Source: Flaccisagitta enflata
Lineage: Eukaryota
Direction: 5' to 3'
NCBI GenBank assembly: GCA_965153355.1
Contig: OZ231126.1
Span: 41,354,001-41,418,000, forward strand
Length of the DNA: 64,000 nucleotides
Shown here: piece after piece, positions 1 to 64,000 of the stretch
Position numbering within the stretch: the first letter of the stretch is position 1
How the letters are laid out: every line of letters begins with the position of its first letter
Notes under the pieces: generated by a model
The model's database searches: none
What the model saw: the letters and a program-made list of their open reading frames with translations, nothing else
What the model was told of the DNA's origin: nothing
Program-made: the position numbers and the translations under genes

Positions 1-29
1 TTGTGTTCTCAGATGGCGCTGGAATGGAG
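1..29 (+). CDS. AA15-type LPMO + CBM14 gene, partial internal exon (CVLRWRWNG-G)
   Basis: Reads CVLRWRWNG, then G|GTAGT donor (phase 1). Joins in frame to the exon at 584, giving the CVLxWxxxxGNxWG motif typical of AA15 LPMO C-terminal halves. Confidence 0.75.
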
Positions 30-583
30 GTAGTTTAATCATTGGTTCAATCATTCATTTTAATCTTTCATTCAATTCATTCCTTCATTCATCCGTTCAT
101 TCATTCATTCATTCATGCATTCATTCATCCGTCCATTCAATAATCCATTTATCAATTTAGTCGTCCATTCATTTGTTCATTCATTCGTTCATTCATTCAT
201 TCATTCATTCATTCATTCATTCGTTCATTCATTCATTCATTCATTCATTCATTCATTCATTCATTCACTTGTTCTTTTTTTTCATTCATTTATTGATTCT
301 ATCAATAATTTGTTAACCTATTACTTCATTAATTCTTTTATTCCTTCAGTCATGTAGTCATTCATTCATTCATTCATTCATTCATTCATTCATTCATTCA
401 TTCATTCATTCATTCTTTCAAACATTCCTTCGTTAATTTGTTGTGATCATTCACTCATTCATTCATTCAGTCATTCAATTGTTTATTCATTCATTCATTC
501 ATTCATTCATTCATTCATTCATTCATTCATTCATTCATTCATTCATTCATTCATTCATTCATTCATTGATTTTCATCTCCCAG

Positions 584-769
584 GCAATGATTGGGGTTGT
601 GACGCCGGTGGTTGCGGAATGGGACATGGAGACTCCCAAGAAAAGTTCTACGCGTGTGCCGACGTCGCCATCACACCCTCAGGCAGCAACGTGGGACCCA
701 CTATGCCACCCACCACTTCCACTACTACCACCACCGCTGCCACTGCCACAACCAAAGCTACGGGCACAG
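584..769 (+). CDS. AA15-type LPMO exon: end of catalytic domain and start of Thr-rich linker
   Basis: CCCAG| acceptor and G|GTAGG donor, phase 1/1. Translates (G)NDWGCDAGGCGMGHGDSQEKFYACADVAITPSG...TTTTT, matching the AA15 GNxWG-C..G.CG.G.QE.F..CADV.I pattern. Confidence 0.85.
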
Positions 770-1180
770 GTAGGAAGTCAGTGACTTTACCTTGGCAGTT
801 TCTTTATTGACGTATTATACACGTTTGTGGGTTGTACTAAGCATGAATAAAAACTCGTGCCGCTGGGAAAGACTAGAAAGGGGTCTCACCCTACATATTC
901 CATGAAGTTAAGAAATTTTTTTGTTTTGTTCTTTTCTTATTTCTTTCTATTAAGTTAAAAATGTAAAGGGTTTTAGATGAATTCCCCTGAAGGATAACTA
1001 CTTCCTTCATCTATGTTACATCACCTGTTGATGCTTGAAATAATTATTTTATTCATATTCAATAACAGAGAATGTTTTGATGGAAATTCAGACCAGAGAA
1101 AGGCGGTGAAATCAGTAGTTCCGAATGAAGGTTTACAAAAACTTGAAGTCTTGTACATGACTCTTTCATTCTTGAATCAG

Positions 1181-1254
1181 GATCGACAACCACGGCTGCC
1201 CCTTCGACGACAACAACAACAACAACCACCGTTCCACTTCCGCCTCAAATGGAA
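1181..1254 (+). CDS. LPMO gene, Thr/Pro-rich linker exon
   Basis: AATCAG| acceptor and GAA|GTATGT donor, phase 1 to 0; encodes (G)STTTAAPSTTTTTTTTVPLPPQME and bridges the flanking exons in frame. Confidence 0.75.
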
Positions 1255-1525
1255 GTATGTGAAAAAAAAATATCAAGATAGATGTATTTTGAAAATTACC
1301 ATCTAGGCCATGAATTTACGGACAGCTGAAAAGAAACATTAACGTCTGGAGAGTCTTGCCTCTAAGCTACTGAACACAGATTGGTCACGTTTGAAACAGT
1401 TAAAACAATTTTTTAAAAAAAATTTCCGATTTTGTTAGATGAAGCTTTATTTGTTTAGAAGTGAAACTTAAGCAAAATAGCTGCTTCTTTTCAGTTATCC
1501 GTATGGTAGAGTTAAAAGAAAGGAA

Positions 1526-1619
<94 letters not shown>

Positions 1620-1845
1620 AAAAAAGAAAAAAAGAGAGAAAGAAACAAAGAAATAAAGAAACAAAGAAACAAAAAAAAAAGAAACAAAGAAAAAAAGAGA
1701 GCGAGAAAGAAAGAATTGAAAAGGAATAAAAGAAGTAAAAAGAGAAAAAGAAAGGAGGAGCTTCTAAACTAAAACGCTTACCCCATGGAGCTCTTTTCAG
1801 AACTTAACCATGTCGAGAACAAATCTATTTCCCAATCTCTCTCAG

Positions 1846-2058
1846 GTTTGCGATGGCGCTGTTCATGGCGAAATCCGTCCCGATCCCAATAACTGCTGCG
1901 CTTTCATGTACTGCATGTGGCCCGGTACTCAATTCCAGGCTATCATCACCAAGAAATGCCCGACATCTCTGGCTTATAACGTCGAGACCAAACAATGTAC
2001 TTGGGCCGAAGCCGTCCAATGCGGCGACAGATCCGCGCTCTGTAGACTTAGAAAGTGA
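1846..2058 (+). CDS. LPMO gene terminal exon: chitin-binding type-2 (CBM14/peritrophin-A) domain
   Basis: CTCAG| acceptor, phase 0. VCDGAVHGEIRPDPNNCCAFMYC...KKCPTSLAYNVETKQCTWAEAVQC shows CBM14 Cys/aromatic spacing. Stop at 2058; AATAAA at 2361. Confidence 0.85.
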   Translation, partial: VCDGAVHGEIRPDPNNCCAFMYCMWPGTQFQAIITKKCPTSLAYNVETKQCTWAEAVQCGDRSALCRLRK

Positions 2059-2527
2059 GACGAAGGAAGGGAAACTTGTTTTCCCCTGAATCCAACCACT
2101 GCATAGCCTGTGGCTTATCCACGTTTCCGATGCGCCAAAGAACCTGCATCAGTCATTTCGACCGTTCATCCACGCGCCCGTCCATCCTTCCGTCCGCCCT
2201 TCCGTCCCTTCGTCAATCAGTGACGCTTTTGCCGAATTAGATAATGAGTATACCATTTAACTATGTTTTGTTATTTTTGACCAAATGCTTGATACCAAAT
2301 TCTTGATACCAAATATTCGCCCCACATGTGTTGTAAAAAACTGTCAACATTTTGTTTACTAATAAAACTATTTGTTATGTGAGTTTGTCTCTTGTTTGAG
2401 GAGAAAGAAAGACAAAAAAAAAATAGAAAAGAAGAAAGCAAGCATGCAAGCAAGCAAGCGTGCAAGCAAGAAGGAAAAAAGGTAGAAAGAAAGAAAGAAA
2501 GAAAAAAAGATAGAAAGAAAGAAAGAT

Positions 2528-2589
<62 letters not shown>

Positions 2590-2598
2590 GAAGAAAGT

Positions 2599-2666
<68 letters not shown>

Positions 2667-2668
2667 AA

Positions 2669-2740
<72 letters not shown>

Positions 2741-2747
2741 AGAAAAC

Positions 2748-2839
<92 letters not shown>

Positions 2840-3007
2840 GCGCGCAGGCGAGAAAGAAGAAGGCGAAAAGATCTATTTGCCAGGAGAAAATTTGGCAAAT
2901 GGTATTTGCTTGCCAACTGGGCTATTTGATTCCCTTTAATCTATGTCAAAATGATAGTGTTTGGTCCCTCCGCGCCTTCCGCCGCCTCCGCCGCCGCCGT
3001 CGCCGCT

Positions 3008-3047
<40 letters not shown>

Positions 3048-3048
<1 letters not shown>

Positions 3049-6004
3049 ACACTGGGCTGAAATCACCACCCAGCAGCACTAACCGGCCAAAACCACCAAT
3101 CACCACCCAGACACCCTATTCCACTATCACACTGGGCTGAAATCACCACCCAGCAGCACTAACCGGCCAAAACCACCAATCACCACCCAGACACCCTATT
3201 CCACTATCACACTGGGCTGAAATCACCACCCAGCAGCACTAACCGGCCAAAACCACCAATCACCACCCAGACACCCTATTCCACTATCACACTGGGCTGA
3301 AATCACCACCCAGCAGCACTAACCGGCCAAAACCACCAATCACCACCCAGACACCCTATTCCACTATCACACTGGGCTGAAATCACCACCCAGCAGCACT
3401 AACCGGCCAAAACCACCAATCACCACCCAGACACCCTATTCCACTATCACACTGGGCTGAAATCACCACCCAGCAGCACTAACCGGCCAAAACCACCAAT
3501 CACCACCCAGACACCCTATTCCACTATCACACTGGGCTGAAATCACCACCCAGCAGCACTAACCGGCCAAAACCACCAATCACCACCCAGACACCCTATT
3601 CCACTATCACACTGGGCTGAAATCACCACCCAGCAGCACTAACCGGCCAAAACCACCAATCACCACCCAGACACCCTATTCCACTATCACACTGGGCTGA
3701 AATCACCACCCAGCAGCACTAACCGGCCAAAACCACCAATCACCACCCAGACACCCTATTCCACTATCACACTGGGCTGAAATCACCACCCAGCAGCACT
3801 AACCGGCCAAAACCACCAATCACCACCCAGACACCCTATTCCACTATCACACTGGGCTGAAATCACCACCCAGCAGCACTAACCGGCCAAAACCACCAAT
3901 CACCACCCAGACACCCTATTCCATCACACTGGGCTGAAATCACCACCCAGCAGCACTAACCGGCCAAAACCACCAATCACCACCCAGACACCCTATTCCA
4001 CTATCACACTGGGCTGAAATCACCACCCAGCAGCACTAACCGGCCAAAACCACCAATCACCACCCAGACACCCTATTCCACTATCACACTGGGCTGAAAT
4101 CACCACCCAGCAGCACTAACCGCCCAAAACCACCAATCACCACCCAGACACCCTCTTCACTATCACACTGGGCTGAAATCACCACCCAGCAGCACTAACC
4201 GGCCAAAACCACCAATCACCACCCAGACACCCTATTCCACTATCACACTGGGCTGAAATCACCACCCAGCAGCACTAACCGGCCAAAACCACCAATCACC
4301 ACCCAGACACCCTATTCCACTATCACACTGGGCTGAAATCACCACCCAGCAGCACTAACCGGCCAAAACCACCAATCACCACCCAGACACCCTATTCCAC
4401 TATCACACTGGGCTGAAATCACCGACCAGCAGCACTAACCGGCCAAAACCACCAATCACCACCCAGACACCCTATTCCACTATCACACTGGGCTGAAATC
4501 ACCGACCAGCAGCACTAACCGGCCAAAACCACCAATCACCACCCAGACACCCTATTCCACTATCACACTGGGCTGAAATCACCACCCAGCAGCACTAACC
4601 GGCCAAAACCACCAATCACCACCCAGACACCCTATTCCACTATCACACTGGGCTGAAATCACCACCCAGCAGCACTAACCGGCCAAAACCACCAATCACC
4701 ACCCAGACACCCTATTCCACTATCACACTGGGCTGAAATCACCACCCAGCAGCACTAACCGGCCAAAACCACCAATCACCACCCAGACACCCTATTCCAC
4801 TATCACACTGGGCTGAAATCACCACCCAGCAGCACCTACCCGTCCAAAACCACCAATCACCACCCAGACACCCTATTCCACTATCACACTGGGCTGAAAT
4901 CACCACCCAGCAGCACTAACCGGCCAAAACCACCAATCACCACCCAGACACCCTATTCCACTATCACACTGGGCTGAAATCACCACCCAGCAGCACTAAC
5001 CGGCCAAAACCACCAATCACCACCCAGACACCCTATTCCACTATCACACTGGGCTGAAATCACCACCCAGCAGCACTAACCGGCCAAAACCACCAATCAC
5101 CACCCAGACACCCTATTCCACTATCACACTGGGCTGAAATCACCACCCAGCAGCACTAACCGGCCAAAACCACCAATCACCACCCAGACACCCTATTCCA
5201 CTATCACACTGGGCTGAAATCACCGACCAGCAGCACTAACCGGCCAAAACCACCAATCACCACCCAGACACCCTATTCCACTATCACACTGGGCTGAAAT
5301 CACCACCCAGCAGCACTAACCGCCAAAACCACCAATCACCACCCAGACACCCTATTCCACTATCACACTGGGCTGAAATCACCACCCAGCAGCACTAACC
5401 GGCCAAAACCACCAATCACCACCCAGACACCCTATTCCACTATCACACTGGGCTGAAATCACCGACCAGCAGCACTAACCGGCCAAAACCACCAATCACC
5501 ACCCAGACACCCTATTCCACTATCACACTGGGCTGAAATCACCACCCAGCAGCACTAACCGGCCAAAACCACCAATCACCACCCAGACACCCTATTCCAC
5601 TATCACACTGGGCTGAAATCACCACCCAGCAGCACTAACCGGCCAAAACCACCAATCACCACCCAGACACCCTATTCCACTATCACACTGGGCTGAAATC
5701 ACCACCCAGCAGCACTAACCGGCCAAAACCACCAATCACCACCCAGACACCCTCCACGGAAGAGCACACTGGGCTGAAATCACCACCCAGCAGCACTAAC
5801 CGGCCAAAACCACCAATCACCACCCAGACACCCTATTCCACTATCACACTGGGCTGAAATCACCACCCAGCAGCACTAACCGGCCAAAACCACCAATCAC
5901 CACCCAGACACCCTATTCCACTATCACACTGGGCTGAAATCACCACCCAGCAGCACTAACCGGCCAAAACCACCAATCACCACCCAGACACCCTATTCCA
6001 TCAC
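3048..6004. repeat. 80-bp tandem array, ~37 near-identical copies
   Basis: Unit CACACTGGGCTGAAATCACCACCCAGCAGCACTAACCGGCCAAAACCACCAATCACCACCCAGACACCCTATTCCACTAT recurs every 80 bp, preceded by (GCC)n. Confidence 0.97.
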
Positions 6005-7615
6005 CAAGTCACAGTCTGCTAGCTTTTTGCCTCCATCCCACCCACCACCAAATCTCGGTTTTTTTTTTATATCATATTGTTTGCAATTGAATCAATGTAA
6101 CATAGGCTTGAATTCTGCTGCTCTGTTCACATGTTAGCCCTTTCCAAAACTGCTTATTTTTGGAATAGGTTACATACCAATGTAGAAAATAGATTGAAAA
6201 TTTTTTTCGTAGAATGGTAAAAGATCAATTCTTAACCATGAAAACGGTGTTGCTGATGATATTAACAATATGCAAATATTGTTATTGCAAAATAACCACC
6301 ATCATTACTTATGGCTTTTCATAGGAAATATCTTGAAACACTCGTTGCTTAGTAAAAGTTTAAATGTTGTTATTCTCCAAGTCATAATTTTATTTATTTG
6401 ATTTTTTTTTCTAAATAAAACGGTAAAGTTTTACACGGTAGTATAAGTTAAAAGAAATGATATGCTGATTTTGAACTATTTCTATCGATCATGTCTGGCA
6501 AGTATTTTGATTATCCAAAGGTGGGATTTTATGAAAACAATAAATATCATAGTGATATCACTGATCTCAGATGCCACTATTCTCAACTAAGCAACAGCAG
6601 AAACTCTAACAGGCATGCCCATGCTTAATCACTTTTGTTTGAATTGTTGGTCAGATACATATCTCAACAAGGTCAATAACGTTGCATGCGTCAAAAGTCA
6701 ACACTTTCAGAAGACAGACAGATAGACAGACAGAAAAACTGAAAATTTGTAAACTGGGCATATTTGTCTTAGGTGCGTCTTAATAGTTTTGGTTTGTGAA
6801 GTATTAATACATCAGCACATTGGTGGATGTTTGGGGGCATGTGCGCATATGTTGACGAAAAAAACGATATTTTGAATGAATGAAGTTGACAACGGGCGTG
6901 TTTCCAGTGACAACAACAAATACAATCAATCCAGTTGCCCTAGTCCTACCCCGAGCTCAAGCAAACCTAACCACCAGCGGAATATGATAATGAATGAAAT
7001 GACGAGGAATATTAATGATGAACAATATGAATTTTCATGGTTTTTGGGAAGCGGCTCCGAAGGGGTCGATGACCTATGCTTTCAAACATATGGGGAATTT
7101 TCTCCTCCTCCTTCTTCTCCTTCTTCTTCTCCCCCCCCCCCTTAAATCTCAGTCTCAAGGCTCAAATTCCAGTCTCGAGGCCCAAATCCCAGTCTTGAGG
7201 CCCAAATCCCAGCCTTGAGGCCTAATTCCTAGCCTCAAGGCCCAAATCCTAGCCAGGAGGCCCAGATCCCAGCCTAGAGGCCCAAATCTCTGCCTCAAGG
7301 CTCAAACCCCAGTCAAAAGGCCCAGATCACAAATTCTCCATATGTGTGAAAGCATAGGTCATTGACCCCTTCGGGGCCGCTGCCCTGCTCTCCCTCTAAC
7401 TTCATTCACAACCTACTTAGGCAGGGCACGGGTACCACTGACCATCTACCGCTTTGGCGGACTATTGAATTTTTTTCTGCAATTTTTTACTCATGCGTGA
7501 CCGACCGACAGGCAGACCGATCAACAGACAGACACACAGATGGACAGAGCCTCTTACAAAGGTGCTTTGGTGCACCTAAAAAACGCATTTCCGCAAATAG
7601 CTGATGATGAAAAAA

Positions 7616-7846
7616 AAACAAGTGACGCGGGGTCACAATACCGTTGCGGACGGATTGGCAGGTGCATCCATCCCCCATCCACACCCTCGCCTTCCCCACA
7701 CACAATCACGTACACAGATAATCACAATAGTAGCTACAGAAATGCGCGTTTTCGCATTGTCAACTCGATCACCATGACGGACGGCCCAACGGACCAATGG
7801 AGGGACAGTCAAAGCCTCTTATAGAGTTGCATGTCCGCAACTAAAA
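7616..7846 (-). mobile_element. HINE/DINE-1-like short element (AACAAGTGACGCGGGGTCACAAT subfamily)
   Basis: Close homolog at 47191-47433; GACS-type microsatellite and AGTTGC...GCAACT inverted repeat next to an A/T run. Confidence 0.6.
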
Positions 7847-7926
7847 AAAAAAAATTCCTCTCTGAAACTCTTTAATAAGAGGGTTGGTCTCTCCATTGAT
7901 CTGGCGATCCGTTTGTTTGTATGTTG

Positions 7927-8000
<74 letters not shown>

Positions 8001-8320
8001 CAAGGAAGGGATAAGTAGACGAATAGACAGATTGTGGGCCTGTTTCTACTCGTGACAATCGCGTTTATAACGAGCCACTCGGTCGCTTGCTACGTTCACT
8101 CGTTTATGCTGCTCACTTCTCTCATTCGCTCCGCTGCTCTCCGCTTTGCTACGCTTGCTTTGCTTGCTCGCTCCATTTACGGGCTTGATCATTCCGCTCA
8201 CTCCCACGCGGGACGGCTGAAATTCTTAAATATTTGTTCACACTGAAAACGCATTTATTTTTTATTGTCTTTTCGTTTGTTTTTTTTGGGGGGGGGAGAT
8301 TATGAGAGGTTAATGGAATT

Positions 8321-8700
8321 AACAAGGCCAACACCTATAAGTCGCGTGCGAGACTTACAGACAAAGAATGACTTAGAATGACTTAGAATGACTTTCAATG
8401 ACTTAGAATGACCTAAAATGACCAAAATTGACTTAAAATGACTAAAAAACCTCATGACCAAAAACGACTTAAAATAACTTAAAATGACTTAAAATGACTT
8501 GAAATGACTTAGAATAACTCAAAATGACTTAGAATAACTTTAAATGACTTAAAATGACTTAAAATGACCCAAGAGTTGACATTATAGTACAAAAAAGTAA
8601 AGTGTGACGGACGGACCGACAGACCGACGGACGGACGGACCGATGGACCGACGGACGGACCGACAAAGCGGGTTGTAGAGTCGCGTGCACGCGACTAAAA
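8321..8700 (-). mobile_element. HINE-like element with internal ~10-bp tandem repeats (GACTTAAAAT)
   Basis: AGTCGCGTGC subterminal repeat at both ends, GACG/GACC microsatellite, internal minisatellite. Confidence 0.6.
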
Positions 8701-9094
8701 AGATGATGCAGTCTAGTTTTCTTGCTAACAAGCCCAACGGGCCAAAACCATAACGTGATAAGTGGGCAAAACGCGGGCGTGGTCCCGTTTTTTAGATGCG
8801 TCTTTGCATCTCTATAATAGGCTGTGTCCGTTGGTTGGTCGGTAAAGCATTCATTACAAACATCAAAATCAAGCATTTTTTCAGCAAAAAAATGTTTCTA
8901 ATCCAGTAAAAGGAGCATACCTCAAGTAATCTATTTATTAGCTCATTTATTCATTCATTCATAAAAAAACGTTCATTCAAAGATTCAAGGAGCATGATCA
9001 GGTGCTAAGGACCAGGCATTTTTCTCTTTCATGTTATAGTATCCCGTGATGGTGCCTTTTGTCTTTACATGTGATCGCGTTTAAAGTCATTTAA

Positions 9095-9231
<137 letters not shown>

Positions 9232-9705
9232 TGCGTGAGCGCATGTATTTCAGTCAATGCCTCTGTATATGTTTGGGTGCTCACACAATCATGCAGGAAT
9301 CATAATTTTTTTTTCCTTCCACTTACTTTTTAGTCGCTGCCTAAGCGACTCTATAAGAGGGTGTGTCCCTAGGTATGTTGGTTGGTAACGCGAAAATTTT
9401 GATGCCGCGAAATCGACTGAAAAACGGATTTCTGACCATCGCAGCTCCTGCCTGGCGTCAATATAGCCCCCGCCCACTCATATACTGCCCCTGCCCACTC
9501 GCATTACTGCCCTGTCCACCAGCAGCGACTACCGATTGCCCGTGTATCCGGCCTTGTTTTCTTTACCTCTTCCCTTTCTTTCTTTCATTCTTTCATTTGT
9601 TTCTTTGCCGCTCATCTTTTCTTCCTTTCCTGCTTCCCTTCTTTCCTCCTTTCCTTCTTTCGTTTTTTCCTTCCTTCCCTTTTTCCTTCCTTCCTTCCTT
9701 CCTTC

Positions 9706-9746
<41 letters not shown>

Positions 9747-9871
9747 TTTCTTCCTTTCTCTTTTTCTTTTTTCCTTTTTTTTCTATGAAAAAAACCTTTT
9801 TATTTTTTTCCCATGGGAAATTGTTAGGAGTCTTAAGGAGTAATTATTCGACTAAACTCGACTAAAAAAAA

Positions 9872-10080
9872 TAAGGCCGGATACACGGCTACCCTAGTCG
9901 CGTGCGGGTGGGCAGGAGCAGTGCTGAAGAAGGTCACTAGGGCATCTGGGCGGGAGCCGTATGCTGAAAAAGCTCAAAAACGCCGAAAAAGTACAAAGGG
10001 GACCGACTGACGGACTGACCAACCAACCAACCGACGGACCGACATAGCGGGTTGTAGAGTCGCGTAGCACGCGACTAAAA
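9872..10080 (-). mobile_element. HINE/DINE-1-like short element (representative copy)
   Basis: AGTCGCGT...ACGCGACT hairpin at one end, GTCG/GTTG microsatellite, second subterminal repeat copy, GCCGTGTATCCGGC stem-loop at the other end, T-run flanks. Related copies at about 9326-9560, 10533-10701, 12140-12298, 12750-12897, 39353-39518, 39806-39965, 42260-42410, 45044-45363, 47469-47755 and 52812-52955. Confidence 0.7.
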
Positions 10081-10919
10081 AGCCGCACCCTATTTTGAGA
10101 TGATGAATAAAAAAAAAGAAACATAAGAACATTTTTCTGTCGAAGTGATTTTAAAGATTTTCAAATTTTCTTTCATTCTAGACCAATCCTAGATCTGTAT
10201 CTCAAATGGTTTAGGAGCTAGCGCTTGTCAAAGTTATCTTCGAATTTGTAAAAATGCTCATTTTTAGTCGCGTGCTACGCGACTCTACACTAGAGCCTTG
10301 CGACGGAGCATTTCCGCCACAATTTCGACGCGATTTCGATGCGCCTCCTAATCGCCACGCGACTTCTGTTTCCGGTTGGCACTAAAACCGCGGTTTTCCG
10401 GTTACCATTTCCGGTTTTTTGGGGCACTTATCACTTGTTGCTTCTCATTCCTTTAAATCCGTTATCATTGCAGTTGTTGATCCTATTTTGTACTGAATGG
10501 CACAATTGCAAATTATGCCACATCACGCTTTAGTTTTTAGTCGCGTGCAGGTGACTCTACAATCCGTCCGTCGGTTGGTTGGTCGGTCGGTCACATTTTA
10601 CCTTTTTTTGTGATTTTATTTTTTTGACCTCACTCCTTCTGCCCAAATGGTCTATTGACCTCAAATATGGGCCCTGCCCACCGTGTATCCGGCCTTGTTT
10701 TGATCATTGCTTCTTGAACACTGCGCCCAAATTGGGATTGATTATAAGTCACTTTCCCTGTTTTTGGCAATTTTGTCTATAGATTTTTCCGTTGTCAAGG
10801 GGATTGATTTTTTTTTCTTTTTTTTTTTTTGAAATACGTACAACGTGATTTGGTTGGCACTATCACATGCCAGCGTTTATTTTACGCAAAATCATCATGA
10901 GGGAGCTAGATAGGAAGAA

Positions 10920-11008
<89 letters not shown>

Positions 11009-11149
11009 GAGAGGGGAAAGGTAGACGAGGTTTTTCATTGATTGACAAAGACGCGATTAACACAGTCAGTATATGAATCCCCATATCGACCATCAGATGA
11101 CCGAGGACACTTGGCGGTATGGCGGTATGGAAAATGTATTGTTGAAGTC

Positions 11150-11218
<69 letters not shown>

Positions 11219-11307
11219 CGGACCATGAGAGAGAGACCAATGAACTAACCGACCCTAGTATTTTGCGTGAAGAAACAGTCAGAGAGAGAGAGAGAGAGAG
11301 TGAGAGT

Positions 11308-11486
<179 letters not shown>

Positions 11487-13160
11487 ACACACACAAACAG
11501 ACACTGAATGGCAGATTGGCAAGTGGGTTGTTAGAGGCAAGCAGATAACCGATTGATGGCGGTTTCTAAGATGCACCAGTGGCTGTCGCCAAACATGTGA
11601 ATTGCAGGTACAATTTAACATGTTCAGTGGAAATAGTTAGTGATAAACAAAAACAGTGAAAGTGAAGTCAAATTACATGTTTAAAAAAAGATTACCAATA
11701 GTGAAAGACAACAAAAAAATTATGGGTCACAAGAAGTGAAATACGGTAGAAAAATAAAGGAGGTAAAAAGTGAAAGACGGCAAAAAAATTATGGGTCTCA
11801 AGAAGTGAAAGACGGCATAAAAAAAGATTACCAATAGTGAAAAATAACAAAAAAATTATGAGTCACAAGAAGTGAAAGAGAGTAGAAAAATAAAGATTGT
11901 AAAAAGTGAGAGACGGCAAAAAAATTATGGGTCATAAGAAGTGAAAGACGGCATAAAAAATGTAGATTATAAAAAGTGAAGGACGTCAAAAAAAAATTCT
12001 GGAAACTAAAAAAAAAAGGAAAAAGGAAGGAAGGAAGAAAAAATACACCAGGCAGAGTATAAGTGAATTGCTTAACGCAATTCACAAAAATCGTCCATCG
12101 ATTAGTAAGACAAAATTGTCATCCGATTGTATTTTTCGATTAACTCGCGAGGGTCTACTCTACACCCCGCTTCGTCCATCCGTCGGTCCGTGGGTCGGTC
12201 TTTGGCCTCACTGCTCCTACCCCAAATGATCAAGTGACCTCAAATATGGCCCCTGCCCACCCGCACGCAACTGGGGTAGCCGTGTATCCGGCCTTGTTCA
12301 ATGGGATTGCAAACTGATAATTACAATGTTTCTACTCATTCTTATGCCTTTTCTAAACGAATAAAGCTAGAATTGCCAGATTGGAGCCAAATGAAAGATC
12401 TTTTTAAGGGCTTTCTAATGGTTTAGGATTTTGATTAGTTAATTTGAAAGTCAATATGACAATTTGCCTTTTAAAAGTGCGGCTTTTTTATTGAGTCGAG
12501 TAGGATGTACCTTCTCGCTTTCATTCCTTTGATCAAACAATTCATCCATTCATTCATTCATTCATTCATTCATTCATTCATTCATTCATTCATTCATTCA
12601 TTCATTCGTTCATTCTTTCATTCATTCAGTTATCCATTCATTCATTCATTTGTTCATAGACTCGATTGCTTATTGATTAATTCATCCATTCATTCATTCA
12701 TTCGTTTTTCACAAGACGCATGCATGTAGCTCGAACGCGGCCTCGTATATTTTTAGTCGCGGACACGCGACTCTAAGCCACTTTTCGGTCCGTCGGTCGG
12801 TCCGTCGGTCGGTCCGACGGTCCGTCAGTCCGTCGGTCACAAAGTCACTTTTCGAGATTTTCTGCTCCTGCCCACCCGTCCGCGACTAATGCTGCTTTTT
12901 TTTTATACTGTGTTCCTTTCCTGAGGGCGTATTTCTACAGACAAAAGTCATGTTCATTCTTGTGAAAAGCGTTTACAGCAAAAACATTTATTTACGACCC
13001 ACGAGGAAGTGAGTGAAGTGAATGAAGCAAGCAAGCATAGCAAACATAGCGAATATAGCGAGTGAGTGGAGTGAGCGGTGCAAGTCAATGGACATAGGGA
13101 GAGACCGTGTGGCCTGTTTATAACATGATTGTCACATGAAGAAAAGGGCGCTCAGTTTGT

Positions 13161-13245
<85 letters not shown>

Positions 13246-13392
13246 TACATAGGCAAGTAGTTTTCCATAATAACTTTATCCCAAAGCCTTTTTGCTTGCC
13301 TTTTTGTTTACAAAACGCGAAAATTATAACATTTCATTAGGGTGATAGCGTTAATTAGCGTTAGCCTTCGAAGAGCAGATAGAGTTGCATAA

Positions 13393-14343
13393 GAAACTGT
13401 TACGTATTACGTCAATAATGACAGCCGCGTTTTCTGTTCGTTCTTGGACGCGTCAAAAGCATTTGACCGTTTGGTCCACTCCGGTCTCTTTTTAAAACTG
13501 ATGGATCGAAAGGTGCCAGTTCCTTTTCTCAATCTCATTGTTTCATGGTACAGCGACCTCAGCTGCCGAGTTAAATGGGCCGACGAATACAGTGATTGGT
13601 TTGCCGTTACTGCCGGCGTACGTCAAGGAGGCATACTTTCACCAGATTTCTATTCCATATACGTGGATGACCTCATCACCAAATTGAGAGAATGCCAAAA
13701 AGGATGCTACTTCCTCACATGCTTTGCTGCCGCCTTCTTCTACGCCGACGACATGGTGATTCTGGCGCCATCTTTACGGGGCCTGAGTTCTCTTCTCAAA
13801 ATTTGCGGAGAGTACTGTAGCGAGTGGGACATTTGTCTCAACGCTAAAAAGTCGAAAAATCTCTATTTTGGAAAGCGAATCAACATCTCTCACGCCATTA
13901 CGTTGAATGGCAACTCGATTGAATGGGTGGATAAATGGGTCTACCTCGGAGTCACCCTCAAAAGTGCAAAAAGTTTTGAGTGCTGCGTCAAAGATAGAAT
14001 CAAAAAGTTCTACCGCTGCGCCAACGCCATCTTCAGGATAGATGGAAGATCAAACGACATGGTAATGCTACGTCTAGTCGAGTCACACTGTGTGCCATTA
14101 ATCACTTACGGAATTGAAATTATCCAAATTTCAAATCGAGATGAGCGTCGACAGTTACGCGTCGCCTACAATTCCCTATTCCGAAAAATTTTCAACTATC
14201 GATGGTCTGAGAGTGTGTCAGCACTGCAGTCATTCCTCTCACGCCCGACATGGGAGCAATTGGTGGAAAAAAGACGAAACAAATTCTTGAAACGAGTGCG
14301 GGAAGCTGACCCGACGCTATTGTCCAATCTGCTCCTCTCATAA
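13393..14343 (+). mobile_element. 5'-truncated non-LTR retrotransposon (LINE), reverse transcriptase C-terminal part (probably CR1/L2/Daphne-like group)
   Basis: Open frame with RT motifs FLDASKAFD, GVRQGGILSP, YADD and YLGV; no endonuclease domain. A probable 3' UTR extends to ~14520. Confidence 0.92.
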
Positions 14344-14816
14344 TTTGTCTCTCATAAAGAGAAGGTGATTCCCATGTCCTCCTTCCCGCTCATGTCATTC
14401 CTATTGTAATGGATTAGTGTCTGTTCCTGTATTTCATTGTTGCATTTCTTAATTTGTTCGCTTTTCAATTTTAATTTATTGTTGTGCTACACTGATGTGT
14501 GAATACAAACCATTATTATAAGACAAATCTTGATAGAGTCAAATTAATGAAACACGATTTTCCTTGTGTCCACTTTTCTCCATCACGTGAACCAGCTCAC
14601 GTCCACTTTCTGAACGCGATTAGGCCATTTTTTCTAATGAGGAGGTACATGAACAGTCATGTGCTCTGTTTTACAAAAATACATACAACTACGTACATAC
14701 TCCTTCCTTTCTTCCTCCCTTCGGTTGTTCCTTTGTTCCTTCTTCCCCCTTCATTCTCTTCCTTCTCACCACCACCAACAAAACAACAAAAACAACAAAA
14801 ACAACAAAAACAACAA

Positions 14817-14853
<37 letters not shown>

Positions 14854-15084
14854 AACAACACCCGGGAAACCAAAAACAAAAACGGTAGTTAGGGAGCAGA
14901 ACTACATAGCAGATAAAATTTTATGATGAAGCTTAGTGTTTTATTTTTCGGTCCTATGACTTAACGTGTATCTGCATCATTTTGCAAACGCTGGTTACCG
15001 TATCGACATGCGTGCGGGCCTGTGTGTGTTTGTGTGTGTGTGTGTGTGCGTGTGCGTGTGCGTGTGCGTGTGCGTGTGTGTGTT

Positions 15085-15770
15085 GAATGTTTTTGTTTCA
15101 ATATCGAATGTTTATGTTTCAATATCGAATGTTTATGTTTCAATATCGAATGTTTATGTTTTAATATTGAATGTTTATGTTTCAATATCAAGTGTTTATG
15201 TTTAAATATCAAATGTTTATGTTTCAATATCGAATGTTTATGTTTCAAGATTGAATGTTTATGTTTTAATATCGAATGTTTATGTTTTGATATCAAATGT
15301 TTATGTTTACATATCAAATGTTTATGTTTTGATATTGAATGTTTGTTTTAATATCGAATGTTTATGTTTTAATATCGAATGTTTATGTTTTAATATCAAA
15401 TGTTTGATATCAAATGTTTGTTTTGATATCGAATGTTTATGTTTTGATATCGAATGTTTATGTCTTGATATCGAATGTTTATGTTTTTATATCGAATGTT
15501 TATATTTTGATATCGAATGTTTATGTTTCAATATCAAATGTTTATGTCTTATTATCAAATGTTTATGTTTTAATACCGAATGTTTATGTTTTATTATCGA
15601 ATGTTTGTTTTGATATCGAATGTTTGTTTTAATATGTTTTTGTTTATGTTTATGTTTTAATATGTTTATGTTTTATTATCGAATGTTTATGTTTTGATAT
15701 CGAATGTTTATGTTTTTATATTGAATGTTTGTTTTAATATCGAATGTTTATTTTTTGATATCGAATGTTG
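15085..15770. repeat. 21-bp minisatellite (ATCGAATGTTTATGTTTTAAT)n
   Basis: About 30 degenerate tandem copies, directly visible. Confidence 0.9.
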
Positions 15771-17393
15771 GTCATGTTTTTGAATTTGCTCCCCTGCATC
15801 AACACGGACTAAAACTTCCAGGGGAAGTACCGTTGTAACGTCGCATAATGAATACTGTCATAGTCCTACTACATGTAATTCACAAACCAGCACTTTAACG
15901 GTTTTCTGAATGGCGTAACCAAGGTTACGTGACAACAAACATAAGCATTGATTGACTTGAGTCAAGAAAACGATGTTTAGGTTTCTCTTCACTGTCTTTT
16001 CTCTTTCGAGTAAGTCACTTAATTTGCATAATGCAGAATTATCTTTTTCCGTTTATAAAACAAAATGTAAGAATTTCGCGAGCAAACCCCACAGTAGATT
16101 TTTAGGTATTCATAAATAGACAACATTTTTGTGACTGTGAAACTCGTAAGAAGCTAACGTTGGCTAACGTTTTAAGAAAACTATGAAAATGGTACCAAGA
16201 GACATTACGAGAAAAGTTAAGCACATGTTGGTTTGTCCTAGTAACAAACCACTGTGCGCCGCCGCCGCCGCCGCCGCTGCCTTTGCCTCTACGGCTATCA
16301 CCGTCAATACCGCCACTTCCATCGACTCGTTAAATGTTCCTGCTTCTCCCGCCACCTCCGCCACCACTAACCTGACAGCGACCATTCTCGGTTATTGTTG
16401 TTGCCGCTGCTGTGGTTGTTTCTTTTGCTGTCGATGCTGAGCTGTGGCTGCCGTTGCTGAGTTGCCTGCCATCGTTCCAACAGGCGCGCGTTTGCGTTGT
16501 AGGAACAACCCTAAGATTCCATCATCCAATCATTTTTGCCACATCTTCCATTCACGCCGTCGCGTGGGGAGTCGCCCACGTCTTTCTTACGATTCTCATC
16601 AAATGTTATTTCTCCGTTCAGGCCATTCATGTCTGTTTCACCTCTCGCACACTCAGCAATTCCCGAGGAGGCGTGGAAAGGGTTTCTCACGGTACATTCA
16701 AACTGATTTTACAATAATATCCCTGACGCCGCCTCGTGATTGTGTGCAAGCTACTTGAACTTAAAAGAGCATGCCCGGGACTTTCTAAGGTACATGCTAG
16801 GTGATTCTTGAGAAGAATGATGAAGGCTTCTTAAGCTAGCTGCTAAATGACTCTGAGGGAGCATGCAACGTGCTTTCGAGGATGTCTGCTAAATGATTCC
16901 GCAAGGGAGTACGCAAGGGACTGCTAGGGGTGCATACCAAACAATTTTATGGAAGCCTGCTAGGTGCGCTGGGTTGGATGTGTTTGGTGATTTTTTCATG
17001 TTGGATGGGAGTTCGTGAGATCAAAAATACGGGCAAAAATTATCATGTGATGCGTGTGTCACATGTGAACAGTTTTGGGTAAGCTTGCAGTAGGGATCCT
17101 GTGGTCCTGTGGTCTTCATCAACAAGAGAAGGCTGTAAAGGTTTTCGGTTTTACTATCTAGCTCAAAAGTTTATCACCTTTTTGGGATCGAGTTACTTTA
17201 ATCAATAATTAATGCAAACACATGTGACAAATACATTCAATAATTGGTTTGACCACCTTTGGCATCAGCCACTGCAATCATTTGCCTTGGCATACATCTA
17301 TAGAGAGATGTGAGGTAGAATGGCGTCCTCTTCTTCTAGACCTTGAGGGCGATCGTTTTCTGTCCTGCTGGAGGGAGATAACTTTTTGCATCA

Positions 17394-18118
17394 CACAGTG
17401 GGCTTTTTTAGGCGAACCTTTCTCAAAACCTCCAGAAGCTTCTAACCTAATTTTTTTTGCACAGTTGAACCCTGTATGGGTAATAGATGCCCTAGCAAGC
17501 AAATATATCCAGCTTTATGGGCCCCAGGGGCCCCAAAGGGCCCCATAGGGCCTGAAATCATGTTTTTAAGGAATTTAAGGGTTTTTTCCACTGTTATCAT
17601 TTTCTATTTTGGTTATTTATGGTAAATTTCAACCCTATTAATCTTATAGATGCCCTATCAAGATAAAATTTCCAGTGGTAAGGGCCCTAGGGGCCCCTAA
17701 AGGCCGCAAAAGTAGTTTTTTTAGGCTATATTAAACTTTTTTTGCATAAAATCATGTTTTATTCTTATGTGTAGTGTAAATTTTATCTTTGTTAATGTAA
17801 TAGAGGTTTTACCAAGTAAAATTTTGGGGTGCTATGAGCCCTAGGAGCCCCTAGAGACCGTAAAAGTGGGTTTTTTAGGCAATTTTTAGTTTTTTTTGCT
17901 AACAATCATTGGTTTTTTGTTGTTTACAGTAAATTTTTATGTTGTTAATGTGAAAAAGGTTTTAGCAAGCAAGATCTTAAAATTTCGCCTTTACAAGCAT
18001 CATTTTAGTGTTATGGGCTCAAGGGACCCTAACAATATTTTTTTTGCCTATAGTTCCTATAGTCTCTTTCTCTTTCTCTTTCTCTCTTTCTTTCTTTCTC
18101 TTTCTCTCTTTCTTTCTT

Positions 18119-18161
<43 letters not shown>

Positions 18162-18489
18162 CTCCCTCCTCCTCCTCCTCCTCCTCCTCCACTTTCTTTT
18201 TCCTCTTACAGTCCAACATTTTTCCTTTTAAATCCGTGTCCTAATGTGGCTGTCATCTTAGAGATGTATGAAGTACAGCCAATATTCTCGATTTACTGGA
18301 AATTTGCTGCCACCGCCGCCTCCTCCTCTTCCTCTCCCCCTCCTCCTCCTCTTTCTTTATACAATGCCACAAGTTATCTTTAAAACCAATGTCCTGTTTT
18401 AGCTGTCATCTCAAAGATATATAAAGCTAGGTCATATGCTCAATTTACTTGAGATTGGCTGTTTCCACCACCTCTTATTACTACTCCTC

Positions 18490-18521
<32 letters not shown>

Positions 18522-19399
18522 ATTTTTTAATTAACCATCTCATCTTACATCGTAAACTCTACAAAAGAACAAGCAACAAGACTACACTTTCCTAACAAAC
18601 AATTGCTTTCTAGTAGTAGGGCTTAAATAGATTATTACCAATGGAGCTGGATATCAAATTGCCCTTTTGAGACACGGGAAAATAGCAAGGTCCTATTTCT
18701 CCAAAATGGTGAGAGGTACCCATATATGGAAACAAGTCCCTTGTAGGCCATCACCAAAAGGTACAAATTCACTAAAAAAAGTACCTTAAGTCCCTGGTGT
18801 ACATAGGTAAAAAAAAATAAAACTGTTTTTTTTGCTCTTCCCCCTTCCATAGGATTACAATGGGAAGTTACTCGTTGAATTTTAAAAATTGCATTTTTTA
18901 GTATTGCGCAAAAACTAAGAGAGGTACCCATATATGGAAACCTGATTATGAAACCTAAGGGTCTCCTCTTCAAATTTCATTAATAATATTATCTTAATGT
19001 TTGGGTGTACTATGGTTTAAAAAAAAAAAAGGTTGCTGACCCCCCCTTTTTAATAAGAAATAAGCCTCGCCAGGCGATTTTAGAGCGCTCTAGCCCCCCC
19101 CCCATGAAAAAATCAGCCAAAATTGTGATTGGTATTTTACATACTAACCATTAACTTTCATTTTCAGCCATATTTGCTTCATTTCTTTCACTTTTAAATT
19201 TTGACAAAATTTGCCATTTCAGCCTCCAGAGCCAGAGTCCGGGTGATTACATAGTGGGCACCTACTTCCGGTTAAGTTAGGGTTCTATGGCTGGTTAATA
19301 TCAATCATATAGTTCAAAGATTAGGTTTGGCGTTTTTTGTTTCTCCAGTTTTGGCATAGAAGTGCCCTCTGAGGTACTGAGAAGGGTCGGCCCACAGTG
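17394..19399. mobile_element. Non-autonomous Transib/RAG-like DNA transposon with RSS-like termini
   Basis: Left end CACAGTG, right end (reverse complement) CACTGTG. Perfect 5-bp direct repeat CATCA at 17389-17393 and 19400-19404. A 21-bp subterminal block is shared between the ends (16/21 identical). No transposase ORF. Confidence 0.75.
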
Positions 19400-21679
19400 C
19401 ATCAGGCCCTCATCTCTAAGAGCCAAGATTGAGGCCTTATCATCCAAATATTTGACTTGCATGTCAGAAAACAAAAAGATATTGAAAAAAGAACTAACTC
19501 TGATAAAGATGAAATGAGGCGCAACTTTTCCAGTATGGAGGAGAGAACTGAAAAATAACTAAATACATTTATTCTCGCCATTTTGAATTGAAGAAGCAAT
19601 TTTGTTTTGTGTGTCATTTCTTAATGCTTTGAGATAATTCAACCCGGTTTGTGGCATTCAATGGGAAATTTGTTCCAGTTTCAGAATCTCACAAATTTTG
19701 TATAGAAAATATCATTTGAAATGGAGATATTCTTCAGTTTGTGAGGTGATAAACATATGAGCAAGGTAGTAAACCTTATGTTACGGAAAGTGGCTGTTTG
19801 GGCGGTGGGGGGTGAGGGGTGGGGCACGTCATTGGCAGCGGCGAAGGCAACGGCGCGGCGGCGGGAACGGCGACAGCGGCGGCGGCGACAGTGGCTGCGG
19901 CAGCGGTTCCCCTCCACTTGCTCTTCATTTCTTTCTAACCATCTTTATGATATTATGACAAATGTATCCCATTTCCAAAAGTCGACTTGTGTTGATCCTC
20001 TTTAAAGGTCAACTCTTTCAGATTCCTTCCTTTCTTCCTTCACGCTTTCTTTCGCCTTTTCAATTCCTCTTTTCTTTTTTTCTTTCTTTACTGTCTTTCT
20101 TTTCTTTCTTTTTGTTCATTTCTTTTTCCCTTTTGACTTTTCCTTTCTCCCACTTTTGGGTAGTGTCCCAGAAGGAAAAGAAGTCCTGTAGAACATTGGA
20201 GGACTTTTGTTTGTGCGTCCATATGTTCGTGTGACCCCTTCATCAGGCCTCTCAGGCTCCAACTCTGCCCTTTAGGGCGACAATCAGTCCTCCCAGGCCT
20301 TATATCAGCTCTTTCAGCCCTTAAATCAGCCCTTTGAAGCCTCAAAACCGTCATCTCAGGCCTCAAACTGGCCCCCTCTGGCAACACATCCACTCCCAAG
20401 ACCCCCAGTCAGCCCTTTTATCTCTCGGAAACCCTCTTATCTCCATAATGTCTCCTCAGGCGTTCAATCAGCCCTATCAGGCATTAAAACAATAGGATGG
20501 ATGTATCGACAGACAGATTGGCATATAGACAGATAGTTGGAGCTGCTACCCGGCTTCCTTGCACATGCAATCACAGTCATACAAAATAGGGCCAAAGGTA
20601 TCGCTGTCCACGTATCAACCTTGGGCGACTGGTTCGCTATTTTTCATCATCATCGTCTACTTTCGCCTTCTCTTATTCTACTTTTCTACGTCTTCTGCTT
20701 CTCCTGCTTTTTTTCCTCCTCTGTTTCTTCCTCTTTTTATTCTTTTACTTCTTCTTTTTCTTTCTCTTTTTCTTCTGCTTCTTTTTCTTTTCTTCTTCTT
20801 CTCCTTCTTCTTCTTCTTCTTCTTCTTCTTCTTCTTCTTCTTCTTCTTCTTCTTCTTCTTCTTCTTCTTCTTCTTCTTCTTTTACTTCTTTTCATCTTCT
20901 TCTTCTACTTTATCTTTATTTTTTTCTGTTCTTGTTTCTTTTTCTTTTTCTGTTAATTCATCTTCTCCTTCTTAATTCTATTTCCTAATTATTTTTCTAG
21001 TTCTCGTTCATTTTATTGAACGTGTTTTTCTTTTTCATCACTCTTTTAACCTGTATTTTTTGCACAGACACTTGACTCTACACGTTGCTTTGACGGTCGG
21101 TTTTCGCATTTCTACTCCAGTCCAACCGTCCACAACTGGAGTGCCTTGTTTTGTTCCCTTACGGTCTTTGCCAGCAGTTTTATAGCATCGCCGACCCTGC
21201 CAAATGACCGCCTTTACGCAAGGTAAGGCCTTAACCCGTTTTCTACCTTACCTAACCTTATTCATAAAATACCTTACCTTTCCTGACCTAAGATACGCGT
21301 CCATTATTTCACGAAAATACTCAGCTCCTCTGAATGGTTGACTTCACCCCATGAAAAGAAAACACTTTCCCTGTCTGGATGATTGGCTTCACCCCCTGAA
21401 AAAGCTCTCTCCCCATCTGTGTAGTTTGCATACCCCATGAAAAGAAAACACTTACCCCATCCAAATTGTTGGCCCTTGAAACGGCGCTCGGGGGAGTTTA
21501 TGACCAAAACATTTTTGGGCAAGATTCCCTTCCTTATATGGGCACATCCTTTATTCCCTTATATGGGCATACAAGCGAAAGAAATGAATTCGTGGCGTAA
21601 ATCAAAAGAAGAAAAGGCACAGGCGGGTTTATATGCGGAAACAGAGATAGAGATAGAGAGAAAGCTAGCATGTGCGGGT

Positions 21680-21786
<107 letters not shown>

Positions 21787-22221
21787 AGACAGGCAGACAA
21801 ATACAGTCCGACAGCGAGACAGTTAGATAGTCAGACCGACAGTCAGACACACGTTAAGAGTAGCAAACTGAGGGGAAACAATTACTATACTGTCTCACAA
21901 CATACTAACGAAAGCAATCAAGGAAATGGACGGACAGATGGACAAGCCGACTTGTTGAAACGAGGCGAAAGAGGCATAAGTGGACAAGGACTGGGAACAG
22001 ACAGACAAACAGATCGACAGATAGACAGATAGAGAGGGGAGGAAAGAAAGACGAAACGGACGGGGAAGAAACCAAATTCGGTTGAGTCTCATGGGAAGGA
22101 TTTTACGTTTTGCTCAACTAAACTGGCATAATAGGAAAAATTAGAAGCTTCATCCATTTGGTATCAGCCAGAAAGACCTCCCTTTGCGGCCTAACGGAGA
22201 CGAAGGAGAGGATGAACTTAA

Positions 22222-22347
<126 letters not shown>

Positions 22348-23062
22348 TCTCTCCAAGGCAAAGGCAAGCCCTCCATGCTCAAACGATGTTGAGATTCTTT
22401 TTTTTTTTTCGAATGCTTCATGTTCTTACTTTTGACGCCAAATGAAGCCTTCAATGTTCTTAAAACATTCTTAATTTAAAATACTATATAAACTATAAGA
22501 AATAGTATTATATAATATATAGATATATCTTTATTAAATACTATTAAAATTAAATTTTAAACATTAAATTCTGGGGATATTTTCATAGTAGTAATATTAA
22601 GAATTTTAAAATATTATCCTAATTATACTAAAATTCAAGTATTTAATTAATATTTTTAAATCATTACTTAAAACAACAATTTTTTTTCAAGATTTGAAGC
22701 CTTCCTATGTTCTTAAGATGTTCTTAGATTTGGGGCCATTCGAAGCCTTGATGTTCTTAAAAACTAGGTTCTTATAAAAAAAAAAGCGTAGTCAACTAAC
22801 TGATTTGATGGGGTCTAATAGAGGATTTGTACTAAGTTAAGAAGAAATGATAAATGGTAATTGTAGTAATGATCTATTCCGGTCAAGATTTCAATGAAAA
22901 TTCAGCAATGATTTACACAACAGAAATGAGAAATAGGCAAATCCCATCATTCTAGCAAGTCAGATACAATTACAGAGGTACATGGATGATAATATATTGC
23001 AACAATTAGAATAATTGGGTACATGAGTGGAATGATATAGAAGGAAACAGGAGTGAAATCCG

Positions 23063-23113
<51 letters not shown>

Positions 23114-23521
23114 GAGGAGGAGGGGTGGTAATTCAAGCTTTCAACAAGATATGGAATGAGTTAAAACCCGCTTCATTAAGACCGTTGAGTTTGCAGAATT
23201 GCTGACTTACAAACGGCGATTTCACGACTAGAGAAATGCATAGATCATTTTGGGCAATGGACAGAATCAGTGGGCAAAAAGTGTCGAAAAGGAGAGCAAA
23301 AGGGGAGAGGGGAAAGGGGGGGGGGGGATTCGGACGGTGCAGGGCAAGATAAGTTGATTTGAAATCCAATTAATTAACACATTTGGTCATATTTTTCCTC
23401 ACGTCTGAAAATACTATATCGATTCGAAATTATTTCATCATTTTCTGTCGAGTGCAGGAATGCAGAAACCACGAAGTAACCACATCCGATTCTACCGATT
23501 CCGGGAGAAATAACGCGCAAG

Positions 23522-24577
23522 TCAAGCATCGACACTACCGATTCCGAGTGCAGCCGCATGTTTTCTGGCTTTCATTCTTAAATCGGCGATAGACGTAGTC
23601 TTATTCGGCTTAAATCCTCCACCTCCACCTTCTTTAGCTCCTTCCTTTCCCTCTCCACCGCTTCCACCACCACCACCTCCTCCTCCAGTAGCCGCATTTT
23701 CATTAGATGCGGCTGCGGCCGCTGCCGCTGCCAAATTGACGGCGGCATTGGCGTAATGTGGATATAACAAATTGAAGGGATGTTGGAGGCTCGCGACGGA
23801 TGCGGGCGGCAAGAGTCCGTGGGGCGGAAGAGGAGGAACGTGTGGGCTGGCGAGCGGGTTGCCGCCGCCACCGCCACCGCCACCGCCACCGCCACCGCCA
23901 CTATGGCTGCTGCTGGGTGGACTTCCGGCTGTGGCGGCGATCGGTGGCGTGAAAGAAAGACTGGCCGCAGCCGCTGCAGCAGAGGAAGAAGGCGTCGTCG
24001 CCGCCACGACGGCAGAGTCAGAAGCTGCTCCTGTCGACGCAGCCCCGGGCGAAGCTGATGATGCCGCCGCCGCCGCTGCCGCCGCAGCTGCCGCTGATAA
24101 TTTAGCGGCGGCGGCAGCTGCGGATGAAGCTAGCGTTGGCGAAGACGGTGTCGGTGACGCCGAGGGCGCCGAACCGGAAGAAGCGGCGGCAGCTGCAGCC
24201 GCGGCGGCTAATAATTGAGCGGCCGCCGCGGTGTCGTAAGGACCGTGAGGATGGGGAGGATGATGATGAGAATGAGGTGGATGAGGACCAGCGAGTGGAT
24301 GCGGACCGGCGCCGGGGCCGAATATAGCGGCGGCGTGGGACCCAAATGGACCGCCCGCGGCGCCCGGGGAGCCACCTCCGGGAGGAGGCGGCGGCAGCGC
24401 CAGACCAGGGTGATGTGGAGGCGGGATGCGATCGAAGGCGGCGCCCGGTGGAGGGCCGCCCATCGCGGCCATCCGCATCGTCGGTAGATTGACGTAAGGC
24501 GCCACGCGGCAGGAATCCAGAGGGTGAGAGCCAGGAGCGCCGGGAGCGCCGCCGAGATGAGCCGCCATCATGCCCAC
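23522..24577 (-). CDS. shox: Shox/Shox2-like homeobox gene, terminal exon with OAR domain
   Basis: TTTTCAG| acceptor, phase 0. Contains the SHOX-family motif CRVAPYVN and the C-terminal OAR motif KTTSIADLRMKARKHAAALGI; TGA at 23522. Confidence 0.93.
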   Translation of the reverse strand: MGMMAAHLGGAPGAPGSHPLDSCRVAPYVNLPTMRMAAMGGPPPGAAFDRIPPPHHPGLALPPPPPGGGSPGAAGGPFGSHAAAIFGPGAGPHPLAGPHPPHSHHHPPHPHGPYDTAAAAQLLAAAAAAAAASSGSAPSASPTPSSPTLASSAAAAAAKLSAAAAAAAAAAASSASPGAASTGAASDSAVVAATTPSSSAAAAAASLSFTPPIAATAGSPPSSSHSGGGGGGGGGGGGGNPLASPHVPPLPPHGLLPPASVASLQHPFNLLYPHYANAAVNLAAAAAAAASNENAATGGGGGGGGSGGEGKEGAKEGGGGGFKPNKTTSIADLRMKARKHAAALGIGSVDA

Positions 24578-24843
24578 CTGAAAACACCCGTTGTAAAAGG
24601 GAGTCTGCGAAAGATCACACATCTAATTGGCGACAGAGTGAGAGGGAAAAACAAATATTTTGGGTGGCGGCGACACGCATTTTGCATGCATTCTGCGTGT
24701 ACAAAATCCATACACGTACACACGCTTAAGCACAAAGACCCAAAACGAAGGGAAACAGACTAACTTACAAACAAATCAGCAAACAAGAAAAATTCTGTAT
24801 ACACATTGGGCAAATATCACAAATCGGTTTGGGTAAAACTTAC

Positions 24844-24900
24844 CTTGTGGATCTGGCTTTCGGCTTTCCTGCACTTCGCGCGCCGGTTTTGAAACCAAAC
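24844..24900 (-). CDS. shox: Shox-like gene, homeodomain helix-3 exon
   Basis: CTCAG|...|GTAAGT, 57 nt, VWFQNRRAKCRKAESQIHK (Q50 paired-like, SHOX-type). Confidence 0.95.
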
Positions 24901-25446
24901 CTGAGAAAAGAGGGAGATACAGAGATAGTATTTATTGGAAAAAAGTCGAATTACGTAATTCGACTTTTTGAAACGTAGGGGAGAAATAAAGTTTTCCATT
25001 TTCGGTTTGCGGCAATTTTTGAAAGTTGGGTCATTTTGGGGCTGGGATGATACATTTTTTTATATTCATAGCTAAGAAAGAGCTTATTTTTCTCTTTCAA
25101 ATGGCGCCAACCAGAAGTCTCTACGATCATTAGTTTTGGCGCTATGAATTTTTGAATCTTTTAATATTTTTTCGCATTTTTTCAGAAATCGATATTTTTC
25201 ACAGATCCTATTTTTCAGCCCCATGTCACAAGAGGGAAAAGTCAAGATGTTACAGAAATTAGCCCTAACTTTTATGACGCTAGCTTTTGCATTATACTCT
25301 GCTTGAGAGAGAAAAAGAGAGGGAGAGAGAAAGACAATATAAAGGGAAAGAGAAAGAGAAAGCTAGAGAGAGAGACTCACACACCCCCCCACACATACAC
25401 AATTTCACACACACACAAACACACACACACACATTTACACACACAT

Positions 25447-25620
<174 letters not shown>

Positions 25621-26078
25621 AAAGACAAAGGAAAACGACAGAGAGACAGAGAGACAGATTAAATGACAAAAACAGGCATGCAGTCAGCCAAACATCATGA
25701 GATGCACATAGAAGAACATGCACTGAAAAAGAGACTCCCATTTACGACTTTTTTCCGGTCGGCGAGAGCCGCCTTTATTGGTAATATTGCGATGCAGTTA
25801 TCAAGTATCAGCTTTTGGAACTACCAAAAGCGTAAAATCTAATAAAATTTTCTTCTTTCCTAGCCTTAATTTTTTCCCCACCTCAAAACCCTTTGATTTT
25901 ATTCCATCCCCCCCCCCCCAACGCCAGGGGGGAAGGGAAATAGTCTTAATTCACCCCTGGAAAAAATTTAAAGAAAATGGTAGGGGTAAAAAAATAAACC
26001 GGGAGGGTGAAAAAACAAGCCGGGTTAGTGAATGAATATCAATGAAAACAACAACAACAACAACAATGTTTTGTTTGT

Positions 26079-26146
<68 letters not shown>

Positions 26147-26290
26147 ACTTTTCGATTTTTGTAATCGGTTTCTACCATTTTTCAGCAAAATTGTCGTTCT
26201 CCATTTCCTTTTGAATACAAGACTTCTTTTTCTTCTTTTTTTTCCCCTTTTTTTCTCCTTCCTTTTCACTTTGCTTTTTCCCTCTTTCGT

Positions 26291-26366
<76 letters not shown>

Positions 26367-26374
26367 TCGTTCTT

Positions 26375-26473
<99 letters not shown>

Positions 26474-27916
26474 CGGTTAGGATTCCCGCTTTAAAATATC
26501 CATAACAAAAAAGAAAAAAAAATTACAGACTTTTGCATGGGGATTTTAAAGTGAAAAAGGCTCTAGAACAAGAATCTGATGTATATTTTGTTTTTAGTTA
26601 AGCAAAAAAATTACTGTATTTTTTCTAATTAGCGCCCTGGGCGCTTCTGAAATTAAAATATGACTTTGCTTTTTAACCCTCCAATTTGCGCCCCTTTTGT
26701 ATCGTACGTGAACTGTTATTCAGTCCATCTTTTTCATGAAAGGCTATCAAAATGCCAAATTTGACTCAAATTGGAGAAATTCATTGCATACATTTGTTTG
26801 AAAGTTAGTGAACATGGCAAATTGTTTTATGCTATTTCATCATTTTACTCAATACTTTTATCCAAATCTTTTCTGAAAAGTGTTATGCAAAGAAAAAAAA
26901 GAGGGGGGGCGCTTGCGTGCTTCGCATAGCAAAAAATTTGATTTTCTTCTCGTCCCGCTAACCCAATATGGAGTGAAAAAAATCATGAAGATGACCGTTT
27001 TCCTTTTCTTAAAATTCCTTCATCTTCCGTTTTTGTTTTGACCTTAAAGTTTACTCAGATTTCCCAGAATTCAGCAAAATCCTGTGTAGTCTTGTTATGA
27101 AAGGAACAATTGTTAGCTTTAGAAAATCATGATTTTTGGAAAAATAAATTAAGATATCAGAGCATAAGTTACTTAAGAGCTTGTGAAAAAGCAGATTAAC
27201 AATTCTTTAAAGAGCAGAAATTTTAAAAAGCTAATTCAAAGAAGATCAGCATACTTTTTTATCCCACTGCAATATACAAATTAAGCTCTCAAAAACAATT
27301 TTCTAAAAAATGGAAGATGGGCGAGTTTTGATAAAAGAAAAACGGTAAGGCTCTTAAAATTGGCCACTCTACATTAGGTAAAGAGGATGAAAAGAAATAA
27401 GCAACTTTTGCTATGTGAAGCACCCAAGGGGGGCGCTAAATAGAAAAAATATGGTAAAAACTTTTTTATAGTTATCTTTTATGATAAAACAATATTAAAG
27501 GAAATACTTTGGACTTAAGTTGCATAGAAACTTAAAGCACCAATTACGATTGTAATTCAGTACAATCTTATGTAGGTTTAAAAGTATAAATATACCAAAA
27601 ATGAAGAAATGATGAAAAAAAACCTGTGTTTAGCTGCTTTTATTTTTGAACAAACTGATTTAAACACCTGGATTGACCTCAAATAACATAAAATTGTTTA
27701 TAGAGTTTTTTTGTAGCTTTGACAATTCTTTGTAAGATGATAATTTTGTTAGCAATTTTCCTTTGTTTGGAATTCCAAAATTTGATATTTTTTGATAGAT
27801 ATTATCAATAAACTTATATATTTCATATTCTTATAAATTCCAAAATACAGTATTTAGTATTATTTAAAAAAAAAAAATTATTTCTAGCACAAAAAAACTA
27901 ATCGGAATCCTGACCG
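26474..27916. mobile_element. Nested TIR elements (outer 26474-27916, middle 26614-27454, inner ~26916-27424)
   Basis: Three concentric inverted-repeat pairs: CGGTYAGGATTCC; TA-flanked CTGTATTTTTTCTAATTAGCGCCC; GTGCTTCRCATAGCAAAA. Confidence 0.6.
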
Positions 27917-28647
27917 TTGATTCTTTCTTTCTTTCTTTCTCTTTTTTTTTCTTTCTTTCTCTCTTTCTTTCATTTTTTTCTTTCTCTTTATCTTTCTTTC
28001 CTTCTTCCCCTCTTTTAGTGTCTGTCTGTGTCTTTCCTTCGTTCTATCTTTCTTTATTTCATTCTGCATTGCTCTCTGTCTTTCTGTCTTCCTTTCTTTT
28101 TTTCCGTACCCACTCATTCATTCACATTCTCAAGACGTTTTCTATCATTAATAACTTTTTCATGTGAATGTTTATGCAAATTGCGCCATTGTGAAATGAG
28201 AGATGATTTCTCTCAGTGGACTTTGAGGGGCGGGGAGAGAAAGAGACAGAAGGGAAGATGAAGGGAAGAAAGAAAATTAGTAGGTTTGTAAGGTTTGTAG
28301 GGTTTTGCTGGTTGACATTTAGTAGTTGGGAGAAGTTGCAAATTAGTGGTGAAATTGTGGGCATCACAAAACATCACAAAAGAAGAAGAAGAAGAAGAAG
28401 AAGAAGAAGAAGAAGAAGAAGAAGAAGAAGAAGAAGAAGAAGAAGAAGAAGAAGAAGAAGAAGAAGAAGAAGAAGAAGAAGAAGAAGAAGAAGAAGATGA
28501 TGATGATGAAAAGAAGAACTAATAGCTGATAGAACGGATAGTTGAAGAAGTAGGAGGAGCGTAAGAGTGATTTTGAGACAATGGAAGGCTAGAAGGAGGT
28601 GGTTTTTCGCGATTGAAGAAGCAGGGAAAAAAGACCGAGTTGGTTGG

Positions 28648-28701
<54 letters not shown>

Positions 28702-28977
28702 GAGGCAAATAAATGGGCAAATGAGCATCGTATGAATAGGAAAGGAATGAATAAATGAATGAGGATGTCATAACTAAGACCATCATCATCATCTTCGGCG
28801 TTGTCGTTGTAGTCATTTGTCTCGAACGTCGTTATTCGTCGTCGTCGTCGTCGTCGTCGTCTTCGTCGTCGCCGTCGTCGTCTTCGTCCTCGTCGGTGTC
28901 ATCTTTGATGGCTCACTCACGACCGTCTAATCGGCCGGCCAAAAGGGAAAAATGACAAGGATCACTTTCAAAACGAG

Positions 28978-29080
<103 letters not shown>

Positions 29081-29779
29081 AATGAATGACAGACAGACCA
29101 ACACACATAAAAACTAAAATTACAAATTGTGGAGAGACTGAAAGCGGAGGGAGAAACTAACTTTTGCAGCAACGGAAGAAACTTGACCGGACACAATTCG
29201 CACAAATGCTGTTTATTGCTCTAACGACTCACAGTCTCACACTCGATACCTTGTACCTGGTGTAGCGCGTCGTAGAATCAAAGTTCACACATCGAAAAAT
29301 AAGCAATGAAAATTTAGGACGCTCATCAGCCTCAGGAGGTCAGACGACCGACGGAGCGACCGTGAAGACGATCAAGTCGAAAACAAATGCTAGAAAGGGA
29401 CTTCCCTAATCCCTTCTATTATCATATCATCATTCCATTTTTTCTGCCTTGCAATCGTCATAATCGTTGTCATCCTCGTCGTCGAATTAGTGGACGTCAC
29501 TTTCATCAGCTGTCACCGCGCTGCCGTAACCACACCGCGCTCCTCGTTCTATCTTTAACTATTAGGTTTACTCCCTTTCTCACGCGTTTGAAAAATGCTG
29601 CGACTGATGCTGCCTCAGCATTCTAGAGGCGCTTGTCGCTGCTCTTACTGTTGCTGCTGCTGCTGCAGAATCTTGTCCTCCCGCAGCGCGCGCTTTATGA
29701 GGCGCGCTCAAAGGAAGATCAAGTCATCATCGGAGATCATTAGAGCCAAGCGGTGAAAATGACTTCCCGCCCGAGAGAG

Positions 29780-29954
<175 letters not shown>

Positions 29955-30605
29955 AAATTGTTCTCTAACACTGTCTGTTTTTGTTTGTCTATGTTGTGTA
30001 TCTGCCTATAGTTGAAGGTGAACGGAGTCAGATCGTTAACTTAGTTGCTTCATAAGTATTGAACTGTGGCAGTGTGATGGTAGAACGAAATGAAATAGAT
30101 ATATGTATGGAATCTTGACAGCAGGGAACTTATTAGTTATCACCGCTGCTCGGTCTATCTTTTTTTACTGTGTTTGTCCCCGACTCTTTCACTGTCTCTG
30201 TTTAAGTCTATGTCCCTACCTAGATACCCTTTTGTCCTTGTCTCTGTGCTGTCGCGATGACGGTATCGCTGAAAATATCGTCTGTCTAGAGCTTTACTTT
30301 GTGCGTGGGAGTTCTTCTCGCTCTTTCCATCTCTATGCTATCAACGCTTTACTCCTTCCAACCAATCCGTTGCGAATCTTATTTAGGATTGCCGCTCTTT
30401 ACTGATAGAAAAATTGGAATGAGTTTTTTTCTCTCTCCCTCCTCAAACGCGTGATGGAAAACAATGAGTCGGAAATGACGTAAAGAAATGGACGGTAGAA
30501 GAACCCGATAAAGACAATTTGTCGGGGAAACGAAAAAGAGAAAATTTCTTTATGAAACGTTGAAAGAAAGAAACCGATTAAATCATGCCATCGAATTCCA
30601 AGAAA

Positions 30606-30703
30606 ATGACATTCAATCTCGTCGTCGCGGCTTTCCTTCTCTCACTCGGAATCGAACAAGTCTTCGGCCGTCAAACACTTGCCAAGCGTTTCGCCGCCCT
30701 CAG
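30606..30703 (+). CDS. Nested secreted-protein gene, exon 1 (signal peptide)
   Basis: AAAATG start; MTFNLVVAAFLLSLGIEQVFG-RQTLAKRFAAL(R); AG|GTCCTC donor (weak consensus), phase 2, matching exon 2. Confidence 0.7.
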
Positions 30704-30885
30704 GTCCTCAGCCTTTCTCTGGCCGTCCTTTATCTTTTACGCGCTTATGGCAGACTTACCGACCGACTTAAGCATCCGTAACGTAACGGGAAGGATTCAA
30801 TTCCACATCGATATCGATATCGATAAATAAAAAGAAATAGTCTAAGTTGATTAGTATAAAACACCCTTTTTCCACCCTCTTATAG

Positions 30886-31090
30886 ACAAGCTGACGTTGC
30901 CCGACAAGCTGACGGCAATATGCAATTCAAGAAAGGTGTTCGTGGCGAATGTTTCGAGACTTATTTGTCACTGGAGGACGACGCGAAGGAGGAAGCCAAG
31001 AAAGTCATGTACGAAATGGAAGGATGGCACGAACTCGCCAAAATAGACGGAAACTGGAGAATTATTTTAGACGCTGTCGCACAATTCGAG
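30886..31090 (+). CDS. Nested secreted-protein gene, exon 2
   Basis: Polypyrimidine-TAG| acceptor, GAG|GTAGCG donor, phase 2 to 0; QADVARQADGNMQFKKGVRGECFETYLSLE...AVAQFE. Confidence 0.8.
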
Positions 31091-31105
31091 GTAGCGCACG
31101 CGAGT

Positions 31106-31151
<46 letters not shown>

Positions 31152-31206
31152 GACAGACAGACAGACAGACAGACAGATATGAGGTTAGTCAGTCAGACAG
31201 ACAGTC

Positions 31207-31323
<117 letters not shown>

Positions 31324-31330
31324 GACAGAC

Positions 31331-31367
<37 letters not shown>

Positions 31368-31663
31368 TATGAGGTTAGTCAGTCAGACAGACAGTCAGTC
31401 AGTCAGACAGACATTCAGCCAAACAGACATACAGATACAAGAGACAGAGACAGCGACGAGAGATAGACGTAGACGCAGCACTTAAATATTTAAATGATAG
31501 TAGTTGTACACACGCACAACTCGAGATAAAAAAGAGGTAATCCGAGAGAAGTACATTTAACTTTGGAAAAAAAAACTTTGCTTAGTCATCATTAGAGCCT
31601 CATCTACACGTTTTAAAGTATACATTATAAATTAAAGATTTTGGATTATAAATTATACCTCAG

Positions 31664-31764
31664 GCCAACAACGAAAAAAACCCCAAAGTCATAGAAAAAT
31701 CTACGTCACTGGAGAAAGAGAACCCAATTCAAGTAGAAGTAACGGAAATAAAGACATACCAAAG
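31664..31764 (+). CDS. Nested secreted-protein gene, exon 3
   Basis: CCTCAG| acceptor, AG|GTGATG donor, phase 0 to 2; ANNEKNPKVIEKSTSLEKENPIQVEVTEIKTYQ(R). Confidence 0.72.
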
Positions 31765-31767
31765 GTG

Positions 31768-31992
<225 letters not shown>

Positions 31993-32056
31993 GCCCAGTG
32001 TTTGTGAATTTTATGATAAGAAATTACTGGATGTAATTTTGATCGGATTTTCTTAG

Positions 32057-32216
32057 GGAAATGACCAAACAAATGCTGAAAGTTGTGAAATTGGCGGAAA
32101 AAGAGAAGTACGTGCAAGCATTTACGAGCCTCGACTTTATCGGGAAGAAGGAGCTGCCCTGTGTCAAAGCGATCCAAGAATCTTACGCCTCCAAATACCC
32201 CAACTTGCTACAAGAG
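32057..32216 (+). CDS. Nested secreted-protein gene, exon 4
   Basis: TTTTCTTAG| acceptor, GAG|GTAGGG donor, phase 2 to 0; EMTKQMLKVVKLAEKEKYVQAFTSLDFIGKKELPCVKAIQESYASKYPNLLQE. Confidence 0.78.
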
Positions 32217-32389
32217 GTAGGGTAGCAAAAATCATCTCACCGTCCATTGATAAATCATCTCTTAACTGATGTGAAGGGACTAACAAACTCGAATAAGTCG
32301 GATTTTTTCTCATGAAAAATGGGACAATATCCCTCACTATACCCAAACTGAAATAATTGGAGGAGGGCCTTGTAAACCATCACTAACTA

Positions 32390-34807
32390 GGATAGAGTGG
32401 GGTAAAATGGGTCAGCGGGGTAAAATGGGTCACCTAACTTATTTTTTAAAAAATAGCCATCATTTGTTGAAATGAAGCAATTTTTGCTTCTGGTCTGGGG
32501 AATAGGATGCCATATCCTCCTCCAAGAAAGATAATTTCCCCTTGTTTGTAATATTTTGATGCATTGTGAAATTAAATAGTAAATTGATGAAAATTGTTCG
32601 TCGCTAGGCATAAAACCAACTTCTTGTTTCCATGGAGACCAAATAGAGGAAGAAAGCAATTACCCACTGCCTACGTACAACGGATTGATGGTTAAACGTG
32701 GGCAATAATAGTTTTCCGTTTTTATGTATAATTAGCTAAAAAATTAATTTTTAGTAATGTGGGGTAAGATGGGTCACCAGGCCATGCTAAAATCATGAAA
32801 TTTTCATCAAAATGCTGAAATAAGCTTGTTATCCAATCTCATGGGTCAGAGTAAGTGAGCATCAGCTTATTCCCGCCCTGAACATCTTGTTCCATTTTTT
32901 TTAAAGACTTTTATAATAGGCAAGTGTCACGCTTTGGCAGCAAGCAAGGGTGCCCGACTCTCCAACATCTTAAGAGTAACCAGGCTTGAGCTATGGCTTT
33001 GAACTATGAATCAATGGTTTGATATCATCCCTAACAGTCAGGTGTACATTGTCGAACCTATTTTTGAGACACTCGTGACCCCTAGGGGTCCCTTAATTAG
33101 GGTCAAATGGTCAAATTTGGCTTGTCTCCTGCTTGTCTCCACATAAAAAGTGCAAGCAGAATGTCTAAATGGACTGTATCATGACTCTTTATCATTTATT
33201 ATTAATCACTTGAAACGTACAAAAAATTTGTTTGAGCTCCGTTGACAATAAGTTCCTTAAAAACGGTTTTCTAGGGTTTAGTACACCCTCTCTATTTTTG
33301 AGCAAATTTTCACTCAGATCACAGTATAATAATTATCATTTTTTTAAACTTAACTTTGCTTCATAGTCAAGCATATTATGTTTGTTTGTCTGAAAGACAA
33401 CTACTTGAAGGGCATATTTCCCAAATTTCATGTTTCCAAGTGGCTCCAAAGCGGCTCAATTGCATTTTTTCTAGAGCGTATCAATTCGCGCACACCCCCA
33501 AACTTGATCCTAACGCATACCTAACGCTTTAAATATGCCACTATAGTGTGAAAATGAAACAATTCACATAAAATCTGACCGCACCATGTGAAAGATCGTG
33601 AAATTTTGATTCTCCTCTGATAATTTGGAATCTTAACTCTCAGGCATTTCGTCACAATGAAATTTTACATTTTGTTGGTCCTGAAGTGTGAACAGAATTG
33701 ATACGCTCATTGACGGCTCATCGTAGTTAATTCTTTGTTTCCACACAGCGCTCCTCACACAAATGCGCGATGCTTTTGTGTCTTAATTTGATAAAATTTC
33801 TTAAAATTAAAATTGGCATATCTCAGGAACTGTTTGAGCTAGCCCATTGAAATTTTGCATGGTTGATACCTAGACCAAGAGGGTCTTTTGCTTAAATTCT
33901 GATGCGACCTACAGAATGTCAAGCAGTCCAACCAGACCAACCAGCCTACCAGATGAAAAAATGGCATAACTTCTAAAGTAATTGTCCGATTTGGTTGAAA
34001 TTTTTCATGAATCTTCCTTTAAAGATTCCTCGTCACTGACATAAAAAAGAGCTTGGGGAAAAAATATTTTCTTCCGACAGCCCACCCAGCCAGAAATGGT
34101 ACTTATAGAGATTTTTTTAAAAAACTAAAAAAATTCTAAAAAATTTCAGAAACATGATCTCACATGTTTGCTTGAACCATATCAATAAGAATTTCACTGT
34201 CATATTGATTTCTTAGTTGCATTTAGCTAAATTTTCTAGTAATGAAATTGCCAACAATATCTATTTAAGCCTAATTTGCATGAAAATTGAGCTTACTTAA
34301 GAAAATCCAAGTATGGATTCATATGTAAGAATAGGTAAGCTACATGATGACGTATGGTTTTGTTCAATATTCAAACATGTAAATTTGATGAATTTCATCC
34401 CGTCCATGGTCGGGTTAGCGTGACACAAGCCAATATAAGAATAATGATTTGATGCTAAACTGTTATTTTCAAAAAACTTATCACAAAACCAAATATTTTT
34501 TGCATAAAAATACTTTTTTTAGCTCAATTTATATGTTTGGTCACTCGTTTTTAACTAATGCGTTGTAACTCCTCACTGGGAATCAAGTAATGGTCAATAT
34601 TTTTCAAAAAAAGGTAGGTCACCTACTCGTCTTTAAAAAAGGGGGGTTGCCAGCCTCGCTTATCTTTTGGAGGCAATTTTCTTTTTTGTGGAAGTAGAGA
34701 AAACACACATTGTCCATAATCAATCATAAAATTCTTCATTTTTATAAATAATAAGGAAATATTAAAACATTAATCGAAAAAGTGACCCATTTTACCCCAC
34801 TTCACCC
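32390..34807. mobile_element. TA-flanked non-autonomous DNA transposon (Tc1/mariner/pogo-like), ~2.4 kb
   Basis: Inverted termini sharing AGTGGGGTAAAATGGGTCA, TA on both sides, internal copies of the terminal motif (~32417, ~32759); no ORF. Confidence 0.7.
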
Positions 34808-34934
34808 TAGTCAATACGCGCACCACTCCTAGTTTTCCATAAAACAGAATGTTCAACCTTCTCTCCCCTTCTTAATTTTCATCTCCGCTGCCATTCTGTC
34901 TCCCCCTTCCTCGCGCTGTCTGTGTCTCTTTCTT

Positions 34935-35026
<92 letters not shown>

Positions 35027-35031
35027 TTTGT

Positions 35032-35169
<138 letters not shown>

Positions 35170-35190
35170 CACACACATATGCATATACAG

Positions 35191-35379
35191 AAACAATCGA
35201 ACGACTTGAAAACGGAAACTGACAGCGAATTGGAAACGGCAAAGAACACGATGAAATCGATGATCGATGAATACGGCAAGAAGGTGGACAAGCTTCTGAA
35301 TGACGCGACCACTAACAGTGAAACTAGCTCTTACGTCAAAGCCATCCAGGGAGCAGCCGCAAACGGCAAGAGTACTTAG
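35191..35379 (+). CDS. Nested secreted-protein gene, terminal exon 5
   Basis: TACAG| acceptor after (CT)n, phase 0; KQSNDLKTETDSELETAKNTMKSMIDEYGKKVDKLLNDA...GKST*; AATAAA at 35955. Confidence 0.78.
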   Translation, partial: KQSNDLKTETDSELETAKNTMKSMIDEYGKKVDKLLNDATTNSETSSYVKAIQGAAANGKST

Positions 35380-35816
35380 GGATTGTGACAGGAGGGGGAG
35401 AAGATGGAGGTGGTCAGGTGGAGGAGGGCCTGTAAAACTGAAGAGGAGTAAGAAGATGAGGAGGAGCAGAAGAAAGAAAAGAAATGGACATGTTCGCCAG
35501 TTTACATTGAGACGAGCCCGAGAAAGACTGGAGTGTTTACAGACAACAGCTTGGGAACGGGTTAAAATTGCGGGGATAGGGGGAGTAGGGGTTTTGCTAC
35601 TTCGGCGTGTGTCTGTGTAGAAGGTCGAGGATGAAAGAGGAAGAGAGGAGGAGACTTTGGAGGTGAAAAAGACGAGGAATATGATTTCCCTTTCCCAAAA
35701 TGTTAGATTCGACAAATCTTTCAAAAATCAACTAAAAACTTTCACGCATCCGCGCGCACGCGTGATTTTCCCACGTGATTTGAGCGTCTTCACTTCATCA
35801 TTGCTCGCGTGCACTT

Positions 35817-35893
<77 letters not shown>

Positions 35894-36419
35894 ATCACTT
35901 CGCACGCGTTCGCGCGCCAGTGCATTCGGTAAATTTGGTTTCGTCTACACTACAAATAAAAATTCATAATTCGCAGTTGGTTCCAAAATATTTGAAAAAA
36001 AATTCAGATCGTTTTTCAAAAAAAATTTTAATGCTGAGACGGAACTTGGTTTTCCGGCCTTGGCTAATCAACAATCGTCGAACTAGCTTTTGAAGAGAGG
36101 GGGAGAGAGAGAGAGAGAGAGAGGTTGTGCGATTTCGAGATATAATGAGGGTTCATCCTTTGTAAACTGAAGTTACTCATCGTGAGGTCTTTTAGTTTCG
36201 TTTAAATAAACACGAACGTGTTAAAAACAAATCGAAGCCATTTTCTTTTCGATTCACTTTGAATTTGAAGTGCACAAAGATGCCAAGAAAATAAACCTCA
36301 CTCACATTATGGTTTCATCTTTTTATTATTTCTTTTTCTCACTCACATCAACAATGACAATGCTCACACTGATAAAGTGGCAATTCTAATCCCACTAATC
36401 TTACGACTCAAGTCTTCTA

Positions 36420-37925
<1,506 letters not shown>

Positions 37926-38722
37926 CTATGTCCTGACTGTGTCACTAGATTTCGCGCTGGGCTGGAATGTTTGACATGGATCTTAGAGGGACAGATGTCA
38001 GATGGAAGGACAAACAGATTTTGAAAAAGACCATCGAACGAGACCTTAAAGATAGTTTTAGTCTGTGTGCGACATTGCCGCGGCCATAAAGGGTCGAAAA
38101 GTACGAGCGTTACGGACTTCCAGTTGCCAACAGACAGATGGATGGACCGACGGATAGATAGACCGACGGATAGATGGACCAATTGTCAGAGGGGCAGACC
38201 CTCAAGTACAAACAAAACAAGGTCATGTTATCGCCAATATGCACGCCTCGCTGATAAAGAAAGAACGAATGGGCTTTTTGAGGAATGAACGTTTTGAATG
38301 AATGAATTATTGCATGAGTGAATGGACGACTGAATGACGATGAAAGTGTGACATCGGAATCTGTTTTGCGCGGTTTTAACGTCTGCGTGACGGAATTACG
38401 GACCGACCAACCGATCAACGGACAGACATGATATCTTATAGATGTAGTTGGACGCACATGAAAAAAAAATCAAGGAAACTATCATCAAGACATGGTGGAT
38501 AAAAAAAACAAGTTCAAAAACCTAATGCACAGTGATTAGTTACGCTAATATGCATAATGCTGTGAAAGCAGTTTCGGTATTGAAATGGCCAGAAGCTTGG
38601 CTACGTTCACTCATTTGAACGTGAAGCAATGAATGATAAAAGTAGAAAATCATTTGATAGACGAAAGAGAAAGAGGAATTTTATCAAGCTCGGAGGTGAG
38701 CCGGTAAGACGAGATAGTACAC

Positions 38723-39132
38723 CACACTGCCCCAAATCCCACCACCACGAAAAATAAATACCTGTCACCCCCCAATCACCCCCTCATCACCACCAATTCA
38801 CCTACACACTGCCCCAAATCCCACCACCACGAAAAATAAATACCTGTCACCCCCCAATCACCCCCTCATCACCACCAATTCACCTACACACTGCCCCAAA
38901 TCCCACCACCACGAAAAATAAATACCTGTCACCCCCCAATCACCCCCTCATCACCACCAATTCACCTACACACTGCCCCAAATCCCACCACCACGAAAAA
39001 TAAATACCTGTCACCCCCCAATCACCCCCTCATCACCACCAATTCACCTACACACTGCCCCAAATCCCACCACCACGAAAAATAAATACCTGTCACCCCC
39101 CAATCACCCCCTCATCACCACCAATTCACCTA
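38723..39132. repeat. 82-bp tandem array, 5 copies
   Basis: Unit starting CACACTGCCCCAAATCCCACCACC at 38723, 38805, 38887, 38969 and 39051. Confidence 0.95.
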
Positions 39133-40449
39133 TATCCATAGACCCCTCATTATTTGCCCCTCCCTTTTATTGTTCCGTTGACCAAATCACAGCTCCACTA
39201 CACGTACTTGTTATTGTTACATTTTGTTACTAAACGTACTTGTTTTTGCTACATTTCACAGCAACAAAATAGTATGAATGCTGAATACCAAATTGGCCCG
39301 TACGCTTTTGAGTAACAACCTTCTTTATAACAAAGTTGAGGCTCAAAATGTAAAACAAGGCCGGATGCACGGCCACCAGTTGCGGGAGGGGTGGGCAGGG
39401 GCGGAAATGCGCGTTTTCCCACTTTTCAACTTGAGCGTGACGGACCGACCAACCAACCGACCAACCGACTGACGGACGGACAAAGCCTCTTACAGAGTTA
39501 CGTGTCCGCAACTAAAAAATAAGAATATCTCTAGCAGTATTGTCAGCCTCAGAAAACTAAAAATATAAAAATATTTCAGCCTCATGTCCAACCAATAACA
39601 ACTTTTCCTTTAGATTCTCTATAATTTCCGTTGCCTGCAATTGTAACATGCGGCGGTTTCATAGAAGAGGTAGCTTTTACTTCTGGATTTTAGTTATAAC
39701 AACATTTTGTTCCTGATTTTGAATGGTTGCTCTCCTTTATTTCATTCCTACCCTAGAGGCTAGTTCCCTTTCATTCCAGAGAAAGCAGCGAAATGATAGT
39801 ACAGAAACAAGGCCGGATACACGGCCACCAGTTGCGGACGGGTGGGCAGGGGCGTTTTCCCATTTTTTAAACTCGAGCGTGACGGACAGACGGACGGACC
39901 AACGGACCAACAGACCGACGGACGGACAAAGCCTCTTATAGAGTTGCGTGTCTGCAACTAAATAAAACAACAGTTTAGCAACGGTTTGAGCCTCATATTG
40001 TCATTCAAATAACAACATTGAGCCTCAGAAACAACATAACTACGGCCCGGCCTACGTGCCATATTCTACGATGAAACAAGAATACAAGACTGCAAGTAAT
40101 GGAATTCCGTCTATGGTGACTGGACAGGTAGCAGAGCCCTTAGATCTGCTCCATCATCATGATCATATTAACGGTGTGTAAACTTAAGCGCGCGCGCGTG
40201 TGTGTGTATCTATGTGTGCGCGCGTTTTCGTGTGAATTTTCGTGTAATTAAGTCGTGTCTAACTGTCATCCACTGAAGTTCTGAACTCTTTTATTCTCTC
40301 AGTCTCTCAGTCTAAGCAAACATTTCCATTGTTCATTTGGCCGCGAAAATCACCGCTTGATTTGAATTTAACGAGCAAAGTGTTTACATCTCAATGAGAG
40401 AAGGTTTTGCCTTACTCCTTTTCCCAAGGAAAAGCAATGGGAATTGGCG

Positions 40450-40495
<46 letters not shown>

Positions 40496-40880
40496 TTAAA
40501 GAGTAAGAGAAAGAGAAAGAGAAAGAGTGAGAGAGAGAGAGAGGCAAGAACAGACAGACTGGGACAGAACGTAAGAGAGGAAGAAAAGAATGAAAGAGAG
40601 AAGCCAGAGGCAGAGAGCAGAAAAGAGGTTGATAGTAGGACAGAAACTTAGACAGCGGCCTAGCGGACAAGCAGACGCTGATGGACGGACAAACAGACAG
40701 ACAAGTAGGCAGACAGACAGAAAAGACAGAAACAGATAGAACAGACACAGCAAACAGAAACTGCGACCAAAAGAGATTGCGACGGAGAAAAATAGAATAG
40801 GGAATGAGACAGAGAAAGAATAATGGTATGCGGCCGCGTTTGTTAGCGTGTTGACGCGGCGCTCATTACGTCGGAGCAAC

Positions 40881-40980
<100 letters not shown>

Positions 40981-42512
40981 GTCTTAATGAGGGTTTACCT
41001 TGATTGCCCACCAGAGGGATTTCGCCCGTGAATGGAGAACAAGGATGAGGCGGGGGAGGAGGAAGAGGAAGAGGAGGATGAGGAGAAAAGTGAGGCTTTG
41101 CTGGCCAACGAGGAAGAAGCGTGGAAGAGGAGAGGATGTTGATGCATGAGGGAATGATGATGATGAGGAGGAAGTGGAGACACGCGTCCCGCTGGAGTAT
41201 CCAGGCCTGGAAAAAAAAAGAAAAAGGTGGAGGGGGGTGTTCAAAGAAGGATGCAGGGAAGACAGGTGGCAATATGTTTGCAAGGGGAATGTAAGCAGGA
41301 GGAGTTTGGAGACGGGGTGGTTAGGGGGATGTGATCACAAAGAGGAAGGTGTTTGATTTCCCTTTTCATTTTATGGGGGTGCTGGGAAAAAAATGAAGAA
41401 TCAGAGAAGATAGAGGAGGAGGAGAAGAGAAAAAAATGAGGAAGAAGGGAAGGGGGAGAGAGGAAGGGGGAAGACGAGGAAGAGGGGGAGCAGAGAGTGA
41501 ATGAATTAACGATCAGCGAGTTGATGGAACGCAAATGAAGGAGCTAATAAAAGTTTGAGGTAAAAAGTAGATCAACGACGGAAAATGATTGTCGTTAATC
41601 GTTCATCTGTCCCTTAATTTAGGCCAGTCGTCCGTCCGTGATTCAGACCGCTCGCTCGTCTGACTGTAGTTCAAGGCCTGTTTTCTCTGTCTGTCCGTAT
41701 TTCACTCGCCCGTCTGTTCGTTCTTCTGTAGAGTTATTCGTCCATTCGCAATTAAGGCTTTTTGTCCTCAATTCCGGCCGGTCGGCTGATTTTCAGTCGG
41801 TATTATATCACTGGGTAATCATTCACGTTCGTCAGTATGTCCGCATCACCGGCCGGTTACCATTATATGCCATCATATGCCTTGTGGTAACGGCCATAAT
41901 CAAAAACGAGCTGGAACAATCAGTGATAGGAGAGAAATATGTGATATGAGGGGATGTGAGAGATGGGACATGCGGGACAGAATGGGAAATGGGAATGGGA
42001 ATGAGAAAGGTAGAGAGGTAGAAAGGTAGAAAGGATGCGAGGGGGAAAGATGGACGAAAGGCGAAGTAACAGGAAACTGTCATGCCACAATAATTTTCCC
42101 CCCGTTTCGAAGATGAAACACATTTTACGCACAGAATCACCCTCCGTGTTGTAATGTTGGCGATAAATTTCGAATTCTGTCTACTTATTGGATACTCTGG
42201 TCACCTGTAGGCACCACGAGATGTAATACAAAAAAATGACATCATCTTCTGCTCCCCACTTTTTAGTCGCGGACAAGCGACTCCAGTCACTCTACACCTT
42301 GCCGTGTCGGTCGGTACGGATATAAGTCACATTTCTGACTTGCGAGCGGTTATCGCATTACTGCTCCTGCCCAACCGTCCGCGACTAGATTGCCGTGTAT
42401 CCTGCCTTGATTTTGTACTTCTTTCATCGCTTATGAAATGTTTATATTCACACATGAAAATGTGTAGCACAATGAACAATTATCAATTATCTAAGTTAGT
42501 GCATTACATAAA

Positions 42513-42860
42513 TTAGGAAGAGGAAATAAATAGGCGAGAGAGAGAGTCGAATCCACTATTGTGAATTCTCTTTACAAAATTCATTCGACGTTTCTCTGCT
42601 AATTCTTCCCAAGTAGGTCGTTTTAGGAAGTGTTGTAGAGCTGTCACGCTTTCATTCCATCGATAATTGAATATTTTTCGAAATAGTGAATTATACGCAA
42701 CACGTAACTGACGCAATTCATCTCGATTGGATACATTGATAACTTCAATCGCATAAGTTAGGATAGGCACACAATGCGTTTCTACAAGTCTTAGCATGAC
42801 CATGTCATTCGAATGACCGTCAATTCTGAAAATTGCGTTAGAGCAGCGATAGAATTTTTT
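42513..42860 (-). mobile_element. Short 3' fragment of the same LINE family as 13393-14343
   Basis: KKFYRCSNAIFRIDGHSNDMVMLRLVETHCVP...RVAYNSLFRKIFNYRW aligns with the C-terminus of the 13444 ORF. Confidence 0.9.
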
Positions 42861-43309
42861 CACGCGATCGACAATGGAGCAGTCAAACCGTTTTGCGCTT
42901 TATGTGTGATCACATGGGGAAGAACGCGTAAGAACCGAGTTACATGATCACAAGCATGTGTTTGCGCATGTTTGTTAATTTTGACTTTTTTGTGTGATTG
43001 CCAAGTAGTGCAAAAGCGCACCTTAGTTGCATCACTGCTCCTGCCCAATGATGACAAAACCAAAAGCCTCTTCATTTCAACCCATGCCCACCCACACATT
43101 CATAATGTTGATATATCATTTGTCAGCTTTAACTAGTACTTTTATTGTTCATGTTTTGATAAGTGTTTTTTTTTTGTTTGGTTGTTTTTTTAGACAAATC
43201 GTTAATGGTAACAGATATCTTATCTGCGATAACTGCATTATTTAGTCATATGCCTGAAGTTCAGGGTATACTAATGATGGTGAAAGCGAGAAAGAGACAA
43301 ATAAAGAAA

Positions 43310-43381
<72 letters not shown>

Positions 43382-43628
43382 CATTTTGGGTTCTTTTAAT
43401 CAGCGTACATAAGATGTGGGTCAGAAATGGAGTTGGCTTTTTATGGGTCTGATTGATTAAGATTCCGAGTTGTTTTGACATCCTAACCTCCCATTTTTGG
43501 CTTTTTTCCCTTTTTACTTCCTGTCTCACTGTTCCACTGGCTGTCCATACTTTTTCTGTCCGTCTCTCTCTATCTGTCTCTGTTTCTGTCTGTCTGTCTC
43601 TGTCTGTCTGCCTGTCTGTCTGTCTGTT

Positions 43629-43692
<64 letters not shown>

Positions 43693-43851
43693 CATCTTCT
43701 TTCAAACATGATGCGGGTCGTGTGGGTGTTGTTGCACACGGCTACGCTCGCGCACACAAACACCATGGACTCCCCCCTGCAATGGGCCATCGCAGTCGTT
43801 TGGTGTTTAGCGTGCGCGCGAGGCAAAGGCGGAGGTAAAGGGTCAGGTCAT

Positions 43852-43928
<77 letters not shown>

Positions 43929-43997
43929 ACGCGATCTAGCTTTTGGTGGCATCAACCTTTGGGTCACAAACTGATCATCTCATGCCAAAAAGGGACA

Positions 43998-44084
<87 letters not shown>

Positions 44085-44087
44085 GAA

Positions 44088-44118
<31 letters not shown>

Positions 44119-44180
44119 GAAAGAAAGGGGAGATTTGAAGGAGTGAGATAGGAGACGATGTTAATCCGCTGTCATGAAGA

Positions 44181-44257
<77 letters not shown>

Positions 44258-44532
44258 GAACAGTTACTACTGGAATGATCTACATTCTACAAGCAAAACA
44301 ACATGCACAGACAGACAGACTAAAAAAGAGCCACAATTAAAAGAAAATATTCAGAAAAATTGCTCATCAACTTTCCGCTGCGCCGTCAGATATGATACGT
44401 CGTTCCATCACCTGTCAGTCATCGTTTCCCCGTTTCTCACCTATTTTCTGACGCTTATCAATGACACCCTCTTATTGGCGCTCTTCTTTCTTTTTTCCGT
44501 CGAGCGTCAGTTTATGAGTTCGCTTATCACTT

Positions 44533-44619
<87 letters not shown>

Positions 44620-46166
44620 CGTCGTGTGCGTAAGTTAATGAGTACGCAACTTCTTCAATCATCTCAGAAAAAGCAAAGGTCAAAACCTCACGGTCAATGA
44701 ATATGGATTCGCGATAATCTCATTTCTGGTGATTATTTTTTTCCCTTCAAAATGAGACACCGCATCTGCAGACGATAACTGCCATCCTCAGTCCGCCAGT
44801 CGGGACGCCTTATGCCCAACCACCTCCGTCCAGGATCTCCGGTTGTTGTTGTTTAGTACAGTTAAACCCCGCAATAATGAAAATAAAGAGATCAATAAAT
44901 TTGACTGGTTAAAAATAGATTTCTTTTATTGCCAATATAAAGTAAAAAGAAATACTGCTAAGGGTCTAAAATTTCATATCCGTTATTGGCGGATTTCTAT
45001 TAGTTTTGAATTCATTTAAGCGGCGTGAAACTGTATGGCTATTTTAAGTTGCAAACACGCGACTCTATTAGCCGCTTTCTGGTCGGTTGGTCGCCGGTAA
45101 GTCGGTCTTTTTGTCGGTCCGTCCTCCCATCCCTCTCAATGTCGTTTTATGGGGTTTTCAGTTCCTGCCCACCCGTCCACGGCCAAAGAAGTCGTGTGTC
45201 CGGCCTTCTTGTTTGTTTGTTTTTTAGTTGCGGACACGCAACTCTATAAGAGGCTTTGTCCGTCGGTTGGTCCGTAGAGGTGATCGAGTCGAAAAGTGGG
45301 AAAACGCGCAAATCCGCCCCTGCCCACCCGTCCGCAACTGGTGGCCGTGTATCCGGCCTTGTTCAGTTTTATTCTGTTTCACTTTTTTCAGTTTTCCATT
45401 ATCCCACGAAAAGTGCAACTAAAAGTAACTTACAAAAAATCTTGATAATATCAGTTTTTTACAGATAGACTGAACTTTTGATTTTAGAAAAAACTTATTC
45501 CTGTATGGTATACGCTTCCACTCACTAATCCAATTTTAGGTACGACCTAATTCTATTGGTTAAGATAATCAAAACCTAGGGATAAGTAATTTCTATTCAG
45601 CAAATAAGTCTTTTATTTTAACTTTTTGAAAAACAACAAAAGTGAATATTTCCATTTATGGTATTAGGTTTAGGGAAAAGGCTAGCGCTGACATGTGGCA
45701 TTGACTGGGATAGTCATTTCAGCAAAGGTTAAATCTAATTTAAAAAAAAAGACAACCCTTCTTCTCAATTAGATAGGGGGAAGAGGAATATGGCAACTTT
45801 TTACTATATTGTGCAAAAGGGAAAACTTTAGTGATTGGAGGACTGGGAGTTAATCTTCAAAGAAGATATATTATGGGATGATAGGCCTCCATGTAGGGTA
45901 AAAAGTACTTGACCATATTTAAAAAAATTAATAATCTTCTCTATTATTCTATTTAGTTTTCCACGTACTTCCCGTTTCCGTGTCTTTTTTTCTTTTTTCG
46001 TTTTTTTCGTTTCTTTGATTGCTTCTTCAATACACCTGCCCGAGTGCCCGTCTTATTTCTTTTCAATAAGCATAGTATCATCTCGCTTGCTGGCATGAAT
46101 TGATATACCTAGCCTTGCCTCGCTCTCACTCACAGTCACGATCAGAAAAAAGAATTACCAACTTAC

Positions 46167-46363
46167 GGATTCTTACCAAAAGCCGCCACACGCGCGGCGT
46201 CTCGATGTTGCTGTTGTTGTTGCTGCTGCAGTTGAAGCGGCGCTTCGGCCGCTTCAAACGGCCCGTCCGCATCTCCATCGACGTCGATAAAGTCGCCCGA
46301 TTCGGCCGAAGAACATGAAGAGTGATCGAGAGCCGCGTCCAATGCAGCCGTCGATGAAGACAT
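46167..46363 (-). CDS. shox: Shox-like gene, predicted first coding exon
   Basis: CAAC-ATG start; MSSSTAALDAALDHSSCSSAESGDFIDVDGD...AFGKN(P); CC|GTAAGT donor is phase 2, matching the acceptor at 37833. Confidence 0.7.
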
Positions 46364-48520
46364 GTTGGAGGGTTGCGGGATGCGAAAATGCGGTTGCAAC
46401 AGATTCGGGTGATGAAGTACTGGAAGCAGCCTTGATGCAAAAGCGATGCTAAAGATAGATTGCAGAACATGAATTCTAGATGAATATTGATTATAAACAG
46501 GTGGTCGGACATATGAATTCGGCGTTTGGAGTTATAGAAGCTGAGTTTAAATTATAGGATTTGTTGTTGAGAGTTAAGGACGCGTTGTTTGAATTGGCGT
46601 TTTCAGCTATGAAGGAAGAATTTCCGGAAGAGACTAAGTTTTCGCTGGAATGAGGTAGAATGAGTGTAATGTAATGGGGAAAGATGTGAGAAAACGGGAT
46701 GTTGGGGGAGGGGGAGGAATGACCAACCGCAAGGAAAAGAAGAGACAAAAAATACAAGGAAGCGCTTGTGGAACACAAGAAGAACGAGAAAGGGCAACAA
46801 GCGGGATAAAAATGAGAGTTGGCAAATGATGGCTAAAAAATTTCATTGAGTTAAAAAGAGTCGAGATTCGGCTAAACCGTAAATTGGCTCCCAAATAAAA
46901 GTCCTCTTGACAGTCTTTTTTTTTTATCTCGATCTGTTTTCATTTGAGTTGGTAAGTTATTTGGATGTATTCAGTTCATTCAATGTAATGAAAGAAAATG
47001 GACCGTAGTTGTGTTGATGATCTCGTTTGGTATATAATGAAGTATAAAGTCATCTGTATAAATGAGCAACGTAAGCGTTAAGAGTACCCATGTGTTTGTA
47101 TTTTGTGGTCGTTGATGTTTTTTGGGATAGAATGTTTTCACTGAGACCAGTCGTCACTGGTTCTTCTTGACCCATATACCAGATGATCCCTAACAAGTGA
47201 CGCGGGGTCACAATATCGTTGCGGACGGGTGGGCAGGGGCATCCAACCACCATCCACACCCCAACCCACCTCCAACACTTAAACATACACAAAAGTATCG
47301 AAAACGCTCGTTTCCCCACTTTTCAACTCGATCACCATGACGGACCAACGGACCAACAGACGGACGGACGGACGGACGGACGGACGGACGGACGGACAAA
47401 GCCTCTTATAGAGTTGCGTGTCCGCAACTAAAAACTTGAACGTTGGTATAGAATTAAGAAGTAAAACGAACAAGTAGCCCGGTGTTCCAACATCGCCGCG
47501 GACGGGTGGACAGGGGCGCACAACCCTACCCCCTCACGGACGGACCAACGGACGGACGGGCAAAGCCTCTTATAGAGTTGCTTGACCGCAAATAAAAAAG
47601 ATACACGGCAATACAGTCGCGGACGGTTGGGCACGGGCTGTATTGCAAAGACCGCTCATAATTCAAAAATATTTGTGATGGACGGACCGACGGTGAGACG
47701 GACCGACGGACCGACCAACACGGCAAAGTGTAGAGTCGCGTGTCCGCCACTAGAAATGACCAGCGACAGATGAGAACCTTGACGGCCTGGGCGACCTAGA
47801 CACAGCTTTAAGCTTGAGCCTTGAAATCTGTGACGGCCTTGACACAGCTTTGACGGCCTTGGCGACTTTGATGATCGTGACGGCTTAGAAAAGCGGTTTT
47901 ACGACTTTTTTAACGGTTGATCTTTTGACGTGGGAAGGAAAAAAAAAAAGGCTAGTGAGCTGTGTGACGTGATATCGTGTAGCGTGACTTAGTGACGTAG
48001 CGTGCCGTGGATTGACGTGGAGGTTTGCGAGTGACACCATGTCACGCAAAGTGATGAAAATGTGACGTCGACTGACGCAAATGAGACGCCGAGTTAAGAC
48101 AAGTTCCGGAATGACGTCTTTGAGGATTCATCTCCATTCCTTCACTACAACACCATTTCCATGGTACATAAAGATGAACACGATAATGGTGAAGGAAATG
48201 ATGAAGACGATGTGAAGACGACGACGTTGATGGTGACGATGACGATGACGACGAAAAAGACGAAAAAAGATGACGATCACGATGAGTATAACGACCAAGA
48301 TAACGGAAACGACGATGGCGGCGATGACGACGACGACGACGACGACGACGATGATGATGATGATGGCGACGAAGACGATGATGGCGACAAATACGGTGAT
48401 GACGACGACGGAGACGTTCAATTTCGCGCTCACGATTCATGAGGCGAAGGAGGGCGGACTCACGCGCGTGCGCGCGCGAAAATGCGGTCCCAGTCGTCGG
48501 AAGATCTCTCTCTATCTCTA

Positions 48521-48574
<54 letters not shown>

Positions 48575-48618
48575 GATTTACCACGTTCCTACAACCGGAC
48601 CGAAATTGACTAGTTATA

Positions 48619-48901
48619 GCGTAATTCTCCTATTTAGCGCCCCCTCGTTAATTAGCGCCCTCCACTTTTTTACAATGAAGATTTGCAGTTCTCAAAAAAA
48701 GAAAAAATTTACATTTTTACTTAAAAGAAATAAAAAAAAAGAAAAGTGATACAGTAAAAATAGCTTTCTTCTTTCCCTTTTATCTTTTTTTGATTCTTTT
48801 ACTTTTCATATAATATAATGTGATCAATTGTACATAAAGGGGCGCTAATAAGGGGGACAAAATGGCAATATCAAACAATGATGTTATAAGGAGAAATACA
48901 G
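48619..48901. mobile_element. Degenerate MITE related to 26614-27454
   Basis: Ends GCGTAATTCTCC / GGAGAAATACAG with TTAGCGCCC subterminal motifs. Confidence 0.45.
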
Positions 48902-48903
48902 CA

Positions 48904-49711
48904 CAGTAGATGTCGTCTAGACTTGAAAACACGGGGCACACCGTAGTTTGAGGTGAGATTAAATCCCGGGGGTTGCTCAGGGTTGCTTGAAGTTGAACCC
49001 CAAGTAAACTTTAAGTAAACCCTGAGCAACCCAAGCTTGGGGTTTGCTCAGGGTTGCTCGGAGTTCGCTTGGGTATGCTCGGGGCTGCATTGTTAGAAAC
49101 AATGATAAATGATAACATCAACCCCGAGCAATACGAGCAACACGAGCAATCGCGAGCAACCCTGAGCAAAACCCGAGCGACTCAAAGCAACTTTGGGGTT
49201 TAATCTCACTGTTTTTGTTACAGATTACCTAGTGCGGGGGAGCACATAACCTGGCTATCATTATAGTAAAGGGACTGATATTTTGCTAGTGTAATGTATA
49301 GACCCTAAGAAGTTGACAATGGGGTATGGCATCCCCCTACGGCTTATCTTAGGAAAAAAACTTGAAGAATAAAAGTAAAGGATCAATCGCTTATTTTGCA
49401 GAATTTCAGCTTCATCTATTTGCTTGATTTGCAAAACCAGCACGGGATTTAAACCTGGAACTTTTAAATAAGCTGATGATAATGACATTGAAACCATGAG
49501 AGTTGACCACTAGACCAATTTCAGTAGCTATTTATGTGGGGCAAGTTTGATTTAGTGTATTAGAAATAATTTTCTATCAACAGAGCTGCCGTATCTCATC
49601 GTCAACCCAATAGGACATAAGCATTATACACACACAGTTTCATTTCATTTGCACAAATGATATTTAGGATAAGAGAGCCCCCGTATTTCGAAGTCTAGAC
49701 GACATCTACTG
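48904..49711. mobile_element. MITE with TIR CAGTAGATGTCGTCTAGACTT and an internal inverted-repeat insert (~48951-49211)
   Basis: Perfect 21-bp TIR; TA on the right, CA on the left. The inner pair GTGAGATTAAA..CCC encloses inverted GGGTTGCTC repeats. Confidence 0.75.
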
Positions 49712-49873
49712 TACCTGCTTAGAACTAGCACGAGTGACGTTTACATGTCTTTGTCCCAAGATGAGCTGAGGTACCATACAAATGCGATGTTGACGTCTTG
49801 ACGATGGTTATGAGGACGGTGAGGAAGTGACATTATTCCAGCTAGTCGGTGATTAGTGTCCACATATGTCCGG

Positions 49874-50116
<243 letters not shown>

Positions 50117-50412
50117 CGAGGACGACCAAAAATTGAGATTAAGAAGTCAATAAGATATAGAAGATTCATTTAAAAAAAAATCAAATTGGACGAAGGATTT
50201 CTTTATTCTTTCTTACTTCCTTATTTCTGTCTTTATCTCTTTCTTTTTCCTGTTTTCATTTCTTTCTTTCTTTCTGTCCTTCTGTATGTCTGTCTTTTTG
50301 TATTTCTGTCTGTCAGAGCCTCTTTCAATCTTTCATCTTGGCTTTCTCTTTCTCTCTCTCTCTATATCTTTTACTTCTTTCCTTCTTTTCCGTTTATCCT
50401 TCTTTCCTTCCT

Positions 50413-50556
<144 letters not shown>

Positions 50557-50561
50557 TATTC

Positions 50562-50631
<70 letters not shown>

Positions 50632-50632
50632 C

Positions 50633-50688
<56 letters not shown>

Positions 50689-50877
50689 TGTCGCTTTCTT
50701 TGTTTTTTCTCTCTTTCTTTTTTTATTTCTCTCTCTCTTTCTTTCTTTCTTTCCTTCTTTCTTTCTTCCTAATTCCTTATCGCACAAAAGTGTGTTTTAC
50801 ATCTTGTTCGGCTAATAGAGGAAATCTAATCATTGCAAATATTAGGCAGTTAAGAGGGAGAAATTGGAACAACAACT

Positions 50878-50959
<82 letters not shown>

Positions 50960-51165
50960 CTGCACTCAATACTTTATACCCATTCTCTCGCCTATCCAAT
51001 GAAGAAACTAATCAAGAAAATTTTGTGTCGGAAATAGACCCAAAATTCTTTCTTCCCTTTTTTTCGTGTGTGTGTTCTGTATTGCGCCATTTTCCTTTTT
51101 TCTCACCATCACTAAGTGCCTCATTGTTCTAAACCACCGGTCTGTGTGAAGGTCATGATTTGATC

Positions 51166-51253
<88 letters not shown>

Positions 51254-51318
51254 TGGAGGAAGAATAGAACACAAAGAAAGACAGGGACAGACAGAGAATA
51301 AAGAGAAAGAAAAAAGAA

Positions 51319-51394
<76 letters not shown>

Positions 51395-52984
51395 AGGAAA
51401 AAAACGAGAGAGGAAGAGGATGAAGATTATAACTAAGGAGTAGAGGAGGAAGAGGAGTCATTATCAAGAGGATATGGAAACTGCAAGTGGTTAAAGACAG
51501 AGAAGCACAGAGAGGTTGAGACAGAGAAAGAGAGGCACAGAGAGATCGAGACAGAGACAAAGACACAGAGGGAATTCATGGGAAAAGTCAGCGGGTGAAG
51601 CGGATGGCACGGCGTGATAAAGCAAAGATTACATCATCGATATCCTCCTTTTCCTCTTCTTCCTCCTCTTTGTCGTCCTCATCATCGATATCCGTCCTGT
51701 CATTTAATGGACCATGCCAAGTGTTCTGCGGAATGAAGGCAGTTCGCACTGTGGCGCAAGATGGTAGTTTGAGAATAGAATAGTTCACAAACATTGATCG
51801 TGTGTGGGTAGCTGCTGCAGCCAAAGGATTTTTTGCAAATGCAGAATAAGTGTAGAATGAATAATGCTATTCCTTATATCAATTTGGCCTCTTGTGTCTC
51901 ATATGCTTTGTCCATTGTTATGTTTTTCTTTTTTGATTACTGCCCCTGTCCCTGCCTAACTGGGCACAAAGTTAGGGGTTGCCTCAATTTCTTCATAGGA
52001 AGCAGTTTGCATTATTGGAGTATCTTGATCGCTCCTATTATTTGTAAGTAGCAGCATGTATCTTTCAGTCAACACACAAAGTACACCAAGCACCCAAAGG
52101 TAAGTTTTTTTATGATTTATATCCAAGCTTGAATGGACCTAGAATTAGAAGGACATAGTTTTTAGCTTGCCCATTAACGAAATAACGTTGAATAGGCCGA
52201 CAGGCCTTATGACTTTTCTTCAAACAGTTGTGGCCCATAGTGCGGCGATGTCAAAAGAGAGGATATTCATTTGACTTGGGTCGCGTGGAGCGTCAATGGG
52301 AAGACAATGACTAAATGGGGAGATTATATCATTGACACTTTTCCACGGTCGATAAATCCCACTCAGAGTGTTTCTTCGTGCGTCTTACTGAGTCTCTGCT
52401 TTCTTAATGATGCATGGAGGACGAAGAGTGGGAACAATACTGGACCAAGATGAAAACAAGGCCGTATACACGGTTACCGAAGTCGCGTGCGGGTGGGCAG
52501 GGGCGGTGATAAACAAGCCCGACCGGGCAACGATGCGTCCTTACTGTGTCTCTGCGTATATTGAACATGTGACATGAATGGAGAGACAGATGGACGAACT
52601 GACAGATGATTCGACTGAGAAGTAAAGGAGACTCTCAAAACATGCATGTTTGTCGATCATTTGATTCCGTATAGGATCTCACCAAGGCCAAAAACAGCCA
52701 AGAAACGCGGTCTTTGCACAGGCGTTACGGACCGACGGACGGACCAACGGTCCGACGGACGGATGGACGACGGACAGACCCTCTTATAGAGATGCGAGGA
52801 CGCATCTAAAAAGGCTAACGAAGCATTTGGGCAGGAGTGGTAATGCATAGCCGAAATCGCGGAAAAAGCAAAGTGTTACCAGCCAACCGACCGACCGACC
52901 AACGGACCGACTGACATTGTGGATTGTAGGGTCGCGTGCACGCGACTAAAAAAAAGATTATCGACGATTCAATACAGTCTTGTA

Positions 52985-53570
52985 GACTTTTTGGGCAGCG
53001 GCCCCGAAGGGGACGAAGTCCTGTAGAACACAGGGGGACTTTCGTTTGTTCGTCCATTCGTCCATCCGTTCGTTCGTCCCCCCCCCCTCCCTCAGGCCCC
53101 TCAGGCCTCAAATATGGCCTCTCAAGCCTCCAATCAGACCTCTCAGGCCTTAAATCTGGCCTTTCAGGCCTCAAGTCTGGCCTCTGAAGCCTCAAATCTG
53201 GCCTCTCAGGCCTCAAATCCAACCTCTTGCCTCAAATTAGGCCTCTCAAGCCTCAAATCAGCTATCTGATCCTCAAGTCAGTTCTCTATGGTCTTTCAAG
53301 CCTCGATCCGGCTCTTTCAAGCCTCAAGTCAGCCCATTTAAGCCCCCAACTGACTTTCTGGCCTTACATCAGCCCTCTTAGACCTGAATTCAGCCCAAAC
53401 GGAAGGACGGATGGACGAACGAACGGACAAACGAAAGTCCCCCTGTGTTCTACAGGACTTCGTCCCCTTCGGGGCCGCTGCCCTGCTTCCCCTCGCTCAA
53501 TTTCACAATCATGCTCAGCAGGGCAACGGGTATCGCTGACCAGATATTGCCCTTGGGCGACCTGTTGTTA
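52985..53570. mobile_element. Interspersed element with subterminal inverted repeats and an internal 21-bp array
   Basis: GGGCAGCGGCCCCGAAGGGGACGAAGTCCTGTAGAACACAGGGGGACTTTCG is inverted at ~53432-53484; internal CTCTCAGGCCTCAAATCTGGC repeats. Related copies at ~7040-7467 and ~20150-20640. Confidence 0.7.
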
Positions 53571-53762
53571 TATCCAGCCTTAAAGCACATTGACAAATAT
53601 CGTTGTTCTAGTACACGAGAGTTTTCTTTAAAAGAGCACCCGAGCAAATTCCATTTATGACATCCGGGTTACAGTGGTTAACCTCTTCATCCATGATCCA
53701 TTTCACCCTTATTCTCCTAACTGCCTCCCTGCCCTCCTTACTGTTACCGTGACCCGTTTGTA

Positions 53763-54339
53763 CGGTAGATCTCGTCTAAACTTGAGATAACGGGGGCAAG
53801 CATCATAGAAAAACAAATGAAGCTAAGGGAGTAATATCTGGAGTATAGACTAATAAAAGGATATTCTATTGCCCATGATAGGTCGTTGCCATGGAAATAC
53901 ATTTCTATGTATTCTTGCTAGAATACCAATGTTTTTAGAAATTTTTTTGAGAGGACATTTTTCAAAAGTAAATTTGCTACAACTTTCCCACAGTTTGTTT
54001 TGTAAGAATGCTGCTTGATAAGCAGTTGCTAGGGAGCATTACAGGGTTGTTACATGTGGATACACTCCCTAGTAACGGCCAAAAGAGCGATATTCATACA
54101 AAACATATTGTAGGAAAGTTGTGGCAAATTTGATTTTAAGCAATGTTCTCTCAAAAACTTCTCAAAATATTGATATCTAAGCGGGAATGCATGGAAATGT
54201 TTTTTTTCATGGCAGCCGACCAAAAAAGAGAATAAATTGTTCTTTGAATAGTTTATATTCAAATTATCAGTTCCCTAACTTTGTTTCTTTTTCTTTTATA
54301 TTTGTCCCCTATCATCTCAAAACTAGACGAGATCTACTG
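53763..54339. mobile_element. Foldback MITE, TA TSD (Tc1/mariner-pogo type)
   Basis: TA|CGGTAGATCTCGTCTA...TAGACGAGATCTACTG|TA with long imperfect inverted arms; homologous to 63383-63945. Confidence 0.85.
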
Positions 54340-55134
54340 TATCTGCCTTAGTCTATGTCATCCATAACCATCATGTATTTCCGTTATCACGACATGATGG
54401 TCGCGGTGTCGGAGCTTCGGTAAATGTCAAGTCGTATTTCTGTCATATTGTCTCCAGGAGAGTGAAACGCCGCCATAAAAATATATGTCGTAATGCCATG
54501 ATAAGGTCTCGACAGTAAACTGTCATATTGAGCACCTAGTTTTCATTCTGTTTCTGTCTTTATTTTTTGATTTCTTAAGAATCTGCTTTTTTTTCGGCCC
54601 GAAGAACCGATAAACCGACTCAGAATAGCAGAATTCACATATAGTCATACACAGTAGCATTCGAGCTAAAGCCTACATAGAGCCGAATCATGAAGTTGAC
54701 GTTGAAATATGAAGCGGCAAAACAAAGCAAAAATCCTTTTCAAGAGGAAGTTTGTTCTCAAAGATCCCATCCAAGAGCTAGCATGAGTCGCGTCCTTTAA
54801 AATGCCCAATATTCGTGAAGCCAAATCCAAAGGTCTCAAATCGCGAGGCTTTAATTCTCAAGGCCTTAATTCGCTGAGGGCAATTAGTACCTCGTTCCGG
54901 AGCCAAGCTCCCATCAAATTTTCCTCCACCTCTTCCACCCCCTCTTCCTCCTCCTTCTCTTCTTTCTACTTTTCCTCCCCTCTTCCTCCTCATCTTCATC
55001 CTGCAGAACATAGGAAAGCGGATAAATGAGCAAGTTAATTGAAAATGGCAAATTGCACCCAAACAACGAATATCCAATGGAGGAATGATTGCTCTTTCTG
55101 TCTTCCTTTTTTTTAGCTTTCTATTTTTCTTACA

Positions 55135-55186
<52 letters not shown>

Positions 55187-55202
55187 GTCTTTCTTTCTTT
55201 TT

Positions 55203-55266
<64 letters not shown>

Positions 55267-55363
55267 TATTTATTTCTTTCTTTCTTTCTGCCTTACTTTC
55301 TATCTTTCTTTCTTTCTTTCTTGATCTTGCCATTTGTCTTTCTTTTTCTTTCATTCTTTCTTC

Positions 55364-55532
<169 letters not shown>

Positions 55533-55620
55533 TTTCTTATTTTCTTTGCTTATTTCTTTTTCACCATTTGTCTTCTTTTCTTTATTTTCTTCTTCCTTTC
55601 TCTCATCCTCTCTCATCCTC

Positions 55621-55800
<180 letters not shown>

Positions 55801-56539
55801 TTAATTTGACACGATTCATGATTTATGTTCAAGTTGAGGACAATTTGATTCTTGAGTCTAAAATTGTTTAAATCGACCTCCAAGTTGGTCTTTAGTGAAA
55901 CGGTCCTTCATTTGTCATGGCCAAATTAGACGTGTCCATGGATGTGTGGTCCCATATCTACGAAATTATGAAAGGCGTTTGGTTTGAGTCGGCGTTGTTG
56001 CATGTTGTTGTTCTTCTTCTTCTTCTTATGCGTATAATTCTGATCATGTTATTTTACTTGTAAGATGGTAAGGTGCTTGTCATGATAACGTTTACTCGTG
56101 AATGGTAACTGTGTGTCTAACATGGATTATCTTATTTCCCCCCCCCCTCCATACCCAGGAGGTACGGACAAAATGGGTCCTACGTAAGTCCTTTTGGAAA
56201 GTGGCTCTCTCCTGGTTTTAACTTCATTCGTCTGTGATCAACTTTTTGTTTAATTCATTACTTAATTAAGCTGCTTGTGTCCATTATTGATTTGACAGTA
56301 AGCGGGGCAACTCATGCAAGGATGACAATGAAGATGATAACAATGATGGCGACGACGACGACGACGACGACATCGATACTGAAGACGACGACTGCAACAA
56401 CGACGACAAAAGAGGAGGGAGAAGAAATGGACAGGGAGATGTGAGTCCAGATAAGACGTTAAAATTATTGGCTTAGTGACATTTGAAATGTCACTTAAGG
56501 ATGAAATCGAATTAATTCGACCATCCACACTAGCTGTGC

Positions 56540-56726
<187 letters not shown>

Positions 56727-56884
56727 TATCCTTTCTCAGTCCCTCTGGCATCGGTGCCCCTGCCCTTTCGCTCGCGACTAAGTTTGCCGAGTTTCCAGCA
56801 TTGTTAATTTCTGTTTCGTGTCGAGCATCTGTTTACCAATCCGAATACAAACTAGGCACCATACAGCAGTCTATTATATCATAC

Positions 56885-57847
56885 TAACCTTGGCGACAAA
56901 AAAAAAATGGCGGATTTTTAAAACAGATTCTATCTACCTCAATTCAAGAAAAACTTATTAAAATCGGTGATGGTTAGAAAGCTCTTCAAAAGATCTTTTA
57001 TTTGAGTCGTATCCGAAAATTTTAACTCAAACGGTTTAGAAGCTAGAGCAATTTGAACATGACTACTCCTTTTCTGGACTGCCCATGACTCCTTAGAAGG
57101 GAATTTGAAAAAAGTTAAAATCTAAAAAAATGATAGAAGTTTTGGTCCGATTTCTACAAAATTTTTGATGGTAGTTCAGGTGTATGTCTTCTGATATCAC
57201 TTGAATTTTCATGCTAATCGGATGATTTTTACTAGGGTTTTCATAATCTTATATTCTAGATCTCAATAAAATATACTAAAACTACAGTGGTTTGCTGTTA
57301 TTGCATTTACTTCACTGCTGAATTGATAAAAACCTCTCCTGTGCTATTCCAACTTGAACATTATTCTCAGAGCTTCAAAACCATCATGAATTTGATATGA
57401 TTTGTGTCAAAACTTGATAATAAAAATCCTTCAAAAAAACCATGTTGTTATCTCATTGATACTCAGATTTCTAGAAGATTTCAAGATCTTTCTCACAATG
57501 AAAATGATAGAAAAAATTGTCCGATTTTTGAAATTTTTGAGGAGCTGTCAGAAGGTATTCAGCGCTTCCAGTTCAATTTTCATCAAAATCAGAGAATTTT
57601 TACTATGGTTTTAGGTTGATTGTTTTTAATCACTCATTCTTGACATGACATTAGAGCAGAAATGGAGTAGTCATGTTCAAACTGCTGTAGCTTCTAAACC
57701 GTTTGAGTTAAAAATTCCGGACACCACTCAAATGAAAGATCTTTCGAAGAGCTTTCTAACCGTCACCAATTTTAATAAGTTTTTATTAGATTAAGGTAGA
57801 TAGAATCTGTTTTGAAAAATCCGCCATTTTTTTTGTCGCCAAGGTTA
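56885..57847. mobile_element. MITE/foldback element with ~185-bp terminal inverted arms
   Basis: TAACCTTGGCGACAAAAAAAA..TGGCGGATTTTT..CATGACTACTCC is mirrored at 57664-57847. Confidence 0.85.
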
Positions 57848-58339
57848 TCAGCTGCATCTAAGAATTCCTCGGATATCGTTGATGCGGAGAATCAATGAGA
57901 AATAAATTGACATCGAAATTAAGAGTTTTGGACTTTCACCCAGATATCCCCATTGCTCAAACTGTTCCACGCGTTCAACGTTTTCGCAAACAGGTAAGAA
58001 AAACAAGTTCAATTCAGATAAAAGAAAAACACGAAATCACATGGAACCTTCTCATAAGAATTTTTTAGGAGCTCGCAGCTGAAACTTTTTTTGCCAGATC
58101 TGCATTCATTCCCCAAACATGGCCGAGTGATCCGGTGCATTCTTTTTTCTTCGTTATGAAAAAGAAAAGAAAAAAAATCATACTGTGCAATCGTATTCTT
58201 CGTAGTTTGAAATGATCAAATTGAATCAAAAATCTTTGTTGAGTGATTTAGAATTTAAGATAATACACTCATTTAGGCTCTTGAAGCAATCTTTTCAGAG
58301 ATGTTTGAATGTGCCGCATTGAGGCAAAAGTATTTCGAC

Positions 58340-58821
58340 TTAATTTGCCGTAATCAGCTCCCAGATTTGAATTTGCCGTAATGCGGCGTAGCCTTTCTTC
58401 TGATTCTCACCCACGGTCGAGATCTTTAGGCCCAAACAGCGGTAATTTTCACATTTTCGATTCATATCCACTTTGCATCCTCGCGATTCGGTCAACGAAG
58501 CGATCTGCTCTTGGAATCGACCGTCGCAAAGAACTTCCCATTTGGATTCGACGCGACAATCGAGGTCGTTCGTGCCTATGAATTGGAACTCACTCGGCAT
58601 CCATCGAAGCGCACTTTGCAAATATGCGGGCAGAAATGATATTTTGGCCGGGACGTGACCTTTCTCGAACTCGTACCATATGTAGGCCGGCAGTTGGTCC
58701 TTTTTGGAATACCAACGTTTTTGGTAATTGTAGATGAAGACGTTTGCCGGAGGATCCTTGTCCAGGAATGATGAGGCTCCTGCTTTGCCGTCTCCAAAAC
58801 GGAGGTCATTCAATGACTTTC
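58340..58821 (-). CDS. Terminal exon of an uncharacterised Cys-containing protein (possibly a galactose-binding/discoidin F5/8-like jelly-roll domain)
   Basis: Non-repetitive ~160-codon frame after a TTACAG| acceptor (phase 1). The pattern AGASS..PPANVF..WYS..PAYIWYEF...KISF..FQFIG..WEVLC..YRCLGLKI..ALRQIQIW is reminiscent of F5/8-type domains; the fold assignment is inference. Confidence 0.7.
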
Positions 58822-59038
58822 CTGTAATTTGAAGAAGATGTTCAGGCATATTAGGACAAGATCAATTGTAAGTACCTCAATTTTTCGTGAATTTTTCTTT
58901 CATCTATGATGAGAACATATCGACATCCTTGCGTACAAAATTCTATTTCCTTTGTAAATGTCCTGATCTTCACGGGGATCACAATAACATGATGGTTTGA
59001 TCATGTCTTTTTATAAGTATACCGTGATTCATCATCAA

Positions 59039-59210
<172 letters not shown>

Positions 59211-60052
59211 CAACTGTGCTACCTCTTTGTCATTGTGATTGTCGATATTGCGTTGTCGTCGTTTTTGCAAAAGTTGAATCACGGCTTGAGACAAAATGAA
59301 AGAGGGGAGAAAGAGTAGGAGGAGGAAAAAGGAGCAGAAGGAAAAGAAGGAAAAGAAGGAAAATAAGAAAAAGGAGAAGAAGAAGAAGAAGAAAAGGAAA
59401 AATAAAAAGAAAAAGAAAAAGAAGAAGAAGGAAAAGAAAAAGAAAAAGAAGAAGAAGGAAAAGAAAAAGAAAAAGAAAAAGAAAAAAGAAAAAAAAGAAA
59501 AAAAAAAGAAAAGAAAAAGAAAAGAAAAAAGAAAAAGAAAAAGAAAAAGAAAAAAAAGATAGAAAAGAAAAAGAAAAAAAAGAAGGAAAAGAAAAAGAAA
59601 AAGAAAAAAGAAAATGAAAAAAAGAAAAAAAAAGAAAAAGAAAAAGAAAAAGAAAAAGAAAGAAAGAGAAAAAGAAAAAGAAAAAGAAAAAGAAAAAGAA
59701 AAAGAAAAAGAAAAAGAAAAAGAAAAAGAAAAAGAAAAAGAAAAAGAAGAATCACGGCTTGAGATAGAACAAAGGAGGAAGGGAAGAGAAGAAGAAGAAG
59801 GAATAGAAGAAAAAGAGGATGGGATGATGAGGAAAAAGAAAAGGAAAAGGAAAAGGATAGAAATTTAAAAGATTGACGAAAGAAGATATAGCAAAGGGAG
59901 AGAAAGCGAGTTAGAGAGATTGTGAATCTGATTAGGATAAAAGGGGGAGGGACCGCGAGGGCCGCGAGGAATCGAGCAAACAGCCAAAATCCGGTTAGTC
60001 AGATCCAGTGCCATGTCACTGACAAGGAGACGGCTATAAACACTAAGTCAAT

Positions 60053-60212
<160 letters not shown>

Positions 60213-61989
60213 GGAATGAAAGAAAAGAATAAAAGAAGAGAAAGAATGAACGATTGAAGAAAGAAAGAAAGAAAAAACGACAAAAATGATGAGGCATACT
60301 GTGAAGCACCACTAGAGCGCACCCGCTATTGAGGCATGCCCCCCCTATAAGACGTATAACTTGTAGTTCTTTAAAAAAATTTCGTCGTTATGTTAAAGCA
60401 GATCGCTATAAGGCAAAATTTTGACCGGTCTTTTCACATGCCCTTTGGTGAAGCTCAACTGTAGTGAGTTACACCTGCTCACTGTAGTGAGTTACACCTG
60501 CGTGTATCATCAGGCAGAACTGAGGAAAAGTGCTGGAAATTGCTTGTGCCACCATCGGCGACTTGCTAAGGCCTTAAGGGGGATATCCTACTGTTTCATT
60601 ACTCTATTCCCATTTTAATCAGACCGCGTCTCATAAGCCGTGAATTGAGTGGACCGAGAATCATTTTATATCAGCGAAACTTTAGTATATATCGAACAAC
60701 ACCTTTACTCCTTAAGGACTTGAGGTCGGCTTCTATTTTCTCTTTTATCCTCTCTCTGATTTACCTGTTGAACGAATACGTAGGGCTAAACGTGGGCGTG
60801 AAATTCCGTCTTTGTCGCCTCCATCTTCATCCTCACCAGGCCTCATTCTCCTTATCATTGTCCACATTGTCCTCAACGTCGTTATTATTCTCATCCATTT
60901 CATCATTCTCATCTCTCTTATTCTCCTCATGGTCCTCATCGTTGTTATCATTCTCATTCTCATCCACTTCATCCTTCTTATCTTCTTCATTCTCCTCCTT
61001 GTCTTCCTTGTCCTCGTCGTTGCTAACATCCGCATTCACCTCATTCTTTTCATCTTTCTTGTTCTCCGGGCCTGTATATAATTGAAAAAAAATCAGGGTT
61101 TGGAGATGGGGAAGGGAAAGGAAGGGGGAAAAAGAGAAAAAAAGAAAATTTTGGGAAAATATAACTTTTGGCAGTACTAAATCATAAAACTTGATTAGTA
61201 AAACACAACTTAATACTATTTAAACCTTAAATACACTGTTTAATTGCTTTGTTGGGAAGCAAATCATAGATTTTGTAACGCGACGCGATGCATTGTGGGG
61301 AAGAAAATCAAAGGCAGGGGGGGGGTATCAAAAGCCACTCAATTTTATACACCCCTGCATTCTTCTCATCTTTCTCATATCATCATTGTCTTCTATTGTC
61401 TTCGTCGTCGTTATCATTCTCATCCATTTAATCCCTCTCATCTTTCTATTTCTCCTTCTTGTCTTCATGGTCCTCATCGTCGTTATCATTCTCATCCACC
61501 TCATAATTTTCATTTTCATTTTCCTATTGTCTTCAGTGTCCTCATCTTCATTATCTTCCTCATCCACCACATCTTGAGTGAGATGCTTACATAATCCTCG
61601 ACCAAAACCCGACGGAAATAATCCCCTTTGTTTTGATGCCGGAAACGCGATGTGAATCTTGATGCCGGAAATCGGAATCTTGATGCCGGGATGAGCCTTT
61701 AACAACCCCGATTTTATGTATTTCCTCGGCGGCACCAAACTGCCGGCATAAATCTGCCGGTTTTTGAATTGGCCGTTCTTGAATTTGTAAGTAAGCAGAA
61801 ACTGTCGGCGGGTAAACATCGAATCTATGTTGAAAGGGGCGGTCGCATGACGCAATTCGAAGTCGGACACGCGTTCAACATCGTGCGCGGCAATCTTCAT
61901 CGCACGCGCCAGGAAGTTACACAAAAGAACGAGGATGAATTTGTGTGAATTTCAAACGTCAAAGACCGCCGGCAATTCTAACACAATGC

Positions 61990-62570
61990 TAGTGACCGGC
62001 GACCTGCGTCCAGCGGCAAGCGATTGGTAGACTACCAATGGTAGTGAACGGATCCACGGCGAATGGCGACCCGGCTCACCAACGTATGGCGACCTGGCTA
62101 GCCAACCAACAGCGACTTAACGATCGACGGCGACTTGGCTTGCCAACCTATGACGACCTGGTTTGCCGATGAAACCGCGACACCGCCGCCGATCAACAGC
62201 GACCTGGCCTGTCGACCTACGGCAAACTGGATCGCCAAACAACGGCGACTTGGCTTGCCAACCAACGGCGACTTGACTTGCCGACCAATGGCGACTTGTT
62301 TCGCTAACCCATGGCGACCTAGCTTGCCGATGAATCTGCGACCCAGCCACCGATGAATCTGCGACCCCGCCGCCGATCAACTGTGACCCGGCCTGTCGAC
62401 CAACGGCAAACTGGATCGCCGACCAACGGCAACTTGGCTTGCCGACCAACGGTGACTTGACTTTTCGACCAACGGCGACTTGGTTCGCTAACCTATGGCG
62501 ACCTGGCTTGCCGATGAATCCGCGACCCCGCCGCCGATCAACGGTGACCCGGCCCGTCGACCAACGATGA
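61990..62570. repeat. GC-rich degenerate minisatellite (CGACCAACGGCGACTTGGCTTGC-like) with higher-order duplication
   Basis: ~23-bp subunits; the block at ~62150-62330 is repeated at ~62330-62560. Confidence 0.8.
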
Positions 62571-62831
62571 GCGGGTGCCATTGTTCCGCCTGATAAAATC
62601 CCATGAATTGCCTTTTGTCATGCGCATCCTAATCTAGCAGATTAGAAACGAGTGGGCCATTCGACTTACGTGATGGAGCAAGAGGAGCGGGGAAGAGGAG
62701 GGAAAGGGAGGTGAGTGGGTTAAGGTTGAGCAGGAAGAGTGGAAAGAAGTTCGTGAAGGGGAGAAATTTAAACTATTGTAATGTGGAACAGTCATGGCTA
62801 GGTTCGTTGATTTTTTAAAATTGATTGATTG

Positions 62832-62902
<71 letters not shown>

Positions 62903-62992
62903 GGTGAGAGTGGCGTGAAGCAGGGATTAAATGAAATCTTTAACACTGACGTAAAATGAAATTTGTCGGTGACGGATGGGCGTGGATGAGAG

Positions 62993-63038
<46 letters not shown>

Positions 63039-63382
63039 ATCGGTGGCCATTGCGAGGCTAACTGGCCCCAATGATTGACAGGTGAATAGGATTGAGATGG
63101 TAACGGCGTAACAATTGTTGAGTCACTGCTGTAATCGTGATTTCAATGTGTCTCTGTCTTTCTATTGGTTTGTCTATCTGATTCTATCTGTTTGTCTATT
63201 GTATGCCGTTCTGTTAGTCTGTCTATTTACTTTCCCCGCATCTCCAGTAAGGGAGTCGAGTTCGGTCTGCGCTTAATTCAATAAAAAAAGACTAAATTAC
63301 TTTCCATTCTGAGTCTAGAACCTACAAAAAATGCTTACAAAAAAAGATAAGGGCAAATGATTGTTACCTGAATACACGTATA

Positions 63383-63945
63383 CAGTAGATCTCGTCTAGA
63401 CTTGAGATAACGGGGGCAAGCATTGTGGAAAGACGAATGAAGGTAGGGAAGCGATATTTGGATTAAAGACTAATCAAAGGATGCTTAATTCCCCATGATA
63501 GCTGGTTGTCATGGAAACACATTTCCATGTATTCTTGCTAAAATATCAACATTTTCAGAGATTTTTCTAAGGAACATTGCTTAAAATCAAATTTGCTACA
63601 ACTTTCTCATAGTATGTTCTGTAAGAAGGTCGCTCGTTTGGCCGTTGCTAGGTAGCGTATCCATGTGTGACAACCCTTAGCAACCACTAAACGAGCGACA
63701 TTCTTACAGAACATACTGTGGGAAAGTTGTAGCAAATCTAATTTTGAAAAATGTTCCCTCAAAAAATTTCTCAAAATATTGATGTTTTAGCAAAAATACA
63801 TAGAAATGCGTTTCCATGGCAACCAGCTATCATGGGCAATAAAGCATCCCTTTATTAGTCTATGTTTCAAATATCACTCCCCTGGCTTCATTTGTTATTC
63901 TACAATGCTTGCCCCCGTTATATCAAGTCTAGACGAGATCTACTG
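63383..63945. mobile_element. Foldback MITE, TA TSD, almost fully palindromic
   Basis: TA|CAGTAGATCTCGTCTAGACTTGA...TCAAGTCTAGACGAGATCTACTG|TA; inverted arms extend nearly to the centre. Confidence 0.9.
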
Positions 63946-64000
63946 TACCTGTTTAGGTCCGCCACCTGTCCCATTGCAAATTCAATGGGAACACAAAGTC

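Follow-up and report, generated by a model that had tools for sequence, protein, structure and literature searches.

The insertion at 17394–19399 and its surroundings

The window (the whole stretch of 64,000 nucleotides that was analysed) contains a 2006-bp insertion at 17394–19399 (+ strand), bounded by the inverted ends CACAGTG and CACTGTG and by a copy of CATCA on each side (17389–17393 and 19400–19404, + strand). Its borders were set by other copies of the family and by the divergence of X2 contigs at 19399 (see below). When the window was scanned for CAC...GTG pairs whose 5-bp flanks are identical and whose termini match at 9/10 or more positions, the element's own pair was the sole hit, whereas 30 Markov-simulated windows averaged 0.1; chance seldom yields such a configuration. 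On the + strand, the left-end heptamer CACAGTG (17394–17400) is followed by a 22-bp “spacer” GGCTTTTTTAGGCGAACCTTTC (17401–17422) and a “nonamer-like” distal block TCAAAACCT (17423–17431) whose fifth and sixth letters are A. On the − strand, the right-end heptamer CACTGTG (19393–19399; CACAGTG on the + strand) is followed by a 12-bp “spacer” GGCCGACCCTTC (19381–19392) and the distal block TCAGTACCT (19372–19380). In this one family the distal block lies 22 bp from the heptamer at the long end and 12 bp at the short end, where TCAGTACCT is not A-rich and has T and A at positions 5 and 6. Both distances fall within the 23±1 and 12±1 of recombination signal sequences (RSSs).

The heptamers continue into GGCTTTTTTA and GGCCGACCCT, with the same G-rich start GGC(T/C)... 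at both ends. Global alignment of the 60-bp ends placed a gap of 9+1 (net 10) bases directly behind the common CACNGTGGGC, with similarity resuming beyond the gap to about base 55; the post-gap continuation of 13/18 at offset 10 was equalled by 45 of 20,000 random pairs. The extra 10-bp block TTTTTTAGGC lies at 17404–17413 or equally at 17401–17410 (+ strand), within the long spacer, with GGC at both sides, and the additional helical turn at the left end is a T6 tract. These 10 bp equal one helical turn, which puts the distal blocks of the two ends on the same helical face. The ends match at 9/12 positions between heptamer and “nonamer” and at 7/9 within the “nonamer”, indicating an inverted repeat of about 50 bp with a single 10-bp indel and no separately conserved “nonamer” island in the pair. 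An earlier note on this DNA had placed the heptamers, the CATCA copies and the 22 and 12 bp distances exactly where they were found; its nonamer-like block keeps its spacing but loses its standing as a separately conserved motif.

The left terminus is the first of four tandem units of about 155–165 bp each (17394–18035, + strand), with units 2–4 carrying degenerate copies of terminal bases 4–20 (AAAAGTGGGTTTTTTAGGC and similar) that lack CAC. The interior continues with microsatellites of CT and CCT plus a pair of units, each of about 153 bp (18040–18530, + strand), the part of the element least repeated in the runs. The part most repeated is the right arm (18679–19399, + strand), in which GAGAGGTACCCATATATGGAAAC occurs at 18711 and again at 18919 (208-bp spaced repeat). 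Loose ends with one consistent sequence were found ahead of 18679 and 18795, indicating that the interior differs in many copies. The open reading frames of the element are short, of low complexity or repeat-derived, none with family support or coding potential, and Rfam gave no match in the element, in agreement with the earlier statement that no transposase is encoded in it. Among the ten longest open reading frames of the window, searches against Pfam gave no RAG1-type family; RVT_1, Homeodomain and OAR were above the cut-offs with Zip and PFF1_TM sub-threshold.

The element splits another repeat, seen in X2 contigs, into a left half at 17152–17393 and a right half at 19405–19771 (no strand assigned). 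Record 9 of X2 (754 bp) spans both halves, 16 X2 contigs diverge ahead of 17152, and summed depth over the left half is far higher than over 16900–17101. A further X2 contig, in which 17393 followed by GGCC is joined to 19688, is a copy of this host repeat without the element. The host repeat had no match in Pfam.

Other copies of the family and the empty site

Short open reading frames crossing from the flank into either end were used as queries against metagenome proteins, and matched other copies, 8 by their left ends and 4 by their right ends, every one with a different flank. In each the likeness begins precisely at the CAC of the end, reading CA-CAG-TGG at the left (8/8) and CAC-TGT-GGG at the right (4/4). 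Each of the eight left-end matches has an N-terminal part of its own, followed by QWAFLG(K/E)P(F/S)SKP.... Here Q comes after S, A or T, all of which have xCA codons, so that an xCA codon and Q-W (CAR TGG) cover the heptamer, A-F-L-G the long spacer in frame and S-K-P the distal block in 8/8 copies. Likewise the four right-end matches each have an N-terminal part of their own, followed by HC(G/R)PT(L/F)LSTSEG..., with H-C (CAY TGY) at the heptamer as the first common residue pair, H-C-G/R-P-T-L/F-L-S in frame through the short spacer and L-S-T-S over the distal block in 4/4. The other copies consequently fit CACARTGG at the left end (8/8) and CAYTGYGG at the right end (4/4). They are close, with 86–92% identity across 52 residues, and two of them (P0004 and P0007) extend into the second tandem unit. 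When three collections were scanned by pattern, no additional DNA copy of the element came up.

The extra 10-bp block is kept in frame in 8/8 of the other left ends and is missing from 4/4 of the other right ends, such that the 22/12 asymmetry is a property of the family and not, as the earlier note had allowed, private to the copy in the window. Nor does homology extend past the CACs among the 8 and 4 copies, a second point that the note had raised; 20 X2 contigs depart exactly at 19399 into unlike continuations (agreement 0.39). Summed contig depth rises steeply into the element at either border: in X1 it was 2520 at 17203–17303 against 73700 at 17405–17505 across the left border, and 65325 at 19324–19424 against 453 at 19425–19525 across the right.

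Contigs of three public runs join 17386 directly to 19398, skipping 2011 bases and leaving one CATCA (X1, 1 contig, side 23; X3, record 15, side 118; X4, record 22, side 118). The 2011 bases equal 2006 + 5, which with the single CATCA in the empty site bears out the TSD (target site duplication) of 5 bp claimed for this copy. The joint has an ambiguity of 7 letters (TGCATCA), and since TG precedes CATCA in the left flank the empty site by itself fits a duplication of 5, 6 or 7 bp; the 5-bp reading follows because the borders are given by the other copies. It is shown for one copy, the 12 others being known by one end each, as protein. Record 15 of X3 has 3 differing letters within the left 118, and 14 differing letters and 9 gaps on its right side. 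The empty-site contigs may represent paralogues of the host repeat and not alleles; they therefore fix the borders of the element but do not prove recent movement.

A putative Transib-type family

The element is most readily read as one member of a non-autonomous cut-and-paste family, young and with many copies, that has the end structure of Transib, a superfamily with RAG1-like DDE transposases; the member in question would have inserted into another repeat with duplication of 5 bp, CATCA (probability roughly 0.7). Transib is the sole DNA transposon superfamily in eukaryotes whose TSDs are 5 bp long according to the 2005 paper (Kapitonov & Jurka, PMC1131882), in which the 5-bp TSD together with CAC...GTG heptamer ends is given as its hallmark and the consensus of its terminal inverted repeats (TIRs) as CACAATG-23-AAAAAAATC. 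The 5-bp TSD (in one copy) and the CAC...GTG termini with an RSS-like heptamer are present here, and the element is non-coding, as proposed earlier for a non-autonomous Transib or RAG-like derivative; it is the structure of the ends from which membership of the Transib superfamily is putatively drawn.

The closest parallels are TransibN1_AG, N2_AG, N3_AG, Transib5 and Transib2_AG (Kapitonov & Jurka 2005, PMC1131882), which share with the element the 5-bp TSD, the CAC-heptamer ends and the combination of one RSS12-like with one RSS23-like end. The non-autonomous Transib families described there also lack a transposase gene and have TSDs defined by insertion into other repeats, as here (PMC1131882). 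Those families come from fly or mosquito whereas the present host is a marine animal, and the heptamers are CACAGTG/CACTGTG in contrast to the CACAATG of the Transib consensus (PMC1131882). Compared with the five families by description, the element also differs in a short-end distal block that is not A-rich and in a left terminus that opens a four-unit tandem array (PMC1131882).

By analogy with Transib and RAG, a transposase supplied from elsewhere would bind both ends and nick at the border of flank and CAC, the flanking DNA would be hairpinned with release of a blunt-ended element, and the element would be joined into a 5-bp staggered cut at the target. HzTransib of Helicoverpa zea, an autonomous insect element, is the biochemical model for this presumed mechanism, reportedly with nick-hairpin cleavage and a 5-bp TSD (Hencken 2012); the element in the window differs in being non-autonomous and is likened to it by presumed mechanism and by the 5-bp TSD.

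RAGL families are usually low-copy whereas this family is highly repeated, and its mobilisation by a RAG1L/RAG2L (RAGL) transposon rather than by a classical single-gene Transib appears improbable. PflRAGL-A and other RAGL elements do share the 5-bp TSD and the CAC heptamer, non-autonomous derivatives and asymmetric TIRs are on record for them, and the asymmetry in length between their 5′ and 3′ TIRs is about 10 bp (9 bp in AanRAGL), with 10 bp likewise found here (PMC10462144; PMC7204232; PMC9435367). Unlike RAGL elements, however, the element is without RAG1L or RAG2L genes and has a high copy number, and where the RAGL TR2 (9–10 bp adjoining the heptamer) starts A-rich (PMC10462144) both of its ends start GGC(T/C).... 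A conserved A-rich TR2 directly behind the heptamer was absent from both ends.

Termini of the CAC kind occur outside Transib too, and it is conceivable, though highly improbable, that the family belongs to another superfamily with CAC-starting ends (the CACTA/Mirage/Chapaev group) or to a short-TSD lineage of hAT, with its likeness to RSSs a coincidence. The CACTA/Mirage/Chapaev group has TSDs of 2–4 bp as against 5 bp here, which speaks against membership of it. Membership of hAT is likewise disfavoured, hAT having an 8-bp TSD and G as third terminal base, where Transib has C (PMC1131882), as against 5 bp and C in the element.

Meaning of the 22/12 asymmetry

The earlier note took the asymmetry to bear on how RSS asymmetry arose, which overstated the case as asymmetric 12/23-like TIRs are already in print (PMC1131882; PMC9435367; PMC10462144). 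Transib ends of the RSS23-like and RSS12-like kind were first described in insects, with publication for the five families dating from 2005 (PMC1131882). Asymmetric 12/23-like ends were later reported to be widespread, in Transib subgroups I and II plus an algal RAGL (Tao 2022, PMC9435367), and are also found in P. flava RAGL-A (PMC10462144). Ends that differ in length by a single 10-base helical turn are already described in other Transib families. In V(D)J recombination the consensus RSS heptamer is the CACAGTG of the long end, and at the place of the RSS nonamer ACAAAAACC the long end has CAAAACC, with element spacers of 22 and 12 bp. V(D)J RSSs adjoin gene segments whereas the signals here terminate a mobile element flanked by a TSD, and unlike in RSSs the two “spacers” are homologous (9/12) and position 5 of the short-end “nonamer” is T.

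As the family amplified with the 22/12 layout, the pairing of a long with a short end is at least tolerated by its transposase. Young copies from one founder or master would nevertheless have any indel in common by descent, and we put at about even odds that the 10-bp difference is a neutral founder indel (a right-end deletion or a left-end gain between two GGC) that is tolerated with no pairing rule. GGC on either side of the block is what slippage or microhomology deletion would leave, 8/8 and 4/4 are expected by common descent from one master among copies of 86–92% identity, and the similarity of the ends is spread across about 50 bp with no concentration in a “nonamer”. In addition, invertebrate RAGL enzymes have been argued to depend on the terminal 15–17 bp and to be comparatively little affected by asymmetry of the TIRs (PMC7204232), and Transib subgroup II has symmetric as well as asymmetric ends (PMC9435367). 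Against a neutral indel, the ends are offset by 10 bp, the one helical turn also found in RSS pairs and in PflRAGL-A (PMC10462144), the long end is close to a 23-RSS (exact CACAGTG, 22 bp, CAAAACC) and amplification to many copies took place with the 22/12 layout retained. The block is moreover old in the family, as it is present again in internal tandem units diverged by about 25%. A neutral origin would concern the meaning of the asymmetry and not the identity of the element.

T tracts such as T6 are intrinsically bent or rigid, and the provision of the extra turn by such a tract, the occurrence of the asymmetry throughout the family (8/8 left, 4/4 right) and an end offset equal to one helical turn are all consistent with the reading of the earlier note, in which the cognate transposase would require one long plus one short end and a Transib-type transposon would thus obey a 12/23-like rule. 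The RSS12- and RSS23-like ends of several Transib families (PMC1131882) and a functional role proposed for such asymmetry (PMC8355894) also speak for it. Conservation of the asymmetry in young copies is uninformative, however, and RAG2, absent from Transib, has been implicated in how the 12/23 rule originated (Carmona 2016, PMC4840297); this reading is unlikely. Unlikely, too, is the proposal that in a marine animal a Transib-type transposase, still active, would need a 22/23-type and a 12-type end, a 12/23 rule without RAG2.

The idea of asymmetric Transib ends is not new and the current view of RAG origins is unchanged. If the Transib-type reading is right, the family would be a clean and abundant natural Transib-like example of one RSS23-like plus one RSS12-like end outside insects. 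Whether Transib prefers asymmetric pairs is discussed in the consulted passages of PMC8355894, PMC4840297 and PMC10462144, which hold no experimental answer for a Transib, and copies as many and as young as these are suited to testing such a preference by an end-pairing census. Were a 12/23 rule without RAG2 true, the T6 tract would give the bend that HMGB1 gives on a 23-RSS, and the many young, differently flanked copies would be a natural record of the rule.

Asymmetric ends in the element and in other copies

The element (17394-19399, 2006 bp) lies between CATCA at 17389-17393 and CATCA at 19400-19404, with its ends reading ...TTTTTG CATCA / CACAGTG GGCTTTTTTAGGCGAACCTTTC TCAAAACCT ... AGGTACTGA GAAGGGTCGGCC CACAGTG / CATCA GGCCC..., and the coordinates and sequence strings given for it in the earlier note proved correct when the window sequence was re-read. 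When the ends were aligned as inverted repeats, CACNGTGGGC was common to both, with the left end carrying directly after it 10 bases more than the right (TTTTTTAGGC, with GGC on either side). Beyond this gap both ends are similar up to about base 55, the post-gap likeness of 13/18 at offset 10 being equalled by 45 of 20000 random pairs with every offset from 0 to 15 permitted. A scan for CAC...GTG pairs (spacing 60-8000 bp, at least 9/10 terminal matches, identical 5-bp flanks) found one pair in the 64-kb window, the element's own, and 0 or 1 match (mean 0.1) in each of 30 Markov-simulated windows. The sole match in a relaxed ungapped scan for terminal inverted repeats (TIRs; 12/16) was a GCC-repeat artefact at 18311-19893.

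Both 60-bp ends gave chance matches only (14 bases or fewer) when BLASTed against the window. Pattern scans of DNA collections, using one degenerate pattern covering both end types, found no match among viral contigs, 11 among metagenome contigs and one among genome contigs. The 11 were all in GC-rich contigs unlike the element outside the pattern, and a BLAST search with the element returned only a 21-base pattern match in one of these contigs (L009), while the genome match, in a 3.86-Mb prokaryotic chromosome, was taken as chance from the record type alone. As these scans yielded chance matches only, other copies were sought instead with protein probes, namely short ORFs crossing from the flank into each end, compared with a large protein collection.

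The left-end ORF (17228-17545, region 55-106) matched eight proteins of 61-153 residues with 86-92% identity over the element part, all reading ...x-Q-W-A-F-L-G-(K/E)-P-(F/S)-S-K-P-(P/Q)-E-A-S-N-L-I-F-F... after eight unrelated N-terminal parts. In the window this frame is A/CA CAG TGG GCT TTT TTA GGC, such that the residue preceding Q is an xCA codon with its first base from the flank. In the eight proteins this residue is S, A, S, T, S, T, S and A, all xCA codons, and nothing upstream of it is common to them, which sets the exact start of the left-end likeness at CACAGTGG (CACARTGG as read from protein). The A-F-L-G block, which represents the extra 10 bp, is in frame in all eight. At 17414 the window encodes E (GAA) where six of the eight have K, and judged from these translations this position of the spacer probably has A in the family consensus, the window's G being the minority state.

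The right-end ORF on the minus strand (19304-19558, region 46-85) matched four proteins, each reading ...x-H-C-(G/R)-P-T-(L/F)-L-S-T-S-E-G-T-S-M-P-K... after four unrelated N-terminal parts. H-C-G-P-T-L-L-S-T corresponds to CAC TGT GGG CCG ACC CTT CTC AGT ACC, the short form, and since a 10-bp insert would shift the frame it is absent from all four. In keeping with a short right end are 20 contigs from a public sequencing run (X2) that align through to 19399. The plus-strand ORF at this end gave no candidate in the protein collection; gene callers would rarely report it because there is no start codon within the element. With the block in 8/8 other left ends and absent from 4/4 right ends, the 22/12 asymmetry proposed from the single copy is family-wide and the borders at 17394 and 19399 are exact, these 12 copies being known solely as translated ends from metagenome assemblies.

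Target-site duplication, empty sites and the host repeat

Contigs of four (X1-X4) of 24 listed public runs were placed on 16900-19900 at 80% likeness, X1 and X2 being two runs of one organism (organism A) and the same run search having listed many marine metagenomes. A joint from 17386 to 19398, skipping 2011 bases, was present in one X1 contig (shorter side 23 letters), in X3 record 15 (328 bp, 118 letters) and in X4 record 22 (316 bp, 118 letters), with the seven letters at the joint (TGCATCA) fitting either side. This joint is an empty site with a single CATCA. Because the borders are exact and the skip equals 2006 + 5, the target-site duplication (TSD) is 5 bp, the only reading under which the two CACs are in register. 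A 7-bp duplication (TGCATCA), or a 6-bp one, is allowed by a chance TG in the left flank and is excluded by the borders that the other copies set at 17394 and 19399. The 5-bp TSD was shown at one copy, the window's own, the 12 others being translated single ends. Inverted ends and the absence of long terminal direct repeats led to rejection of an LTR or retroelement reading.

Summed contig depth in X1, which is not copy number and was used solely as a sign of many-fold repetition, rose at the left border from 2520 (17203-17303) to 73700 (17405-17505) and fell at the right from 65325 (19324-19424) to 453 (19425-19525). At the right border 20 X2 contigs depart exactly after 19399 with differing continuations (agreement 0.39). 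The earlier note's interpretation is supported in part: a non-autonomous Transib-like transposon and an asymmetry common to its family hold, its 12/23-like pairing rule being conjectural. The element is non-coding, its inverted CAC ends are exact, its TSD is 5 bp long, and its many copies differ in their flanks.

The flanks are themselves repeated, with X2 record 9 (754 bp) containing 17152-17338 and 19568-19731 about 230 bases apart and 16 X2 contigs diverging before 17152, such that the element was inserted within another repeat (halves 17152-17393 and 19405-19771). A further element-free copy of the flank was seen in an X2 contig in which 17393 + GGCC is joined to 19688. As a consequence of this repetition the empty-site contigs may be paralogues of the host repeat rather than alleles; they define the insertion, with recent movement not thereby proven. 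One frame is open across the empty site in the host repeat (...REITFCI/RPSSLRAKIE...), and a Pfam search with four ORF pieces of the repeat gave no match.

Two other joints were observed. One X1 contig (depth 139, shorter side 30 letters) joins 17393 straight to 19398. Its sequence there, CATCA-TG-CATCA, consists of the two duplicates separated by two bases, as would be expected of a footprint of excision by hairpin opening (P nucleotides), but it could equally be two residual element bases or a host-repeat paralogue. A 46-bp 'ends only' derivative at another locus is represented by contigs from X1 (depth 104) and X2 (depth 132) in which 17415 is joined to 19376, so that roughly the outermost 22-24 bases of each end are brought together.

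Interior of the element and its surroundings

No ORF with coding potential was found within the element and an Rfam search of 17000-19800 gave no match. A tandem array of four units of about 155-165 bp occupies 17394-18035 with the left terminus as unit 1. Terminal bases 4-20 recur in degenerate form in units 2-4 (e.g. AAAAGTGGGTTTTTTAGGC), where CAC is missing, from which it follows that the 10-bp block predates the array. The array exists in other copies, since two of the left-end proteins (P0004 and P0007) continue into the second unit. The middle (18040-18530) is microsatellite, while among the run contigs the right 700 bp is the most repeated part and the interior upstream of 18679 or 18795 differs in many copies.

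The window, which is from an animal genome, is rich in microsatellites and satellites. An exon with an OAR motif (23522-24622, minus strand), with the transposon some 4 kb downstream of it, and a homeodomain exon (36417-37925, minus strand) probably belong to one paired-class homeobox gene on that strand; the nearest atlas clusters to these exons are mostly arthropod with scores below 0.9, a weak hint at taxon. A 316-aa open frame at 13393-14343 (plus strand) with an RVT_1 reverse-transcriptase domain (E 7.9e-22) is a retroelement fragment, and a 21-bp minisatellite (GAATGTTTATGTTTTAATATC, about 33 copies) lies at 15085-15769. Two C/A-rich satellites alike in unit length and start lie at 3048-6000 and 38723-39132, one with an 80-bp unit (CACACTGGGC..., 37 copies, 98% matches) to which 37 of 42 near-matches recorded for the heptamer motif belong, the other with an 82-bp unit (CACACTGCCCC..., 5 copies, 100%).

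Transposition and relation to known systems

By analogy with Transib and RAG (PMC1131882; PMC4840297; PMC10462144), a RAG1-like DDE transposase encoded elsewhere would nick at the border between flank and CAC and then make hairpins on the flanking DNA, with the blunt-ended element integrating at a 5-bp stagger. With an offset of 10 bp, the distal block faces the same side of the helix in each end. Since the family amplified with the long/short layout, this shows that pairing of a long with a short end is tolerated by the putative transposase, without implying that it is required.

Kapitonov and Jurka (2005; PMC1131882) describe 5-bp TSDs as unique to Transib among the superfamilies of eukaryotic DNA transposons and give a TIR consensus of CACAATG-23-AAAAAAATC. 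Asymmetric TIRs are reported for every subgroup I Transib and for part of subgroup II, as are 4/13 spacers for an algal RAGL (Tao, 2022; PMC9435367). An asymmetry of 10 bp is reported for PflRAGL-A (Martin, 2023; PMC10462144). Judged from its ends, the family in the window is of the type that these papers describe. RAGL TIRs have an A-rich TR2, whereas the ends of this family lack one, making Transib proper the more likely partner. The bearing of asymmetric ends on the origin of recombination signal sequences is already in print, with the 'Transib seed' hypothesis built on Kapitonov and Jurka (Yakovenko, 2021; PMC8355894). With the genome at hand, the family would mainly serve to test, through a census of its many copies, how the ends are paired.
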